Below the pieces are notes generated by a model. That model was given only the letters and a program-made list of their open reading frames with translations. It made no database searches and had not been told where the DNA came from. This document shows, one piece after another, positions 1 to 64,000 of a DNA stretch of 64,000 nucleotides. Where the stretch lies: assembly GCA_947259495.1 (NCBI GenBank), contig CAMYLV010000005.1, forward strand, positions 55,401 through 119,400. The letters run 5' to 3'. The DNA comes from an uncultured Desulfobacterales bacterium (GTDB lineage: Bacteria > Desulfobacterota > Desulfobacteria > Desulfobacterales > JAHEIW01). The translations under genes were made by a program, and so were the position numbers. The first letter of the stretch is position 1. The number at the start of each line of letters is the position of its first letter.

Positions 1-677
1 AACCCGGAGTCTTCGGGTTTGTAAGTTTGGACCTCGATGGTCGTAAATGTCCCGTCTCCATTGCCGAGATTAACATAAAAATATCTAAGATTTGCATTAG
101 ACATGTAAGGGGCCACAATAAAATCAGCATGTCCGTCATTGTTAAAATCAGCGGCATCGGCGCCCACGGATAATCTAGGGGTAGAGTCGGGTATCACCGA
201 GGATGTAAATCCGAGTTTGCCATCGCCGATATACAGCTCGCAGTCCGTGGTTTTGTATTGCGGCAGGATAAAGTCAAGGTTGCCGTCTGCATCGAAATCG
301 GCAACGGCGATATCCAATGGAAGATTGCCTTCACCCCACACGGCCACTTCCCTCGGGGCAACAAAATTATTGCCGGGACCGAGCTTTTCGAAAAGATGTA
401 TTGAACCTGAATCAGTGCCACTGCCCATGATGAGATCCAGGTCACCGTCGTTATCGAAATCCCCGATTCCGTTACCGTAACTGTAGCCGCCCACGCTGCC
501 AATGAGTTCCTGCAGAGTAAACTGCCCGTCACCAGCGCTTTCCATATAATAGCTATTGCTGTAACTGTCCAAGGCAACTACAAATACCTCGGTATTATCA
601 GATGCTGCGACGATTGGCGGAACCGCGATCAGAAAACAGGTTAAGAAACTCAATACTGCAAAAGTATTCAATTTCAT
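1..677 (-). CDS. Secreted FG-GAP/VCBS-repeat (beta-propeller) protein, partial; its 3' end runs off the window
   Basis: Translated by hand from ATG 677: signal peptide MKLNTFAVLSFLTCFLIAVPPIVAA, then repeats GDFDNDGDLDL, ADFDADGNLDF, ADFNNDGHADF and NLGNGDGTF. No stop to base 1; purine-rich SD-like run upstream. Absent from the ORF track. Confidence 0.85.
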   Translation of the reverse strand, partial: MKLNTFAVLSFLTCFLIAVPPIVAASDNTEVFVVALDSYSNSYYMESAGDGQFTLQELIGSVGGYSYGNGIGDFDNDGDLDLIMGSGTDSGSIHLFEKLGPGNNFVAPREVAVWGEGNLPLDIAVADFDADGNLDFILPQYKTTDCELYIGDGKLGFTSSVIPDSTPRLSVGADAADFNNDGHADFIVAPYMSNANLRYFYVNLGNGDGTFTTIEVQTYKPEDSG

Positions 678-1327
678 AATTTACCCCCTCTCTGTTTTCA
701 GGAGCCTCCTGCCCTTGGTAATTTTGAACTAAACGGTTAAAAAGTATGGAAAAGTTTTAAAGAAATGTTTTTATATTGTCACCTCCGCGTTTCGGTCTCA
801 ACAGATTGGATACAATAATGATGCCAGGTGCAGCATTCGATGCTGCTATTTTTATTTACAAATAATATCGGTATGTTATTCAATTTACCATCGAAGCAAT
901 TACCGGCAAAATACAAAGATTCCGCCTGTTTTTGTCAAATGACATTACATTTTTTGGCAAAAATAAAAGGTGGGCTAATTCTGCTTTAAAGCGGTCAAGT
1001 TTTCTTTTGACTTTTGCAAAGGGAAGGCACCAGGGCGCCATGGGCGTCGTTCCACCCCGGTTAGATTTGCTTCGCTCATGTTTTCGTTGAAAGCAATTTA
1101 ACAGGGCACAGCAGGGCAGACGGGGCAATTCTAAGGACCCGGCTTTTCATTCTTGACACCGCATCGCATTTTACTTAACCTCCGGAATGAATGACAATAT
1201 TGCCGTAAAAGACCTCGTCACCGGTCACAACCCGCTGGCAGCGATCCACCTGTCGGATTCGTATTATCGTAAAATCAAGTTGGTATAATCAATTAAGTTG
1301 ATAGCTCTTAGCTCAAAGGGCTAATTA

Positions 1328-1466
1328 GGACTGAGTGCTGAGGGCTGAGTTCAAAATCAGGAATGAGGGCGTGGGGCTACGCGTTTCGAGTTGCGGGTCT
1401 GGTGCTGCGAGTTGCAAGTAGTCGGGCGTTAGGCAGAGATTTTTGCTCAGTCCTCATCGCTCAGTA
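1328..1466. repeat. Intergenic 7-nt periodic repeat block with an inverted partner
   Basis: TGAGTGC TGAGGGC TGAGTTC (1332-1352) and the inverse-type CTCAGTC CTCATCG CTCAGTA (1446-1466). Confidence 0.6.
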
Positions 1467-1520
1467 CTTTTTTTACCCTGAGGAAAAGTTGCCGGGAGGC
1501 GATTTAGCGGAGATATCAGC

Positions 1521-1742
1521 ATGTGGCGTTTGCTTGACAGCGTATCCTATCCGGTTCTGATTTTTATCGCGGTCTTTATGCTGCTGGCGCCCTTCAGTCC
1601 GATGCCGCATGTGGTCGAAAAATTAATCTTGCTCAAAAACGGCAACTTGACCCGGGCAGTCGATATATTCGATCTGTGCTTTCATCTGGCACCCACCGTT
1701 TTGCTGACCTTTAAATACTTAAGAAAGCGTAATATAAAATAG
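1521..1742 (+). CDS. Small conserved-type membrane protein (73 aa)
   Basis: ATG with GGAG upstream; hydrophobic segments and a PFSPMPHVVEKL motif. Confidence 0.7.
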   Translation: MWRLLDSVSYPVLIFIAVFMLLAPFSPMPHVVEKLILLKNGNLTRAVDIFDLCFHLAPTVLLTFKYLRKRNIK

Positions 1743-1755
1743 ATTCAGGCAGGCA

Positions 1756-1806
1756 GGACTCAGGGCTGAGGGTTGAGTGCTGAGACAAAAATCAGGGCTG
1801 AGGACA
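1756..1806. repeat. Intergenic 7-nt periodic repeat block
   Basis: TCAGGGC TGAGGGT TGAGTGC TGAGAC ... TCAGGGC TGAGGAC; same family as 1332-1352. Confidence 0.55.
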
Positions 1807-1866
1807 GATTCAAGAGGTTTGTTTTCGGATTAAATTTAAAAGGCAATGATTTAAGGCTTGCTGTGC

Positions 1867-2832
1867 TCAAGGCGAGTCGGCGGTTATTTGTTCTAAAAGT
1901 TGCTCATCCAGGTTGCCGCCGGTCAAGACCACGCCCACTTTGCGGCCCGGGTCCGACCAGTGGTCGTGCAGCAGGGCGGCGACGCCCACCGCTCCGGATC
2001 CTTCCACTACAAGCTGGTGATGTGTCCGCAAGAAGCGGATGGCGGAACGAATTTCATCTTCTGAGACCAGCACCATGCGGTTTATCAGGCGGCGGCCGAG
2101 CTCAAAGGTGATTTCACTGATGCCGCCTTCCAGCCCTTCGGCAATGGTCCTTTCGGATGGGAAGGTTAAATGCGCCCGGTTTTCGGCGAGGGAACGCGCC
2201 ATGGCGCAGGAGGCAACCGATTGGCAGCCAATGACCTGGATGGCCGGATGAAAAGCTTTTACGGCGGTTGCTACTCCCGCGATCAACCCACCACCGCCCA
2301 CCGGCACGATCACCGCATCAAGGTCGGAAACCGCTTCCAGCATCTCCAGTCCCACGGTCCCGTGGCCGGCCATAATCAGCGGATCGTCAAAAGCCGGAAT
2401 AAACACCCGGCCGGACTCTTCGGCGTCCGCCAGGGCCGCCGCGTGGGCCTCATCGTAAAGGCGGCCTTCGATAACCACTTCAACCGGGTATTGTTGAATG
2501 GCTTCCAATTTGATGCGGGGGACGGTTTGGGGCACATAAATGCGGCAGGGGATCTTGAAGCGGCTGACGGCCAGACCCACACCCTGGGCGTGGTTTCCGG
2601 CGGAGCTGGTGACGATGCCGCCGGCCTTTTCGCGCGCGCCCAGGGACGCGATCTTGTGATAGGCGCCCCGCAATTTAAACGAGCCGGTGCGCTGCAAACA
2701 CTCCGCCTTGAGATAGACCGCCATGTTGGTGTGGTCGCTGAGGGCGCCTGAGCGCTCAAACGAGGTTTCCCGGATGATGCCCTGCAGGTTCCGGCGGGCG
2801 TTGCGGATTTCCTCAATGGTTAAGGCAGCCAT
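1867..2832 (-). CDS. PLP-dependent threonine/serine dehydratase (catalytic domain only)
   Basis: KAECLQRTGSFKLRGA (PLP lysine), SSAGNHAQG, PVGGGGLIAG, TGGN; ~320 aa with no ACT domain. Confidence 0.92.
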   Translation of the reverse strand: MAALTIEEIRNARRNLQGIIRETSFERSGALSDHTNMAVYLKAECLQRTGSFKLRGAYHKIASLGAREKAGGIVTSSAGNHAQGVGLAVSRFKIPCRIYVPQTVPRIKLEAIQQYPVEVVIEGRLYDEAHAAALADAEESGRVFIPAFDDPLIMAGHGTVGLEMLEAVSDLDAVIVPVGGGGLIAGVATAVKAFHPAIQVIGCQSVASCAMARSLAENRAHLTFPSERTIAEGLEGGISEITFELGRRLINRMVLVSEDEIRSAIRFLRTHHQLVVEGSGAVGVAALLHDHWSDPGRKVGVVLTGGNLDEQLLEQITADSP

Positions 2833-2910
2833 GAGCACAGTTGTCTTTTAAAATTAGTTGAAGGGTTAATTCCTTAAATCTTAATACGGAGCAGGGGTCA
2901 AGTCTTTGTG

Positions 2911-4449
2911 TTATTTGAAATTGTCACCCAGGGTGTTGATGAAGCAACCCCCGGCTCCGCCGCCGCCCGACGAGCCGGAGCCTGCGTGTGCAGCGCCCAG
3001 TCCGGAAGGATCGACGATGATGCCGTTTTGCTGACCGTCGTCGTCACCCGCGCCACCATCAACCAGTGTGATGCTCAGCTGGGTTCGATCGCCGTTGAGC
3101 GAAACATTTGCGCTGTAGTCATACCAGCCCTGGCTCTGGCCGTATTTATACCACTTGTAGCCCTGCGGCATGGGCTCGGGCAACAATACCGTGATAGTCG
3201 TGCTGCTGCCGGGGATGTCGACTTTGATTTTAAAATCCATCAGGCCGTAAATCATATTTTGCGGCATCCCGTTTCGGTTCGTTATCTCTTCACCTTCAGG
3301 ATCGACAGGCTGCAGGCTGACCAGATCCGAGTCGTCATCCGACTTTAATCCCAGCACCGAATTGGTTGTGGTCTGAAACGCGATGGCATCATCGGGCACC
3401 GTCTGGATGCCGTTTTCGGTGATGTCGATTTCAACTGTATCCGAATCGGAATCTCCGCCCGAGTCATATACGGTTAATTTAAAAACCACCGTAGCATCTG
3501 CGGTGATCGGGGCGGCCACAAAAGTGGGCCTGACGGCATTTGGGTCGGATAAGGTTATTGCCGGGCCGTCGGTCTGGGTCCATTCGTAAGTGACGATCGC
3601 ATCGTTGGGGTCCGTTGACTGCGATCCGTCCAGCGCGACCGTTGCGCTTTCGAGCACACTCTGGTCGGGGCCGGCATCGGCTGTCGGCGGCAACTGATTG
3701 ACGGCAAAGCTGACCGCAATGGTGTGGTTGCCGCTGACATTTTCAAACGTGTAGGTGGTGGCAATTTCGGCTATTGCGCCGTCCACCAGAACCTCGGCCA
3801 CGCTGTGCCCGGCGTCCGGCGTGATGGTGAAGGTGATATCGCCGCCCTGATCGATTGAAAAGTTGCCCTGCGGTGCGATGCTGCCGCCCGCGCCGGCTGT
3901 TGCCGTGAACATATAGCTGGCAATTTCCGGACAGGAACTGAGGCCGCTGCGGCGTCCAAAATTCTGGGTCCAGTAATGGCCATAGGTACTGTTGGCCACA
4001 TAAGCATATCCGACACCGATATCGCAAAAATTGGGGTTCAATATATTGGCGCGGTGCCCGGCGCTGGCCATCCAGGTGTCGATGACATCTTCAGGGGTCG
4101 GCTGGCCGGCAGCGATGTTTTCACCGCAGTAGTTCCAGGTGTAGCCGGCATCCGTGACGCGACCGCATGCGGTTCGCCCGTCAAGGCCCGTGTGGCTGAA
4201 ATAGTTCTGCAACCCCATGTCTTCGGAATGACCCCGGGCGGCAGCCCCCAGGCCGGCATCGTAACTCAATGGCGGCAGCCCCTCGGCGGCCCTTTCGACA
4301 TTGACCAGATCAATCACCTCGGACTCAAAGCCGGCGTAAACATTTCCGCAAAGCAAAAAAAAGCAACACGTGAATAAATTCAGTACCCGTTGCACCGGCG
4401 CCCCTTCATGTAGTTGTATCGATTTATTCTTAAATAGACCCGCATTCAA
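2911..4449 (-). CDS. Secreted CAP(SCP)-domain protein with B-repeat, PKD-like and choice-of-anchor-U-like domains and a GGCFI C-terminus
   Basis: CAP motifs HSEDM..YFSH, GENIAAG, WMASAGHRANIL; PTADAGPDQ..TLDGS (PKD-like); DGGAGDDDGQQNGIIVDPSG; ends GGGGAGGCFINTLGDNFK. Start uncertain. Confidence 0.85.
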   Translation of the reverse strand: MNAGLFKNKSIQLHEGAPVQRVLNLFTCCFFLLCGNVYAGFESEVIDLVNVERAAEGLPPLSYDAGLGAAARGHSEDMGLQNYFSHTGLDGRTACGRVTDAGYTWNYCGENIAAGQPTPEDVIDTWMASAGHRANILNPNFCDIGVGYAYVANSTYGHYWTQNFGRRSGLSSCPEIASYMFTATAGAGGSIAPQGNFSIDQGGDITFTITPDAGHSVAEVLVDGAIAEIATTYTFENVSGNHTIAVSFAVNQLPPTADAGPDQSVLESATVALDGSQSTDPNDAIVTYEWTQTDGPAITLSDPNAVRPTFVAAPITADATVVFKLTVYDSGGDSDSDTVEIDITENGIQTVPDDAIAFQTTTNSVLGLKSDDDSDLVSLQPVDPEGEEITNRNGMPQNMIYGLMDFKIKVDIPGSSTTITVLLPEPMPQGYKWYKYGQSQGWYDYSANVSLNGDRTQLSITLVDGGAGDDDGQQNGIIVDPSGLGAAHAGSGSSGGGGAGGCFINTLGDNFK

Positions 4450-4698
4450 ATAATCTGCTGTAATTTTGCAATAATCGCACCATCGAAAGGCTCTATTTTA
4501 AAAGTGAATAAATCCTTAGGGTTAACTACCTGATCGGCCATTTTTTTGTTCCAAACTGACAGATTTAATCAACAAGCCGTATAAAAAATGTCACATGCGC
4601 CGGCCTCAAATCGGTGTTTGTAAACCTTTCGAAAATCAATTGCGTCATAGGCTTCAAATTTTCCTGATCCATTTACTGATGAGAAAAGGAGAGAACAG

Positions 4699-5361
4699 AT
4701 GAAAAAGAAATTCGTAGCGCTGGTATTGGTATTATCGCTTATTGGATGTACGGGAATGTCTCAAAGACAGCAAACCGGTACCGCTGTCGGTACTGCCGGC
4801 GGCGCCGGGGTGGGGGCCGTTATCGGGGGTGCCTACGGTGGCAATACCGGGGCATGGATTGGCGGATTAATCGGTGCCGGACTCGGCGGTCTGGCTGGTT
4901 ATCAGGTGGCTTCCTACATGGACCGGCAGGAAGCCGAACTCAATGCTGCCCTTGCGGAATCAAGAGCCTACAATCGTGCCAGCATTGAACGGGATCGAGA
5001 AAACACCGATATCCTTTTAGCCACTTTCAAAGGAGATGTGTTCTTCGATTTTGATTCGGCTGCCCTTAAATCCGGCGGATTTGCCGAAATCGATCGCGTC
5101 ACGCCCGTGCTGCAGAAATACGATCATACCGCCATTCAGGTTGAAGGACACACAGACGCGATTGGCACCGAAACTTATAATCAGCAGTTGTCCGAACGCA
5201 GAGCAGCGGCCGTAAAAAATGTGTTGATTCAGCACGGCATCGATCCCAAACGGATCCGCTCCGTCGGTTTTGGTGAGTCTCAGCCTATCTCTTCGAGCAA
5301 CGCTACAAATAGAAGGGTAACTCTGCGGATCATACCGTTGGTAGACGGGAGTGTGACGTAA
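4699..5361 (+). CDS. OmpA-family lipoprotein with glycine zipper (YiaD-like)
   Basis: Lipobox LIGC; glycine zipper GTAVGTAGGAGVGAVIG; OmpA motifs FDFDSA, VEGHTD, NQQLSERRA, NRRV. Confidence 0.93.
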   Translation: MKKKFVALVLVLSLIGCTGMSQRQQTGTAVGTAGGAGVGAVIGGAYGGNTGAWIGGLIGAGLGGLAGYQVASYMDRQEAELNAALAESRAYNRASIERDRENTDILLATFKGDVFFDFDSAALKSGGFAEIDRVTPVLQKYDHTAIQVEGHTDAIGTETYNQQLSERRAAAVKNVLIQHGIDPKRIRSVGFGESQPISSSNATNRRVTLRIIPLVDGSVT

Positions 5362-5366
5362 CTGAT

Positions 5367-5415
5367 CAGAGGACAGAAGACAGAAGTCAGAGGACAGAGG
5401 GCTAAGGACTGAGGA
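5367..5415. repeat. Seven-unit 7-nt tandem repeat immediately after the ompA-family stop
   Basis: CAGAGGA CAGAAGA CAGAAGT CAGAGGA CAGAGGG CTAAGGA CTGAGGA. Confidence 0.8.
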
Positions 5416-5590
5416 GAAGTGTCAGAAGAGAGAAGGCAGAAGGTAGCGGCCGGAAAACGAATGCCGGGGATGGGCCGCTGCCATGAATTGAACGGGTCTT
5501 AGTCGGACTGCATATTGCGTTCTAATTTGTACGGTTTGACGGCCGGCTGATTGTCTTGAGCCGCAAAATGCAGATTGGCCGCCATAAATT

Positions 5591-6220
5591 TTATTGGCGC
5601 TGCGCCAGATGTTTATAAACGTCTCTGATGATGCGGGCTGAGGCTTCCGACATTGCCTGGCTCATGGCTTCGGCCAACGCCCTGGGGTTTTTCCGCCGGC
5701 AGGGCTTGCGAATATCGTAGGTTTTCTGAAACAGGATTTTTTTAGCAGTATCGGGTTCGTGTTCCGCAATTAAGATAATACTCAGCGATAAAACTGCCTG
5801 CCAGCCAGCGGGCATGTCGGCTTCCAGGAATTCATCCACGCTGCCCCCCAGCACGGTAGCTCCGGGGAATGGGCGATTGCGGGGCACAACAGCCTTGAAC
5901 AGATGGGATCGCTGCAGGTCGCGGGCCAGGAAGTGGCTGACAAATTCCCCGGGATTCGCATGCCATTTATGGTAGTCATAAGCGGCCCTTTTGAATGACT
6001 TGTCGCGATAGATGATTTTACGGGTATTGTAAATCGGCGAGACACCGAAAAGTTCCACCGCGATGACATTCGAAATGGGCTCAAGATCGCGCATGGGCGG
6101 CGGGTCATATTCGAGGCTGTAATACTCGATTTTATTGCTGGGCTGCTTAAAATCGAGGCAGGCGCTCAACCCCAGCGCCAGCCCGATCCATAAAATCACA
6201 ACTACCGTAGCACGTGTCAT
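5591..6220 (-). CDS. ABC-type transport auxiliary lipoprotein (PqiC-like)
   Basis: Lipobox LSAC; YYSL, IIYR...YDYHKW motifs; last gene of the MCE operon. Confidence 0.85.
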   Translation of the reverse strand: MTRATVVVILWIGLALGLSACLDFKQPSNKIEYYSLEYDPPPMRDLEPISNVIAVELFGVSPIYNTRKIIYRDKSFKRAAYDYHKWHANPGEFVSHFLARDLQRSHLFKAVVPRNRPFPGATVLGGSVDEFLEADMPAGWQAVLSLSIILIAEHEPDTAKKILFQKTYDIRKPCRRKNPRALAEAMSQAMSEASARIIRDVYKHLAQRQ

Positions 6221-6233
6221 CGATCATCTCCCC

Positions 6234-7187
6234 TTACGGATTGCCGGCCTCAGCTTCGACATTGCGGGGCCTGGGTGGCTGGCCGAACATCAATTGTGAT
6301 GGATGGTCGGCCAGAATTTCCATCAGTCGGTCCAGGTTGTCGCTGGCTGTTTCCAAATTCCGGGCGGCACTTAACAGATGGTGCATCAGCTCAGATACAG
6401 AGGCATCGGTTCCGCCGACCAGCGCGGAGCCCTCGTCTAAAAGGATATTGGCATTTTGCATTGCCCGGCTAAAATCATCAATAGCGCTTGCGATCGTCTG
6501 CTCTTTGCTGCTGACAAGGTCTTCCAGGCGATTCAGGGTGCTGTTGGCTGCGTCCAAAATTTTATCCCACCTTTTATCCGCCAGAATCCTTTCCATGCGC
6601 TCAAATGAGGTTTCAACCGTTTTGGATATGCGCTGAATGTTGGCATTATCAACAGTCTGGTTGATATTATCCAGGGTCGTTTTAATTTTGTGCGAAATTC
6701 CCTCCAGATCCAGTAATTTTATCTGATCCAGGACCTTATTGAGGCCACCGTATAATCCGCTGATTTCAGACGGTTTGGAGGCAATAATCGGATACTCCGA
6801 CGGGAAGCCCAGCGCAGGCGATTGATCCGGCTCGTCCGCTTTTTTTTGATCCAGCTCCACAAACATGGCTCCGGTAATCCCGACTGCTTTTAGCTGGGCC
6901 ACGATGTTCGGATCAAGTTTTTGGTCGGATTCGATGTTTAAAATTACTTTGATCAACTTTGAATCCGGCGCCACCCCGATGCTTTCGACGCGACCGATAA
7001 AAACCCCCCGGTATTTGACCGGTGAATCGATGCCGAGGCCTTGCACCGACTCATCAAAATAGGTAACGTAATAGCGGCCTTTTTCTAAATAGCGGGACAT
7101 GCCCAGCCATATGGTTATCCATATCGCAAACGCAAGTCCAATGAAGACAAACAGGCCGACTGCAAACTTGGTTTTGCGGGTGGCCAT
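6234..7187 (-). CDS. mlaD: MCE/MlaD-family protein
   Basis: N-terminal TM; FDESVQGLGIDSPVKYRGVFIGRV (MCE); helical C-terminus. Confidence 0.9.
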   Translation of the reverse strand: MATRKTKFAVGLFVFIGLAFAIWITIWLGMSRYLEKGRYYVTYFDESVQGLGIDSPVKYRGVFIGRVESIGVAPDSKLIKVILNIESDQKLDPNIVAQLKAVGITGAMFVELDQKKADEPDQSPALGFPSEYPIIASKPSEISGLYGGLNKVLDQIKLLDLEGISHKIKTTLDNINQTVDNANIQRISKTVETSFERMERILADKRWDKILDAANSTLNRLEDLVSSKEQTIASAIDDFSRAMQNANILLDEGSALVGGTDASVSELMHHLLSAARNLETASDNLDRLMEILADHPSQLMFGQPPRPRNVEAEAGNP

Positions 7188-7972
7188 TATAATTCATCCT
7201 TTCGATTGGCGGCGGTCATATCGCCGGGAAGACGATTGAAAAATTGCTTTACAAATGGATTGCGGCTCTGGTCCCGCAAATATTTCGGATCACCTTCTGC
7301 GATAATCCCCCGGGTGCTATTATGCAGCATGATCACGCGATCGGCCACGGCAAAGATGCTCTCAAGCTCGTGGGTGACAATGACCATGGTGGTTCCCAGA
7401 CTTTTGTTGAGATGAAGCATCAGGTTGTCCAGCTCGGCAGACGTGACCGGATCCAGGCCGGCAGAGGGCTCATCAAAAAACAGGATCTTGGGATTCAGGG
7501 CCATGGCCCTTGCCAGTCCGGCCCTTTTCTTCATTCCGCCGCTGATCTCGGACGGCAAATAATTTTCATAGCCCCCCAGATGAACCAGATTGAGCTTCAT
7601 GCGCACCAGGTGCGACACATATTCTTCGGGCAAATCCGTATAGGCTAAAATCGGCAGCGCCACATTTTCGGCCACTGTCATCGAGCCGAACAGGGCGGCG
7701 CTCTGGTAAAGGACACCGATCTTTCGGAGTATCTGCTGCAGCCTGTTTTCATCGCAATCGGAGATGCCATCGCCATCAATGATGATCTCTCCGGCGGCGG
7801 GTTGCAGCAGCCCCAAAAGGTGTTTGAGCAAGGTGCTTTTACCGCTGCCGCTGCCCCCTAAAACCGCGAATATTTCACCTTCATAAACATCAAATGAAAT
7901 CCGATCAAGAATAATATCGGCGCCGTATCGGGCGACCAGATCCCTAACCTGGATAATCGCTTTTGCGTTCAT
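7187..7972 (-). CDS. mlaF: MlaF-like ABC ATP-binding protein
   Basis: Walker A GGSGSGKS, signature ISGGMKKRAGLARA, FFDEPSAGLDP; start chosen at ATG 7972. Confidence 0.92.
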   Translation of the reverse strand: MNAKAIIQVRDLVARYGADIILDRISFDVYEGEIFAVLGGSGSGKSTLLKHLLGLLQPAAGEIIIDGDGISDCDENRLQQILRKIGVLYQSAALFGSMTVAENVALPILAYTDLPEEYVSHLVRMKLNLVHLGGYENYLPSEISGGMKKRAGLARAMALNPKILFFDEPSAGLDPVTSAELDNLMLHLNKSLGTTMVIVTHELESIFAVADRVIMLHNSTRGIIAEGDPKYLRDQSRNPFVKQFFNRLPGDMTAANRKDEL

Positions 7973-7982
7973 CGGTTGCGTT

Positions 7983-9128
7983 TCATTTCCAGTATCGCAG
8001 AATGACGGCAAAAAGTGCATCCGCCAGTATGATGAAAAAGATGCTGCTGACCACGGCCGATGTGGTCGCCCGGCCCACGTCGGCAGCGCCGCCCCGAACC
8101 TGAAATCCCCTCAGGCAGCCAATCCCGGTGATCAGCAGGGCAAACACAGCGGCCTTAAAAAATCCCCAGAACACATCAAACAGAGTCAGGGTTTGCAGCG
8201 TCTGAGCCATGTAGGCATTGGCCGTCAGATCCAGCATAAAGACCCCGACCACCAGACCGCCGAGTATGGCAAACAGGTTTGAAAAAAGTGTCAGCAGGGG
8301 GACCGTGATAACTGCGGCCACGATTTTGGGGATTACCAGAAAACGCGTGGGGTCAAAGCCCATGGTAAACAGGGCATCGACTTCATCTGAGATCTTCATG
8401 GTTCCGATCTCGGCGGCAAAGGCGGACCCCGACCTGCCGGCGACGATAATGGCCGTCATGATCGGCCCCAGTTCACGGACCATGGCCAGGCTGACCAGCG
8501 AGGCGACATAGATGTTGGCCCCGAACTGCTGCAGCTGGACCGAAGACATAAAGGCCATGATCAACCCCAGCAAAAAGCTGATCAGGGCCACTACGGGCAG
8601 CGCATCCACACCGACTTTTTCCATCGATGAGAAGGTATCATCTTTGCGAAGCGCGCCGGGGTGCAGGCAGACATGAATAAAGGCCAGGCAGACAGCCCCG
8701 ATAAACGAAAATATTAAACCAAGCCCCGCCGCCTGAGCCAGGACCTTTTCCCCCAGGCGAACAAACATGCCGGGGTGGCGCTGCCGGCTCAAAAGGGCCG
8801 GCGCTGTTAATGTGTCGAATTTAAGCATCGACAGGATTTCCCGGATGTGCTCATTAGCGTTGGTAATATAGAGACCGCCGTTTTGGGTGCGCATCAAATT
8901 TTTTAATTCCACCAGCACCAGGGCTCCGAAATCATCCAGGTAGCTGACCTTTGAAAGGTCAACGGTCAGCGCCGGTGGCAGGGGGGGGTGTAGGCAGGAT
9001 TTCAGGCCGGCGATGGTTTGGGCCGCGGTGGCGGCATCCAGGCGGCCATGGAGGTGAAGCGTCACCACCCCGTCGTTGTTTTGTAAAACCTCATAGCGGC
9101 AGGATTGCGAATTTTGTGAGTTGCGCAT
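7983..9128 (-). CDS. mlaE: MlaE-family permease with an N-terminal STAS domain
   Basis: STAS-like DLSKVSYLDDFGALVL; RELGPIMTAIIVAGRSGSAFAAEIGTMK; VGRATTSAVV. Confidence 0.92.
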   Translation of the reverse strand: MRNSQNSQSCRYEVLQNNDGVVTLHLHGRLDAATAAQTIAGLKSCLHPPLPPALTVDLSKVSYLDDFGALVLVELKNLMRTQNGGLYITNANEHIREILSMLKFDTLTAPALLSRQRHPGMFVRLGEKVLAQAAGLGLIFSFIGAVCLAFIHVCLHPGALRKDDTFSSMEKVGVDALPVVALISFLLGLIMAFMSSVQLQQFGANIYVASLVSLAMVRELGPIMTAIIVAGRSGSAFAAEIGTMKISDEVDALFTMGFDPTRFLVIPKIVAAVITVPLLTLFSNLFAILGGLVVGVFMLDLTANAYMAQTLQTLTLFDVFWGFFKAAVFALLITGIGCLRGFQVRGGAADVGRATTSAVVSSIFFIILADALFAVILRYWK

Positions 9129-9131
9129 AGG

Positions 9132-10454
9132 TCAGGGCTTTTCAAACTGCAGTTCGATTAGACGCCGGACATTGATGCCATCTGTTTTTGCCAGTGATTC
9201 CATGTTCAACTGAAATATGAGCCAGCCCACAAAGGTGTCGTCTTTGTTAAGCGCAAAGGCGACCTCGATGCCTTTTTTGCCCATGGGATGATCTTTTGCG
9301 GTCCGATAGACGGTCAGTACTCTGTGAGAAGAGCGCTCATCTCCCTGAAAATCAATGGCCGCGTAGCTGCTGCCGACCATTTGGCCTGCAGCGACATCCG
9401 GTTCTATGGAATAGGCGTTGAGCACCTTCTTGTCCGTGTCCAGTAAAACCAAACCGGTGTAAGGAATTGCGCTCGTTTGCTGAATATCGAGAAACTTTTG
9501 CATGATGCGGTTGATTTCCGGGTTGCGCTCTGTGGTGATGTGATCCGCCAGCCAAGCGCTGAGCAGAAAATAATCTTTGGCGAGATGATTTCTGAGTTCC
9601 TGTTGCCTGAACGTCACAGATTGGTGGCCTTTGGAAAAATAGGGGTAGCCGAAGAAAATTGCCGCTGTCAGAAGCCCGATTAAGATAACCGCAGAGATCA
9701 GGCCCAAAAATGTTCGTTTATATTTTTTTTCCAGGTTCTTTGCAGCGGTGACGTCGCGTCCCAGCGAAAGCACGCCCCTGAAATTGTGGTGGCCGTCGTA
9801 GAGAACGGTAAAGGTTGTGCAGACTGCGCGGATGCCTTTCTGGGGATGATTGATTTCAAAAACACTTTCTTTGATCGAATATTGGTCTTGAACCTTCCGC
9901 AGAAAATCTTTGTATTCCTGCGGCTGCGAATATAAGTCGGCGACATGAGTCGAGCGCATCTGGGACCAGTCCCGGCCATAGAGTCTTTCCACTGCTGCAT
10001 TCCACATCAGAATTTTGCCGGTCTTGTCGCTTAAGATAACGGCCTCCGGTAATTGATCGCATAATTCCTTCAATCCGTGAATTATTTGGCTGGTCTCACT
10101 GAGCCACTGCGCCAGGTGTCGGGTTATCTCCCGCGCCGCAGTCGGAAATTCATTCAGAAATAGGATGATCTCTTCTTTGGGGATGCAAATCACCTCAACG
10201 CTATTTATGGCTTTAACGGAGGCGGTTCGCTTATCGCCTAAAAAAAAGGACACTTCTCCAAAAACAGATCCGGCCGCAGTGATTTCCCGTATTTTCTTTT
10301 CGCCCTTGAAAATTTCAATCTGGCCGGCCACCAGAATGTAGAGATCCTGGGATTCATCCCCTTCAAGGAAGATGATTTGTCCGGCAGTAAAGATGGTGCG
10401 GTACCTGGTTAAATCGGGATTGGCCAGCATCTCATCTATTTTGACAGATTCCAT
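9132..10454 (-). CDS. cNMP-binding + PAS domain membrane protein without an obvious output domain
   Basis: cNMP domain (IIFLEGD..LYILVAGQIEI, VFGEVSFFLGDKRTASV); PAS (DQLPEAVILSDKTGKILMWN); one TM; C-terminal extracytoplasmic domain. Confidence 0.82.
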   Translation of the reverse strand: MESVKIDEMLANPDLTRYRTIFTAGQIIFLEGDESQDLYILVAGQIEIFKGEKKIREITAAGSVFGEVSFFLGDKRTASVKAINSVEVICIPKEEIILFLNEFPTAAREITRHLAQWLSETSQIIHGLKELCDQLPEAVILSDKTGKILMWNAAVERLYGRDWSQMRSTHVADLYSQPQEYKDFLRKVQDQYSIKESVFEINHPQKGIRAVCTTFTVLYDGHHNFRGVLSLGRDVTAAKNLEKKYKRTFLGLISAVILIGLLTAAIFFGYPYFSKGHQSVTFRQQELRNHLAKDYFLLSAWLADHITTERNPEINRIMQKFLDIQQTSAIPYTGLVLLDTDKKVLNAYSIEPDVAAGQMVGSSYAAIDFQGDERSSHRVLTVYRTAKDHPMGKKGIEVAFALNKDDTFVGWLIFQLNMESLAKTDGINVRRLIELQFEKP

Positions 10455-10541
10455 ATGGGCACACTGTAGTCCAATGTCTTTGAACCGTCAATTTAAAATC
10501 AGTAGCGAATAGCGCTGAGCGCGTCCGGAGGCAAAGGCGCC

Positions 10542-12218
10542 TTAGAACGGCTCTGCTCCGGCAAAGTACTCGTGGGGATCGAGTGCGTCGAAGGCAATCG
10601 TTCCCTGGCGCCGCGCTGTGTTATAGAACCTGGCGGTATAGGCCTTCCATTTAGCGCTCAAGTGCGGATCATCCTGCAAGCTACAATCGATGGCGTGATC
10701 GATTTCATGTTTTAAGATAGCCTCAAATTCAGGGTCTTTCAATACACAGGCCGAGATGAAAATCATGTGCTTGTCATGGTCGTAGGCGCCCGGCTGCCGG
10801 TCCCAGGCTTTGCCGTCATCGAACTGATCTTCCACCTCGAACCAATGCTGTTGGCCGTCCCGGTTGATGTCCACCCGGCGATGCGGTGTGATCCGGCCGT
10901 CTCGGTCCAGATCCGCCCCGAATCCAAGTTCGGTCGGCAAGGTTTCCGCGGCGCCCACAAAAATGTGGATACCGTTGCTTTTCAAAAAGGCGATCAGCTT
11001 TTCGGGAAAGGCGGCTAATTTTTCGGATATCCGCGCCTGCTCATCCGGGCCGGCAGTCCCCCCGATGAACGCATCGGAAAACGTGTGCGGGATCTGCGGT
11101 TCAGCGACCGGCTCAAGTGGTTTTAAATTTAAACCGGCAATGAATTTTTTAAAATAGCCCTCGGTGGCCAGCGCGGTTTCAAACATGGCCAAGGGATGAT
11201 ACTTTACCAGATCGGGAAACTCACCCAGAAAGGTGTGGGTGGAGGGGGTTAACTGGGCATGTGGAAAAATATCCTGTAGACTGTGCAGTCCGATGGCGAA
11301 TTCCTGCTCGGCGGCATCATAAAAGCCCTCGCCGGCGAGCTTGTGGGCGCGCGCAAGGTGAATTCTGGCAGCTGTAATACGGGTATCTTCCACACCGGCC
11401 GGGCTGCGGTTGTAATGCCGCTGAATGTCGCCGATTTCACCGACCGTGCCGGTTATGCGGGGTTTGGCGCAGTCCCGGGGATCGTGGTAATGGATTCGGC
11501 TGATGTCGACGTCATAGCATTTTGTTGCCATTCTGCGAGCCTGCTGCTTGCTGAAACCGAACGTGACGGCAATATCGTAAGTGCCGAAGTTCTCATCGGC
11601 GCGGCGCCCCGGATCGATGCTGCCCGAGTGGGGTCCTCTGTCCCATGCGAACTGGGACACCTGTTTGCGCAAGATACCCAGATAGCGATCCTCTTTGGGA
11701 AGGTCGGAATGCACTCCTTTGACAATTTCTTCGAAGCGGCCGTAAGGGTCTGTGTGGTACCGCTCCGTGTTGTGGCATTTTTCAGTCAATCTGACGGCCA
11801 GGGGGTCCAGCAGACGATCGATGGTTGTGACCGGACCTGTTGCGATGCGGCTGGTTGACAGAAAGATCTTCTGGATCAGGGCCCCGGCTTTTCTTGAAAA
11901 CGGAAAGTAGCGCGAGTCCGGGTGATAATCTTTAATCAGATGAAAAGCGTGCAGCAAATCAGAATTGGTCCGGCCTGCGGTCAAAGACGTCTGCAGCCCC
12001 AGCTCGGACAGATAGCCGGCCGGATCGAAACTGTCAACAGGTTTGCCCCCCAGCGTTTCTTTGACTCTTTCGTAAACCCGGGACGCATCGGCCAACCGCC
12101 ACCGGCCGGATGCATACGGATCATCGGCGACGGCCAGCTGGCGTTCGATTTCTTTTAAGAGCGCCCCCTCTTGCCAGATTCCGGGCTGGAAGAAATCTAT
12201 TTTTGAAATCGGCATCAT
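10542..12218 (-). CDS. Hypothetical protein with a PLC/Het-C-like Zn motif region and a C-terminal HExxH zincin (ATLF/PPEP-like) domain
   Basis: 558-aa ORF; GLHSLQDIFPH and QRHYN motifs; HEIDHAID followed by DPHEYFA. Confidence 0.65.
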   Translation of the reverse strand: MMPISKIDFFQPGIWQEGALLKEIERQLAVADDPYASGRWRLADASRVYERVKETLGGKPVDSFDPAGYLSELGLQTSLTAGRTNSDLLHAFHLIKDYHPDSRYFPFSRKAGALIQKIFLSTSRIATGPVTTIDRLLDPLAVRLTEKCHNTERYHTDPYGRFEEIVKGVHSDLPKEDRYLGILRKQVSQFAWDRGPHSGSIDPGRRADENFGTYDIAVTFGFSKQQARRMATKCYDVDISRIHYHDPRDCAKPRITGTVGEIGDIQRHYNRSPAGVEDTRITAARIHLARAHKLAGEGFYDAAEQEFAIGLHSLQDIFPHAQLTPSTHTFLGEFPDLVKYHPLAMFETALATEGYFKKFIAGLNLKPLEPVAEPQIPHTFSDAFIGGTAGPDEQARISEKLAAFPEKLIAFLKSNGIHIFVGAAETLPTELGFGADLDRDGRITPHRRVDINRDGQQHWFEVEDQFDDGKAWDRQPGAYDHDKHMIFISACVLKDPEFEAILKHEIDHAIDCSLQDDPHLSAKWKAYTARFYNTARRQGTIAFDALDPHEYFAGAEPF

Positions 12219-12258
12219 TCCCCAAGCAGCTTTCCTTTGCTTTTCTATGTATACAATA

Positions 12259-12385
12259 GGGTTTCAAGGTTCAAGTTCAAGGGTACAGGGTAGGACGCTT
12301 ATTGCGCCAGCCCATAGCTGATAGATCATAGTTCACAACAAGGAAGCTGGGAAGGTCAACATAGGGACACGGATACACACAGATT
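12259..12385. repeat. Composite block of short-period repeats
   Basis: GGTTTCAA GGTTCAA GTTCAA; CATAGCT GATAGAT CATAGTT (12313-12333); ACACGGATACACACAGAT. Confidence 0.55.
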
Positions 12386-12388
12386 TTT

Positions 12389-13561
12389 CTACTTTTTCTT
12401 TTTTGTAAAATCGGCGATTTCGCTGACAGCTTCGATGGTGGTCTTTATGTGGTCTTCGGTATTAAACGGGCCGATGCCGATGCGAACCGAACCGCCGATC
12501 TGATCGGTGCCCAGTTGCTCGTGTACCAGGGGGGCGCAGTGAAGTCCGGTGCGGCAGGCAATATCATATTCCCCATCCAAAAAGGTGCCTGTGTCGAGCG
12601 CCTCCATTCCGTCTATATTAAAACTGAGAACACTGATATGATCGGTCAGGTCGTCCTGACAATAAAGTGTCACCCCATCCAGCGCCTTGAGGCCATCCCG
12701 TAACATTCGCGCCAGCTTCATTTCATGGGCATGAATCTGATCGATTCCTTTTTGTGCGATCCACTTCAAGCCGGCATGCAACCCGGCGATGCCCATGACA
12801 TTGCCGGTACCGAATTCAAGCCGGTATGGATATTCGTCCAGGTGCATGCGATGAGCAGAGCGAACCCCCGTCCCGCCGGCCCGGGTGTGCCGAATGTCAA
12901 CTCCCTCTCTTACGTAAAGGCCGCCGATACCGGTGGGTCCCAACAGGGATTTGTGGCCGGTAAAAGCGACAATATCAATGTGCATTTTGTCGATGTCAAT
13001 CGGCACCTTGCCGGCGGACTGTGAGGCATCAATGGCAAACGGGACGCCGTGCTTGCGGCAGATGCGGCCGATGGCCTCTATGGGCTGCACCGTGCCGATC
13101 ACATTGGAGGTATGGTTGATGATGATCAGACGGGTGTTGGTTTTGATTTTTTGTTTGATATCGTCCGGGTCGACAAAGCCCTTCGTGTCAAAGGAAACAT
13201 AGTCGACCTCTACGCCGTGTAACTTGCTCTGATGATAGAGCGGCCGGAGCACGGAATTGTGTTCGAGCGTAGTTGAAATGGCATGATCGCCCGGTTTTAA
13301 AAGCCCGAAAATGATCAGATTAAGGGCATCGGTGGAGTTATACCCAAAGCACAGCCGGTTGGGGTCCTTGCCCCCGAAAAAATCGGCAAGCATCTTGCGG
13401 GTGTTGTCCACCAAAGCGCCGGTTTCCATGCACATGTCATATCCGGAGCGCCCCGGGTTGACCCCAAAGTCGCGAAAAAACGAGTCCATGAAGGAATACA
13501 CCGCTTCCGGTTTGGGGTAAGAAGTGGCTCCATTGTCAAGATAAATTAATTTTGTCATCAC
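12389..13561 (-). CDS. Class-V aminotransferase, cysteine desulfurase/selenocysteine lyase-like
   Basis: IYLDNGATSYPKP, LEHNSV, DASQSAG, TGHKSLLGPTGIG (PLP lysine), RTGLHCAP (catalytic Cys). Confidence 0.92.
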   Translation of the reverse strand: MMTKLIYLDNGATSYPKPEAVYSFMDSFFRDFGVNPGRSGYDMCMETGALVDNTRKMLADFFGGKDPNRLCFGYNSTDALNLIIFGLLKPGDHAISTTLEHNSVLRPLYHQSKLHGVEVDYVSFDTKGFVDPDDIKQKIKTNTRLIIINHTSNVIGTVQPIEAIGRICRKHGVPFAIDASQSAGKVPIDIDKMHIDIVAFTGHKSLLGPTGIGGLYVREGVDIRHTRAGGTGVRSAHRMHLDEYPYRLEFGTGNVMGIAGLHAGLKWIAQKGIDQIHAHEMKLARMLRDGLKALDGVTLYCQDDLTDHISVLSFNIDGMEALDTGTFLDGEYDIACRTGLHCAPLVHEQLGTDQIGGSVRIGIGPFNTEDHIKTTIEAVSEIADFTKKKK

Positions 13562-13579
13562 AGGGTATCCTTGCTCTGT

Positions 13580-13810
13580 TTATACCGCTTTTCATAATAA
13601 TGTTCCGAGTCACCGACCACCCGCAGAGCGGGTGGCTTGGATTTTTCCGCCACAGGCGGAAAAACAAACGGGCACGGCAGTGTCCTATTCGGTGCGGGTG
13701 AAACCGGGTGCAAAGAACCCGGTTAAAACACCCAATTACGGAATTGGGGCATACGTGGTTGTAGAAAAAAACGTTGGCATAACGGAACGCTTTTTTGACA
13801 ACCACTATAA
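13580..13810 (-). repeat. Dispersed ~104-bp hairpin repeat, copy A, interrupted by a 126-bp insertion
   Basis: Matches the other seven copies on both sides of 13609-13734; contains the exact 13-mer GGTTGTCAAAAAA on the minus strand. Confidence 0.9.
13609..13734 (+). mobile_element. Putative non-autonomous IS200/IS605-type (PATE-like) mini-element
   Basis: Absent from the sister copies of the host repeat, no target duplication. Hairpins CCACCCGC-AGA-GCGGGTGG, TTTTTCCGC-CACAG-GCGGAAAAA, GGGCAC-GGCA-GTGTCC and AACCGGGT-GCAAAGA-ACCCGGTT. Begins GTCA...GCTTG. Confidence 0.55.
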
Positions 13811-13959
13811 AACGGCCTGATTTATTCCGGCCCTCTGGCCGAAAGCTTTGCCCGCGACAGCCCGCCATCATCACTGTTGGGGCATACATAAGACAATTGA
13901 CCTATATTTACAATAGAAGCGAACTCAAAAATTGCGATATGGTGCTGGGCAGGATCGGG

Positions 13960-14454
13960 CTAAAGAGAAAAACTTCTTTTCCCTTTGTAGCCGGAATAGG
14001 GCAGCGTAACATATAAACCGTCTCCCATGTAGACCCCTAATCCCATGAAAATACCTTCCGGGTTGTAGATTTCGACTACATCTCCGTGAGTTCGGCCGGG
14101 ATTTACATATTCCGGATAGCAGGTTGACAACGGATTTAAATACATGCGGACTTTATGGCGCACCCGCCCGCGGGTCGAATCAGATTCGATCTCTTTGACC
14201 TCGTTTGCCCAATAATAAAATTTAGCATACAGAGCGCAGTGCGGCCATTTTTGGGCACAGGCATCGAAAAATTCCTGCAGCTTGACCGTCTGCCCGTCCA
14301 GAGTGGACAGATACGGTTTCTCGGGTAATTCTTTCAGACGCGCCACAATATCATCGATGCAGGCCTCCGGTGGACGTTCAGGTGCCGGTGCAAGCGTATG
14401 GCAGCCGGCAACCAGGACCCCCAGGAGAATACAAACGAGGCGCCGTGCTATCAT
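13960..14454 (-). CDS. Hypothetical lipoprotein
   Basis: MIARRLVCILLGVLVAGC lipobox at ATG 14454. Confidence 0.7.
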   Translation of the reverse strand: MIARRLVCILLGVLVAGCHTLAPAPERPPEACIDDIVARLKELPEKPYLSTLDGQTVKLQEFFDACAQKWPHCALYAKFYYWANEVKEIESDSTRGRVRHKVRMYLNPLSTCYPEYVNPGRTHGDVVEIYNPEGIFMGLGVYMGDGLYVTLPYSGYKGKRSFSL

Positions 14455-14695
14455 TCTATCCGTCCTTGCACAGGTTCTCGCTCGTGGTACAACAGGCGAC
14501 AAGATGATAAGATTTCACCTCCCTATCCGTTGACCTGGTTTTTTTGGGGCGGCCACCCGAGGTGACCGCCGACGGCTTTATCGATCGACATCTCGGCGGT
14601 GGCCGATCTTAACGACCCGGATGCTGCGTTCATCACCCTGGATGGAATAGACGATGCGATATCTACCCTGTGCCGGATGCGATATCGCGCTAACG

Positions 14696-15112
14696 TCAGG
14701 ATGATTGAGAACCAGGGGCCTGTTTCGGCTGACTTTTGATCAACCACTTGTCCGCCTGACTGATCATTTTGCCAAGCTGTCCTATTATTTGTTCATAAGC
14801 AGAGTTTAATTGCTCGCAGGTATCATCGTCAAGGTATTTACATTGTCGGGCAAATTCGATCCATACCTGCGTCTCGCAGGCCTGGCCTTCGGAATCGTTT
14901 AATTTGGCGATAAACGGGGTTTTAAAGCGTCTTTTGCGCCAGGCTCTACTGATATGCGAGCAAACCGACCGCGCCGCTTGCCGCATTTGATCGGTTAAAG
15001 CATAGTGCTCTTCAGGCGGAAATTTCGCGGTTAAATGAAAAATGTCCATGGCGGTATTCATGGCATTCTGAAAAACCCTTAAGTCTCTAAAACTTGTTAT
15101 TTTATCCTTCAT
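14696..15112 (-). CDS. Four-helix-bundle protein (IVS/S23-type, bAvd-like fold)
   Basis: SFRDLRVFQ, FPPEEHYALTDQMRQAARSV, ETQVWIEFARQCKYL; GGAGG SD. Confidence 0.9.
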   Translation of the reverse strand: MKDKITSFRDLRVFQNAMNTAMDIFHLTAKFPPEEHYALTDQMRQAARSVCSHISRAWRKRRFKTPFIAKLNDSEGQACETQVWIEFARQCKYLDDDTCEQLNSAYEQIIGQLGKMISQADKWLIKSQPKQAPGSQSS

Positions 15113-15159
15113 GTTTCAACCTCCCTTTCAAATGTGCGTGTGCCGATGTTGGGGGCAGG

Positions 15160-15188
15160 ATCAGCCGCCCGGTGCCCGGGCGGCTGAT
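15160..15188. other. GC-rich 12-bp stem-loop between comEA and the four-helix-bundle gene
   Basis: ATCAGCCGCCCG-GTGCC-CGGGCGGCTGAT; no U-tract. Confidence 0.55.
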
Positions 15189-15208
15189 GGCGCCCTGTCA
15201 ATGCACGC

Positions 15209-15517
15209 TTACTTTTTGGCCTGCCGCTTTTTGAGCTTTTGGACCGTAATCAACGCTTTGTTTTTTTCAAAGGTTTTCTGGCCGATACGCGGGACATTGA
15301 TTAAATCTTCCGGTTTTTGGAAGGGCCCGTTTTTTTCGCGATAGGCGATGATCCCGGCGGCATGACTTGAACCGATGCCCTTTAATTGCGTCAGCTGTTC
15401 AACTGTGGCCGTGTTGATGTCAATTTTTTCAACATCGCCGGCATAAGCGCCGGTCGCAACGATCAGGCTCATTAAAACAACAACCCATACGGCTACGATT
15501 CGTCTACGATTTTGCAT
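15209..15517 (-). CDS. comEA: ComEA-family helix-hairpin-helix DNA-binding protein
   Basis: Signal peptide; IDINTATVEQLTQLKGIG...IIAYREKNGPF...DLINVPRIGQKT. Confidence 0.92.
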   Translation of the reverse strand: MQNRRRIVAVWVVVLMSLIVATGAYAGDVEKIDINTATVEQLTQLKGIGSSHAAGIIAYREKNGPFQKPEDLINVPRIGQKTFEKNKALITVQKLKKRQAKK

Positions 15518-15807
15518 TTCTTCCTCCTTTCGATTGAGGGTTTATGAATCATTCCCATGCAACCCTGCATGGGATCGTTGAAAGCAAAGCGCAATATTTT
15601 TAAAAATATGTCAATAAGAACTTGCTATATCGCCAATAATCTGTTACCTAAATTTTGCATAAAAACTTATGAAAAGCATTTTACCTCTATTAATATGATA
15701 TAATCTATAATATAGTAAATTTTAATTGTCAACTTAAATTTGCATTAAAAGCAAAAATAATTTACCCATAGAACTTCGTTTGTTACCTGGACAGTCGGGA
15801 GTAAAAT

Positions 15808-16401
15808 ATGGCCAATGATGAAAAAACGAATAAAACAAATGATATGAAACTGTCATTGAGTGAAACAGAAGAGATCATCGGGCGGCTGAAAGAAGCGCTG
15901 GATGTCAAATCCGACGGACAACTGGCAAAATATTTAGGCATTACCCGGCAAAATATCGGTGCCGCCCGCAAACGGGACGACGTTCCCCCGGGATGGATCT
16001 ATAAGGTGGCGGAGCTCAGCGGATGTTCAATGGATTGGGTTCGTTTTGGACAGGGCCCGCAAAAACGTGTGACCTATGCTGCGGGAGAATCTCAAGATAT
16101 GGGTGAGATAGCCAGTCAGGAATCACCTTATCGGCTCCAGGTCAGCTGGAAGCCCCGGTTGGCGGATGAATTGCAATCCGACGCGGACACGGCCGGTTTC
16201 GGTGCGGCCGTTGAGATGCTGGCCAAAATCTACGGCTCCGGCGATCAGCTGCTGATCGGCGCTATCAATACCGATCTGCGCGCATTTTGCGAGGCCATTG
16301 ACCGCAAACAACGGGATCAGCACTCAACCAAAGAACTCATCAATCTGAAAAAGCGCCTGGCCACGATCGAAAAACAGCTGAAGCGGGACAAGCGCTCTTG
16401 A
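15808..16401 (+). CDS. Phage CI-like (XRE) HTH regulator lacking an S24 peptidase domain
   Basis: IIGRLKEALDVKSDGQLAKYLGITRQNI...SMDWVRFGQGP; helical C-terminus. Confidence 0.8.
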   Translation: MANDEKTNKTNDMKLSLSETEEIIGRLKEALDVKSDGQLAKYLGITRQNIGAARKRDDVPPGWIYKVAELSGCSMDWVRFGQGPQKRVTYAAGESQDMGEIASQESPYRLQVSWKPRLADELQSDADTAGFGAAVEMLAKIYGSGDQLLIGAINTDLRAFCEAIDRKQRDQHSTKELINLKKRLATIEKQLKRDKRS

Positions 16402-16442
16402 TTGCCGATTAATTAATGCGGAATGCTGCCCATTAGTTTTAT

Positions 16443-16546
16443 TTATAGGGGTTGTCAAAAAACGTTGCAGTATTCAAACGTTTTTTTCTACAACCCCTTA
16501 TGCCGCACTTCCGTATTCCGGAACATTATTATGGAAAGCAGTATAA
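16443..16546 (+). repeat. Dispersed ~104-bp hairpin repeat, copy B
   Basis: TTATAGGGGTTGTCAAAAAACGTT...AACGTTTTTTTCTACAACCCCTTATGCCGCACTTCCGTATTCCGGAACATTATTATGGAAAGCAGTATAA. Confidence 0.92.
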
Positions 16547-16675
16547 TCGAGGCACTGAAAAGGTTATCACCCTGCACAACAGGCACTGCGTAATCAAACG
16601 GATCAAGATTGCATGTTAGGGAAATCCGTAATAATCGGAGTGCCCTTTGTAACGGAAGCGTACTCAGATTTGCAT

Positions 16676-17356
16676 TTATTTTGTGGCTCGATATTCATAT
16701 TGCGACCGAAAGTCCATGGTATTGGCATAGACCAGTTTGGGAACCAGTTTCCCGTATTTTTCTTTGGGATCACTTACGCCGACACTAAACGGGCCGCCTT
16801 CCATCAGGCTGATTCTGGCCACCTGGGTTTTACCGGAAGTGGCACGGGTCCAGCAGGTGGCCCCGCTTTCAGTTTCCAAAATTCGGGTTTTGAGTGCTGC
16901 TTCAACATAGGCTCTGGCATTCAAAGACTTGGCAGCGGTATAAACATTAATTTTCGGCTTTATGTGAGAAACTTGCAGGTGCCCCAATATGATGGCATCC
17001 ACCTTATACTTTTGGCCGATTGACTGAATGGTTTCCGGATTGAGTTGGCTGTGTCCCAGGGAACGCAACAAGTGATCTGCATCCCCCAGTTCGAGGATCC
17101 GCGTACCCGGCTGCGCTGACTGGATGTTTTCAATGAAATTCTGGGTCACATAAGGCTTGAGCGTATCTTCAGCATTTGTCGAAAATTCAACCACGCCAAT
17201 CGAAGGAAAAGCTTTCAAATCAACCTTTGGGGGCACTATCACTTTTTCGGTATGCGCGCATGCCAGAAGCATTACCATTACGGCTGACAGTAAAAAGGTT
17301 AGACACAACAGCCCGGTTCTGATGTTTGCAGAACAGTCTGATAGGTTCGTTTTCAT
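16676..17356 (-). CDS. Hypothetical lipoprotein (possibly CsgG/HfaB-like fold)
   Basis: LLAC lipobox; IGVVEF and SIGQKYKVDAIILG pattern. Confidence 0.7.
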   Translation of the reverse strand: MKTNLSDCSANIRTGLLCLTFLLSAVMVMLLACAHTEKVIVPPKVDLKAFPSIGVVEFSTNAEDTLKPYVTQNFIENIQSAQPGTRILELGDADHLLRSLGHSQLNPETIQSIGQKYKVDAIILGHLQVSHIKPKINVYTAAKSLNARAYVEAALKTRILETESGATCWTRATSGKTQVARISLMEGGPFSVGVSDPKEKYGKLVPKLVYANTMDFRSQYEYRATK

Positions 17357-17515
17357 TGCACGCTCCTTATTCTTAATTATGGCATTATGCGATTGGAGAA
17401 ATCGGCCGCACTATAGCTTCTTGATTTAGCGGCTGTGATTTATATCGGTGCGGGATGGGAATTCTTGAGCAGAAGATTCAATGCATACTTCGTTGATTCG
17501 TCAAATGGTTAAAAG

Positions 17516-17588
17516 CAGGGCTGAGGACTCAGGACAGAGGAGCTTGGTGAGGACGCCAGGATTAAACTGCCACGGACACACACGGATT
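17516..17588. repeat. Short-period repeat block at the left edge of the AT-rich patch
   Basis: CAGGGCTGAGGACTCAGGACAGAGG and CCACGGACACACACGGAT. Confidence 0.5.
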
Positions 17589-17845
17589 TAAGCTTTTAAA
17601 TAAGATTTGCGCCTTACAGCTCTGCCCTGACCTATACTTGAATTGGCAGAATGGGTAGGTCAGTCAAAACTTTGAGTCACAATTGGATGTCACAATTTTT
17701 CAGAAGGTTCCCAAAGTTTGCAAATGTTGGAGACTGCGCATCAATTATGTCACAGGTGAAAGCCTGATGGCTTATTAAACAGGGGAGTTTCACCTATTAT
17801 TTTTAGGCAGTGGATGATTCGGGGAGAATTTAAGACTTGAAATCC

Positions 17846-17921
17846 CCTATAGATAAAGTTGGGGAGGCTCTGCGAGCTACACCCTAAGGGCTCGCTCGCC
17901 TCCCCAACATCTATCTATAGG
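17846..17921. repeat. 76-bp imperfect palindrome
   Basis: Arms CCTATAGATA/TATCTATAGG, GTTGGGGAGGC/GCCTCCCCAAC, GCGAGC/GCTCGC. Confidence 0.8.
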
Positions 17922-18173
17922 AAAGGTACCAGATATATTGAATCCGAGAACATAAGTTTTTTTAAGCTAAATAGCAGGTTTAGAAAAACAGCTTTGGTAA
18001 AAATAATACAAAAAATTAAATTTTGAGATCTAAAGTAATTTATAAATAATGCCGAGTTACGGTTTGTAGAATCAAATCACAAACTCGATTTGCGAAATGA
18101 TAAAAATTCTTTAGTAGTTTTCGTTGCAGCACCATAACTAATTGGATTTATTAGCTATAAAAAAATAGCGATC

Positions 18174-18716
18174 ATGTATAAAAGATCTAAATTTAAGCCA
18201 TGTGAAAATTGTCAAAAACCGGTCATTCCGGAAGATAAAAATTGTCCTTATTGTGGATTTAAGGTGAAAAAAGAGGTACTTCCAAAATTAATCATAGGTG
18301 TATTGATATTAGTTCTTTTCGGTAGTCTGGCCATTCCCTCGAAAAGCCATTTAGATAAGGAAATAAAAAAGATTGCGAATGCCCCGGTCGATACTGTTAA
18401 TATTCGAGAATTGGCAAAAATTTTAGGCAATAAACATGCAGATACTGAAATACTGAATAAGATTGGAAAAATAGAGGGTAAAATCGTCGAATTGCAGCTT
18501 CAGGTTTTTGTTTCTACCTATATGTCTGATTATCATAGAATCGTAACAATACCATCTGCCGGTATTCCTGGTACATTGCTGACACTCTATCCAAAAAATA
18601 AAAAAGAGTCCGAATACTTAAAAAATATAAAACCAGGGCAGACGTTAAAAGTAAAAGGAAAAATTGAAGGTATTTATAAAAAAAGACTTAAAATCAATCC
18701 TGCATTTATAATTTAA
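18174..18716 (+). CDS. Zinc-ribbon + TM + OB-fold-like protein
   Basis: CENC..CPYC, TM segment, C-terminal VKGKIEG pattern typical of tRNA_anti-like OB folds; AT-rich codons. Confidence 0.7.
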   Translation: MYKRSKFKPCENCQKPVIPEDKNCPYCGFKVKKEVLPKLIIGVLILVLFGSLAIPSKSHLDKEIKKIANAPVDTVNIRELAKILGNKHADTEILNKIGKIEGKIVELQLQVFVSTYMSDYHRIVTIPSAGIPGTLLTLYPKNKKESEYLKNIKPGQTLKVKGKIEGIYKKRLKINPAFII

Positions 18717-19246
18717 GTCCAACGCAAACTTCAAATTCTCACTTCATCTACATAATATTCTGCACCAATATCAGGGTTATCAATCATTCAAATACATTCC
18801 CTACGCTTCATAAAAAAAGATAATATGATGGCAATTTGGATATATTGAGATAATCGGTAAAGCCGCAAAATTACAGATATCGTAATCTGATATCACAGAT
18901 TTTTAGAGACGGCCAAATATACATAGATTTTGGAGATAACACAGGTTTTAGAAAAGCCAAAGGCTGCTCGGCTTGGGATTTGTTTACCGTAACTATAAAA
19001 ATTTGAATTTGAAAATGATGCATTTATAGTCCAGCAAACTCATTGGAGCCTGTACTACAATATCGTGCATACTCCTGTAAAACAAGTGGTGAGAAGGTAA
19101 GTGAATGTTATGTCTGCTTCGACGATAACGCTTTCAGGTTAGCGTACAGTTCTTGGTTTGTCTTAATGAAAGCGCGAATCGGAAATTAGATCATATAGCC
19201 ACCTGCACCAAGTCACTCTATCGGTAACAGCTTTTTTAGAGATTTG

Positions 19247-19807
19247 TTATTTTGATTTAAATAGCTTCGGATCCCGCATCGTCTTTAGGATTTCAATGCT
19301 ACTCTTATACCCCTTAGTAAGCCGACACAAATCTATCGCCATCCCGGCGATCTGGGCTACCGCGTGGACAAAATTCACATCTTCCAAGGTAAATTCCCAA
19401 GGTTGAGAGGTATAGACTCTGAGGGCTCCAATCACGTTATTGTGGACTGTAATCGGAACGGATAAAATAGAAGCAATGCCTTCCTTTTTGGCTTCATTGG
19501 GATACTGAAGCCTCGGATCATCCGAAACATCGTAAATCGCGACAGGACCTTCCTCAAGAGATTTGGTGATGGACTTTAGAGAACTGATTGGCCCTTTATT
19601 CAGATAATTCTGACTCAGTCCATACGAAGCAGCGATTTTCAGTTCATTTGTCTTACGGTTGATTAAAAACAGTGCACAGCCCTTTACATCCAGAGCGGTT
19701 TTGACGCTCTCTACCGTCAACAAAACAACCTCTTTCGGATCTCTTGTGGCAGAAATTGAGCCGGTAATTTTTATTAGCGTTTCATAATTAATGATTTGCT
19801 TTTTCAT
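19247..19807 (-). CDS. Stand-alone GAF-domain protein
   Basis: GCALFLI, ASYGLSQNYLNKGP, DPRLQYPNEAKKEGIASILSVPI, IGALRVY; AGGAG SD. Confidence 0.88.
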   Translation of the reverse strand: MKKQIINYETLIKITGSISATRDPKEVVLLTVESVKTALDVKGCALFLINRKTNELKIAASYGLSQNYLNKGPISSLKSITKSLEEGPVAIYDVSDDPRLQYPNEAKKEGIASILSVPITVHNNVIGALRVYTSQPWEFTLEDVNFVHAVAQIAGMAIDLCRLTKGYKSSIEILKTMRDPKLFKSK

Positions 19808-19943
19808 ATGTTTCTCCTTTCGTTTCAGAAACGGTGCCCTGTTTTTCCCGAATACTCAATGAAGGGGCGAACCCAGCCGTCATCCTATCAGTTCTATGGC
19901 GGCCAGGCAGAAAGCGAACACGAGCGGCCGGTGTTGCAAGAAT

Positions 19944-19983
19944 AAAAAAGCCCCTGAGGCGTAAGTGTTCTCTAAGGGACTTT
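19944..19983 (-). terminator. Intrinsic terminator upstream of the GAF gene
   Basis: Minus strand AAAGTCCCTTAGAG-loop-CTCAGGGGCTTTTTT. Confidence 0.65.
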
Positions 19984-20014
19984 AATTTGGTACCTTCTGG
20001 ATAGACTTCGTCAT
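19982..20014 (-). CDS. Putative 10-aa leader peptide MTKSIQKVPN
   Basis: GGAGA SD 5 nt before the ATG; stop overlaps the 5' arm of the terminator. Confidence 0.35.
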   Translation of the reverse strand: MTKSIQKVPN

Positions 20015-20379
20015 GGTGTTCTCCAGGAGGTTCACGAGTTGTAGGTTGAATGTGAAAGGTAGATCAGGGGCAGTTTACGGCCTCACGAGTTGGATTGTCA
20101 AGAGGAAACTGGTTGAAGGGTTAACCACAGCCACGACGGGGTATGCTGGAGCGGGAAGGGAAGTCAACAAGAATGCGATATCACAAGTTTTAACGGCTGT
20201 TCTAAAGTGCAGATTATTTGGAGTAATCGGCACAAAATAACAGCTTTAAATATTAAGTTTTTATAGCGGATGGCGCAGTTGCTTGGCGAAAAATTCGCAT
20301 TCAATATTTTCAGATTTCAAAAAGAAAAGATGAGGTTCTGATGGCTCCACCCTCACACTATTCGGCAATTTGAATCAGA

Positions 20380-20961
20380 TTACGGCATCTTCCCAAACTC
20401 AAACCACTGATGTGTATCAGCGATTAAGCTTTCATGATCGGCCCTCAGATGGTCATACATTCTTGCATTGTCAATAGCTATGCCTCCCATATCCGCCACT
20501 CCAGAAATCAGCTTGCATTCATCATCTGAAAAATTGCGCTGCTCTGAAGTGTATATTCTTAGCACGCCTACTATTTGGTCTTTTACTGTCATTGGAACAG
20601 ATAGCACTGAAGCAATGCCTTCCCTTTTGGCTTCATCTGGGTACTGGACCCTCGAATCATCTGACGTGTCACGGATTAGAACTATTTGTCCGTCTAATGT
20701 TTCTGCTATACTTTTATCGGCATCCAAAGGACCCTTTCTTAAATAGGCCTCGCTCAGGCCATAACTTGCACTGACATCTAATTTATTTCGGCTCTTATCC
20801 AAGAGAAAAATTGTGCAGGCTTTAACATTGATTAATTTTACAATATTTTCAGTAATCAATATTAAAACTTCTTTGAGATCCAAACTAGAATTAATTACTT
20901 TACAAACATCAATAAATAATTTGAAATATCGCAATTCTTTATTTTGCATACGATCCTCCAT
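20380..20961 (-). CDS. Stand-alone GAF-domain protein (paralog of 19247-19807)
   Basis: ASYGLSEAYLRKGP, DSRVQYPDEAKREGIASVLSVPM, VGVLRIY. Confidence 0.88.
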   Translation of the reverse strand: MEDRMQNKELRYFKLFIDVCKVINSSLDLKEVLILITENIVKLINVKACTIFLLDKSRNKLDVSASYGLSEAYLRKGPLDADKSIAETLDGQIVLIRDTSDDSRVQYPDEAKREGIASVLSVPMTVKDQIVGVLRIYTSEQRNFSDDECKLISGVADMGGIAIDNARMYDHLRADHESLIADTHQWFEFGKMP

Positions 20962-21106
20962 TCCCCCAATAAAAAAGCCAAATCACCCAAAAAAAGGCAA
21001 CTCGGCTATTTAAAGAAGACAAACCGCATCCTAACCCCCTCATTAGAGAGCTTTTGTCAAGTATTCCCATCTCCCCACAAGATGGGTTTAGCTTTGTGGC
21101 TTACTC

Positions 21107-21412
21107 TTATTTTTTAAATGGATACGTCCCCAAAATGTATTCATCATATTCGGTTGGAGATTCCAGGAAACTTTCCAACTTCGCCTCGTTCGCTATTCTT
21201 TCTTTATTTTCTTTCCAGGCTAGCCAATTTTCTATGCTCTGCCACGTGGAGATCACGAGTAGATGGTGGGGATCTTGATAGCTCAACAGAGTCTCGCCTG
21301 TGATATAGCCCTTCTGGTTCATAGCATTGGAACGATGCTTATTTAGCAAGGCAAAAACGTCTTTCGCCTTACCCTCTTTTATGTGTCTCTTAATCATAAC
21401 CTTTAACGCCAC
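21107..21412 (-). CDS. Antibiotic-biosynthesis-monooxygenase (ABM) family protein
   Basis: KGYITGETL, LVISTWQSIENWLAWKE; GGAGG SD. Confidence 0.85.
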   Translation of the reverse strand: MALKVMIKRHIKEGKAKDVFALLNKHRSNAMNQKGYITGETLLSYQDPHHLLVISTWQSIENWLAWKENKERIANEAKLESFLESPTEYDEYILGTYPFKK

Positions 21413-21549
21413 AGTGACCTCCTTTCTTTCCGATTTTTATTAGAGAGCGCTTCATATTTAGACGGTTGAAAAAGGCTGGTCCATTTCTGGCCCTGCCTTC
21501 AGTATCTACCATATAGGGGATAAATAAAATTCAAACTAGGGAATATTTA

Positions 21550-21864
21550 TTAAAAGCCCCGTGTGCTCGCCGTTTCTTCTGCAGCGAGGTGCTCTTCCCA
21601 TCTTTTGCCCCACAGATCTGGAACCGTTTCTTCAACTGCTACTATAGATTCATAAGAAATATGAAGATCCATAAAAATCGATTTTAATGTGCGCTCATCA
21701 GGAGACAACCATTCACAATAACGCAGCCCTTTTTCTTTATTAAAACAAGTCCGCACCCATGTACACTTTTCAACATTTGCGAGTTTTGCCCAGTTTTCTT
21801 CCACCTTTTCCCATGAAATATTAGGATCATTGTGGACAACCATGTACTTTAACAATTTGGCCAT
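21550..21864 (-). CDS. DUF4242-like small protein
   Basis: KYMVVH, CTWVRT, RYCEWLSPD pattern. Confidence 0.7.
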   Translation of the reverse strand: MAKLLKYMVVHNDPNISWEKVEENWAKLANVEKCTWVRTCFNKEKGLRYCEWLSPDERTLKSIFMDLHISYESIVAVEETVPDLWGKRWEEHLAAEETASTRGF

Positions 21865-22134
21865 GATAAACCCCCTTCAATTAAAATTTTAGTAGATTAT
21901 TTTAATATCTTATCGTGTCATAAACAATCATATTGCCAACTGGCAGGAAGAATACCGCGATAAGAAAGAACTGCGAATACAAAACAAGCATAGAGGCGTC
22001 CGACAAAACAGAAACATTCTGTCAGGAGCCAGGTAGGCACAATTTGAGAGGTTGCTCCATTTAATCTTTTCCCGAAGTTTAGGTTAAAGTTTAAGGAAAA
22101 CCAGAATCTGTTTCAGCGGGAGAATTGCTGGCAA

Positions 22135-22554
22135 TTAATAGGTTGAGGCACGCATATAGTTACAATAATCGGGTTCATTTTTATCAATTTCAGCGGGAAA
22201 TTTATCCGACTTGCAAACAAATTCAAGTTTATCTCCGCCTTTGTTTACCCTTGCAAGTTTGTACTTGGTTCCGGAGATAGGATTTTGCATCTTGATTTGA
22301 TACCAGATATTTTCTTCAGAATCTTTCCACTTCTTAATTACTTGAAACGTACCACGTTGGAGTGCTTCAGCTGATGTTTTCGTACCATAAGTCACAAATG
22401 TTCCATCAAATGCAAATATTAGTTTTTGTGGTGGATCACCTGATACATATTTTGTATTGACCCAAGTGCAGCAAATCTCATCAGATTCAGCAAAGGTCTT
22501 TCCTGCAGAAAATACTAAAGAAAGGCATAAGGCGATAATAAATAATGCTCTCAT
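22135..22554 (-). CDS. Hypothetical exported protein
   Basis: Signal peptide; 139-aa AT-rich ORF with SD. Confidence 0.75.
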   Translation of the reverse strand: MRALFIIALCLSLVFSAGKTFAESDEICCTWVNTKYVSGDPPQKLIFAFDGTFVTYGTKTSAEALQRGTFQVIKKWKDSEENIWYQIKMQNPISGTKYKLARVNKGGDKLEFVCKSDKFPAEIDKNEPDYCNYMRASTY

Positions 22555-23260
22555 AATTATTCCCCTTTCATTTAATTGATTAAAAATAGGGATATTTGAT
22601 GCAAATTTAAATCATCATATATGTCTAACAATACTCGGTCTTAGGAATCCATCTCATCTATTTTATGCCTCCAATGGGCATTGGCCCTTTGGAGGCTTTT
22701 AAATCGGCATCTTCTGCAAACCCTTCAGCATGGCTTTCTCTACGAAAGTTAAGGGTTAAAAGTGACTGTTTTTTATGGGCTAACAGTAGGAAATTTTGGA
22801 TCAAGATGTCGTTCAAATCAGGATGAGGTTCTGAATGAGACTTATAGTAGGAAAGAGGTGGAGCTTAGCATTTCGCTTCTGGATAGCAAGAAATGACCAG
22901 ATAAAAATATTTCTTACTCAAAATAAATCCATTTCAAAAATTGTCAATAAAATGAATAGATTATTGCTACATTGTGGTAATTGTAAAAACGGGTGTATGA
23001 GGATGCCTAAGTGTTTTTTTCTTGCATATAACACAACTCTATCTAAAGTGCATGTATGAGAATACATGCATTTTGCCATTTTTACAGATATAAAACGAAT
23101 ATCACAGATTTTTCAAGATTAAAAAAGTGCTAATTTGTTGGAGTTATGTGAAATTGGAAAGAGGTATATTTAGAGGTATATTTAAGGTCAATTGCATCCC
23201 CAATAATCTCCCTAAGTATACCCCTTCTCATCGGTTATCAAATTTTTTTCTACTTTCTTT

Positions 23261-23431
23261 TTAATAATAAAGTCCGGTATCATAAACAGCTTCCCACTCA
23301 CCAGTTAGGTCATAGATCACTTCACCACTCGGTAATTTTACAGTATTTGGCATCCCGTCCCTCAGTGGATTATCCATTTGTGCCTGCACGTTAGAAAAAA
23401 CAAAACCGATAATTAAAATTACGATGATCCT
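23261..23431 (-). pseudogene. Fragment of an exported-protein gene
   Basis: Reads *RIIVILIIGFVFSNVQAQMDNPLRDGMPNTVKLPSGEVIYDLTGEWEAVYDTGLYY*: a signal-peptide-like segment with no start codon and an early stop. Confidence 0.4.
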
Positions 23432-23531
23432 TCAACGACAAAATAACCAAAAAGACTTGACCTCTCTGTGAACTCTAAGGGCTCTGTTAGATAGAAAATC
23501 TAACGCTCGCTGCACTCGTTCTTGGTGGTTA

Positions 23532-24029
23532 TCATTTGCTTTTCGGTTGCGGCGCCTTGATCCGGTTATGGTATAGACCGGAGGCGGAATCGGGAATTTC
23601 AATTGCGTCAACGGCTTTTTTATAAAAATCCGTGTCCTTTACGGCACCGACAACCGCGTAGCCGTATCCCTTGTGTTTCATATCCAGCAAACAGGCGTTT
23701 ATCAATGCCTTGCCGGTCCCTTTGTTGCGATGTGATTTGGCAATACCGATGGGGCCGAAAAATCCCAATGCCGTGGCATCGTAGCAGGCAAAACCGATTA
23801 CCTTTGCGTCTTTGACGGCCACAAAGCAAGTGCGGGGTTGATTGGACAGGGCCACATCGACTTCGGCGGCCCAGCCGGCACCAAAATGATCGGCCACCCA
23901 GGCGATGATTGCGTGTTTCTCGGGCCCGATCGGTTTGCGAAGCGTGATGCCGAGCGCTTTTTGTTCCGCCAAAAAGGACACCTGTGTCTCGAGCTCATAT
24001 AATTTGATCAGCATATCCGCCATCGTCAT
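23532..24029 (-). CDS. GNAT acetyltransferase
   Basis: FGPIGIAKSHRNKGTGKALI (AcCoA motif A), YGYAVVG, FYKK. Confidence 0.88.
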   Translation of the reverse strand: MTMADMLIKLYELETQVSFLAEQKALGITLRKPIGPEKHAIIAWVADHFGAGWAAEVDVALSNQPRTCFVAVKDAKVIGFACYDATALGFFGPIGIAKSHRNKGTGKALINACLLDMKHKGYGYAVVGAVKDTDFYKKAVDAIEIPDSASGLYHNRIKAPQPKSK

Positions 24030-24287
24030 CCCTCCATCTTCAACCCGTCATATTACCAGAAGCGTTAAAAGTATTTTTCACTATTTTATCCGGTTTGTCA
24101 AAATCAGGCCGGCAAATCCAGGTTCGAAAATACCATTTTAATAATGATTGAGTATACTTAAGCCAATAATCGGAAAAAAATGGGAGCCGCGCGAAACTTT
24201 TTCATTACCGCAGTGTTTAACCCAGGTAAAGTCGAGGCCCGCCATATGAAAAATACACTAGCAAATATAAAAACGGAGGCTAAAAGC

Positions 24288-25169
24288 ATGAGAAAAAAAC
24301 TGTTAACGGCATTAACCGGGGTGACACTGTGTCTGGCTTTTGCATCAAACCCCAACCTTATTCTGGCTGAAGACGACGGCGCAGATTTACAGCCGGGAGT
24401 CTCTTTGCGGCAACGGGTCGACACCAATGGTGATGGCACCATCGATGCGGATGAAAAAGCGGCTTTCCGGAAACACTATTTAAAACGCTTTGATCGCAAT
24501 AATGACGGCAAACTTGATCGAAATGAAAGACGGCATGCACGCCGGCGGTTCGATCGCGCCGAAGATCGCTGGGACCGCCGGGAAGATAAATTCGACCGCC
24601 GCGAAGATCGCTGGGATCGTCGGGAAGACCGCTGGGACCGGCGCGAGGACGTGTGGGACCATCGTGAAGATCATCGGGATCGCCGGGAAGACGTGCGTGA
24701 CCGCCGGGAAGATGTCTGGGATCGCCGCGAAGACATTCGGGACCGCAAAGATGATCAATTAAAGGCCAATCGGCTCGGTAATTTAGAAGAGCGTCTGGCC
24801 AACACTGATGACCCGAAAGAAAAGGCAAGGCTTGAAAGACGCATCAACCATTTAAACAAGAATATTCGCAGAGATAAAGCCGAGGATCGCTGGGATCGTC
24901 GGGAGGATAAATACGATCGTCGCGAAGACCGCTGGGATAGCCGTGAAGATCGCTGGGATCGGCGCGAGGACGTGCGGGACCACCGTGAAGATCGACGGGA
25001 TCGCCGGGAAGATGTACGCGACCGCCGGGAAGATCGTCGGGACCGCAGAGAGGATTTCCGTGATCGCAGAGAAAATCGCCGGGACCGTAAAGAGGATGTC
25101 CGCGAATATCATAAAGATCGGCGGCAACACAGAAGGCATGCAACCCGCTCCGGGGGAGCAGGGAGCTAG
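24288..25169 (+). CDS. Secreted EF-hand protein with two blocks of D-R-R-E-D-x-x heptad repeats
   Basis: GGAGG SD before ATG 24288; signal peptide; DTNGDGTIDADE and DRNNDGKLDRNE; 10 + 11 heptads. Confidence 0.85.
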   Translation: MRKKLLTALTGVTLCLAFASNPNLILAEDDGADLQPGVSLRQRVDTNGDGTIDADEKAAFRKHYLKRFDRNNDGKLDRNERRHARRRFDRAEDRWDRREDKFDRREDRWDRREDRWDRREDVWDHREDHRDRREDVRDRREDVWDRREDIRDRKDDQLKANRLGNLEERLANTDDPKEKARLERRINHLNKNIRRDKAEDRWDRREDKYDRREDRWDSREDRWDRREDVRDHREDRRDRREDVRDRREDRRDRREDFRDRRENRRDRKEDVREYHKDRRQHRRHATRSGGAGS

Positions 25170-25236
25170 CTCTATCGTTTTTAAAGCGATGACGTGCCAA
25201 GTCCGTCGTTGCTACGACCATCAGTTCAACTCAAAA

Positions 25237-25268
25237 AAACGGCGGCCCGTGAGTCCGGGCCGCCGTTT
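25237..25268. terminator. Terminator hairpin between convergent genes
   Basis: AAACGGCGGCCCG-TGAGTC-CGGGCCGCCGTTT with an A7 run on the 5' side (U-tract for the minus strand). Confidence 0.8.
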
Positions 25269-25407
25269 CGATTTGGTCGTTCACCTGCCCCGCTTTGATA
25301 TGAAACCTGCAATGGTGCGGCGTGACATTTACCGTGTTGGTGATCTGTACGAATTTTTACTATGTATTCAGTTTAAACATGCTTCAGGGAATTTGGACGG
25401 GAAAAAA

Positions 25408-26793
25408 TTAAGCGGCTTCGGTCCGGCCTAAATCGATCTCCAAATTGACGCCGTATTTTTTTATCCGCTTCCAAACAGTCACCCGGCTGACACCTAATAT
25501 TCGCGCTGCTTCGGATTGATTACCGCCGACCTGACGCAGCGTATCAATCAGCTTTGTTCGTTCTTTTTCCCATGCCGCAGAGCTTTGCTGCCGTCGCATT
25601 TGAGGTCTTTTGCTGCCGGCTGTAATTTTGGGTGGCAGATGCTTCACGCCAATCCAATGCCCCGAACACAAAACAAACGCATATTCGATGGCGTTGCGCA
25701 ACTCGCGAACATTACCCGGCCAGGAATAGGTGAAAAGGGCCTCCATGGCTTCAGGCGTCAGACCGACGATTTTTTTACTGGATTTTGCGGCGTTTTGCTC
25801 AATAAAATTTTGGACGATAAGGTGGATATCATCGAGCCGCTCCGAAAGGGGCGGACATTTGAGGGGAAACACGTTGATGCGAAAAAACAGGTCTTCGCGA
25901 AATAATTCCTGGGCGATAAGGTCTTCGAGATCTTTGTTGGTGGCGGAGATAATCCGCACATCCACCGGGATCGGTTTGTGATCGCCGACTCTTTCGATTT
26001 CCTTTTCTTCCAGGACCCGCAAGAGCTTCACCTGGATACCCGGCGGTATATCGCCGATTTCATCTAAAAAGATGGTGCCTTCATGGGCGGCTTCGAAACG
26101 ACCGATGCGTGTCCGGTCAGCGCCCGTATAAGAGCCCTTTTCATGGCCGAAAAGTTCACTTTCCAGCAGGTTTTCATTCAGGGCAGCGCAATTTACTTTA
26201 ATAAACGGTTTGTCTTTACGGGGGCTGTCTTCATGAACGGCCCGGGCAACCAGCTCTTTACCGGTGCCGCTCTGGCCATGGATTAAAACCGGGGCATCTG
26301 TCTGGGCCACATTCTCGATGAGCTCAAAAAGGCGCTGCATCGTTAGTGATTCGCCCAGCAGTCCGTGGTGCTTGTCTTCAAGCCGACAGCTTTTGCGCAG
26401 GGTTAAAATTTCCTGCTCCTGACGCACGATTTCAGAGATGTCGGTTAGGGTTTCCACCGCACCGATCATCTGCCCGTCAGCATCTCTGAGCACGGTCGCA
26501 TTTTTGACAACATGCAAAGCGCGCCGGTCTTTTCTGGAGATCAAGCATTTCTTGGCGGTGACGATGCCTTTTTCATACAGGCTGCACCACTCCACACCGT
26601 AACCACGCCCGTACAGTTCGCAGCCGGTGCAATTCAAGATGGTGCAATTTTGACCGACCAATTCATCGGCTGAATAGCCCGTAAGCCTTTCAGCCGCAGG
26701 ATTCATTGCCAGAATATTACCCTCCGGATCAATTACCATGAGGCCGTCTTGTAATGTATCAACAATGGTTTTCCAGTGTTTACCTATTTCCAT
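25408..26793 (-). CDS. PAS-containing sigma54-dependent enhancer-binding protein (Fis HTH)
   Basis: Walker [24 protein letters not shown] (GAFTGA variant), [25 protein letters not shown]. Confidence 0.95.
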
Positions 26794-26981
26794 CAGCATG
26801 GGCTCCTCTGATGCAAAATTCGTGCGCTGATTAAATCAGGCGAAGCATTTATTTGTTAGAAAGCCGATAAAATCAAAAAAAATTGAATCCTGTTTGCATT
26901 CCGACTTACAGATTCAAACATTTAGCCGATTGCATCAATAATGTTGTTATATTCAAAAAGTATTAACCGCAATGCGTAAAT

Positions 26982-27030
26982 TGTTAACTCTGTTAACCTT
27001 TGATGTGTTAACTTAACAATCAATGTTAAC
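26982..27030. promoter_or_regulatory. Array of four TGTTAAC sites (candidate activator UAS, distal)
   Basis: Exact TGTTAAC at 26982, 26991, 27006 and 27024. Confidence 0.65.
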
Positions 27031-27366
27031 AATTGCAATGGCAAAAATGCTGCGAGTCGAATTATTCAGGTGTCTTTTTTGACAACACCCGTGTACGCCG
27101 TTTTTTATTTTAAGTATTTTATATTATTACTAATTTATTTATTGCGAAGGTTTTCGGGCGATACCCTTTGAGTTTTACAGCACCCACAGCCTTGAACAAG
27201 GAATATACTTCCACAACGGATAGCCACAAGCAATGGTATGAAAAGGTTGGAATTAAGAAATATCCTGTCGCCTCAGCGAGGCATAACCCAACGTTTTCGT
27301 GTGCTTTTGACCGTTCTGTTGCCTGTAAGACTGATGTTGGATAAGGCGCAAACGCCGTGTTTAAAG

Positions 27367-27396
27367 TGTTAACCTGTTAACTTGACACATGTTAAC
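27367..27396. promoter_or_regulatory. Array of three TGTTAAC sites (candidate UAS, proximal)
   Basis: Exact TGTTAAC at 27367, 27375 and 27390, about 95-120 bp upstream of the -24 box. Confidence 0.7.
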
Positions 27397-27488
27397 ACCA
27401 TCTTTCCCAAATTGCATTTCAAAAATGCTTAACAGAAAAATATATAAATATTTCAGTATATTAATATTTTACTGCAGCTGTGGCTAAT

Positions 27489-27504
27489 TGGCATGGGGTT
27501 TGCT
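27489..27504 (+). promoter_or_regulatory. sigma54 -24/-12 promoter
   Basis: TGGCAT-GGGGT-TTGCT with GG/GC at the canonical 12-bp offset, upstream of the operon and divergent from an EBP gene. Confidence 0.85.
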
Positions 27505-27621
27505 AATTTAACATAACCTGAATAATCGACATTCGAAAAGGTGTCCGCAGTAATTTGAAATTGGAATAAACCGTTTAACCCTATAAACCAAATTGATTGT
27601 ATCAAGCAGAAAGGAGAAATC

Positions 27622-27966
27622 ATGATTCGTAAAATAATTGTAACCACGATGGCCCTGTTTTTTGTGTTTTCAACATTGGGTATCAGTTTTGCTCTGGATA
27701 AAGGCAACAAGCGCAAAGGCAAATACACGTATCGCAAAGTCTACAAAGCGTGCTTTGAGCGCGGTGCCGTTGATTCTCAAACGCCGCCGATCAGCCCGGC
27801 CGATAAGTCCCAGGCCGAGTGGGAGGCTATTTTTACCAGCAAAGATTATACTCAGTTCGGATGTGAGGAAGAGTGGGGTAATCTGGATGGTACCCAGGTC
27901 ACGGATATCTACACCTATTTATACGAGCATGCGTCGGATTCACCCACGCCCGCCAAATGCAAGTAG
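27622..27966 (+). CDS. Small exported cytochrome-c-like protein lacking CXXCH
   Basis: Signal peptide; GNKRKGKY, ISPADKSQAEW and HASDSPTPAKCK pattern; YKACF where CXXCH is expected; AGGAG SD. Confidence 0.75.
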   Translation: MIRKIIVTTMALFFVFSTLGISFALDKGNKRKGKYTYRKVYKACFERGAVDSQTPPISPADKSQAEWEAIFTSKDYTQFGCEEEWGNLDGTQVTDIYTYLYEHASDSPTPAKCK

Positions 27967-28042
27967 AACCATACCAGATTCGATCAGAAAGCTGCAGAGG
28001 CACGTGTCTGGCAGCTAAATATAAACCCAAAAGGAGGAAATT

Positions 28043-29203
28043 ATGCGGATTAAAAGATTAACAGCCATATCCATGATGCTGTGCCTGATAATGGTGCTCG
28101 CGCTTGGATGTGCAACCACGAATTCGACTCCCGATACCGCCAAGACAGACAAAGCGGCGGACTGGAAGTTTCACAGCATCGTCGATGTCGACTTTGTCAT
28201 GAAACAGGTGAAGGTGCCGATGCCGGAAGATGTGATGATCATCGATGCCCGGCCCAAACGGGCCAAGTATGACAAAGGGCACATCCCCATGGCCGCCAGC
28301 ATTCCGGACAGCCAGTTTGATAAGATGACCGCCAAGCTGCCGGCGGATAAAGATGCGCTGCTCATTTTTTATTGCGGGGGGCCTACCTGAAAGCTGAGTC
28401 ACAAATCCGCCTGGAAGGCGGAAAAACTCGGTTATACCAACGTTAAAGTTTTTGCCAACGGATTCCCCGCATACATGAAAGTAGCCGGAAACTATCCGGC
28501 TGTGTCAGCAGATTGGGTCAAAAAACAGATCGATCAGAAAACCAATTTGGTGATGATCGATTCGCGTCCCAAGCGTAAAAAGTACGACAAAGGTCATATC
28601 CCAACGGCCCTGAGCATTCCGGACAGCCAGTTTGCTAAAATGCAGGACCAGCTGCCAGCGGATAAAAGCACCCCGCTGGTATTTTACTGCGGCGGGCTGA
28701 AGTGCCGCTTGAGTCACAAGTCCGCCAAAAAGGCCATCGATCTGGGTTACACCAAGGTCAAAGTATTTGCCGAAGGGTATCCGGCCTGGGTTGCAGCTTA
28801 TGGTAAAGGTGAGACAGCAACCGTGGCATCCGCCAATGCGGCTTCTTCAAATCAGCTCAAAGCTGGCAAGGAAGAAGGCAGTGTCGATACCGAAACGTTT
28901 AAAAAGATCGTCAAGGATAATCCTGATAGCATTATGCTGATCGATGTGCGCGATGCGGATGAATACACAGAAGGTTCCTTTAAAAGCGCTGTCAATATCC
29001 CGGTGGATCAACTCGAAGCTAAAATTAAAACGCTGCCGATCGATAAACCAATTGTGTTTGTCTGCGGCACCGGTGCGCGCAGCGGCGAATCTTATTATAT
29101 GGTACAGGATTTGAGACCCGAAATGAAAAATGTCTATTACCTGGAAGGGGAATTGACATTCAAACAAGATGGCTCTTTCGAGATCAAAGAGCCGGCATCC
29201 TGA
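28043..29203 (+). CDS. Triple rhodanese-domain lipoprotein, probable selenoprotein (Sec116)
   Basis: ORFs 28043-28390 and 28475-29203 are in the same frame. The TGA at 28388 aligns with the Cys of domain 2 (FYCGGPT*KLSHKSA vs FYCGGLKCRLSHKSA). Downstream hairpin; lipobox LGC. Confidence 0.88.
28396..28429 (+). promoter_or_regulatory. Bacterial SECIS-like hairpin
   Basis: GAGT..TCCGCC-TGGAA-GGCGGA..ACTC; upper stem starts 15 nt after the TGA; G in the apical loop. Confidence 0.7.
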
Positions 29204-29310
29204 TAGATGCGATTTCTATTTATTAGGTGCTGCAGCCGTTCCGGCAGGAACGGCTGCAGCCGAATCACCTGCTACTTTCTGATAGTGTCTACCGAGAGTT
29301 GGAGCGAAAA

Positions 29311-30954
29311 ATGGAAATAACGGAAAAGAAACATCCGCTTTTAATATACATCGTTTTATTCGCCTTTGGCCTGATGCTGATGCCAGCTATTGCTGCTGCG
29401 GCAGGGTCCAAAGATGAGCAGGCGCCGGGACGATCGATGGCCCAGCAGGCCACTAAATCCAAAAAGTTATGGCGGACCTCCGATCACGCCAAGCATAAAG
29501 TTCTGCAAAAAGATTTTGCATCCGGTGCCGAATTGACCCAGGCGTGCATCTCCTGCCATTCTGAGGCCGAAACCCAATTTCACAAGACCATTCACTGGAC
29601 GTGGCTGGCGGACCCGGCTGAAGAAAATAGACAATACGGGAAGGCCGGTAACTCACTCAACAATTTCTGTATCTCAACCAATAAAACGGTTGATGCAGGC
29701 TGCTTATCCTGCCATCCGGGCTGGGGCAACACCAAAGAAAGCGCGGTCAACTGCCTGGTCTGCCACAGCCAAACGAAAATGAACTTTGATGAAGCCATAA
29801 CCGACATCAAGGGATTTCTTGAAGAAGGCGATGATGAGTCCAAGGAGATAGCGCGCGAAATTCAGGCTGAGCTGCGTGACGCCGCCCAGAACCTCGGCCT
29901 GCCGGCGCGCCAAAATTGCGGTTCATGCCATTTTTTCGGCGGCGGCGGCGACGGTGTCAAGCACGGTGATCTGGATACATCTCTGGTCAAGCCCAGTAAA
30001 ACCCTGGATGTTCACATGGGGGTGGACGGCCAGAACTTCACCTGCACCCGCTGCCACACCACAACGCTGCACAATATTTCCGGACGTGTCTACACGCAAC
30101 CGGCGGCCACCGATCGCAAAAGTCTGGTGGAGGATGATCTGACCAACAAGATTACCTGTGAATCCTGCCATACGGACCAGCCCCACAAAAGCGGCCAGAA
30201 GATGAATGAGCACACCGACAAAGTGGCCTGCCAGAGTTGTCACATACCCGATTTTGCCAGGGTGAATCCCACCAAAATGTCCTGGGACTGGGCAAAGTCA
30301 GGCAAGTTAAAGGACGGCAAAAAATTTAAGACCAAAGACGAATTTGGTAAATTTGACTATATGTCCATCAAAGGCCAGATGAAGTGGGCCAAAAATGTTA
30401 AGCCTGAATATCACTGGTATAACGGTGTGATTAAATCCGTTACCGCCAGCGATAAGATCGATCCGGCCGGAACCGTAAAAGTTTCCTGGCCGGTGGGTGA
30501 TCGGCAAGATGCCAATTCGCGCATTTATCCGTTTAAGGTGCACATAGGAAATCAGCCGTATGATAAAATGCATCAGACCTTACTGATGCCGCTGCTTTCC
30601 GGCAAGCAGGGCTACTGGAACCACCTCGACTGGGACACAGCGCTGTCAGTCGGCCAGGCTTCCATGGATTTGCCGTTTTCGGGCGAATTTGATTTTGTCG
30701 AAACCGCCTACGTTTTTCCGATCACGCACATGGTAGCCCCCAAAGCTAAATCCCTGTCCTGCACGGAATGTCATTCCAAAACCGACAGCCGCCTGGCACA
30801 TCTGAAGGGCTTTTACATGCCCGGCCGTGATGTTTCCAAAATTCTCAACTTTGCCGGCTGGGGTGCGGTTCTGGCCAGTTTGATCGGAGTCCTCATTCAT
30901 GCGCTGGGGCGGTTCTTGAGCAGAGGTAATGGCAAGAACAGAAAGGAAGATTAG
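29311..30954 (+). CDS. Octaheme c-type cytochrome (octaheme tetrathionate reductase family)
   Basis: Eight CXXCH motifs: CISCH, CLSCH, CLVCH, CGSCH, CTRCH, CESCH, CQSCH, CTECH; signal peptide and C-terminal TM. Confidence 0.9.
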   Translation: MEITEKKHPLLIYIVLFAFGLMLMPAIAAAAGSKDEQAPGRSMAQQATKSKKLWRTSDHAKHKVLQKDFASGAELTQACISCHSEAETQFHKTIHWTWLADPAEENRQYGKAGNSLNNFCISTNKTVDAGCLSCHPGWGNTKESAVNCLVCHSQTKMNFDEAITDIKGFLEEGDDESKEIAREIQAELRDAAQNLGLPARQNCGSCHFFGGGGDGVKHGDLDTSLVKPSKTLDVHMGVDGQNFTCTRCHTTTLHNISGRVYTQPAATDRKSLVEDDLTNKITCESCHTDQPHKSGQKMNEHTDKVACQSCHIPDFARVNPTKMSWDWAKSGKLKDGKKFKTKDEFGKFDYMSIKGQMKWAKNVKPEYHWYNGVIKSVTASDKIDPAGTVKVSWPVGDRQDANSRIYPFKVHIGNQPYDKMHQTLLMPLLSGKQGYWNHLDWDTALSVGQASMDLPFSGEFDFVETAYVFPITHMVAPKAKSLSCTECHSKTDSRLAHLKGFYMPGRDVSKILNFAGWGAVLASLIGVLIHALGRFLSRGNGKNRKED

Positions 30955-30957
30955 AGC

Positions 30958-31623
30958 ATGACTATCAACAACGGAAAAATGAAAAATATATATCTCTATG
31001 CGCGCTTTGAACGGCTGTGGCATTGGTTGCAGACGTTGCTGATCATCATCCTTTTGCTGACGGGTTTTGAGGTCAATGGTGCCTTTACGCTTTTCGGTTT
31101 CAGGACGGCGGTGGAGGTACATAATTTTGTCGGACTGACCTGGCTGATAGCGTTCGCCTTTTTTGTTTTCTGGATTTTCACCACCGGTGAGTGGCGACAA
31201 TACATCCCGACCACCAAAAAGATGATCTCGGTTGTACGCTATTACATGTACGGCATTTTTCGGGGTGAGCTCCATCCGGTGCCCAAGCGCAAAGAGGCCA
31301 AGCACAACCCGCTGCAGCGTATCGTTTACCTGATTCTGGCGGCCATATTGCTGCCGGTGCAAATGGTCACCGGATTTTTGTACTGGGGCTATAATTCCTG
31401 GGGCGATTGGGGGCTGTCCTGGCTGTCTTTGCAGGTCGTGGCGCTGATTCACATCGCCGGTGCTTTTGCCATCCTGTCTTTTGTGGTTGTGCATGTGTAC
31501 ATGATCACAACCGGGCACACCATATTTGCCCACACCCGGGCAATGATCACGGGCTGGGAAGAAGTAGCGGATGAAGCATCCGTGGGCGACTGGGAATATA
31601 AAACCAAAGCCAAAACGGCATAG
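30958..31623 (+). CDS. Cytochrome b/b6-domain membrane subunit (PhsC-like)
   Basis: FERLWHW, VEVHNF, KHNPLQRIVY, LIH, HVYM (heme-b His pairs). Confidence 0.9.
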   Translation: MTINNGKMKNIYLYARFERLWHWLQTLLIIILLLTGFEVNGAFTLFGFRTAVEVHNFVGLTWLIAFAFFVFWIFTTGEWRQYIPTTKKMISVVRYYMYGIFRGELHPVPKRKEAKHNPLQRIVYLILAAILLPVQMVTGFLYWGYNSWGDWGLSWLSLQVVALIHIAGAFAILSFVVVHVYMITTGHTIFAHTRAMITGWEEVADEASVGDWEYKTKAKTA

Positions 31624-31698
31624 GCCTTTGATTTTTCGGCATTGATGGCTTAAAATCACCCCTGTCCGTGAATGCCAGTGCCCTGTTGAACTAACACC

Positions 31699-31728
31699 AA
31701 AGGGGGCCTGAATACAGGCCCCTTTTTT
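31699..31728 (+). terminator. Intrinsic terminator of the sulfur-redox operon
   Basis: AAAGGGGGCCTG-AATA-CAGGCCCCTTTTTT. Confidence 0.8.
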
Positions 31729-31889
31729 ACCTCTTTTAAAGGATCTCGCCGATCAGAACCGCTCGGCCGGCGCTGATATGACGATTAAACAAATTGCCCG
31801 GCAAAACGAGATGGCACCGGCGGATGTGTATGCCCTGGTGCGCAGGATAGCGACAGGTCCCGCACATAAACAGTGACCGGCCTTTAGAT

Positions 31890-33350
31890 CTACAAAAGCT
31901 TCACCACCACAAGGGTAATATCATCTTCCTGGGGGGCCTCTCCCTGAAAAACCGTGAGATCCGCGATAATACGACTCTTTATCTCCTCGGCAGATCTGGC
32001 GGCATGCCTGCGGATCGCTTCGCGGAACCGATTTAAGCCGAACATCTCGCCGCTTTCATTTTGAGTTTCACGGATGCCGTCCGTACCCACGACCACAACG
32101 CTGCCCGGCGTCCAACCCTTGTGGTTATATTTTTGATATTTCAGGTCTTCAACCACCCCCATGGCCATGCCTTCTCCGGCAAGCTCCAAGAAGATATCAT
32201 CTTCAGCATTGTAGAGGATTGCCGGCTCGTGACCGGCCCGGACCCAGCTCAATATGTTCGTTTTAGATTCGATTTTCAGAAAGAACATCGTCATGAATCG
32301 ACCGCTGCTCGCAACATCTCTGGCCAGCTCCGCGTTGACCTCTGAGACAATGCGGGCGATGTCGGTTTCCATCGTCACCCTTTGTCTGAGTAGTGCCCGC
32401 ACCGTGGTCATAAGCAGGGCTGCGCTCACACCATGTTCGGAAGCGTCTGCCACCACCACCCCTAAGTCGCCGTTTGTCAGTCTAAAGTAATCGTAATAGT
32501 CTCCGCCGGTTTCATCGCAGTAGTTACTGATACCGGCGATATCGAGTCCGGGCAACAAGGGCGGCTTAGCGGGCAAGAGATTTTGTTGCACCTCTTCGGC
32601 TAACTTTAAGGCGGTTATGAGCTGAAGGCGATGTCTGAGTCCGTTTATCATTGTATTAGTGTGACCGGCGATAACCCCGAACTCATCATTGGTGGCGACC
32701 GGGACCAATCTGGAAAGATCCCCCTGGGTGACCTTCTCAAGCACGCCGGTTTCATTCTGGAACAGTAATTTCAAATTTTTGGAATATGAAACGATCAAAT
32801 TTACAATTGCTGCTAACAGCACAACCATCACAAAAAAGACTTCACGCATAACGGACAATTGTGCTTGGGTAAGAGATATATCGCTCTCTTGAATCTTTGA
32901 GAGCCAGACCACATCTCTGGCAATTACAAGTCCGAGGACCATAGAAACGAACAGGATGGTGATCAGCGCCACCAGGGAAAATTTTCGCGTTATTGAATAT
33001 AGACGCTTGGGCGGTGGGAGCGCCCTGTTTTCCGACAGGGTGTCCTGGATGACGGTGCGCTCACGGGCCAGGGCCATATCTAAACCCAGGAAGAAGCCGA
33101 CAACGGCGCAACCCAATAGTAAGCTCAATCCACTGGTGGCCGGAAAGCCGTAGGCCAGGGTGTTGTATATAACCACGACTGAGCCGGCTGCCATGCACAA
33201 GGCTAATTCAAGAAAAAACTGTTTTCGGGGCTGGACAATCAACGGTCGGGAGACGACCAGGCGGCTCTCAAGGAACCGGTGCAGCGCCAGCGCCACCATG
33301 AAAGGAATCAGAAGGCTTACCCCCAGGAGCACGGGGGGCATTGTTTCCAT
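31890..33350 (-). CDS. Membrane HAMP + PP2C/SpoIIE-type protein phosphatase
   Basis: Several TMs, HAMP (NDEFGVIA), GGDYYD, VADASEHGVSAAL, GTDGI, DDITLVV. Confidence 0.92.
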   Translation of the reverse strand: METMPPVLLGVSLLIPFMVALALHRFLESRLVVSRPLIVQPRKQFFLELALCMAAGSVVVIYNTLAYGFPATSGLSLLLGCAVVGFFLGLDMALARERTVIQDTLSENRALPPPKRLYSITRKFSLVALITILFVSMVLGLVIARDVVWLSKIQESDISLTQAQLSVMREVFFVMVVLLAAIVNLIVSYSKNLKLLFQNETGVLEKVTQGDLSRLVPVATNDEFGVIAGHTNTMINGLRHRLQLITALKLAEEVQQNLLPAKPPLLPGLDIAGISNYCDETGGDYYDYFRLTNGDLGVVVADASEHGVSAALLMTTVRALLRQRVTMETDIARIVSEVNAELARDVASSGRFMTMFFLKIESKTNILSWVRAGHEPAILYNAEDDIFLELAGEGMAMGVVEDLKYQKYNHKGWTPGSVVVVGTDGIRETQNESGEMFGLNRFREAIRRHAARSAEEIKSRIIADLTVFQGEAPQEDDITLVVVKLL

Positions 33351-33514
33351 AAATGGTCAGACCTGCCCGCCATAGATTGTCAGAGCGATCACAGCAATGA
33401 AATAGTGAATGCTGATTCTGAGCATAGTTTGTCCTCAAACGTTCACTATTGATTATGTAAAAAAGGTGAAAAGGTCAACAACTTGTGTTCGCGTGTATGG
33501 CACCAGCGAATGGA

Positions 33515-33619
33515 TTATAGGGGTTGTCAAAAAATCGTTCCGGCATTCAAACATTTTTATTTACAATCCCTTGTGCCGCACTTCCGTCTTCCGGAACATT
33601 ATTATGGAAAACGGTATAA
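33515..33619 (+). repeat. Dispersed ~104-bp hairpin repeat, copy C
   Basis: TTATAGGGGTTGTCAAAAAATCGTTCCGG...GCCGCACTTCCGTCTTCCGGAACATTATTATGGAAAACGGTATAA. Confidence 0.9.
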
Positions 33620-33860
33620 ATTGCGGATCAAGGAACAGTTTATCCTGTGTGCCGTAAGCGAATCTTTGGCGGGTTGCGAGAAGTTTGGGTATGGTGTGTG
33701 AAAGCCGGATTTTTTAGAAGCGAAGTGCCTTGCTTGACAGGTATCAGGCAGCTCACTACCTTTATTTTTATACATAAAGATTAATGAGAAGGTATAAATA
33801 TTCTTAATCGCAGTAAGTTTAAACTATTGCAAAAACAGCAGAACAAACCAATCAGGTATC

Positions 33861-34412
33861 ATGGATAAAAATCATATTCGAAACACAGCCAATTTGCGCG
33901 TGGCCGAGATCATTGAAAGCCGTTCTCCGGCTGGTCGGCACGATTCTGTGCAGGGCTGGCACAACCTGTTAAAAACACTTCTTTCTCAAATGGCGCCGTA
34001 TATGTTGGAAGGTCACCTGGTGACCTTTCGGCAGCTCAAAGAGCAGGAGCGCTTTTTTTTTGAAAATCGCCTTCAAAACATAAGGGTGCCGGTTTCCGTC
34101 GGCGCCCTTTACCTGCCGCCAAGCGTGCGTTACCAGGCGTTATACCAGCGGCCCAAGGGTGAACCTCAGTCTGTTCCCGAACACTCGCCGGATCATCCGC
34201 CGGATGAAGGTATTGTTCTGGCCTGCCGCAAGTCCGACTTCAACGTCGTAATCAATGCCCTGCTGGCCAAACCGCCCTTCGCACCGGCGATCGATGTTTA
34301 TGACGACGGACAGCTTCTGGCCGGATATGTTTACCATACCATAGACGAATGTATCGCCAATCTTTCTAAAGTTCTGCAGGTCCATTTACAACGGAGGGGC
34401 AGTCAAGGCTGA
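33861..34412 (+). CDS. Hypothetical protein (183 aa)
   Basis: Long ORF with normal codon style; TTGACA-N17-TACCTT at 33734-33762 upstream. Confidence 0.7.
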   Translation: MDKNHIRNTANLRVAEIIESRSPAGRHDSVQGWHNLLKTLLSQMAPYMLEGHLVTFRQLKEQERFFFENRLQNIRVPVSVGALYLPPSVRYQALYQRPKGEPQSVPEHSPDHPPDEGIVLACRKSDFNVVINALLAKPPFAPAIDVYDDGQLLAGYVYHTIDECIANLSKVLQVHLQRRGSQG

Positions 34413-34650
34413 CAATGGAATCCGTCAAAGATATTCTGCACGTGCGCTGCTGAAAGATCTTTACACCCGGGCCCGCAAAAAGTGCTTGCGGCATTTTTTT
34501 ACAAATGCGCTGTCCCCGGCTCTCCCTTAAACGGACCGACGATTTCATCTGTGATCCAACCGCCATAAAATTGGCCGGGCTGAGCACGCACTTGCTCACC
34601 CGCAACAAAACAGCTGCAAAAGCCCCTGCGTGGAAGTGAAGCCAAAGAAG

Positions 34651-35361
34651 CTATATTTTGCCACCCGATAGATCGTCGGGCAGCGGTCCCTGCCAGATGT
34701 GGAAGGTTTCGGTCTTCCAGACCATGTCCGTGATCGAAGGGGCACCGGAATTGCGCAAAAACATTGCGTGCTGGGTTTTGTGGCAGAGGGCGGCGGCTAC
34801 CTTTATATCGTGCCAGGGGCTGATATCGGTGATAATATCGGCCTCATCGTTTTCGTTTAAAACACGCTCGCGTTTGGAAGGCGCATGCCAGGCCGACCAA
34901 CTCATCAGTGCGGTGCGCGTATGGCCGTTGCTTAACGCTAAACGGGTGGCACGGTGGGTGTAGATGTGCTGGGGGTGGCCGTATTCACCATTTGAGCCAT
35001 GGGTGATAATTAGGTCCGGCTCGATTTTGCGCACGTATTTATCGATGGCAGCGGCAAAATCCGCCAGCGGGACGTCGATGCGGCGCGCAATGCCGTTGAT
35101 TTCCATGTAAGGGTCAATGTAGGGCAGGAAAAAGATATCGCGGGCACCCAAAATGCGAACCGCCTCGCGCACTTCCTGTTCCCGGAAGGCGGCCAGATTC
35201 TCACGCGTCGTCAACGGCGGCTCACCGACCTCGCCGCCCTCACCGCGGGTGGTTTCCAGGATGAAAACAGCATGTCCCTGTTGAGCGTACCGGGTCAGCG
35301 TCCCGCCGCTGAAAAGGGTTTCATCATCCGGATGTGCTGAAATTACTAAGATCGTACTCAT
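34651..35361 (-). CDS. PIG-L/LmbE-family deacetylase
   Basis: SAHPDDET, TTRGEGGE, GEYGHPQH, CHKTQ. Confidence 0.92.
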   Translation of the reverse strand: MSTILVISAHPDDETLFSGGTLTRYAQQGHAVFILETTRGEGGEVGEPPLTTRENLAAFREQEVREAVRILGARDIFFLPYIDPYMEINGIARRIDVPLADFAAAIDKYVRKIEPDLIITHGSNGEYGHPQHIYTHRATRLALSNGHTRTALMSWSAWHAPSKRERVLNENDEADIITDISPWHDIKVAAALCHKTQHAMFLRNSGAPSITDMVWKTETFHIWQGPLPDDLSGGKI

Positions 35362-35497
35362 TTAGTTAATATCCGTCGGTTGAATTAAATAAACACTAGC
35401 CAAGCTCATAAACTAATCCATGATAAATTCAAATCAACCGGGAAAGGGTCAAATGCTCAAAGGAAATTTGTTAGGGTTCGGGTATATTTGACCAGAT

Positions 35498-35569
35498 ATG
35501 GAATTGCGGCACAAGTGGTTGTAGGAAAAAACGCTCGAATAACGGATCGTTTTTTGACAACCACTATAA
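35498..35569 (-). repeat. Dispersed repeat copy D (partial; 3' third missing)
   Basis: ATGGAATTGCGGCACAAGTGGTTGTAGGAAAAAACG...CGTTTTTTGACAACCACTATAA. Confidence 0.85.
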
Positions 35570-35630
35570 AAGAGGCTCAAGTTGATTCTTAAAATCGGAA
35601 TAACGAGGTTATGCTGGTAGGATAGGCGAG

Positions 35631-36515
35631 TTAGCGGATCATGACCGTGCTTTGAATACCCTTGGCCTGCAATTCTGCCTGTTGGTTTTCGGCACCTTTT
35701 TTGGTGACAAAAGCGCCGACCACCAATTTCAACTCACCGTCCTTTGTTTTGAGAAAATAGGGCGAATACCCTAATTTTTTGATTTGTTGCAGATCGGCTT
35801 GCATGTCATCCGGGGATGTGTAGGTGCCGATGAGGTTGGTATAAGGTGTTCTTTTGACAATGGCGCCTGAGAGCCGGTGCTCAGTCTTGGCCTGAATTGC
35901 CTCCCGGCGGGTCTGGTAATGGCCTGCCAATACCCTCAGCCATTCGTCGCCGCTTTCGAATTTGACTTTAACGACATACGGCTTTAACCCTACCTTTTGA
36001 TAATCCGATACGATTTTGCGGGCACTTTGCGGCAGACGGCAGCTGGATAGCATGATGGAATAGGGATGTATAGTATCTTGCTCTAAAGACACGGTCTGTT
36101 TTTGTGGCGGCTGCGGCTTCACAGGCTTGACCGCCTGAACGGCCTGTGCCTGAATGATTTTAGTCGACGATGATTCTTCAGGCGCTACCGGTGGGGTCTT
36201 TTTCTCTGCAGTGGTCGTTTCTGCGATTTCTGCCTGAGGTTTAACCGGCTCAGGTGTTTCCTCGGATTTAATTTGTTTCAGCACGACCAGGGGCCGGGGC
36301 AGGTCGACTGTCTGCTGTGTATTTTCTGGTTCCAGCAGGATTTTTTTGGTGACGATCACCGGCCGGCCTCGACTTTTAACAGCTGCGGTCCGGTTTTGAT
36401 CGGGCCCGGGTTTGGATTGGGTAAGATAGCGCAGCGGGCTGAAGTGCCAGATGCCGTAAACTGCCAACAGGACCAGAACAACTGCAATCGATAAGAAAAC
36501 GCTTTTTTTTTTCAT
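35631..36515 (-). CDS. SPOR-domain protein (two SPOR domains)
   Basis: N-terminal TM, P/Q/E-rich linker, WLRVLAGHY and KLVVGAF repeats. Confidence 0.85.
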   Translation of the reverse strand: MKKKSVFLSIAVVLVLLAVYGIWHFSPLRYLTQSKPGPDQNRTAAVKSRGRPVIVTKKILLEPENTQQTVDLPRPLVVLKQIKSEETPEPVKPQAEIAETTTAEKKTPPVAPEESSSTKIIQAQAVQAVKPVKPQPPQKQTVSLEQDTIHPYSIMLSSCRLPQSARKIVSDYQKVGLKPYVVKVKFESGDEWLRVLAGHYQTRREAIQAKTEHRLSGAIVKRTPYTNLIGTYTSPDDMQADLQQIKKLGYSPYFLKTKDGELKLVVGAFVTKKGAENQQAELQAKGIQSTVMIR

Positions 36516-36649
36516 TTGCTCACTTCTAATTTTAGCTGTTCAACAAATGCGGCGCTGGTGACATACGCCCGAACCATTGGTCTTATATCCTATTGGGGCA
36601 CCTTTGGTCAAATTGTATTTGCACCCTATCTTCCGCCAAAAGCGGAAGA

Positions 36650-36724
36650 GGGTTCTAAGGTTCAAAGCTTCTGGGTTCACAGGTTTTAAGCTAAGAAGGT
36701 TACGGGTTACGAGTTTCGGGTTGC
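36650..36724. repeat. 7-nt periodic repeat block
   Basis: AGGTTAC GGGTTAC GAGTTTC GGGTTGC (36697-36724), preceded by GGTTCTAAGGTTCAAAG. Confidence 0.65.
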
Positions 36725-36936
36725 AAGATAAAGAAGGGCGCCTGAATGAGTGTTACGTTTTGGAAGTAGATATTTTGGGTGCTGATAAAAGGGTGATAAT
36801 GACGTTCAAGGTACCCGGCAAGTTGACCGGCCAGATACGCGCCAGGCAAAACGCCGGCGTAAGTATCTCTCCAGCTCTCGGTCTGAACAGCTGTAATGAG
36901 AGGCAAATCTGAGTGTCGTGCGCGTCGAATAACCAT
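36700..36936 (-). pseudogene. Truncated GNAT acetyltransferase (N-terminal fragment)
   Basis: MVIRRARHSDLPLITAVQTESWRDTYAGVLP is a typical GNAT start; no AcCoA motif, and the ORF ends inside the repeat block. Confidence 0.6.
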
Positions 36937-36965
36937 ATTTAAATTTAAATTAATTTAAAAAGTCT

Positions 36966-36993
36966 TCTGCTATCTGACCTCTGGCATCTGACC
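36966..36993. repeat. Four-unit 7-nt repeat right after the RND permease stop
   Basis: TCTGCTA TCTGACC TCTGGCA TCTGACC. Confidence 0.6.
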
Positions 36994-36994
36994 G

Positions 36995-39900
36995 CTATTT
37001 GCTGCCTTTTGCCGGCCGCTGTTTGCGAAGGCTGTGCGCCAGCGAGCACAGCACCGGCACCAGGATTAAAGTCAGCAAAGTGGCGAATCCCAGCCCGAAG
37101 ATCACCGCCACCGCCATGGGCCCCCACCACTGGGAGGACTCACCGCCGATGTCTAAGGCCATTTTGCTGAAATCAAAACTGATGCCGGTGGCCATCGGCA
37201 GCAGGCCCAGGATGGTGGTGATGGCGGTAAGCATCACCGGGCGAAAGCGAACCGCGCCGGCTCGCAACAGGGCTTCGGTTGAAGAAAGGCCTTTGGCGAT
37301 TAGCTGGTTGATGTAGTCGATGAGTACGATGGCATTGTTGACCACCACGCCGGCCAGGCTGATGACGCCAATGCCGGTCATAATAATGCCAAAAGCCGTG
37401 CCGGTGATCAGCAGGCCCAAAAATACACCGATCAAAGAAAACACCACCGACGCCAGAATGATGAGCGGGGTGATCAAAGAGTTAAACTGGGTCAGCAGAA
37501 TCAGCAAAATCAGGGCAATGCAGGCAAAAAAAGCCTTGCTTAAAAAGGCCTGGGCCTTGGCCTGTTCTTCCTGTTCGCCGGTAAACTGGTAACGGTATCC
37601 CCTGGGCCAGCCGATCTGCTGCGACAGGCGTGCATCGATGTCTCTGATCACGTCATTGGCCAGGCGCCCCGACACATCGCCGGATATGGTGACTACCCGT
37701 TTCTGGTCCAACCGCATGATAGCGCCAATACCGCTGCCCAGCTTCACCTGGGCCAGACTGGTTAAGGGGACCGGCTCGCCCTGCGGCCCGGAAACCGTAA
37801 TGCGCTTCAGACTCTTGATGGACTGGCGATCGTGTTTGGGCAGGCGCGCGATAATGTCATATTCATCTTTGCCCTCGCGATAGACCCCGGCTTTAACCCC
37901 GTTGATGGCCGATTTGACCGTATAAGCGATGGTATAGGTGTCCAGCCCCATGAGGGCTGCTTTTTCCTTGTCTACCTGCACACGAATTTCCGGTTTGCCT
38001 TTGACAAAATTATCTTTTAAATCCACCAGCCCGGAAATGTCTTTGATGACTTTGCGGGCGCGGGCCGCAAGCTCTCCGAGCATGAGGATATCCTCACCGA
38101 AAATTTCAATATTGATCGGCGGTCCGGTGGGCGGGCCTTCTTCTTCTTTTTCTACCTGCACCTCCGCCCCATGAATGGTGTTTAAAATCCGCTGCCGGAC
38201 TTCTTTGACAATTTCCGATGAAGGCCGAGAGCGATCGTGAAAATCTTTAAAATCCAGCACCACCCGGCTGATGTGGGTGCCGGTGCCGCCCTGGGAAAAG
38301 GGATCTCCGCCGATTGCCCCGATATTGGAAATGACGTAGCGGATGTCCGCATAACCAGCCACAATTTTTTCGATCTTGGCTACCAGTTGATCGGATGTAT
38401 CCAGATTGGTGCCTTCCGGCATTTTGATATTGACGTAGGCGCGGCGCGGTTCGGTGTCCGGAAAAAACTCCGTGCCCTTGCCGAAAAAGACAAAGGCCAG
38501 GGTGGCGCCAACCAGCAAGGCAACGGCTGAAATGATGACCACCCAGCGATGTTGCAGAGACCATTTCAGCAGAAACAAATAAAACTGTTTGATCCAGGGC
38601 TCGCGGGATACGCGGGCTCTGGCAGGGGTGTCGACCTTGATCCTCTGATAGCGGGCGGAAAGCACCGGATTAATCACCAGGGCCACAAACAGCGAAGCAC
38701 TCAGGGCCATAATCAGGGTCATGGGTAAATATCCCATGAACTCACCCATAATCCCCGGCCAAAAAAGCATGGGCGAAAAGGCTCCCAGGGTGGTCAGGGT
38801 AGAGGTAATCACCGGCCAGGCGACCTGGTCGGTTCCCACGGCAGCCGCCTCCAGGCGGGATTTGCCCTGCTGCATGTGGCGGTAAATATTTTCGACGATT
38901 ACAATCCCGTTGTCTACCAGCATGCCCAGTGCCAGAATCAAAGAAAACAGCACCACCATATTCAAGGTGACATCGAATCCGGTCAACAGTGCAAAGGTGA
39001 TAAACATGGAATAGGGGATGGCCAGGGCCACAAACACGGCGGACTGGCCGCCGATGAATAAGAAAATGACCGCCAGCACCAGGATCAGTCCCGAAATAAT
39101 GTTGTTTTCCAGGTCCGCTACCAGCAGCCGCACGTCATTGGACTGGTCGGCGGTCAGGTCAATTTTTAAGGTCTGCGGCAGCTCGGGCCGCATATCGCTA
39201 ACCACCTGCTTGACTTCTTCGGTGACGCGCACGATGTTTTCACCGCTGCGCTTGAGGACCCCGATGGCGACGCTATTTTCGCCGTTGATGCGGGAGCGGG
39301 TGAGCGGATCTTTGTAGGCATCCTTGATGGTGGCGACATCCCGCAGGTAAACCGGTTTACCGTCCCGCACGAAGGCCACGATCGAAAAAATTTCAGACGG
39401 ATGCTCAAAGTCCTCTGGCACCCGCACCAGGTATTTGCCCTCGCCGATATCCATGCTGCCGCCGGGCATGTTCACATTGCTGTTGTTCACCGAGCCGACG
39501 ATGCTGGAAAAGGGAACATTATAGGCGCGCACCCGATCCAGATCGAATTCCACATGAATTTCGCGCTCCAGCCCTCCCGTCAGGCGGGCTTCCAGAACCC
39601 CGGGGATGGACTCGAGCCGGTCCTGCATATCCTCGGCTAAACTCTGCAATCGCCGCAGGCTGAACGGCCCCGATAGCACCACCCGGATGACCGGCATGTC
39701 TGAAAAATTGACTTCCTTTATGACCGGGTCATCCTGCAGATCGGCCGGCAAATCGCCTTCGGCCTGATCGACCTTATCGCGGACTTTCTGCAGGGCATCA
39801 TCCAGGTCGACTTTGGGCAAAAATTTGATGGCCACCGTGGAAATACCCTCGGCAGAGGTCGAGCGGATTTCTTCGACATCATCAATGCCTTTGAGCTTGC

Positions 39901-40105
39901 GCTCGATGGGAATTGTGATCAATTCCTCCATGTCTGCAGGTGCCACCCCCTCATATGTAGTGGTCACAAACACATAAGGGATGGTGATATCCGGGAAGGA
40001 TTCCCGCGGCAACGTGACATAGCAGTACAGTCCGGCAATCACAATGACCACCAGCAGCGCCAGCACGGTTACCTGCCGTTTGAGCGCAAATTGATTGAGA
40101 ATCAT
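36995..40105 (-). CDS. RND efflux permease (AcrB/MdtC-like)
   Basis: 1036 aa; GMLVDNGIVIVENI, GVVVNNAIVLID, RFRPVMLTAITTILGLLP. Confidence 0.96.
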   Translation of the reverse strand: MILNQFALKRQVTVLALLVVIVIAGLYCYVTLPRESFPDITIPYVFVTTTYEGVAPADMEELITIPIERKLKGIDDVEEIRSTSAEGISTVAIKFLPKVDLDDALQKVRDKVDQAEGDLPADLQDDPVIKEVNFSDMPVIRVVLSGPFSLRRLQSLAEDMQDRLESIPGVLEARLTGGLEREIHVEFDLDRVRAYNVPFSSIVGSVNNSNVNMPGGSMDIGEGKYLVRVPEDFEHPSEIFSIVAFVRDGKPVYLRDVATIKDAYKDPLTRSRINGENSVAIGVLKRSGENIVRVTEEVKQVVSDMRPELPQTLKIDLTADQSNDVRLLVADLENNIISGLILVLAVIFLFIGGQSAVFVALAIPYSMFITFALLTGFDVTLNMVVLFSLILALGMLVDNGIVIVENIYRHMQQGKSRLEAAAVGTDQVAWPVITSTLTTLGAFSPMLFWPGIMGEFMGYLPMTLIMALSASLFVALVINPVLSARYQRIKVDTPARARVSREPWIKQFYLFLLKWSLQHRWVVIISAVALLVGATLAFVFFGKGTEFFPDTEPRRAYVNIKMPEGTNLDTSDQLVAKIEKIVAGYADIRYVISNIGAIGGDPFSQGGTGTHISRVVLDFKDFHDRSRPSSEIVKEVRQRILNTIHGAEVQVEKEEEGPPTGPPINIEIFGEDILMLGELAARARKVIKDISGLVDLKDNFVKGKPEIRVQVDKEKAALMGLDTYTIAYTVKSAINGVKAGVYREGKDEYDIIARLPKHDRQSIKSLKRITVSGPQGEPVPLTSLAQVKLGSGIGAIMRLDQKRVVTISGDVSGRLANDVIRDIDARLSQQIGWPRGYRYQFTGEQEEQAKAQAFLSKAFFACIALILLILLTQFNSLITPLIILASVVFSLIGVFLGLLITGTAFGIIMTGIGVISLAGVVVNNAIVLIDYINQLIAKGLSSTEALLRAGAVRFRPVMLTAITTILGLLPMATGISFDFSKMALDIGGESSQWWGPMAVAVIFGLGFATLLTLILVPVLCSLAHSLRKQRPAKGSK

Positions 40106-41154
40106 TGTACGCGCACCCTCATGCCGTCTTCGACTTCGGTCTGTCCCTTGACGATCAGATGATCGCCGGGCTTCAAGCCGCTGGTAATCTGTACGCGATC
40201 GCCTTCAATCACTCCGATGGCAACGGTTCGCGATTGCGCCACACCATCGTTTTCGATAAACAGCAGACGTTCGCCACCTTTGTCCACCAGTGCAAAAAGC
40301 GGCGCCAGCAATGCATCGGGAATCACGCGGCGAACAAAGGCTACCCGGGCGATCATTCCCGGGCGGATATCGCCAAATGGATTTTCGATCACGGTGCGCA
40401 CCAGAAAGGTTTTGGTGGCCGGATCGGCTTTAAAGGACACAAAATCAACCGTTCCGCTTAGCGTTCTATCCGGGAAGGCATCGATTTTGACCGGTGTCTT
40501 TTGGCCCTGCAGCACAAAGCGGATGTCAAGCTCCGGTACCCGCACATTGATTTTAATGCGCTCGATATTGATAATGTCGGTGATCGGCTTGCCGGTGTCG
40601 ATGAACTCACCGGCATCCACATACAGGTGATTAATGATGCCGTTAATCGGTGAGTGCGGAAAACCATGATTATATTTGACCTTGATCTGTTCTAAATCGG
40701 TGGCCGCTAACGTGCGCTGGGTTGAGCTTTGATCCAGCTCCTCCTGGGCAATGATTTTACGCTCGAAAAGTCGTCGTCGCCGCTGATAAAGATCGTCGGC
40801 CAGTTGATACTGAGCCTTGGCGTGATCCAGAGCGGCCCTGAGGGCGGATACGTCGATCTTGATCAGCAGGTCGCCTTCTTTGACGATGTCACCCTCACTC
40901 GGGCCAATCCACTCGATGCGGCCGGCGGTGTCGGCGGCCACCTGCACATCCTGCCAGGCCTCGGTCGTGCCCGGCAAAAAGATGACATCCCGTATCGGTT
41001 CTGCTTTGATTTCAATAATGGATACCGGAACTGCAGGGGGCTGATTTGATTGGTTAGCGGTGGTAGCCAGCCCCGCTTTATCATCACAGCCGGATGCAAA
41101 AAAGCCGGCCCACAGCAACACTGCCAGAAATAAAAATGAACGTTTGGTTTGCAT
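40102..41154 (-). CDS. RND periplasmic adaptor (MFP) lipoprotein
   Basis: Lipobox ASGC; VKEGDLLIKID, SPINGII, IRPGMIARV; 4-bp overlap with the permease. Confidence 0.93.
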   Translation of the reverse strand: MQTKRSFLFLAVLLWAGFFASGCDDKAGLATTANQSNQPPAVPVSIIEIKAEPIRDVIFLPGTTEAWQDVQVAADTAGRIEWIGPSEGDIVKEGDLLIKIDVSALRAALDHAKAQYQLADDLYQRRRRLFERKIIAQEELDQSSTQRTLAATDLEQIKVKYNHGFPHSPINGIINHLYVDAGEFIDTGKPITDIINIERIKINVRVPELDIRFVLQGQKTPVKIDAFPDRTLSGTVDFVSFKADPATKTFLVRTVIENPFGDIRPGMIARVAFVRRVIPDALLAPLFALVDKGGERLLFIENDGVAQSRTVAIGVIEGDRVQITSGLKPGDHLIVKGQTEVEDGMRVRVQ

Positions 41155-41766
41155 TTAATTTACCATCCCTTTTTCGATTCCCTGAAACGCCAGCCGCAGC
41201 AACCGTTCGGCGCGCTGCGCATCTGAAGACTGCGGTTGAAACTGATCCATGTGCAGACAAAAATCGAGCAGACTCAAAACCAGATAGGCGACTTCGTCGG
41301 CAGCGGTTTTTTTAACCTCGCCGCCGGATATTCCTGTATCATAAATTTTACGAATGGCGTCGATCATGTGGCGATGATAGCGCGTGAAGTCATAATCCGG
41401 TGTTCCTTGAGGTGGTCCAAATATGAGGCCATGGATCATTTTATAGAGGCTGCGGTGCGCCTCGACCTCTGCATACACCCGGCGATAAAGCATCAGGAGT
41501 CGATCCAATACATTGCCCTGCGACTCTAAAACCTCGGTCAGCAATTGTTTCTGTAGATTTTCAGCCATTTCAAGAATAGCCAGAAAAAGGCCTTCTTTGC
41601 TCTTAAAGTAGTAATAGAGCACCGGTTTGCTCACGCCGGCCTGCTCCGCAATTTCGCGCACGGATGTTCCGGCATACCCTTTTTGGGCGAACATGCCGAT
41701 GGCTGTTTCCAGTAATCGCTCTCGGGCATTGGGCGCCGCCGCCTTCAGCCTTTTTTTGTTTTTCAT
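41155..41766 (-). CDS. TetR/AcrR-family regulator
   Basis: GYAGTSVREIAEQAGVSKPVLYYYFKSKEGLF. Confidence 0.95.
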   Translation of the reverse strand: MKNKKRLKAAAPNARERLLETAIGMFAQKGYAGTSVREIAEQAGVSKPVLYYYFKSKEGLFLAILEMAENLQKQLLTEVLESQGNVLDRLLMLYRRVYAEVEAHRSLYKMIHGLIFGPPQGTPDYDFTRYHRHMIDAIRKIYDTGISGGEVKKTAADEVAYLVLSLLDFCLHMDQFQPQSSDAQRAERLLRLAFQGIEKGMVN

Positions 41767-41883
41767 GTGCTTTCCAGATTTAAGCAAATTGTATTGTGGC
41801 CCATTTTTGTGTGAAACTGCTGTAACTTAAAAAAATATTCTCATCTATTTTCATGCAAATTTCAGGTATTAAAATGTGGTACT

Positions 41884-41938
41884 TGTTTATGCTAAATATG
41901 CGGCTCTGTCAAGAAAATTACCTACCGGTAGGTAATTT
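41884..41938 (-). promoter_or_regulatory. sigma70-like promoter with an adjacent perfect 24-bp palindrome (candidate TetR operator)
   Basis: AAATTACCTACC|GGTAGGTAATTT at 41915-41938; TTGACA (41912-41907)-N17-TAAACA on the minus strand. Confidence 0.75.
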
Positions 41939-41966
41939 ATGCCATTTTGATACTCAAAATGCCGGC

Positions 41967-42037
41967 GGACAGAGGACAGAAGAATAAACGTCAGATTTTG
42001 AAAAGGGTGAGTGGCAAGCGTCAGCTAGTGGTTTGTG
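41967..42037. repeat. Short-period repeat block
   Basis: CAGAGGA CAGAAGA (same units as 5367-5415), then GTGAGTG GCAAGCG TCAGCTA GTGGTTT. Confidence 0.5.
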
Positions 42038-42255
42038 GTCTTATGCGGGCTTGTTGTTCGATCAGGTAAGGATGGTCCACAACACATAAATCACAAGCAT
42101 TCCCATTCCGTGGGCTTACCTGGCGGGCATGGAACTGGACCGCAAATGGCATGCGGATTTACAGTGAATGGCAAGCAGAAACATGAAAGCCGGCAACGGG
42201 ATCTACCCCCCTGCCCGTTACGGCGTTGTGTTTTAAATGAGTGATGATGTCAGTA

Positions 42256-42322
42256 TGGAGCGGGTGCAGGAATCGAACCTGTCTGTGACCTTGTTAGGCC
42301 TCGCTCCCCCAAGAGCCCCCGC
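42256..42322 (-). ncRNA. tRNA-Gly-like element (degenerate or minimised tRNA, 67 nt)
   Basis: GCGGGGGCTCTTGGGGGAGCGAGGCCTAACAAGGTCACAGACAGGTTCGATTCCTGCACCCGCTCCA: GCGGG/CCCGC acceptor, T-CCA end, GCTC/GAGC D-stem, CAGG-TTCGATT-CCTG T-arm, damaged anticodon arm. Confidence 0.6.
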
Positions 42323-42419
42323 TCAATGATGGTAAGGGAAGAAGGGGGTTGGGGTTCCCAAAGGCACATCAATTTTAAAGATAAAAGGGGTAAAATGAGA
42401 ACCCGCCCCCCAGCCGATA

Positions 42420-42480
42420 GAAGTGTCTGCTGCGAGCCGAACCTAAGCGTTGAAGGTCGAGGTCTCCGCAGACACTCTTC
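42420..42480. other. ~60-nt hairpin, probably part of a non-coding RNA
   Basis: AGTGTCTGC (42422-42430) / GCAGACACT (42468-42476) with an inner ACCT/AGGT stem. Confidence 0.55.
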
Positions 42481-42742
42481 GCAAATTGCAAAAAATATGC
42501 CATCAGCATGTATTTATATTTATGTATATATATCGATAGGTTAAAAAAATATAAAATTTTTAAAATTTTATAATTGGGTAATCAATGCCACAGTTTTATC
42601 ACTTAAATTACATAACATTAGGACTTAGATGCCAGGACATTTGATATTTAGCAACTATGGCGTTGTCAATCTTTACGCCATTTTGTTAAATTATTGTCTA
42701 ATTATTTTTGACAACCTATCCACCCTATGTTATGTTCCTGCC

Positions 42743-43669
42743 ATGGTCGATGATCGCAAAATACATCCTATCGGTTATGTCGCCCGCCAGACAGGCTTGA
42801 GCGCGCATGTGATCCGCGCCTGGGAAAAACGCTACGGTGCGGTGCATCCCGGTCGTACGCCCACCGGTCGCAGGCTGTATTCTGAAAGCGATATTCAGCA
42901 CCTGCAGCTGTTACAGCAAGCCTGCAAAAGGAGTCATCGCATTGCGCAGTTGTCTGATTTGGACAACACCACGCTTCGCGGAATTATCGCCAGCAAATTG
43001 GCAGATGCGGGTCCGATGGTAGCGCATCCGGTGGAGCTCTTCACACCGGTAGAATTACTTGAAGCCTGCCGTGCAGCCGTTCTCGCTATGGATGAGCAGG
43101 CGTTTGAGGCCACCTTAAACCGGGCGGCCGTCATGCTGACGCGGCCGACGCTGTTTGAAGGCGTGATCATGCCACTGGTGGTGGAAATTGGCGAGCGCTG
43201 GGTCAACGGGGAACTTAAAATTATCAACGAGCACATGGCTTCCACAATTCTCGTCTCATTCTTACGGGATATGCTTTCCGCTTTTCGACCGCTGCCGCCA
43301 ATGCCTAAAATGGTCGTTGCGACCCCTGTGAACCAATGGCATGAGCTGGGTGCTTTGATTGCTGCCATCGTGGCAGCAGAGGCCGGGTGGGGGGTATATT
43401 ATTTTGGTCCCAATTTGCCGGCTGAAGAAATTGCCGCTGCTGCCGTATACAAAAATGCCGTGGCAGTTGCACTCAGTATCGTTTACCGCGTCTCTGAAAG
43501 GCAGACCTTGCGCGAAATAAGTCGTTTACGCCATTACGTGTCCGAAGACGTGGCCATTATTGTCGGCGGGCGTGGTGTGCAGTCCTGCCAGGCGGACCTT
43601 AAGCAATTGAACGTGATGTATCCGCAGAACATCTCCGAATTTCGTGACATGATCGACGAACTTGGATAA
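42743..43669 (+). CDS. MerR-family regulator with a cobalamin-binding domain (CarH/LitR-like)
   Basis: MerR HTH (IRAWEKRYG, RTPTGRRLYS); W-x9-EH motif; HELG B12 His motif; start chosen at ATG 42743. Confidence 0.88.
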   Translation: MVDDRKIHPIGYVARQTGLSAHVIRAWEKRYGAVHPGRTPTGRRLYSESDIQHLQLLQQACKRSHRIAQLSDLDNTTLRGIIASKLADAGPMVAHPVELFTPVELLEACRAAVLAMDEQAFEATLNRAAVMLTRPTLFEGVIMPLVVEIGERWVNGELKIINEHMASTILVSFLRDMLSAFRPLPPMPKMVVATPVNQWHELGALIAAIVAAEAGWGVYYFGPNLPAEEIAAAAVYKNAVAVALSIVYRVSERQTLREISRLRHYVSEDVAIIVGGRGVQSCQADLKQLNVMYPQNISEFRDMIDELG

Positions 43670-43875
43670 ATACCGCTATTTTCATGATGGCCTCCGAGCG
43701 CCTGCCTTTTGTGTTTAACCGCATTTCTGACTAAAACGACCTCCCAAGCATTCGCTCACCTCTCATGCGGATGTCGACCCGTGCGATAAAGCAGCTTGAC
43801 TTTCATTCAAAACGGCTTAGTGTTAGACAGCTTTTAGACAAAATATGTGATTTAAACTATCTCAGGAGGTGCGAC

Positions 43876-44388
43876 ATGAGTACCAATCAAGAGGCAAATA
43901 ACAACTACATCAACGGAATGTTTGCGTTCCTAAAAAACAACGACGAAGAAAGCATTGAGCACCTGTCCCGGGCCATTGATCTTGACCCGGACCATACACT
44001 GGCGTTCATGAGCCGGGGTTCGGCCTTTTTCAGGTCAGACCAACTGGATGAAGCCATCGCCGACTTTGATCGCGCGATAGAGCTAAAACCCGGTCTGGCA
44101 CGGTCCTACCATCTGCGCGGACTTGCTAAAGAAAGGCAGGGAAACGATGCGGAAGCAATCGATGATTTTGAAAAAGCAATCGAACTGGATCCTGAATACG
44201 GTGCAGCCTACTACAGTCGTGCAACCCTGCACACCAAAATGGGAAATGAAGACCTGGCTGTGGATGACATAAAAATGGTCGAGTATTTGACGAACAAAAG
44301 CATCGAAACCTTTGCCAACGAAAACAATGTCTGGCGGTCCCAGCACATGCGCCTTGAATCGATGACGGCCGGTGAAATTGGGCGCTAA
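43876..44388 (+). CDS. TPR-repeat protein
   Basis: Three TPRs (AIDLDPD, AIELKPG, AIELDPE); AGGAGG SD before ATG 43876. Confidence 0.88.
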   Translation: MSTNQEANNNYINGMFAFLKNNDEESIEHLSRAIDLDPDHTLAFMSRGSAFFRSDQLDEAIADFDRAIELKPGLARSYHLRGLAKERQGNDAEAIDDFEKAIELDPEYGAAYYSRATLHTKMGNEDLAVDDIKMVEYLTNKSIETFANENNVWRSQHMRLESMTAGEIGR

Positions 44389-44585
44389 GTGGTAGACCGC
44401 GTAAAGCCGCAACGCATTTGAATGATGCGGATGTGGAAGAACTTTTCCTAAAAACTGAGAAACCTTTTTCATGTAGATGTGTGGCTGGATTTTCCGAATC
44501 TATACTAACTATTTGAAACTGATAGTTAAATTTTTTGCCCGGATTGGAGAGCAAGCGTGCACGATTTTTGCTTCCCTTACATGTC

Positions 44586-44765
44586 ATGGGGGGCAGATCT
44601 CAGCAAACAAACTCAGGAATCGAATTGGTTCTGGAAAAGTATCGCCGTCAATTTCGGATTGCGGAGAATCTGAACTATTATTCCGAGGCGCATTACAAGA
44701 TCGCCGAACGAAAATTTATTAAGTTTGCCCTGTCGTTTGGTGAATCGAAAAATTCGGAGGAATAG
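44586..44765 (+). CDS. Small hypothetical protein (59 aa)
   Basis: MGGRSQQTNSGIELVLEKYRRQFRIAENLNYYSEAHYKIAERKFIKFAL; protein-like composition. Confidence 0.55.
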   Translation: MGGRSQQTNSGIELVLEKYRRQFRIAENLNYYSEAHYKIAERKFIKFALSFGESKNSEE

Positions 44766-44794
44766 TTGCCATGCGAGTTCGTTTTTAGGGGGGG

Positions 44795-45016
44795 TTGATC
44801 TTTTTGATAGGAAAGATATGGTTGCGCGATAAGCGCCATACGCTTAAAAGCTGCGCCGGCGTTATTCTCATCGGGGCGACGGTGGCAGGGGCCATGTTGA
44901 TTATCCGCCTGGTCGGCGAGCAAAGGCTCCAGCACGTTTTAAGCTTTTTGTTCAAGCGCAGGTCAAAAGTTGAGAAATTAAACAGCGAAGCATTTGTGCC
45001 TGACAACCGAACTTGA
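44795..45016 (+). CDS. Possible small single-TM protein
   Basis: TTG start uncertain; TM AGVILIGATVAGAMLIIRLV; terminator follows. Confidence 0.4.
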   Translation: MIFLIGKIWLRDKRHTLKSCAGVILIGATVAGAMLIIRLVGEQRLQHVLSFLFKRRSKVEKLNSEAFVPDNRT

Positions 45017-45074
45017 TTCTGGCGCTATAGGATCTGGGGGAGCATACTCACGGGCGTTGATTTCGCCCCCCCTG

Positions 45075-45102
45075 AAGGGCAGTGATTGCACTGCCCTTTT
45101 TT
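45075..45102 (+). terminator. Intrinsic terminator
   Basis: AAGGGCAGTG-ATTG-CACTGCCCTT-TTTT. Confidence 0.8.
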
Positions 45103-45195
45103 ATTGACGCCGTTTCTAAAAATAAGGTCAAACAGATTTGTGCCCCTGGGCCTGGATACCCTGCGGTCACGCTTGCAGCGGGCCGAAAGGGATCT

Positions 45196-45372
45196 TCATT
45201 TTACAGGCCATGATTTCTTGATGATGTCTAACCAGGAAAGCTTCTCGGGCTGCGAATCTGTTCTGTGATTATCGGCTTTGCGGGAATATTCATTATCCAA
45301 ATATTCATTAACGGGGGCTTCATTCTCATACCACACCGTTTCTTTTTCGCGTTTGTTGAGCGGACTTTTCAT
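45196..45372 (-). CDS. Possible small protein (58 aa, below the ORF-track cut-off)
   Basis: GGGGGA SD; MKSPLNKREKETVWYENEAPVNEYLDNEYSRKADNHRTDSQPEKLSWLDIIKKSWPVK. Confidence 0.45.
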   Translation of the reverse strand: MKSPLNKREKETVWYENEAPVNEYLDNEYSRKADNHRTDSQPEKLSWLDIIKKSWPVK

Positions 45373-45542
45373 TTCCCCCCTGACCTTTCTGTGAATTCCT
45401 TTTTACAACTACACGCTTGCAGGAAGATGGGTTCTTACCAAAAAGAATCTCAATTGTACAGGTTTAATTCCACCCCCCTGTTCTTTAGTTTGCCGGGACG
45501 TCAGAAACGATCCTATATAGCATATATTGTATATAATAATTA

Positions 45543-45572
45543 TTGACATACCATATATAGTATATATACTAT
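45543..45572 (+). promoter_or_regulatory. sigma70-like promoter overlapped by a perfect 16-bp palindrome
   Basis: TTGACA-N18-TACTAT; ATAGTATA|TATACTAT at 45557-45572. Confidence 0.55.
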
Positions 45573-45777
45573 TGGGCCTAAATTCGATGCTTTTGCGGCT
45601 TCTTTCTTTTATTTAGCAGAAACGCAAAAACAGATTCTCACATCGAAACCGGCATACTAAAGATCCAGATCTCCTGAAAGCAGCATCTCAAGCCTGACAC
45701 CATCCCCGCAAAATGCCGAAGAACCTGAATCGTCGCTACCAAAGCTTGCTTGAATAAGCCACCGAAGGAGGATAAAA

Positions 45778-45966
45778 ATGCAGCATTTTTTAGCGCTGTC
45801 GGATAAGATTCCGTGGATAATGGCACCGGCAATCGTAATCGCCGCATCGGTGATTATTACAGTACTGGTGGTTGTGAATCGGCTGCTGGCGCCGGCGTCC
45901 AAGGCCATGTTAGTTGCGGTTATGCTGGCGCTGAGCGCATGGGCGATGGTGATGCGGGCGTTTTAG
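45778..45966 (+). CDS. Small two-TM membrane protein (62 aa)
   Basis: AAGGAGG SD; two hydrophobic helices. Confidence 0.6.
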   Translation: MQHFLALSDKIPWIMAPAIVIAASVIITVLVVVNRLLAPASKAMLVAVMLALSAWAMVMRAF

Positions 45967-46634
45967 TCTATGGGATCTAGAAAGGAAGAATCATTATTTC
46001 GCGTGGAATTAACCTCTTTCGATACCGGGTAGCTGATCAATTGGGTCAGGCGTTTCTCCTCCAGAATTTTTTTTAACTCCGTGGTATCCTGATTTTTCGT
46101 ATTCAGCCAGTGCGTATATACTTCGGGTTTGAGAATCACCGGCATACGATGGTGAATTTCGCGGATCGACTCACTGGCTTCGGCCGTAATGATGGTACAT
46201 GATCTGTAAGGCACTTCCGGGTCGTTTTTGTGCCAGGTTTCCCAGAGCCCGGCAAATGCAAAAGGTTTTTTATCGGGCAGTGTAATCAACATGGGTTGCT
46301 TTTGGCCCTTGGGGCCTTTCCATTCGTAAAAGCCATCGGCAATGATCAAGCACCTGCGCATTTTAAAGGCATTTTTAAAGGAGGGCTTTTCGGCAACGGT
46401 TTCAGCGCGAGCATTGATCATGCGGTTTCCGATGGACGGGTCTTTGGCCCAGAACGGTACCAGCCCCCAATGGAATTTATCCAGCCAGTTTTCTCCCTGA
46501 TTATTGAAAATTGCCAAAATCTCCTGCGATGGTGCGACATTGAAATTGGCCGTCACCTCGCAATTGGCGCGGTCAATCGGGAAAAATTCCTGTAGCTCAT
46601 CGAGTTTGCGGTATCCCACAAATCGGCCACACAT
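45963..46634 (-). CDS. SOS response-associated peptidase (SRAP/HMCES, YedK-like)
   Basis: Starts MCGRF (catalytic Cys2); INARAET, GFYEW, IHHRMPVIL. Confidence 0.95.
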   Translation of the reverse strand: MCGRFVGYRKLDELQEFFPIDRANCEVTANFNVAPSQEILAIFNNQGENWLDKFHWGLVPFWAKDPSIGNRMINARAETVAEKPSFKNAFKMRRCLIIADGFYEWKGPKGQKQPMLITLPDKKPFAFAGLWETWHKNDPEVPYRSCTIITAEASESIREIHHRMPVILKPEVYTHWLNTKNQDTTELKKILEEKRLTQLISYPVSKEVNSTRNNDSSFLDPID

Positions 46635-46733
46635 AAGCAATTCCCTCCCGGGTCGAAGCTATTTCAAAAGCGCATTTAAGAAAGCGAACTGCGTTTCTTG
46701 AGATCAGCTTTTAGTAAATACGACTTTAAGGGC

Positions 46734-47048
46734 CTATGCCGGCTCCATTACCTGCACGCTGACCTTCTTGACATAATTCGTAACCGCATCGCGGTAAGAA
46801 AGCATGTGAGCTGTTTTGAGATGGGCAACAAGGTGCTCAAGAGTTTCCCAGGCTTCGACGATGGTCACGACGTTCTTTCTCACCGTTTCCTGGAATGCTA
46901 AACCGGAATCAAGGTCAACGGCCGGCTCATAACCCAAACACCCCTTTTCAGCCTTCACGTATGGCACGTTGTTTTGTAAGATCTTCAGATATTTTTCTCT
47001 CGAACTTGGTCGAAGTTCTATTGTGGCAATGACATGAATCATTCGCAT
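46734..47048 (-). CDS. Putative quinol monooxygenase (ABM family)
   Basis: VKAEKGCLGYE, VEAWETLEHLVAHLKTAHM. Confidence 0.88.
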   Translation of the reverse strand: MRMIHVIATIELRPSSREKYLKILQNNVPYVKAEKGCLGYEPAVDLDSGLAFQETVRKNVVTIVEAWETLEHLVAHLKTAHMLSYRDAVTNYVKKVSVQVMEPA

Positions 47049-47252
47049 GCTCCTCTATGCATTTCAAAACCTAACCTGCTGCAAAATCACATTTATTTCC
47101 AAAAAGGTCTATCAAAAAGATGCCCGGCACCCGGTGCCGGAAAGGGTGATTCCAAATCCATCTCGTCGACGCCAAATAGTATTCCCGAAATCAAGAGACC
47201 CATTGCCCCAAGAACTGGCAAAATTAGCTCCAAAGAGGTTTTGAAATGGCTT

Positions 47253-48065
47253 TTAGTGGTTTTGGATGAACCATTCGATAAGCTGTCTCGCAATACTAAT
47301 CCTGGGAGGAATTTGTGGGAGGTTGTCTTTTCCAAACCAGGCGGCATCGATGATTTCAGATCCATCAATACGAATGTTGCCGCCGCCATAATCGGCTGTA
47401 AAAGCAATCATCAATGAATTCGGAAACGGCCATGGCTGGCTGCCGAAATAGTGGATATTTTTGACCGTTATACCGACTTCTTCGCGGATTTCCCTTTCGA
47501 CACATCCTTCCAGGGTTTCTCCCGGTTCCACAAAACCGGCCAAAACGCTGTAAAACGGCAATTTAAACCGTTTATTGCGCCCGAGCAAAATATGATCATT
47601 TTTTAAGACTGCCACGATAACAGCCGGAGATAAACGGGGGTAATTTGTCAGGTCGCATTGCGGGCAAATTTTGGCCCGCTCGTCTGTCTTAAATTCGGTC
47701 AGTTGTCCGCAGCCGCCACAAAACTGGTGCGTTTGATTCCAATTCACCAGCTGGTTGGCCCGCCCGGCGATCCAGATCAGATTTTCGTCCAATTTGCCAA
47801 ACAGCGCCCGTAAATCTATGGATTCCAGATTCGCTCCCTTTAGTTTATCGTCGGCTATTTCAGCCGCGTAACAGGGGTGGCTGTCCAGGGTGCCAAGATA
47901 CTGTTTGTGAAAAAGAGCGGATTGATATTCCTTTAGATCCCTTGTTTCAGGGATGGTGCAGGTCTCATTTCGGATTTTTACCAGCAGCTGGCCCCCGTCA
48001 TATATAAACCACAGGGCAGTCGCCGGCTCTATCGGTGGGGGTTTAAAATCCGGTATAAATGACAT
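47253..48065 (-). CDS. nudC: NAD(+) diphosphatase NudC
   Basis: Zn finger CGGC/CPQC, YPRLSPAVI, Nudix box GETLEGCVEREIREEVG, SQPWPFPNSLM. Confidence 0.95.
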   Translation of the reverse strand: MSFIPDFKPPPIEPATALWFIYDGGQLLVKIRNETCTIPETRDLKEYQSALFHKQYLGTLDSHPCYAAEIADDKLKGANLESIDLRALFGKLDENLIWIAGRANQLVNWNQTHQFCGGCGQLTEFKTDERAKICPQCDLTNYPRLSPAVIVAVLKNDHILLGRNKRFKLPFYSVLAGFVEPGETLEGCVEREIREEVGITVKNIHYFGSQPWPFPNSLMIAFTADYGGGNIRIDGSEIIDAAWFGKDNLPQIPPRISIARQLIEWFIQNH

Positions 48066-48082
48066 TTTATTGAATTATCTTA

Positions 48083-49351
48083 TTATTTATTCGCTATTTT
48101 TTCAGATATTGCCCGAAACCGACCGGCTTCCTTTGAATTCCCCTCGGCGGCATAAATACGGCTGACCTTTTCATAATAATCAGCGGCCTTGTCGGGAACC
48201 TCCTGGGCCAGGGCAAGATAAAGCTCAAGGATATCGGTGCTGAGCATCCCGGAATCAAAACAAAGGTCCGCGTATCGTTCCTTAATAAACGGGTCGATGC
48301 GTGCGTGACAACTGCGGCACTGTGCCATCATCTCCCGGTATAAATTGCGGGCGTTGGCCAGCTCGTTAAGGGCTTCATGGGTTGTGGCCAGCGCCCGGGC
48401 AATGCGTTCATTCCAACCATAGTCTTTTAGAAATTTTTGATAAATTGTTTTGGCTGCAGTGGGGTCTCCCGCACGGAAAAGCGTCTCTCCTTTTAAAACA
48501 TACACCGCTACGGATTCGGTCAGCTCTTCGGGCACCGAACCCAGCAGGGCTTCCGCGCGGTCAAATGCATTTTTTTCCCAGAAGATTTCACATAAAAGCT
48601 GGTATGCGGGCAGTGCCTGGGGTTGATCTTTCAACAGCGCTTCAAGCAACTGCCGCGCTTCTGTATATCTGTCCAGGTTCAGATAGGCTGTGGCCAGCTC
48701 CAGCGGGATAAAGCTGTCGGCTGACGGATTTTCAGCCATGGCGCTGCTCAAGTAATCAGTCGCAGCGGAAAATTCACCCCGGTTCAATGCCAGATAACCT
48801 TTCTTAAAATTAGCACCATAGCTCAGGTAAGCATTTTGAACATCTTCGGGCAGTGCACCGCACAGAGCTCTGAAGGTTTCGTCTTCCCCTTCGCCCTGTT
48901 GCGGATATTCCGATCTTCCGATTTCAAAAGGGAGGTCATCATCTTCAAAAGGCGGATCATCATCGTCCGGCAGCGATTCTGCAATGGATTTATTCATCTG
49001 AAAATCAAGCAGTTTATGTTTTTCTTCCAGCTCCGATTGAAGCGCTGGATCTTCGGTAAGCTCCAGGGCTAGAATATATAGCTCCCGCGCATCGTCATGA
49101 AAGCCGGCATCGAGCATATCGTCGGCACTGCGTTTATGGCTGCGTGCCAGGGCCTCTTTTACCTTGATTATTTTTTCCTGCAGTCGGGCTTTAAGCTCAG
49201 GGTCCGGCGCTGCTGTGCGTTCCAGTTTCTCCAGGGCGCGTTCATATTCGATCTTGGCTTTGCCCCAAAAATTCGCTGTAAACAGTTCATCGCCGCGATG
49301 CTCGTGCGCAAGGGGCGTTTTGCCTGAAAATTTTTTAAAAAAAGACATCAT
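48083..49351 (-). CDS. TPR-repeat protein
   Basis: Helical repeats with the A/L/Y pattern; CRSC motif; operonic with its neighbours. Confidence 0.8.
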   Translation of the reverse strand: MMSFFKKFSGKTPLAHEHRGDELFTANFWGKAKIEYERALEKLERTAAPDPELKARLQEKIIKVKEALARSHKRSADDMLDAGFHDDARELYILALELTEDPALQSELEEKHKLLDFQMNKSIAESLPDDDDPPFEDDDLPFEIGRSEYPQQGEGEDETFRALCGALPEDVQNAYLSYGANFKKGYLALNRGEFSAATDYLSSAMAENPSADSFIPLELATAYLNLDRYTEARQLLEALLKDQPQALPAYQLLCEIFWEKNAFDRAEALLGSVPEELTESVAVYVLKGETLFRAGDPTAAKTIYQKFLKDYGWNERIARALATTHEALNELANARNLYREMMAQCRSCHARIDPFIKERYADLCFDSGMLSTDILELYLALAQEVPDKAADYYEKVSRIYAAEGNSKEAGRFRAISEKIANK

Positions 49352-49394
49352 TCTTTTTTTGTGGCACATCGCTGCTTATCAAACACTTTAATTT

Positions 49395-49760
49395 TTACCT
49401 GCCGGGCACGATGATTCGGGAATCCGGTTTTTCAATGCGATCCCCTTGTTGCTCCTGATATTTTTTCGCCTCCTCAGCCAGTCGATCCATAGCGACTTTC
49501 ATGGCATCCGGAAATTTCTTGATCGCCTGTTGCAGATCTTTGGCCTGAATGACAGCCTGCAGCGGCAATGGCCCGCCGGGGGTCATCAAAGACGTGTGGG
49601 CGACGAAAACGGCTTTGCGGGTTTTGTCCACAGTGCCATCAGACTTAACGGGTGTCATGCGCTTGATCATACCAACTTTAAGATCTGTAAAGGTTTCTTC
49701 TTTATAAAAATTGCTGCGATCCAGCTTTAATTCGGTCGGTTGCTGTTGTTCTTCTGTCAT
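49395..49760 (-). CDS. Conserved-type hypothetical cytoplasmic protein
   Basis: FYKEETFTDLKVG..PVKSDG..D; C-terminal SRIIVPG; AGGAG SD. Confidence 0.8.
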   Translation of the reverse strand: MTEEQQQPTELKLDRSNFYKEETFTDLKVGMIKRMTPVKSDGTVDKTRKAVFVAHTSLMTPGGPLPLQAVIQAKDLQQAIKKFPDAMKVAMDRLAEEAKKYQEQQGDRIEKPDSRIIVPGR

Positions 49761-50024
49761 TATCTTCTCTCCTTATATCGGATTCGTGTTTCTCAAACTG
49801 CTATTCTGGATAAATTAAAAGCGCAAGGTAACAGATCAAAACACATAACGCAATGTTTTTGGACCGCGATCCAGCGATCCATTGCCGCCACCCGGCAGAA
49901 ACCCTGGCATAAATTTTACAATTTCGTACAAAAGCAGAAGCAGTTGCCAGACGGGAATTTCAGCCTTAGCTTTAACATTATATAGTCTTCTACAAAGACA
50001 TCATGGTCAATCACAGACAGATAA

Positions 50025-50723
50025 ATGCAGAACGAACGAAGAAAAATAACCCGACGGGATTTTATGGCGATGACCGGCGGCAGCCTGGTATCCATCGGGC
50101 TGCCGGGTTTATTTGTTAAACTCACGGATTCTGAAAACCGGGCATGGGCCGCCGACCTCAGGCCTGACGGGCGACCCCGTATTCCGCCGGGTCAGCATGC
50201 GGTTAAAGCGCTGGTTCCTATGGGGGGTGCTGCCGGACCCGGCAAAATTGACGACTGGCATCTGAAGATCAGCGGCCTGGTCGAGCAACCGCAAACGATC
50301 AGCTTTCGGAATTTGATGGGTTTAAACCAAGTGAATCTGACCTGCGATGTGCATTGTGTTACCGGCTGGACCCTGCTGGATTCTAAATGGGCCGGCATTC
50401 GAATCACAGAAATCATTAAACGGGTCGGCGTCAAAAACAGCGCCCGGTTCGTCATTTTCGAGGGGCATGCCGGTTACTCCAGTAACATACCCCTCGATGA
50501 AGCCGTCAAGGAAAATGCCATTCTAGCGCATCAATTTTTTGGGAAACGGCTGCCCAAAGCACACGGTGCACCACTACGTGCATTGATACCGGACCGTTAT
50601 TTTTACAAAAGTGTGAAATGGCTTGAAGAGGTTCGATTTTCCGATATTGATGAGCCGGGATACTATGAAAGCAGCGGATATTCGAACACGGCGGATCCCT
50701 GGAAAGAGGAACGCTTCGATTAA
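50025..50723 (+). CDS. Molybdopterin-dependent oxidoreductase (sulfite-oxidase family, YuiH/MsrP-like) with a Tat-like signal
   Basis: TRRDFM; RIPPGQH, DVHCVTGWT, HGAPLR, YFYKSVKWL, DPWKEER. Confidence 0.9.
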   Translation: MQNERRKITRRDFMAMTGGSLVSIGLPGLFVKLTDSENRAWAADLRPDGRPRIPPGQHAVKALVPMGGAAGPGKIDDWHLKISGLVEQPQTISFRNLMGLNQVNLTCDVHCVTGWTLLDSKWAGIRITEIIKRVGVKNSARFVIFEGHAGYSSNIPLDEAVKENAILAHQFFGKRLPKAHGAPLRALIPDRYFYKSVKWLEEVRFSDIDEPGYYESSGYSNTADPWKEERFD

Positions 50724-50727
50724 AACT

Positions 50728-51978
50728 TCATATTTTGTCTGAACGCAGTCCTTTACCCCCCTTCACCAATTTGCCGATGGTCAACCCCTGAACGATAATG
50801 GAAAAAACCACGATGATGTAGGTAACCGCCAGGATCGCTTCGCGGTTTGGACCGGCCGGTAAAGACAGGGCCAGGGCGACCGATATGCCGCCCCGCAGAC
50901 CGCCCCAGGTCAGGATTTTGATAACATGGGGACTGAAGGTTCGAAAGGGTTTGAGAAGCACCACCGGAATACCGACGCATATAAAACGAGCGGCCAGCAG
51001 AAGGGGAATCAGAATGATTCCCGCTAACAGATAGGACCGATTGAAGGTCAGAATCAAAACCTCAAGGCCGATCATTACGAACAGGACGGCATTTAGTATT
51101 TCATCAACCAGTTCCCAGAATTTGTCGAGATGATCGCGGACTTCATCTGACATGGCCAGCATGCGACCATGATTGCCGATCAGCAGCCCGGCCACCACGA
51201 TGGCAATCGGCCCGGAAAGGTGCAGAGTGTCGGCAAGCGCAAAGCCGCCGGTTACCAGGGCCAGGGTAATCAGAATTTCGACCTGGTAGTTTTCCACACT
51301 TTTCAGCATCCAATAGGCAATTGCCCCGATGAGCAGCCCGAAAACCATACCGCCAAGCGCTTCTTTTATGAACAATCCTGCCACCGAAGCGACTGTGACG
51401 CCCTGGGTCCCGGTGGCGATTTCCAATATGACCAGAAACACCACCACCGCAACACCATCGTTAAACAGGGATTCACCGGTAATTTTGGTTTCGAGGCTTG
51501 CGGGCACTCTGGCTTTTTTTAAAATACCCATGACCGCGATGGGATCTGTCGGCGAGATCAGGGCGCCGAACAATAGGCAATAGATAAAAGGCAAATTGAT
51601 ACCCAGCCAGCCCAGCACCCACCAGCTGGCAAAGCCGATGATAAAGGTGGACCCGATAACCCCCAGCGTGGCCAGCGTGCTGATAATGTATTTTTGTCTG
51701 GACAGATCCACCAGGTTAACATGCAGGGCCCCGGCAAACAGCAGGAAACTGAGCATTCCGTGCAGTAAGGTTTCATCAAAATCGATGCTGTTCAGCAAGA
51801 TACGAGCATTTTCTTCGAGCCCAAACCCGAGCGAACCCAGGGCGATCAGTCCCAGCGAAGCTAGCAGGGAAATCGCCATTACACCGATGGTGGTCGGCAA
51901 CCGGATAAAGCGATGGTTGATATAGCTGAAAACCGCTGAAAGGGTGATCAGGATTGCCAATATATTGAAAAGTTTCAT
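50728..51978 (-). CDS. CPA1-family Na+/H+ antiporter
   Basis: ALISPTDPIAV, GESLFNDGVAVV, WGGLRGGISVALAL. Confidence 0.94.
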   Translation of the reverse strand: MKLFNILAILITLSAVFSYINHRFIRLPTTIGVMAISLLASLGLIALGSLGFGLEENARILLNSIDFDETLLHGMLSFLLFAGALHVNLVDLSRQKYIISTLATLGVIGSTFIIGFASWWVLGWLGINLPFIYCLLFGALISPTDPIAVMGILKKARVPASLETKITGESLFNDGVAVVVFLVILEIATGTQGVTVASVAGLFIKEALGGMVFGLLIGAIAYWMLKSVENYQVEILITLALVTGGFALADTLHLSGPIAIVVAGLLIGNHGRMLAMSDEVRDHLDKFWELVDEILNAVLFVMIGLEVLILTFNRSYLLAGIILIPLLLAARFICVGIPVVLLKPFRTFSPHVIKILTWGGLRGGISVALALSLPAGPNREAILAVTYIIVVFSIIVQGLTIGKLVKGGKGLRSDKI

Positions 51979-52008
51979 TATCTATTATTTTTTGAGATAG
52001 CTTCTAAG

Positions 52009-53181
52009 TCATAGATTTCTTTTGGGCAGCATCAGAATAAACGGAATCGCGGTCAGCCCCATTATGGCGCTCACAAAATAGGTGGCGCGCAGGCCGATCA
52101 AGTCCCCGATTAAACCTACCAATACGACGATTGCCGAACGCGCCATGAACGATGCCATCATGAAAAATCCATTGGCGGCAGACGGGCTGCTTTTGGCGTG
52201 TTCCTGCACAAGTGCCAGCATAACCGGGGTTGTCGACAGCAAGGTAAATCCGATAACCAGTAAGGTCAAGAAACGAACCCACCCGCCAACCCAGGCGAAT
52301 ATGAGTAAACTTAAAGGAGCGCCCAGCAAAGAAATCAGCAAAATTCGGCGGCGGCCAAAACGATCGCTGAGGAACCCGGCCGCAAACACACCGCCGACAC
52401 CGCTGATTTCAAAAAGCGTGAGGGCGGCGCCGGCCAGCCAAAGATCACCAGTTTCCAATTTAATGAAGGTTGGCAAAAAAGCCGTTATGGACGCATGCAT
52501 AAATCCCCGCGCCAGAAGTATTGCCGTCAAAGGCATGAGAATGAATCGCAATTCGCGCCAGGTTTGCAGAACGGATAATTTGCGGTTGTGATTTACGGTT
52601 ATCGGTACCTCCCGAAAGTTGAAATACAACCAGGCCGAAGCCGCCAGACCGAAGATCATAATGGGATAGAAGCCTTCGAGCCCATAAAGAGAAACCATCC
52701 CCACCGCAACCAGGGGTCCGACCGCTCTGGCAAGCTCACCTCCGGTCATGTAGAAACTCATTCCACGGCCTTTTTTTGAGCCGGCCAAACGCGATATCAT
52801 CACCGGGGAAGGGACGTGAAAAAGCGAAACGCTGATGCCCGTTATAAATAATAATATTAATAAAATACCATAGCTGGGGGCCGTCCCGATCAGGCTCATC
52901 GGAACAGCAGTCAGGGCAGGCGCAAGAATGATAAAGTAGCGAACGCTGATTCTGTCAGCCAAAATGCCGATATATGGATTCATGAGTGCGGGAATCTGCA
53001 TGACCGAAGAAAGAAACCCGGCCTGTGTCAAAGACATGGACAGTTTTTCGATCAGAAGGGGTAGAAGCGGCGACAGAAAACTGGAATAGATATCGTGAAT
53101 AAAATGGCAAAGCGAAAGCACAACGATACGGCCGGTTTTAAAGTCGACCGATTCGCGATCATGTGATGGCTTGCGGGTCAT
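52009..53181 (-). CDS. MFS transporter (Fsr-like)
   Basis: HFIHDIYSSFLSPLLP, GILADR, GFLSDRFGRR. Start at ATG 53181; the longer ORF start lies inside a repeat. Confidence 0.92.
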   Translation of the reverse strand: MTRKPSHDRESVDFKTGRIVVLSLCHFIHDIYSSFLSPLLPLLIEKLSMSLTQAGFLSSVMQIPALMNPYIGILADRISVRYFIILAPALTAVPMSLIGTAPSYGILLILLFITGISVSLFHVPSPVMISRLAGSKKGRGMSFYMTGGELARAVGPLVAVGMVSLYGLEGFYPIMIFGLAASAWLYFNFREVPITVNHNRKLSVLQTWRELRFILMPLTAILLARGFMHASITAFLPTFIKLETGDLWLAGAALTLFEISGVGGVFAAGFLSDRFGRRRILLISLLGAPLSLLIFAWVGGWVRFLTLLVIGFTLLSTTPVMLALVQEHAKSSPSAANGFFMMASFMARSAIVVLVGLIGDLIGLRATYFVSAIMGLTAIPFILMLPKRNL

Positions 53182-53185
53182 GAAG

Positions 53186-53288
53186 TTACACCGCTTGTCA
53201 TAATAATGTTCCAAAAAAAGGATGGCGGCATAAGTGTTGTAGCAAAAAAACGTCCCGCAACCGGAACGTTTTTTTGACAACCACTATA
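53186..53288 (-). repeat. Dispersed ~104-bp hairpin repeat, copy E
   Basis: TTACACCGCTTGTCATAATAATGTTCC...GCGGCATAAGTGTTGTAGCAAAAAAACG...CGTTTTTTTGACAACCACTATA; ends 4 bp before the MFS ATG. Confidence 0.88.
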
Positions 53289-53469
53289 TGTGTCGCTGAC
53301 GGCTGATGATGATTTTTGGACGCATGGCCTTTTCCCCCGAAAACGCTAATGAATCTTAATTTAACCGGAATGTCAATCCCCTTGCTTTTAGTTTCCCAGA
53401 TCTTATCTTAGGATTCGTTCATACGGGCTGCACGGCCCTTCGATATATTTTACAAAAGGAGATTTAACC

Positions 53470-53670
53470 ATGGCCAGAAGAGTTGTCATTGATGCCGACG
53501 AATGTATCGGCTGTGAGAGCTGCGTTGAGCTTTGCGCAGAAGTTTTTGCCTTTAATGAAGACGAGGAAAAAGCGGAAGTCATCATGCCTGAAGGCGGTCC
53601 GGAAGACTGTATTGAAGAAGCGATTGAGACGTGTCCGGTTGATTGTATTGCCTGGGAGGACGCCGACTAA
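53470..53670 (+). CDS. Single-cluster [4Fe-4S] ferredoxin
   Basis: CIGCESC...CPVDCI; AGGAG SD. Confidence 0.95.
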   Translation: MARRVVIDADECIGCESCVELCAEVFAFNEDEEKAEVIMPEGGPEDCIEEAIETCPVDCIAWEDAD

Positions 53671-53814
53671 AACTGATTGCAGAACTCTCATCTCTTGCCC
53701 GAGGGCTTTGTTAAAATTCGGTTCAAAATACTCGCGTACTATCGTGTACGCTCCGTTTTTGAATCGAATTTCGTCTTGCCCTCGAACAAGGTTTAAAAGC
53801 TCTGCAATCAGTTT
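53670..53814. repeat. 145-bp long palindromic element (RPE/MITE-like)
   Basis: Terminal IR AAACTGATTGCAGA/TCTGCAATCAGTTT; inner arms GAGGGC/GCCCTC and AAATTCGGTTCAAAA/TTTTGAATCGAATTT; apical CGTAC/GTACG. Confidence 0.85.
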
Positions 53815-53961
53815 AATTGGCCATAAAATAAGCACCTTTTCAGCCTCGCGCCGGTTGAGCACCCTAATTTATGTCTAAATAGATGTGAAATCCCGCCAGC
53901 AGGCGGGATCCCTGAACCAAAACCTCAGTATTTAGAAACGCGTTTAGCTTTTTAAATAAGA

Positions 53962-54024
53962 CCGTTTTTGAATCGAATTTCGCCTTGCCCTCGAACAAGA
54001 TCTAAAAGCTCTGCAATCAGTTTA
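53962..54024. repeat. Right-half copy of the 53670-53814 element
   Basis: CCGTTTTTGAATCGAATTTCGCCTTGCCCTCGAACAAGATCTAAAAGCTCTGCAATCAGTTTA, near-identical to 53753-53815. Confidence 0.9.
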
Positions 54025-54058
54025 GCGGTAGCAGCCCTTAAAACTGTTTTTAAATTTT

Positions 54059-54085
54059 CTTTGTGTTCTTTGTGCTCTTCGTGGT
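54059..54085. repeat. Three-unit 9-nt repeat
   Basis: CTTTGTGTT CTTTGTGCT CTTCGTGGT. Confidence 0.55.
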
Positions 54086-54119
54086 CGTATTTCTGCGCTG
54101 ATAATCCTGAGGCTATTTT

Positions 54120-55052
54120 CTAATCGTCAAACTCACCGATCAGCTTAACTTCTCTTTCCAGCTTCACCCCGAACCGCTGCCAGACCCTGTCTTCAATCTT
54201 GCGGATCAGGCGGAATACATCGGCAGCCTTAGCATTGTCTGTGTTTAGAATAAATCCGGCATGTCTGGGACTGATCATGGCACCCCCGGCGCGCTCGCCC
54301 TTTAAACCGGCTTCTTCGATCAATGCGCCCGCGTAATAGCCCGGAGGGCGTTTGAAAACGCTGCCGCATGAAGGATAATCCAGGGGTTGTTTTTTCGCAC
54401 GCAGCGCCAGAATATCATTCATGCGCTGTTTTAACATCTTAGCATCTGCTGGCTTAAAATGGAATTGTGCGCTGGTGAGGACGATGCGCTCCAGATCCGG
54501 AGCCTGGCGGTAACCGAAACCAATCTCCTTGCGCTCAGCTGCAAATGATTTGCCGTCCAGGTGGAAGCCCTGGACTTTTACGATTGTCTGCGCGATTTCC
54601 TGTCCGAAAGCCCCGGCATTCATGCGCAGCGCGCCGCCAATGCTGCCGGGGATTCCCGCCATCAACTCCATACCGCCGTGGCCGTGGTCGACTGCATACC
54701 GGATCAGGTCCAGCAAACGGGTGCCCGCCAGAACGGTTGCTGCTGAGCCACCAAAGCGCCAGCCGCTGAGATTGACGCCCAGATAGAGCGTCACCCCCGG
54801 CCAACCTTTATCCGAAACCAGTAAATTCGAACCGAGTCCCATGATAAACAGCGGGATGTTGCCTGAATGCACAATTGCAAGCACTTCTCTGATGCTCGTC
54901 TCGGTTTGGGGAGCAACCCACACCGCGGTGGGGCCGCCGATTTTGTAGCTGGTGTAGGGCGCGATTATTTCATTGGTTTTTACCTCAACGGCCGCCATCC
55001 GGGCCAATCGCTCGGCTATCTGTGCCGTATCCAAATTTTTGCTCACACCCAC
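54120..55052 (-). CDS. murB: UDP-N-acetylenolpyruvoylglucosamine reductase
   Basis: YKIGGP, GLGSNLL, GIPGSIGGALRMNAGAFG, QPLDYPSCGSVFKRP, HAGFILN, LEREV; GTG start at 55052 or 55046. Confidence 0.95.
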   Translation of the reverse strand: MGVSKNLDTAQIAERLARMAAVEVKTNEIIAPYTSYKIGGPTAVWVAPQTETSIREVLAIVHSGNIPLFIMGLGSNLLVSDKGWPGVTLYLGVNLSGWRFGGSAATVLAGTRLLDLIRYAVDHGHGGMELMAGIPGSIGGALRMNAGAFGQEIAQTIVKVQGFHLDGKSFAAERKEIGFGYRQAPDLERIVLTSAQFHFKPADAKMLKQRMNDILALRAKKQPLDYPSCGSVFKRPPGYYAGALIEEAGLKGERAGGAMISPRHAGFILNTDNAKAADVFRLIRKIEDRVWQRFGVKLEREVKLIGEFDD

Positions 55053-55053
55053 C

Positions 55054-55626
55054 TCATTCTCCTTGCACCCAAGAAAGCACCAGATCGATTTGCGGGTTGG
55101 ATTCAGGCGATAATCGGTCCTGCGTCGTTGTATTTTGCCTGAGTTGCTGCAGCAGCTGAATAGCTTTTCGACCGGTGGCATATCCATGTCGGGACAGATA
55201 ACAACCGACAACCGTACCGGTGCGGCCGACCCCTCCCAGACAATGGACATAAACGGGTTTACGGGCTTCAATTTTTTGATCTACCCGGTCTAAAATTCGC
55301 GCCATATCGATGCGGGTGGGAATCCCCATATCTTTTATGGGGATACGATCGAAGGTAACCTCACACCCCAGTTCTCGGGCAATCGCTCGCGTCTGGTCTT
55401 CGTAGGGAACGATAGGTTTGTCGTACCAGCGCATCTCGTCGGTCTGCATCAGGCTGATAAAATGGCGGATACCGCACTTCAGCAGCGCACTTAATTTTAG
55501 GTGGCCATCCCGGCCGAGCGCCGCTCCCGGATAATAACCGGCCATGAGCCGATCCGGTACGACCCAGTAAGCCTGATCAAACGGCACCTTTTTTTTTAAA
55601 TCGACCTTCAAATATTGGGGGGTCAT
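55054..55626 (-). CDS. Dual-specificity/protein-tyrosine phosphatase family protein
   Basis: HCLGGVGRTG (CX5R), PIKDMGIP. Start set at ATG 55626; the longer ORF extends into a repeat. Confidence 0.88.
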   Translation of the reverse strand: MTPQYLKVDLKKKVPFDQAYWVVPDRLMAGYYPGAALGRDGHLKLSALLKCGIRHFISLMQTDEMRWYDKPIVPYEDQTRAIARELGCEVTFDRIPIKDMGIPTRIDMARILDRVDQKIEARKPVYVHCLGGVGRTGTVVGCYLSRHGYATGRKAIQLLQQLRQNTTTQDRLSPESNPQIDLVLSWVQGE

Positions 55627-55688
55627 GTATGTCTCCGGCACCGCCAACGTATTCGTTTCATTGACGAAAATATTCAGCCGTGTTCCTG

Positions 55689-55795
55689 TTATACCGTTTT
55701 CCATAATAATGTTCCGGAATAAGAAAGTGTGGCCTAAGCGGTTGTAGAAAAAAGCGTTTGAATACCGGAACGTTTTTTTTTGACAACCCCTATAA
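55689..55795 (-). repeat. Dispersed ~104-bp hairpin repeat, copy F
   Basis: TTATACCGTTTTCCATAATAATGTTCCGGAATA...GGTTGTAGAAAAAAGCGTTTGAATACCGGAACGTTTTTTTTTGACAACCCCTATAA. Confidence 0.92.
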
Positions 55796-55909
55796 AGCAC
55801 AAAGTCTTCTGAAAAGCAATTTCGGGTGCTGCGGTTGACAAGACTTGATTTATTTTATCAGGGTCTTAATTTCTGAGCAGTCCGGGTGTTCATCGCCAAC
55901 AAAATAAAA

Positions 55910-56013
55910 TTATACCGCTTTTCATATTAATACTCAAAATGGTGGAATTGCGGCATAAGGGGTTGTAGAAAAAACGTTTTGATATCGTAGCGTTTTTTTG
56001 ACAACCACTACAA
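55910..56013 (-). repeat. Dispersed ~104-bp hairpin repeat, copy G
   Basis: TTATACCGCTTTTCATATTAAT...GCGGCATAAGGGGTTGTAGAAAAAACGTT...CGTTTTTTTGACAACCACTACAA. Confidence 0.88.
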
Positions 56014-56031
56014 ACCGGTCGCGAGGATGAG

Positions 56032-56376
56032 ATGATCGACCAATATATCACAGGCAGCCACATGACGGTAAAGGGGACAACATACCGCAAGGATTTAAAA
56101 ATTATTCGCGGCGAAGTTATCGGAAACTGGTGGCGGCAGCAGGGACATCGCCTGGCTGCCGATGACATTGACGATATTTTGATCGCCAGACCGAATATTC
56201 TGGTTATCGGCACCGGTTATGCCGGAAATATGCGGGTACCGGACGCCGTTCGGCAAACCCTGGAAAACCACCAAATTAAAGTCATCGCCCAGACCACGGC
56301 CGATGGCGCCATTACGTTTAATCGCCTGGCGGCGGAGGATCAAGATGTGGCGGGGGCCTTCCATCTCACATGTTAG
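56032..56376 (+). CDS. Mth938-like domain protein
   Basis: IDQYITGSHMTV, DLKII, WWRQQGHRL, ILVIGTG, GAFHLTC. Confidence 0.88.
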   Translation: MIDQYITGSHMTVKGTTYRKDLKIIRGEVIGNWWRQQGHRLAADDIDDILIARPNILVIGTGYAGNMRVPDAVRQTLENHQIKVIAQTTADGAITFNRLAAEDQDVAGAFHLTC

Positions 56377-56546
56377 AAACTATCTCAAAAACGCGTCTAA
56401 GTGCCCATGGCTGTGCTGCGGACCGCCTCAAAATGCCCACATACTAATGTGTATGCTCCGCTTTCTCGCCGAACCGCGCTTTTTGAACTCATTAATATCT
56501 AAAAATCAAGAAGTGAAATCCCGCTTCCTGCGGGGACCATGAACCC
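56374..56546. repeat. Second RPE-like element beginning at a stop codon
   Basis: 32-nt core 56429-56460 is 25/32 identical to 53724-53755. The tail GTGAAATCCCGC..GCGGG..TGAACC resembles 53885-53917. Confidence 0.65.
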
Positions 56547-56742
56547 TTATTCACAATCCGAAATCCGTGGCCGGTTGAGCGGGTATTGAAATCCAAATCA
56601 TACCACATAGCGAATTTTTAATCCGGTGGCACACCCGGTGAAGTTTTTCCCACATTCACAGTAAGAATCTGGACATTTGGTCGACAAATGCTCAGTGAAG
56701 ATCAAAGCGAATTAAAATCCTATTATTTCCTGGAGGACCAAT

Positions 56743-57381
56743 ATGTTCAGAATAATTATAGTATCAAAGATAATTTTATTGGGGCTGATTCTGGGGATTA
56801 CACTGAGTCAGGCATTTTCACGGGTCGTGGAGGAAAAAGGCAAAACCTATATTATCGATCGGCATGGTGAACGCTGGGATGTTACCCAGGCCGTATCGAT
56901 TGGGTTTAAGCCCCACCGATTTCAACACGGAATCGGGCGCAATGCATTTACGCCGCTCGACGATTCGCAGTTTAGCGCAGAAAACAACAGAGTGCGGCGG
57001 GACGAACGCGTTATCGGTATTGCTGAAGGTGAACGTGCCAACGCCTATGCGGTATCAAAGCTCTGGCGGCACGAGGTGGCCAACAGCCATATCGGAGAAA
57101 AGCCCGTTGCCGCGGCCTACTGACCACTGGTAAATTTAGCGGCTGTGTACAGTCGCAGGATCGACGGACGCGACATTACGCTGGTGCCTTCGGGCTGGAC
57201 CTACGACAGCACCTTTGTTTTGTACGATAAGGAAACCGGATCGTTGTGGTATCCAGATAAAAACGGCCTGAGGGGCATCCAGGGGGCCTATTTTGAGAGG
57301 CAGTTGCCGATGTTGGATTTTGAAGACACCCGCTGGGGAAAATGGCAGAAGAAGCATCCCCAATCCAGGATTATGAAATAG
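56743..57381 (+). CDS. DUF3179-family protein, probable selenoprotein (Sec127)
   Basis: ORFs 56743-57123 and 57145-57381 are in the same frame. Context is VAAAY*PL where the family has YCPL; LVLYDKETGSLW downstream; hairpin after the TGA. Confidence 0.85.
57139..57156 (+). promoter_or_regulatory. Bacterial SECIS-like hairpin
   Basis: GCGGCTG-TGTA-CAGTCGC starting 15 nt after the TGA at 57121. Confidence 0.65.
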
Positions 57382-57561
57382 GAAAGCATCACATCTCCCG
57401 CCAAATCTGTTTCAATGCGTCCATTCCATATGCACGACCGGCAAACGCTCCTGAATTCCATGAACAATCGGCGCGCAGGCCCCTCGCAAAAATAGCTCAA
57501 GTTTTTGCCGCGGCGGCCGATAATTTTTGTGGAGCGGGGGACCCAAAAAAAGGAGGATGTT

Positions 57562-57792
57562 ATGGAGGCTCAGGACTTTTTGCGAGTCATCAACGAACTG
57601 GAATTCATCCTGGATGACATTGACGAAATTAGCGGACAGCTGGATTTGACCAAGGCCGAAAACAATAAGATGTTTCGGGCGATCAGCAGCATCGAAAAGT
57701 CAAAAGAAATTCTGGTTGAACTTTTTCCCAACATAAAATCACTGGAATATGATGTCCGTGAAGACCTGACAGCGGAACTCATGGAAACTTAA
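57562..57792 (+). CDS. Small acidic helical hypothetical protein (76 aa)
   Basis: AGGAGG SD before ATG 57562. Confidence 0.7.
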   Translation: MEAQDFLRVINELEFILDDIDEISGQLDLTKAENNKMFRAISSIEKSKEILVELFPNIKSLEYDVREDLTAELMET

Positions 57793-57939
57793 ATTGAGCG
57801 TTACAAATTTTGAAAAGGCAATTTTTTTTATCAAAGGAGTTCTATCATTTTTAGATTTATAAAAAGGGAAAAATGGTTTCGGCCACAAAGTATCCTAAGG
57901 GGGATAAGAGGCGCTGGCTAAAATGGCCTGCCGGTAGCG

Positions 57940-58845
57940 ATGATGAAAACACGGGTCATGCGTTTATATATTCCAGGGTATCATCTTTTTGTAGCCTCGC
58001 TAAACAAATTTGTTAAGGATGACTGTGTTACGCTGTCTTTATCGATATCCTTTGTTTTTCTGCTTTCAATCATTCCGTTCACCACCCTCAGCATTCTGAT
58101 TTTTGATTTCGTTAAAGGATTTTTCATAACCAATGCGGCCTGGGCCAACAATATTTCGGAGGTTCTGGCAGATGAAATCAACCATATCATACCCTTCGTA
58201 TCGAAAAATTGGCTTAAGTCCCATGTTATTAATCCGGATGCCTACAGGTCCTTCAAGGCTATCAATTTTTTAATGCTGCCGATCATCAGCGGTCTTTTTT
58301 TCAAATCGCTTGAAACGTCCTACCGCAAAATATTCCAGCTGCCGGCGCGTCATTTGCTTTTTGGCCAGGCATTTTATGTTATTATCAGCGTTTTCGCCGG
58401 CCTGCTTTTTTTTATGTCCAACTTCATCTGGATTATACTGTCAACGGTGGGGTCGCACATTTTAATCACGATAAACAATACACCCTATGTCAATCAGGTC
58501 TATAATCTGGCCATGCCCGTTTTGACTTCCCACCGGCTCAGTCTGCTATCCGCAGTGGTTCTGATTGTCTTTTATCTGGTTACCATCAAACTGTTTTTGA
58601 ATACGAAAATACGGTTTCGGCACCGTCTGGTGTCCGCAATTGTTTTCTGCTTGCTGTGGCTCATTGCCCGTCAACTTTTTAGCCTGTACATCAGCCATAT
58701 CACCGAATTCAGCGTTTTATATGGATCCTTGAGTTCCGTTATCCTTATTTTAATGTGGATTTTTTATTCATCACTGGCATTGCTATTTTCTGTCGAAATT
58801 CTTCACAGCATGCATTCCGGGCATTATCAATACCGGCAGTGGTAG
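57940..58845 (+). CDS. YihY/BrkB-family membrane protein
   Basis: KDDCVTLSLSISFVFLLSIIPF, YGSLSSVILILMWIFYS. Confidence 0.88.
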   Translation: MMKTRVMRLYIPGYHLFVASLNKFVKDDCVTLSLSISFVFLLSIIPFTTLSILIFDFVKGFFITNAAWANNISEVLADEINHIIPFVSKNWLKSHVINPDAYRSFKAINFLMLPIISGLFFKSLETSYRKIFQLPARHLLFGQAFYVIISVFAGLLFFMSNFIWIILSTVGSHILITINNTPYVNQVYNLAMPVLTSHRLSLLSAVVLIVFYLVTIKLFLNTKIRFRHRLVSAIVFCLLWLIARQLFSLYISHITEFSVLYGSLSSVILILMWIFYSSLALLFSVEILHSMHSGHYQYRQW

Positions 58846-58856
58846 CTGTGAAATCC

Positions 58857-58921
58857 CACGCAAAGACAAAAAAGAAAACCCTATGTATAAATCCTCACGC
58901 AAGGACGCAAAGACGCTAAGA
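58857..58921. repeat. 8-nt periodic repeat block after the yihY-family stop
   Basis: CACGCAAAGA ... CGCAAGGA CGCAAAGA CGCTAAGA. Confidence 0.6.
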
Positions 58922-59082
58922 GCCTGCTTCATTTCAATTTAAACCACATGGTTGCTTCTTGGATAATTCTGACTTTCTTATCCTTAATCACTCGAATTTA
59001 GGGAAAATATTGACATACAGGTCCGCGCAGTTTACAAGATAGACAACCGCTGTGGAACAAATCTCTGAGAGAGGACTTTTGC

Positions 59083-60450
59083 ATGACGCTACTGTTGCGT
59101 AACGCTTTTTGGGCGCTGTGCCTGTTCATTCTGGTTGGCTGTGCCTCCCACGGTATGCCGCGTTGGAGACATTTTCAAGGCGATTTACCCGGCCAGGGAT
59201 ACCTGTCGGTGGAAAGCGGGTTTGCTTTATCTTCAGCCTGGACATCCGGCCCCTATAGCATTACGAGCTCCTCTCCGGTCATTGGCATTGATGCCGAAGG
59301 CCGGGAGGTGATCTATTTCGGCACGGTGAACGGTGAACTGGTGGCCATCAATTCAGAGGATGGCAATGAACGCTGGCGTCGATCTTTTGCTGCCGAATCT
59401 AAATCGGCTGCTATTATATCAGCACCTGCGGTTTCCAGAAATGGCGACATTTACATTATTACCAATCACCGGCATGCAGACGGTCGAATCAGAAGCATTC
59501 TCCACAAGGTTGATGAATTCAGCAGGATCCGCTGGTCATATGCCATTGCGGATGACGGTTTTACTTCCGGCGCTCCTAAAATCTTGAAATGGGGCGACGA
59601 CACGCTTGTATTTGTTTATGTGACGGTCTTTGTTGACGGAGATCCCCAGGGAGCACTTCTGGCTTTGCGCGACAACGGCAAAACAGTTAAGCTGCTCGAT
59701 CGCAAAGCTCTGGGGCGCTGTCAATGGGACAGTGCCGAGTTGCAAGCTCGCAAGGAGGATGTGTTTAATTCAATTTCAGCGTTATGGGATTTGACTTCCG
59801 TATTTTCTTCTGAAATCACAGAGGGCGGAAATCAACTTCCGGATGTATTTGTCGATCCCACAGTGGCCGTATTTGCCGGCCGAAAATTACCGCTGATTGC
59901 GATCGCAGACAATCTTTGCAGCATTGGTGCCTTTGAATGGGATGAAGACTTATCTGTTGTCTGGCAGATATTTCACCCTTTCGAAAAACATTCCTCCACA
60001 GCCCTGTTGCCCAACGGCTTGATGGTTTTTGGACGGCAGAACGGCACCGTGCTGGCCCATGACGTGGAAACCGGCAAAAAATTATGGTCGCATGATGCCG
60101 GCCAACCGGTTTTTGCGACTCCGGCGGCAGCCCCCGGATCGTATCTTTTCCTTGTCGCAAAGGATCATATTGAAGTGCTGGATCAACGGGATGGTGCCCT
60201 CGTTTATGATGGGGAGTCGCCGCGACAGTCTAAATTGCCGGGCCAAACCCACGCTTCACCGGCTGTTACCGAAAATTGTGTGTATGTATCGACTATCGCC
60301 ATGCTGACCTTCAGCTACGATCTAGCGACCCGCAGCCAGGATACGAATTTTCGTGGAAACGGTCTGGCATCCACTGCCCTAAGCAATAACGGCGCGATTT
60401 ATGCCGTTGCCGCTGACGGAACCATCCACAAATACCCGGGTCCCAAATAG
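59083..60450 (+). CDS. PQQ-binding-like beta-propeller lipoprotein
   Basis: Lipobox LVGC; GELVAINSEDGNERW, GTVLAHDVETGKKLWSH, SSPVI/ASPAV repeats. Confidence 0.85.
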   Translation: MTLLLRNAFWALCLFILVGCASHGMPRWRHFQGDLPGQGYLSVESGFALSSAWTSGPYSITSSSPVIGIDAEGREVIYFGTVNGELVAINSEDGNERWRRSFAAESKSAAIISAPAVSRNGDIYIITNHRHADGRIRSILHKVDEFSRIRWSYAIADDGFTSGAPKILKWGDDTLVFVYVTVFVDGDPQGALLALRDNGKTVKLLDRKALGRCQWDSAELQARKEDVFNSISALWDLTSVFSSEITEGGNQLPDVFVDPTVAVFAGRKLPLIAIADNLCSIGAFEWDEDLSVVWQIFHPFEKHSSTALLPNGLMVFGRQNGTVLAHDVETGKKLWSHDAGQPVFATPAAAPGSYLFLVAKDHIEVLDQRDGALVYDGESPRQSKLPGQTHASPAVTENCVYVSTIAMLTFSYDLATRSQDTNFRGNGLASTALSNNGAIYAVAADGTIHKYPGPK

Positions 60451-60454
60451 GGCC

Positions 60455-60557
60455 TGTAGTGGTTGTCAAAAAAACGTTGCGGTATTCAAACGGTTTTTTC
60501 TACAACCACGTATGCCGCACTTCCGTATTTTGGAACGTTATTATGGAAAGCGGTGAA
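60455..60557 (+). repeat. Dispersed ~104-bp hairpin repeat, copy H
   Basis: TGTAGTGGTTGTCAAAAAAACGTTGCGGTATTCAAACGGTTTTTTCTACAACCACGTATGCCGCACTTCCGTATTTTGGAACGTTATTATGGAAAGCGGTGAAA; 4 bp after the stop. Confidence 0.92.
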
Positions 60558-60685
60558 AAAGGCAATCGCCTTACGCCGACAGTCTTCAACGCCTCTAAAT
60601 TTTACAAATCCATTGGTTCTGCAAATGCTTGAATGGGGATGCAGGCGGGTCGAATGCAACCCATGCCATGAATGGGGTTGCCGGT

Positions 60686-61447
60686 TCACTTTTTTTTGTT
60701 ATTTTTGGAATCCGCAGGGGCACTTTTCGGTAACTCTGTCATCAGTTCGTGCCAGTCATTTACGGTCTGCCCGTTTTTAGTTTCGTCAAAGGTATACCGT
60801 TTTTCAACATGATCGGCGGCTGCGGCAATTACCCCGGCCGCTCCGATGATCGCATAAAGTTGGATGCCCTTTTCTTTCAAGGCGCTAAGTGTTTGTGCGC
60901 CCCGCCAGCGCAATACCGGTGCATCCGGAAACGTCATCTCATCCAGCCAGTTTCGCGCCATTTTAACGCCGGTATTGCGGCTCAAATAAATAACTCGATA
61001 TTTTTTAAGTAGCTGTTTAACGGCCTGGCGGCTGGCGCCGGCTGCGATATCAGAGATATATGCATCTTTAAAGCCGCCCTCGATTTCGATCAGAACAGCT
61101 TTATCGCTCTTTTTCATCACCAGTACCAGCCCATTGCCGCTCTCGCCATCTGAGGTGGCTCGCACTTTGAAGGTGCCCGCGCGCCGGGGGACGTATTTTC
61201 GATACCCGTAACCATCTCCGCCGGTTAAATTTTTACCCAGGCTTTTATCATCCAGGTAAAATTCGACCAGGCGTCCGCCATCGGCGAAAATTTTTCCCTT
61301 GGTCAGCACTTTCAGGTAAACGGGTGTTTTGACGGTTGTCACTCGGTCATAAACGATTACGGCGCCAAGGCTGCGAGTGGTCGGCAATACTAAAAATACG
61401 CATGCCAGAAAAATAGATGGGTATTTGTTTTTTAAATAAACCTTCAT
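60686..61447 (-). CDS. Exported hypothetical protein; Ig-like domain plus a possible degenerate HAD/LNS2-like domain
   Basis: Signal peptide; TGGDGYG; VLIEIEGG at the DxDGT-like position; VIYLS; FPDAPVL. Confidence 0.65.
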   Translation of the reverse strand: MKVYLKNKYPSIFLACVFLVLPTTRSLGAVIVYDRVTTVKTPVYLKVLTKGKIFADGGRLVEFYLDDKSLGKNLTGGDGYGYRKYVPRRAGTFKVRATSDGESGNGLVLVMKKSDKAVLIEIEGGFKDAYISDIAAGASRQAVKQLLKKYRVIYLSRNTGVKMARNWLDEMTFPDAPVLRWRGAQTLSALKEKGIQLYAIIGAAGVIAAAADHVEKRYTFDETKNGQTVNDWHELMTELPKSAPADSKNNKKK

Positions 61448-61664
61448 TTTCGTTATCTTGACACTATCAACTCGTTTTCTTAGAATACATCTAAGATCTT
61501 TCGGTTGCGCCGGTCGCCGTTATCGCCTTGTCCGGTTGCCCATAAAAAATATAATGCAACATTTTTCCGATTTCAACGGGCGCAATCCGCCCGTGGCGGA
61601 CAAACCCAAAGCCGTGATCACTTGAATTTAATGTGGCTTCGAATACATCAACTTTGCTTTTATC

Positions 61665-62588
61665 ATGACCGACTGGGCCGAGCCAAGCGATTTTAAAGAA
61701 TGGGGCAAAAGAATGTTTGCCCTGCGCCCCCTTTTGATCTTCATCCTGATCAGCGCCATTTTTATATTGGAGCTTCGATTTGACTGGATGGAACGGTTTT
61801 TAGGGTCGTATCTGGTGACCACCAATTCAGCGCGTCCCGAATCCGGCTCCATCTGGGAAAAAAGCCATCAAACCCGAACCGCCCAGCAAACCTTAGAGAA
61901 AATTCTCACCGACCGCCAGGCATTACAGCGTGAAGCCCGCAGTGCAGCTACTTTTACACAAATTGCCGCCAAGGTTAGTTCCGAAAATGGAGTCATGCTG
62001 TCAGCCGATCATTTCCGCCAACTCTATATGAGCCTGGCGCCCACGATTGCCCGGGATATTATATCGCCACTTGATCTGCTGGAACTAGTCAGTACGGGGC
62101 GCTGGCATCGGACGTACTTTGAGAAATCCGGTAGCGGTTTAATCCTCTATTTGCTGGATGCCGACAATCGCGTACTGCGGCAGCTTGAACTGAGATCGAG
62201 CCTGTTGTCCCAGTTAGAAAGCGGCGAAGTGACTCTGGCGGGATCTCTGGATGAGTTGCCAAATTTTAAAAACCGTATTTATACGGCCGATCAATTTTTT
62301 CAATCTCTAAAATCCTTTCATGAAGAAGCGCGTCGCAGCATGGTTCCGCATCCGGATTTGCTGCTGGCGGCACCCGGTCAAATCGTGCGCGTCGGTATCT
62401 CGGATGAAACTCAGTCCGGTTTCATCGAACTGGGTTTTGAATTTATTGTGGGCAACCAGCGCCGCGTTTTGGTCGTACAGGGCCAGGAGTGGGCAGTCTG
62501 GCGCCTGCGCGCGCATCTGGAGGGCCTGGAGAGGGAAAATGCCGCTGGCTCAACCGAAAATCGCAAAGAGGATTGGACACGTCAATGA
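61665..62588 (+). CDS. Single-pass membrane hypothetical protein
   Basis: TM LLIFILISAIFIL; 307 aa; ATGA overlap with the PBP gene. Confidence 0.78.
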   Translation: MTDWAEPSDFKEWGKRMFALRPLLIFILISAIFILELRFDWMERFLGSYLVTTNSARPESGSIWEKSHQTRTAQQTLEKILTDRQALQREARSAATFTQIAAKVSSENGVMLSADHFRQLYMSLAPTIARDIISPLDLLELVSTGRWHRTYFEKSGSGLILYLLDADNRVLRQLELRSSLLSQLESGEVTLAGSLDELPNFKNRIYTADQFFQSLKSFHEEARRSMVPHPDLLLAAPGQIVRVGISDETQSGFIELGFEFIVGNQRRVLVVQGQEWAVWRLRAHLEGLERENAAGSTENRKEDWTRQ

Positions 62589-64000
62589 GCCTGTTTGCCG
62601 TATTTGTGCGCCGATTCAACATTTTTTTTTATCTGGCGATAACCCTGGCGGGCCTGGGAGCCTTACTGACGGCCGGGCTGTTTTTCATTGCGCTGCGCGA
62701 CTTGCCCCAGGTGCCGGATCCCCTGGGACGCATCATCGAAACACCGCCGACTGAAATATTTGCGGCCACCGGCGAAAGACTGATGCTCATCGGCGGCCGG
62801 GAAGTGGTTCCCCTTAATCGCATTTCTCCTGATTTTATCGAGGCGGTGCTTGCCACCGAAGACCATCGTTTCTGGGAGCATCATGGCCTTGATAAACTGC
62901 GCACCCTGAAAGCGATGTGGATAACCCTTTTTGAGCGCGGAAAAATCCAGGGGGCGTCAACCATTACCCAGCAGCTTGCTAAAAACCTGTTTTTCAGTTA
63001 CCGGCGCGCCTATATGCGCAAGTTCCGTGAACTGCTGGTGGCCCTGCAAATCGAAACGCAATACAGCAAGCGAGAAATTTTAGAAGCCTATTTGAATCAA
63101 ATTCCCTTTGGAATCGGGGCTTATGGAATTGAACAGGCCGCGCGGTCCTTTTTCGGTAAACCGGCCCTGGAACTCAATCTGGCCGAATCGGCTTTGCTGG
63201 CCGGCCTGCCCAAGTCGCCGACCCGCTATAACCCTTACCGCCATTTTGCGCGAGCCCAAAAAAGACAGCAGCTGGTGCTGGCACGCATGCTGGCTGTCGG
63301 TTATATCAACGCCGAGCAAGCAGAAGCGGCTTCGCAGGCCAACCTGCAGTTTGCACCGCTTGCGGCCGGCACACCCAGGGGCAGCTATTTTCTCGATCTG
63401 GTCTTAAACGATCTTGAGGAACGGTATGGCCCTGAAGTGGTTTATCACGGCGGGCTAAAAGTCAGCACGACCCTGGATCCCCAGCAGCAAGCCTGGGCAA
63501 TCCAATCGTTACAAAGCGGATTGCTAAAGCTCGATCACCTGTCGGGGATTAGCGACACAGACGAATTCGACGCGCCTAATTCTCAGTCGCACCCGCAGGG
63601 CGCACTGGTGGCGCTTGAATGTAACTCCGGTGCCGTCAAAGCCCTGGTAGGCGGACGGGATTATTCGGAAACAGAGTTCAACCGTGCTGTTGAAAACAAC
63701 CGTCTGCCCGGCTCCGGTTTTAAGCCTTTTCTGTATTATGCGGCCTTTGAAAAGCTGAAATTGTCGCCGACCAGCGTCTTTGTGGACAAGCCGATTACTA
63801 TCCCGGTCGCCGGTGCCGCTGACTGGAGACCGCAGAATTTCGGGCGTGAATATGAGGGCCCCATGATTTTGAAGCACGCCCTCATGAAGAGTGTCAATGC
63901 CATCGCGGCTCAGTTAGTTGAGCGCGTCGGGCCCGATGCGGTGATCGATGTGGCCCGCCGCTGCGGAATTACAAGTCCGCTGGCACCCGTCTATTCTCTG
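62585..64000 (+). CDS. mrcA: Class A penicillin-binding protein (PBP1A family), partial
   Basis: Translated by hand: TM anchor, EDHRF, GASTITQQLAKN, LEAYLNQI, SGFK (SxxK), KSVN (SxN); runs off the window. Confidence 0.92.
   Translation, partial: MSLFAVFVRRFNIFFYLAITLAGLGALLTAGLFFIALRDLPQVPDPLGRIIETPPTEIFAATGERLMLIGGREVVPLNRISPDFIEAVLATEDHRFWEHHGLDKLRTLKAMWITLFERGKIQGASTITQQLAKNLFFSYRRAYMRKFRELLVALQIETQYSKREILEAYLNQIPFGIGAYGIEQAARSFFGKPALELNLAESALLAGLPKSPTRYNPYRHFARAQKRQQLVLARMLAVGYINAEQAEAASQANLQFAPLAAGTPRGSYFLDLVLNDLEERYGPEVVYHGGLKVSTTLDPQQQAWAIQSLQSGLLKLDHLSGISDTDEFDAPNSQSHPQGALVALECNSGAVKALVGGRDYSETEFNRAVENNRLPGSGFKPFLYYAAFEKLKLSPTSVFVDKPITIPVAGAADWRPQNFGREYEGPMILKHALMKSVNAIAAQLVERVGPDAVIDVARRCGITSPLAPVYSL

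Follow-up and report, generated by a model that had tools for sequence, protein, structure and literature searches.

In this study, we show by sequence comparison that positions 42476 to 42256 on the minus strand of the window, a 64,000-nucleotide stretch of DNA from an uncultured Desulfobacterales bacterium, make up a conserved and unannotated candidate noncoding RNA gene of about 221 nt. From 5′ to 3′ it is laid out as a hairpin (P1), a G/C-rich domain (P2), a variable pyrimidine linker, and a 67-nt cloverleaf with a CCA end, and its neighbors are the gene for a CarH-like MerR/B12 regulator (42629–43669, plus strand) and a TetR-HlyD-AcrB efflux operon (minus strand). The comparisons indicate that this is a conserved, strand-specific, and partly covarying RNA with an invariant sigma-54 promoter and a 3′ module derived from a tRNA-Gly. 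We give about even chances to the reading that it is a sigma-54-controlled, genus-specific regulatory RNA in which the tRNA-like module serves as a processing and stabilizing 3′ end.

The DNA search of relatives recovered the minus-strand block from 42620 to 42255 at 70–84% identity in 18 of the 21 genomes of the same genus and found no match to it in other genera, and conservation stops precisely where the tRNA-like element ends in its CCA. A further set of approximately 300 genomes from the order and phylum yielded no copy of the RNA. Scanning metagenome contigs (from White Oak River and comparable sediment sites) by pattern contributed 52 more loci, all of them with the RNA, of which 51 are full length (176–259 bits) and one is cut by a contig end. 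The resulting 68 copies (51 on metagenome contigs and 17 in genomes of a single uncultured Desulfobacterales genus) were all retrieved using the RNA itself as the query, and loci that have the ORFs and lack the RNA would escape such a collection. Three metagenome-assembled genomes of the genus have neither the RNA nor the TetR orthologue, and so the locus may simply be unassembled in them. Among the genomes searched, the RNA is restricted to one genus of uncultured relatives of sediment sulfate reducers, and no description of it was found in the literature.

The original prediction held that the region does not resemble RNase P, tmRNA, SRP, or 6S RNA and called for an Rfam scan, which bears this out: Rfam 15 gave no family match at gathering thresholds in the whole window, and at E values up to 10 there were only subthreshold, chance-level matches, the sole notable one being to the tRNA-Sec model (42258–42324, minus strand; 25.2 bits against a threshold of 47 bits). 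A protein-coding reading of the RNA is excluded by single-base indels between close relatives, and the element has the conserved structure, compensatory changes, and noncoding character that are expected of structured noncoding RNAs in general. The features of the locus are listed in the table in the order of transcription.

Features of the RNA locus on the minus strand of the window, with mean pairwise identity among the copies
Feature	Positions	Strand	Identity	Remarks
Conserved upstream block with GTAAT/ATTAC half-sites	42570..42620	minus	0.71	About 70–120 bp above the promoter; identity 0.33 just upstream
AT-rich spacer between upstream block and promoter	42503..42569	minus	0.55	GC 0.26–0.37
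Sigma-54 type −24/−12 promoter, TGGCATATTTTTTGCA	42487..42502	minus	0.93	Match to TGGCAYR-N4-TTGCW in 68/68 copies
P1, 5′ hairpin from the predicted +1 (42476)	42422..42476	minus	0.72	8/15 pairs change on both sides (alignment A3); stem listed in the original prediction
Conserved single-stranded junction	42416..42421	minus	0.88	Unpaired in both folds; identity is for 42421–42410, which includes the first P2 bases
P2, long G/C-rich stem	42337..42415	minus	0.83	Invariant C/U-rich internal and apical region (UUACCCCUUUUAC)
Pyrimidine-rich linker	42325..42336	minus	0.53	Variable in length and sequence
tRNA-Gly(GCC)-like cloverleaf	42256..42324	minus	0.89	G1 = 42322; CCA end = 42256; conserved GA before
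Pseudogene remnant of the 67-aa mini-protein, outside the RNA	42168..42254	minus		75–78% DNA identity to intact ORFs of relatives
Remnant matching the 3′ end of the 111-aa membrane-protein gene	42037..42106	minus		Match to relatives

Mean pairwise identity is 0.33 far upstream of the locus and 0.57 in the downstream ORF. In the promoter, the GG at −24 and the GC at −12 are kept in the orthologues with the spacing TGGCAYR-N4-TTGCW; the distance from the promoter to model position 1 is 9–10 nt in all 68 copies, and that from the promoter to the CCA is 247–260 nt in every copy of the genus. Based on the promoter spacing, transcription is predicted to start (+1) at about 42476, where hairpin P1 begins. 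Genome-wide, there are 26 promoter-like matches to this pattern against approximately 4 expected by our own estimate. The genome contains rpoN (437 bits, above the cut-off) and about 25 genes of the enhancer-binding activator type, and no activator gene linked to the RNA locus was found among the flanking genes. The upstream block, in which one half-site is altered to GTGAT in this window, is a candidate enhancer (UAS) to which a sigma-54 activator may bind, and the spacer below it is a possible DNA-bending or IHF region, given the usual architecture of sigma-54 promoters. It had been suggested from the sequence that a very AT-rich, promoter-like zone lies at 42490–42600; the AT-richness is real, but the promoter is of the sigma-54 and not of the sigma-70 type. 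The accompanying suggestion of a minus-strand transcript that diverges from the CarH-like gene and contains the tRNA-like domain is in agreement with the invariant sigma-54 promoter and with strand-specific G-U pairs: many of the helix G-U pairs fit the minus strand only and turn into C-A mismatches when the plus strand is read.

RNAalifold and the single-sequence fold gave the same layout, and the 221-nt stretch from 42256 to 42476 folds better than its shuffles (z −2.37, a modest value from a single sequence). In the 52-sequence alignment, which was fitted to the model, 13 pairs changed on both sides compared with 4.9 in shuffles (0/500 reached 13) and 2–7 in slid controls, and paired cells amounted to 97.7% as against 40–55% when slid. 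The MAFFT alignment of 17 genomes, which is blind to structure, had 6 such pairs against 2.5 in shuffles (1/500). Support from covariation is confined to P1 and the lowest pairs of P2; the cloverleaf and the higher part of P2 are near-invariant and hence uninformative. P2 corresponds to the G-rich/C-rich pair noted in the original prediction; four pairs covary at its base and its top is invariant. A compensatory change is also found in P1 of L017, a lineage without the downstream gene cassette described below. The C/U tract that had been likened to an anti-Shine-Dalgarno sequence varies more than any other part of the RNA (identity 0.53). Complementarity between the linker and the D-loop was considered and rejected, because there are too many competing G-runs and C-runs and the signal reduces to approximately one clade split.

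By models and alignments, the 3′ module is derived from tRNA-Gly(GCC), having lost the anticodon and kept the acceptor end, U73, CCA, T-loop, and D-loop GG. Ranking all tRNAs by plain identity gives no clear answer (48–53 of 67 positions are shared with each of Val, initiator Met, Ala, and Gly), and Gly(GCC) is singled out only by structure-aware models, for both of which, that of the whole RNA and that of the module alone, tRNA-Gly(GCC) is the best canonical match and thus the nearest canonical relative. Outside the genus, the whole-RNA model found only genuine tRNA-Gly(GCC) genes (25–36 bits), one such gene being in this genome (C10:152916–152995). The module-only model scored 80–100 bits on modules, which are confined to this genus; its next best match in this genome was the genuine tRNA-Gly(GCC) gene, at 37 bits, and elsewhere in the family and phylum it gave tRNA-sized matches of 33–42 bits; these were tRNA-Gly(GCC) genes, the sole other matches. 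There is one module copy per genome in 19 of the 21 genomes of the genus.

The module has in common with tRNA-Gly the first five acceptor pairs, U73, the CCA, the anticodon-stem sequence, and the GA leader bases. G1-C72, C2-G71, G3-C70, U73, CCA, the T-loop UUCGAAU, and the D-loop GG are invariant or nearly so (alignment A4), as in a canonical tRNA-Gly, and the module ends are identical to those of this genome's own tRNA-Gly(GCC/CCC). It differs from tRNA-Gly in having no 8–9 connector, a T-stem of four pairs, and a G-A mismatch in the acceptor. Where a canonical tRNA has an anticodon loop of 7 nt with a conserved anticodon, the loop here is 6 nt long, with middle bases that differ (AC, AA, AT, GC, GT, and others) among 25 copies, and standard detectors do not recognize the module: ARAGORN reported no tRNA or tmRNA in the window and none in 18 related loci. 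Two other origins were rejected. The match to the tRNA-Sec model is due to the extendable acceptor stem; the base at −2 varies without compensation, and a real and dissimilar selC is present elsewhere in the genome. With regard to a remnant of an integration site carrying a duplicated tRNA 3′ half, no tRNA of the genome shares its 3′ half with the module, there is no integrase among the flanking genes examined, and the module is orthologous across species.

Variant copies and genuine tRNA genes provide some further observations. A stand-alone copy of the module (L067:1501–1572, minus strand, on contig C223 of genome G003; 80 bits by the module model) lies in AT-rich surroundings without P1, P2, or the sigma-54 promoter, and the TetR locus of the same genome is rearranged and without the RNA. 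In L090:530–601 (minus strand), acceptor bases 3–5 are replaced (GCUCAGG for GCGGGGG) and the acceptor stem is broken; this may be a decaying copy. Genuine tRNA-Gly(GCC) genes of several Desulfobacterales families (L050–L056, and G000 C10:152916–152995) also have the GA leader, whose bases can pair with U73-C74, and the same two bases precede the tRNA-like module.

The RNA is smaller than was originally predicted. A structured RNA of about 450 nt had been proposed for 42030–42480, whereas the conserved RNA is about 221 nt (42476–42256) and ends at the CCA. The inverted repeats on which that proposal was based are present (42422–42476, the G-rich/C-rich pair at 42345–42411, the tRNA-like acceptor pair, and CAGGTAAG/CTTACCTG at 42063–42122), and the GCCG/AACGGG stem at 42189–42224 can be read directly in the sequence; the stems within 42256–42476 are conserved, but those within 42063–42224 lie in decayed coding sequence. 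Likewise, the conserved and covarying structure that was looked for in related genomes exists for 42256–42476 (18/21 genomes of the genus, with compensatory changes) and not for 42030–42255, which folds worse than its shuffles (z +1.40; 186/200 shuffles fold as well). In this lower half, the mini-protein remnant has lost its first ~90 nt and switches frame in a G-run, so that TDIITHLK… and IPLPAFMFLLAI are in different frames, and the counterpart of the 42037–42106 remnant in the relative L015 sits about 1.17 kb downstream of the RNA, from which we deduce a loss of ~1 kb in the window that took the PilZ gene with it. Given these gene remnants and the poor folding, the lower half is pseudogene debris in which the stems are incidental.

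The locus has a conserved synteny. Upstream and pointing away are genes for a TPR protein, CarH, and often an EamA protein; onward from the sigma-54 promoter and the RNA come the cassette of a 67-aa mini-protein, a PilZ protein (44.5 bits), and a 111-aa membrane protein, and then the TetR-HlyD-AcrB operon. The mini-protein (67–70 aa; L002:1880–2083, orthologue L015:1273–1485, minus strand) has a signal peptide and a C-terminal anchor composed of IPLP/IPWP, a hydrophobic helix, and an RR(K/R)G tail, and its ORF has a weak ribosome-binding site. Its match to PEP-CTERM is subthreshold (15 bits against a cut-off of 20.7). A link to the PEP-CTERM/exosortase (PrsR) regulon was not supported: the tail is below the cut-off, no exosortase gene was found in the genome of the window, and no activator reaches the PrsR cut-off. 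The cassette has been lost to different extents. Only remnants of it are left in the window and in the near-identical metagenome strains L116 and L135, which have kept the RNA; in L005 and in the L017/L091/L104/L121 group the RNA is followed directly by TetR, the mini-protein, PilZ, and 111-aa genes having been lost, and in L141, which is cut by a contig end, TetR follows soon after the RNA. The L006 group has the RNA and, of the cassette, only the 111-aa gene; the RNA is kept where the mini-protein is missing (L008, L092, and L097) and where PilZ is missing (L129 and L138).

Upstream of the TetR gene (ORF 41787–41155, minus strand) and of a sigma-70-like promoter at 41815–41788, there is a perfect 24-bp palindrome at 41915–41938 (AAATTACCTACC/GGTAGGTAATTT), conserved in L017 and G003, which probably serves the efflux operon as its TetR operator. 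The GTAAT/ATTAC half-sites of 42570–42620 share their core with this palindrome; this could be due to chance in AT-rich DNA or could mean that the efflux repressor and the RNA are connected in their regulation. Compared with 41779–41869 of the window, L116 and L135 (98.5% identical to the window) have an extra ~255 bp in the form of a duplicated region just upstream of the TetR gene.

The main rival to an independent regulatory RNA is a 5′ leader that acts in cis on the mini-protein/PilZ/111-aa operon, for instance one that senses a ligand or a protein, which would have no function in trans and in which the tRNA-like fold would be a structural or processing element of the untranslated region. 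The RNA could be mainly such a leader because, in about three quarters of the copies, the mini-protein ORF starts on the same strand only 13–17 nt past the CCA. This reading is also favored by the finding that no terminator-like site is predicted around the element (none in 41600–42800) and by the sigma-54 promoter being the only conserved promoter-like element upstream of the cassette. Yet the RNA, its promoter, and its structure are intact in at least three lineages without all or most of the cassette, this genome included, the consensus fold of the RNA together with the start region (linker included) has no pairing to the downstream ribosome-binding site, and no Rfam riboswitch or leader model matches. 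The retention of the RNA after cassette loss and the lack of predicted pairing in the start region weaken the leader reading, and we consider it rather unlikely, with the caveat that the copy set is biased toward loci that kept the RNA.

We see a smaller likelihood still that the tRNA-like module is itself the functional product, a tRNA-Gly mimic lacking an anticodon, which GlyRS would charge or a tRNA-binding protein would recognize and which would act outside translation or as a decoy, with the 150 nt upstream as its regulated leader. Although the module is the most conserved segment of the RNA (0.89), matches this genome's own tRNA-Gly genes at G1-C72, C2-G71, G3-C70, U73, and CCA, and occurs in G003 without the 5′ domain or the sigma-54 promoter, its 6-nt anticodon loop has freely varying bases, and the G-A acceptor mismatch, four-pair T-stem, and missing 8–9 connector also speak against it. 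Moreover, no gene for a Fem-type or other aminoacyl-tRNA transferase is among the flanking genes examined, and P2 is nearly as conserved (0.83), which a mere leader does not explain. That the element is a decaying relic, a tRNA-Gly pseudogene beside a conserved promoter region with no function at the RNA level, is disfavored and in our estimation very improbable: tRNA finders do not call the module, the downstream genes are decaying in this genome, and the metagenome copy L090 has a broken acceptor stem, but identity across species is 0.83–0.89 compared with 0.57 in the flanking coding DNA, compensatory changes are present, and exactly one copy per genome is found in 19 of the 21 genomes of the genus.

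Our preferred reading of a sigma-54-controlled regulatory RNA would work as follows, with the start site, processing sites, and mature ends all being predicted. RNA polymerase with sigma-54, activated by an enhancer-binding protein on the 42570–42620 block, would start near 42476, and the transcript would fold into P1, P2 with its invariant C/U-rich unpaired stretches, the loose pyrimidine linker, and the 67-nt cloverleaf. The tRNA-like module would form and stabilize the 3′ end; it is most likely a 3′-end device because no intrinsic terminator is predicted in the window and the conserved block stops at the CCA. RNase P cleavage at G1 and 3′ trimming at the CCA would cut the RNA free of the mini-protein/PilZ message, and these enzymes may also set free a distinct 5′ RNA of ~150 nt, in which the invariant C-rich loops might pair in trans with purine-rich ribosome-binding regions. 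We infer that the RNA acts independently of the downstream ORFs, since several lineages, that of the window among them, have kept it after losing those genes. It is tentatively possible that the locus is a bacterial case similar to MALAT1 and mascRNA, that is, a terminator-less sigma-54 RNA whose 3′ end is made by tRNA-processing enzymes, the mimic being released with its CCA and maybe glycylated, and RNA maturation or the state of tRNA charging being coupled to the adjacent envelope and c-di-GMP (PilZ) genes.

Several known RNAs have features in common with the element. In the vertebrate long noncoding RNAs MALAT1 and MEN-beta, RNase P cuts at a tRNA-like cloverleaf, which gives the upstream RNA its 3′ end and frees the CCA-ended mascRNA. 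A tRNA-like cloverleaf likewise stands at the 3′ end of a longer noncoding RNA here and the same mechanism is proposed, but those RNAs are eukaryotic and unrelated in sequence, the processing here is a prediction, and an mRNA follows the module in most species. Similar to tmRNA (ssrA), the element is a bacterial RNA of a few hundred nucleotides with a tRNA-like acceptor and T-arm, a CCA, and no anticodon. However, its tRNA-like fold is a self-contained 3′ cloverleaf rather than one formed by the 5′ and 3′ ends, it has neither a tag reading frame nor a series of pseudoknots, and its identity is Gly-like rather than Ala-like. A divergent or permuted tmRNA was rejected, as there is no match to the tmRNA model at the locus and a normal ssrA is found elsewhere (C25:118133–118488; 193 bits; tag ADDYEYALAA). 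YrlA and the bacterial Y RNAs are noncoding RNAs with a tRNA-mimicking module as well (T-arm, D-arm, and acceptor), and YrlA in Salmonella is expressed from a sigma-54-dependent operon. The RNA described here, in contrast, is without a Ro-binding helix; a Y RNA was rejected, since the Rfam YrlA model gave no match at the locus (E up to 10) and the genome has no Ro60/TROVE gene.

Sigma-54-dependent small RNAs include Qrr, GlmY, and CrcZ. The element shares with this group an intergenic noncoding RNA gene, a −24/−12 promoter, and an upstream activator site (here a candidate), but those RNAs end in intrinsic terminators and are without a tRNA-like module, and there is no sequence or Rfam relationship. 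Diverged tRNA copies are kept for nondecoding roles in the case of the Bacillus cereus tRNA-Other and the staphylococcal cell-wall tRNA-Gly. The Gly acceptor identity set is retained in such nonproteinogenic or pseudo-tRNAs as it is here; these are stand-alone, tRNA-sized genes with a full anticodon arm, whereas the module has a 6-nt loop without a fixed triplet and stands behind a 150-nt structured domain and a sigma-54 promoter. Among sulfate reducers, a response regulator-targeted small RNA (Dv_sRNA2) and unannotated small RNAs placed from predicted sigma-54 promoters have been described in D. vulgaris (PMC3333781).

An RNA that is defined by its promoter, covaries, and ends in a miniaturized tRNA-Gly would be a new architecture. 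The normal 3′ end of a bacterial regulatory RNA is an intrinsic terminator, and tRNA-like modules are not known beyond a small set of specialized RNAs that includes tmRNA and the Y RNAs. The element would also exemplify how tRNA-processing enzymes shape a noncoding RNA in bacteria, in a class that gene callers and tRNA finders miss entirely, and it would extend the poorly charted sigma-54 regulons in relatives of sediment sulfate reducers by an RNA.

Follow-up and report, generated by a model that had tools for sequence, protein, structure and literature searches.

A tRNA-Gly-like element as the predicted 3' domain of a conserved sigma-54-type RNA in an uncultured genus of the Desulfobacterales

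Anatomy and origin of the tRNA-like element

The locus lies on the minus strand of a 64-kb window, i.e., the whole stretch of DNA that was analysed, from an uncultured Desulfobacterales genome (G000; 4.4 Mb in 69 contigs). It comprises a sigma-54 type promoter motif, a conserved non-coding block that ends in a 67-nt tRNA-like element, and the decayed remnant of a small secreted-protein gene. On the upstream side, the divergently oriented gene at 42629-43669 (plus strand) codes for a CarH-like, light- or B12-responsive regulator of the MerR family that carries two B12-binding domains; its adjacency to the RNA is common to several relatives, not to all. On the downstream side, a perfect palindrome (41884-41963, with the core TACCTACCGGTAGGTA near 41918-41940) lies upstream of a TetR-RND efflux operon, is kept in most relatives and is probably a TetR operator.

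The tRNA-like domain occupies positions 42256..42322 of the minus strand and was delineated by sequence reading, a covariance model and folding. Read 5' to 3', the minus strand from 42324 to 42256 is GA followed by GCGGGGGCTCTTGGGGGAGCGAGGCCTAACAAGGTCACAGACAGGTTCGATTCCTGCACCCGCTCCA. A 5-bp acceptor stem, GCGGG/CCCGC, is formed by 42318-42322 with 42260-42264, the D arm (42303-42316) has a 4-bp GCTC/GAGC stem and a 6-nt loop containing GG, and the T arm (42267-42281) has a 4-bp CAGG/CCTG stem and a TTCGATT loop. The anticodon-like arm (42287-42300) reads GGCC-TAACAA-GGTC, with a loop of 6 nt, and its consensus form is GRCC-N6-GGUC. U73 is found at 42259 and an encoded CCA at 42256-42258, whilst nucleotides 8-9, i.e., the connector, are absent. 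The acceptor/T stack is irregular, with 5 bp followed by a G.A mismatch or bulge and then by a T stem of 4-5 bp. Nonetheless, the four-arm cloverleaf was the minimum-energy structure in all five of the element variants that were folded. An earlier note on this DNA had listed the acceptor, U73, CCA, D stem, 6-nt D-loop, GGCC-TAACAA-GGTC arm, 4-bp T stem and missing nucleotides 8-9, and every one of these features is indeed present in the sequence. Its suggestion that the acceptor can extend to GAGCGGG/CCCGCTC was correct in that the pairing is possible, but the extra GA/UC corresponds to the -2/-1 leader and is the least conserved pairing.

By ARAGORN, no tRNA or tmRNA gene was predicted in the whole 64-kb window, and Rfam 15 gave no match to the element at gathering score. 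A permissive Rfam search returned tRNA-Sec (RF01852) as the sole relevant match, at 25.2 bits against a cut-off of 47 and in an alignment that has deletions in place of the D and anticodon arms. The hallmarks of tRNA-Sec are an 8/5 or 9/4 acceptor/T geometry, a long variable arm and a UCA anticodon. A tRNA-Sec identity was rejected at this score, and the genuine tRNA-Sec(UCA) is encoded at C10:107008-107105. The features of a canonical elongator tRNA (RF00005), namely a 7-bp acceptor, a U8-N9 connector, a 7-nt anticodon loop with U33 and a 5-bp T stem, are likewise lacking. The ARAGORN- and Infernal-type searches recommended in the earlier note thus returned nothing and sub-threshold matches, respectively, while our own covariance model R1, built from 20 versions of the element, scored it at 74-98 bits in 18 of 21 genomes of the genus. 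The element is real and tRNA-shaped, yet it is overlooked by standard annotation.

The second-best R1 match in every genome was a genuine tRNA-Gly(GCC), at 35 bits, and no other tRNA was matched at E<1e-4. In G000, which has 46 ARAGORN tRNA predictions, 42 of them with an encoded CCA, tRNA-Gly(GCC) (C10:152916-152990), tRNA-Gly(CCC), tRNA-Sec and a normal tmRNA are all encoded elsewhere than the element. Side-by-side comparison showed the element to be tRNA-Gly(GCC) minus 8 nt, of which three were lost around positions 6-9, one from the D loop, one from the anticodon loop, two from the variable region/5' T stem and one from the 3' T stem. All four stems were kept, in agreement with the earlier remark that stems were preserved despite deletions across the arms. 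Common to both are G1-G5/C68-C72, U73, CCA, the GACC/GGUC anticodon stem, C50-G64, G52-C62, G53-C61, the T-loop pattern and a -2/-1 leader GA, which precedes G1 of the element and of genuine tRNA-Gly genes alike. The genuine tRNA has U8/A9, a UUGCCAA loop and a sigma-70 promoter, whereas in the element the loop has 6 nt, the T stem is 4 bp long or bulged, the acceptor/T junction contains a G.A mismatch and the promoter motif is of the sigma-54 type. In several species the element loop is UAGCAA, corresponding to the parental UUGCCAA less one C. Relative to the parent, compensatory changes were found at 10-25 (A-U to G-C) and 51-63 (G-C to A-U), showing that pairing was upheld after duplication. 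On sequence comparison, the element derives from a duplication of the tRNA-Gly(GCC) gene, is 8 nt shorter and is no longer able to decode.

Elsewhere in G000 (C15:58683-58997 and C22:24430-24529), ARAGORN called odd tRNAs that have no encoded CCA, i.e., Asp(AUC), Val(AAC) and a 100-nt Ile(GAU). They could represent erroneous predictions, genes with introns or additional tRNA-like elements.

The longer RNA and its promoter motif

Comparison with relatives by BLAST revealed a single conserved block, running from approximately 42614 down to 42255/42256, and in every genome carrying the element the similarity ended exactly at the A of the CCA. A second covariance model, R2, matched a whole conserved non-coding RNA at 42256..42482 (minus strand) with 238 bits, its 3' end being the encoded CCA at 42256. 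Judged by the distance from the -12 element, transcription is predicted to start near 42477, and the RNA would then measure about 222 nt.

RNAalifold and single-sequence folds concurred on the domain layout of this RNA, all on the minus strand. At its 5' end, RNAalifold identified a bulged hairpin (42424..42474) in which 8 of 15 pairs had changes on both sides among 56 distinct sequences. It is followed by a single-stranded conserved linker, CUUCUAUCGGCU (42412..42423), whose unpaired columns are nearly invariant, and by a long middle hairpin, GGGGG.CGGGUUCUCA ... UGGGAACCC.CAA.CCCCC (42344..42411), which was recovered by RNAalifold, by single-sequence folding and through covariation. The middle hairpin has a C-rich internal loop and an apical UACC/GGUA hairpin; its basal helices covary and its 9-bp core is never broken. 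Between this hairpin and the tRNA-like domain are a CU-rich tract, UUCUUCCC, and a variable AU-rich spacer ending in the leader GA (42323..42343), which form the most variable part of the RNA and contain many indels.

A sigma-54 type -24/-12 promoter motif, TGGCATATTTTTTGCA, was identified at 42487..42502 (minus strand) by pattern match and conservation. It is one of only two matches to TGGCAY-N5-TTGCW in the 64-kb window, where 0.26 would be expected, and it possesses the -24 GG, the -12 GC and the spacing of a sigma-54-dependent promoter, so that, judged by sequence, it is a putative promoter of this type. Within the conserved block its sequence is invariant. Every one of the 50 metagenome loci with enough flank has the motif, 180-193 nt ahead of G1, and it was present in 17 of 19 aligned genome sequences, the exceptions being one contig that is too short upstream and one locus (G003) with a different leader. 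The genome encodes rpoN and about 25 NtrC-type activators. Alignment of 48 distinct upstream regions also showed an AT-rich conserved block with GTAAT/ATTAC half-sites (42572..42607, minus strand), located about 85-125 nt upstream of the promoter motif. This block is a candidate enhancer (UAS) for a sigma-54 activator; no convincing second site of its motif was found elsewhere in the genome.

Between the sigma-54 motif and the tRNA-like domain, no sigma-70-type promoter recurred in relatives, and the one weak sigma-70-like match near the locus was unconserved in them. No intrinsic terminator was found in the surrounding 950 bases. Taken together, the data indicate that the element is not a stand-alone gene but the 3' domain of a structured RNA of some 222 nt behind a sigma-54-type promoter motif. 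The earlier note had recognised the tRNA-like element itself; its place at the end of a longer sigma-54-type RNA, as well as the small ORF that usually follows, went unseen.

Conservation, distribution and the downstream gene

For the selection analysis, 68 matches, corresponding to 56 distinct sequences, were aligned to R2. In this alignment 97.8% of cells pair and 13 pairs changed on both sides, with none of 500 shuffles reaching any of the measures; given that the alignment was fitted to the model and that the sequences are related, these covariation counts are supportive and not formal proof. Nearly all of the covariation came from two places, the 5' hairpin and the basal part of the middle domain. 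In the tRNA-like domain, only 6 of 40 stem columns varied (mean minor-allele fraction 0.011), as against 25 of 30 in the stems of the 5' hairpin, and the variation fell in the D loop and the 6-nt loop, at positions 26-27 and in the variable region (paired versus unpaired, Fisher p about 0.001). The T-loop, the D-loop GG, the pairs G1-C72 to G5-C68, U73 and CCA were invariant; the three nucleotide features that the earlier note had singled out as kept, i.e., U73, G1-C72 and C2-G71, are thus identical across the 56 distinct sequences. The tRNA-like part was the most conserved segment of the locus, with 89-100% identity versus, in most pairs compared, 22-70% in the adjacent spacer. This pattern amounts to tRNA-grade sequence constraint on the tRNA-like domain, as opposed to the decay of a pseudogene.

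Among 21 genomes of an uncultured Desulfobacterales genus of sulfate-reducer-related sediment bacteria, 18 carry the RNA, as a single copy. The remaining three are fragmented MAGs in which the neighbouring TetR gene is missing too, and the locus is therefore probably unassembled in them. A metagenome scan identified 51 additional sediment contigs that carry the RNA. When 148 other genomes of the order were searched with R1 and R2, nothing except genuine tRNA-Gly(GCC) was detected, and in complete genomes of the sister genus the TetR-RND locus was present and the RNA absent. A search with the exact structural pattern across GTDB release 232, in which each of 185,579 species was represented by one genome, yielded 17 matches in the genus and three unrelated ones. 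Two Actinomycetota MAGs (L041:7313-7370 and L043:4893-4950) share a sequence of about 58 nt, GAGCGGGGCTCGACCGGAGC...GTGGGTTCGACTCCCAC...GCGCCA, with a T-arm-like hairpin, a pattern match that is unrelated to the element. The G003 locus (contig C223, L039:2129-2197) keeps the tRNA-like part alone, with a canonical 5-bp T stem, on an AT-rich, gene-poor contig. Here, a different leader of about 95 nt, with a sigma-70-like TTGCAA/TATAAT pair, stands in place of the sigma-54 RNA, and this copy could be relocated or represent an older arrangement.

In 43 of 63 distinct loci, the CCA is followed by an intact ORF that starts exactly 15 nt downstream; the ORF was lost in 19 loci and one contig was too short. 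The gene encodes a protein of 66-70 aa, in which a signal peptide ending AEA|G is followed by some 20 aa of mature sequence and by a C-terminal IP(W/L)P-hydrophobic-RRKG tail, and its translation is coupled to that of a PilZ-domain gene. Next in order are the gene for a 109-aa membrane protein and the TetR-RND operon. The small secreted-protein family is genus-specific, and its tail resembles a sorting signal (L040:2241-2441, L142:1501-1713 and about 40 other loci). Against the PEP-CTERM model PF07589 the small ORF scored only 14-16 bits, the cut-off being 20.7, and it was far below the cut-offs of the NCBIfam PEP-CTERM models; no exosortase (EpsH, TIGR02602) was found in G000 or in five ORF-bearing relatives. 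A tie of the ORF to a Gly-tRNA-dependent transferase through PEP-CTERM, exosortase, PrsR and FemAB found no support, given the sub-threshold domain, the lack of an exosortase and the lack of PrsR or FemAB above cut-off.

In the window itself, only a decayed remnant of the small secreted-protein gene is present (42131..42254, minus strand), as shown by comparison with relatives and by tblastn matches in two frames. Its first ~93 nt, including the ribosome-binding site, start codon and signal peptide, are deleted from 1 nt after the CCA, the remainder is frameshifted, and the PilZ and membrane protein genes are missing. A companion to the earlier note, covering 42030-42480, had described the hairpins and had extended the candidate RNA beyond the CCA, where only decayed coding sequence was found. 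Across the relatives, at least nine distinct and independent ORF lesions were observed, comprising 5' deletion, internal deletion, loss of the start codon, a premature stop, complete replacement and direct fusions to PilZ, and the RNA was kept at every ORF-less locus. Within an ORF-less clade, divergence amounted to 12-26% in the upstream domains and to as much as 56% in the spacer, with 55-56 of 60 pairs kept; the tRNA-like domain was 97-100% identical, versus 74-88% for the rest of the RNA. These losses, together with the G003 locus, show that the RNA, and above all its tRNA-like end, is selected independently of the downstream gene.

Possible functions and relation to known systems

The reading that we prefer, and to which we give an even chance, is that the element is a tRNA mimic handled by the enzymes of tRNA maturation. 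Transcribed together with the upstream domains, it would be cut by RNase P 5' of G1 (42322), and 3' trimming would halt at the encoded CCA (42256). A structured 5' RNA of about 155 nt, which has no terminator of its own, would thereby gain a defined 3' end, and a stable 67-nt CCA-ended mini-tRNA would be released; only in genomes that retain the genes would a third product arise, namely the downstream small-ORF/PilZ mRNA, separated from both RNAs. One or more of these products may be active. Retained in the element are the top half of a tRNA (acceptor and T arm), the D-loop/T-loop elbow, the glycine identity nucleotides of the acceptor end and the encoded CCA. Given that there is no terminator nearby and no recurrent sigma-70-type promoter, 3'-end formation by processing would be the simplest route, and the covarying upstream domains have the appearance of a functional RNA for which a defined 3' end is required. 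On the other side, the acceptor/T stack is irregular, so that RNase P may not accept it. Structure alone would suffice for an RNase P signal, but here the stems are nearly frozen in sequence, suggesting additional sequence-specific partners; similarly, the retention of the tRNA-like part alone in G003 points to a function in the mini-tRNA itself. A complementarity search of the window's own genome for sRNA targets gave chance-level matches only.

One alternative, which we regard as possible though on the unlikely side, is a glycine-accepting or GlyRS-binding mimic, which would either be charged by an alpha2beta2 GlyRS via the acceptor stem and serve off the ribosome as Gly donor to a transferase, or bind GlyRS or further proteins specific to tRNA-Gly as a sigma-54-induced decoy or regulator. 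The genome encodes GlyQ, implying a heterotetrameric E. coli-type GlyRS, and E. coli GlyRS is said to charge acceptor-stem microhelices, in work attributed to Francklyn, Shi and Schimmel from 1992. The stem sequences of the element, beyond their pairing, are frozen, as in real tRNAs with several protein partners, and the mini-tRNA is all that the G003 locus retains. Amongst the determinants of bacterial tRNA-Gly, i.e., U73, G1-C72, C2-G71, G3-C70, C50-G64, G10, C35 and C36 (PMC9976931), the acceptor pairs and U73 are, like CCA, invariant in the 56 distinct sequences, and C50-G64 and G10 are kept too. C35 and C36, however, are missing, and the loop is free to vary (UAACAA, UAAAAA, UAAUAA, UAGCAA, GAAUAA and others), its GC dinucleotide being kept by some species only, as UAGCAA; charging would thus be inefficient at best. 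Moreover, the locus lacks any link to an aminoacyl-tRNA-dependent transferase, no member of the FemAB family associated with PEP-CTERM having scored above cut-off, and mascRNA, the closest architectural analogue, is not aminoacylated (PMC9976931). We consider doubtful the more elaborate proposal of a sigma-54-controlled, anticodon-less glycine acceptor RNA, recognised and perhaps charged by GlyRS via the acceptor stem alone, that would be freed, as a 67-nt mini-tRNA, from a bifunctional precursor also containing a separate regulatory 5' RNA and would work off the ribosome as a glycine donor or as a condition-specific decoy or sensor for GlyRS or other proteins that bind tRNA-Gly.

The spacing of the ORF, exactly 15 nt after the CCA wherever it is intact, would also suit a cis-acting 5' leader that governs translation or stability of the small secreted-protein/PilZ operon and is left over where the ORF has gone. 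Long leaders behind sigma-54 promoters are documented for genes of the PEP-CTERM type (PMC1569441), no -35/-10 sigma-70-type match was found downstream of the sigma-54 motif in the window, and the CU-rich tract of the leader could mask the ribosome-binding site. However, loci in which the ORF has been lost, by at least nine routes, still have the RNA and promoter, and an ORF-less clade that diverged by up to 26% upstream still has its pairs and a near-identical tRNA-like domain, as expected of purifying selection without the gene. The deletion in the window, moreover, begins 1 nt after the CCA. We therefore regard the cis-leader as improbable. Least probable by far is a decaying tRNA-Gly pseudogene that hitch-hikes in a conserved intergenic region, or a tRNA-3'-end att remnant of an integrated element. 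Such origins would account for deletions in every arm, for the failure of ARAGORN and the Rfam cut-offs to capture the element, and for gene content past the CCA that varies as it does beside tRNA-borne islands. Yet the element is the best-conserved segment, substitutions avoid its stems, and the downstream variation consists of deletions of resident genes. An integration-site remnant was rejected, in that both acceptor strands are present, whereas att remnants keep the 3' part only, and in that the flanks read contain no direct repeat of the 3' end and the neighbouring genes examined no integrase. The earlier note had favoured a selected tRNA mimic over random decay and had named, as what would speak for an ordinary pseudogene, relatives that carry an intact tRNA or nothing conserved. 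The relatives carry the same miniaturised element, and the near-frozen stem columns, the compensatory changes at 10-25 and 51-63 and survival through the downstream gene losses bear out its preference.

Eukaryotes (MALAT1-mascRNA) and viruses offer well-known cases of tRNA-like modules that draw in the tRNA-processing machinery for the shaping of other RNAs; in bacteria, to our knowledge, such modules are known mainly from tmRNA and phages. tmRNA is processed by RNase P and charged via acceptor-stem identity alone. Like the element, it is a bacterial RNA whose 3' end consists of a T arm, acceptor strand and CCA, with a reduced D region and no anticodon. In tmRNA, however, the acceptor stem forms between the two termini of the entire RNA, and there are a G3.U70 pair (alanine identity), a tag reading frame and pseudoknots, whereas the element is a local cloverleaf with G3-C70, U73 and no tag frame. 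Identity with tmRNA, including its two-piece forms, was rejected, as the real ssrA (RF00023) lies elsewhere (C25:118133-118488, 193 bits) and conservation at the element stops at the CCA instead of running past it.

The closest parallel in design is offered by MALAT1-mascRNA and NEAT1/MEN-beta of vertebrates and by GUT15 of Arabidopsis (PMC6152437), in which a tRNA-like fold stands at the 3' end of a longer non-coding transcript. In these systems, an RNase P cut sets the end of the upstream RNA and frees a CCA-ended tRNA-like RNA of about 60 nt; the corresponding cleavage here is one that we infer. The element shares with them a small tRNA-like fold with an unconserved, degenerate anticodon loop at the 3' end of a terminator-less non-coding transcript, as far as the predicted RNA extends. 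They differ in being eukaryotic Pol II transcripts that are non-homologous to the element, which in turn lies on a bacterial chromosome behind a sigma-54-type promoter motif, has an encoded CCA and clear descent from tRNA-Gly(GCC), and is often followed by an mRNA. The likeness is thus best viewed as an analogy of design and not as homology. As for protein partners, mascRNA binds an aminoacyl-tRNA synthetase (PMC9976931).

YrlA, a bacterial Y RNA-like RNA, and the tRNA-like or anticodon-less elements of phages are likewise non-decoding mimics within longer transcripts, and are thought to recruit tRNA-processing or -modifying enzymes. YrlA differs by a closed acceptor-like stem without a free CCA and by its pairing with Ro/Rsr, while the phage elements are mobile and often multi-copy, in contrast to the chromosomal, single-copy, genus-specific and sigma-54-linked element. 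We found no description in the literature of a chromosomal sigma-54-linked RNA with a tRNA-derived 3' domain, and standard tRNA and Rfam annotation overlooks such genes. If the mini-tRNA were charged, it would be a rare dedicated non-ribosomal aminoacyl carrier that is made on demand. Set beside these systems, the locus presents a recent and traceable case in which a housekeeping tRNA-Gly gene appears to have become a non-decoding module, fused to a sigma-54-type chromosomal RNA and held under purifying selection. It can also be viewed as a natural experiment on the non-translational features of a tRNA, in which the acceptor end, elbow, T arm and CCA were kept, and the connector, the loop sizes and the anticodon proved dispensable.
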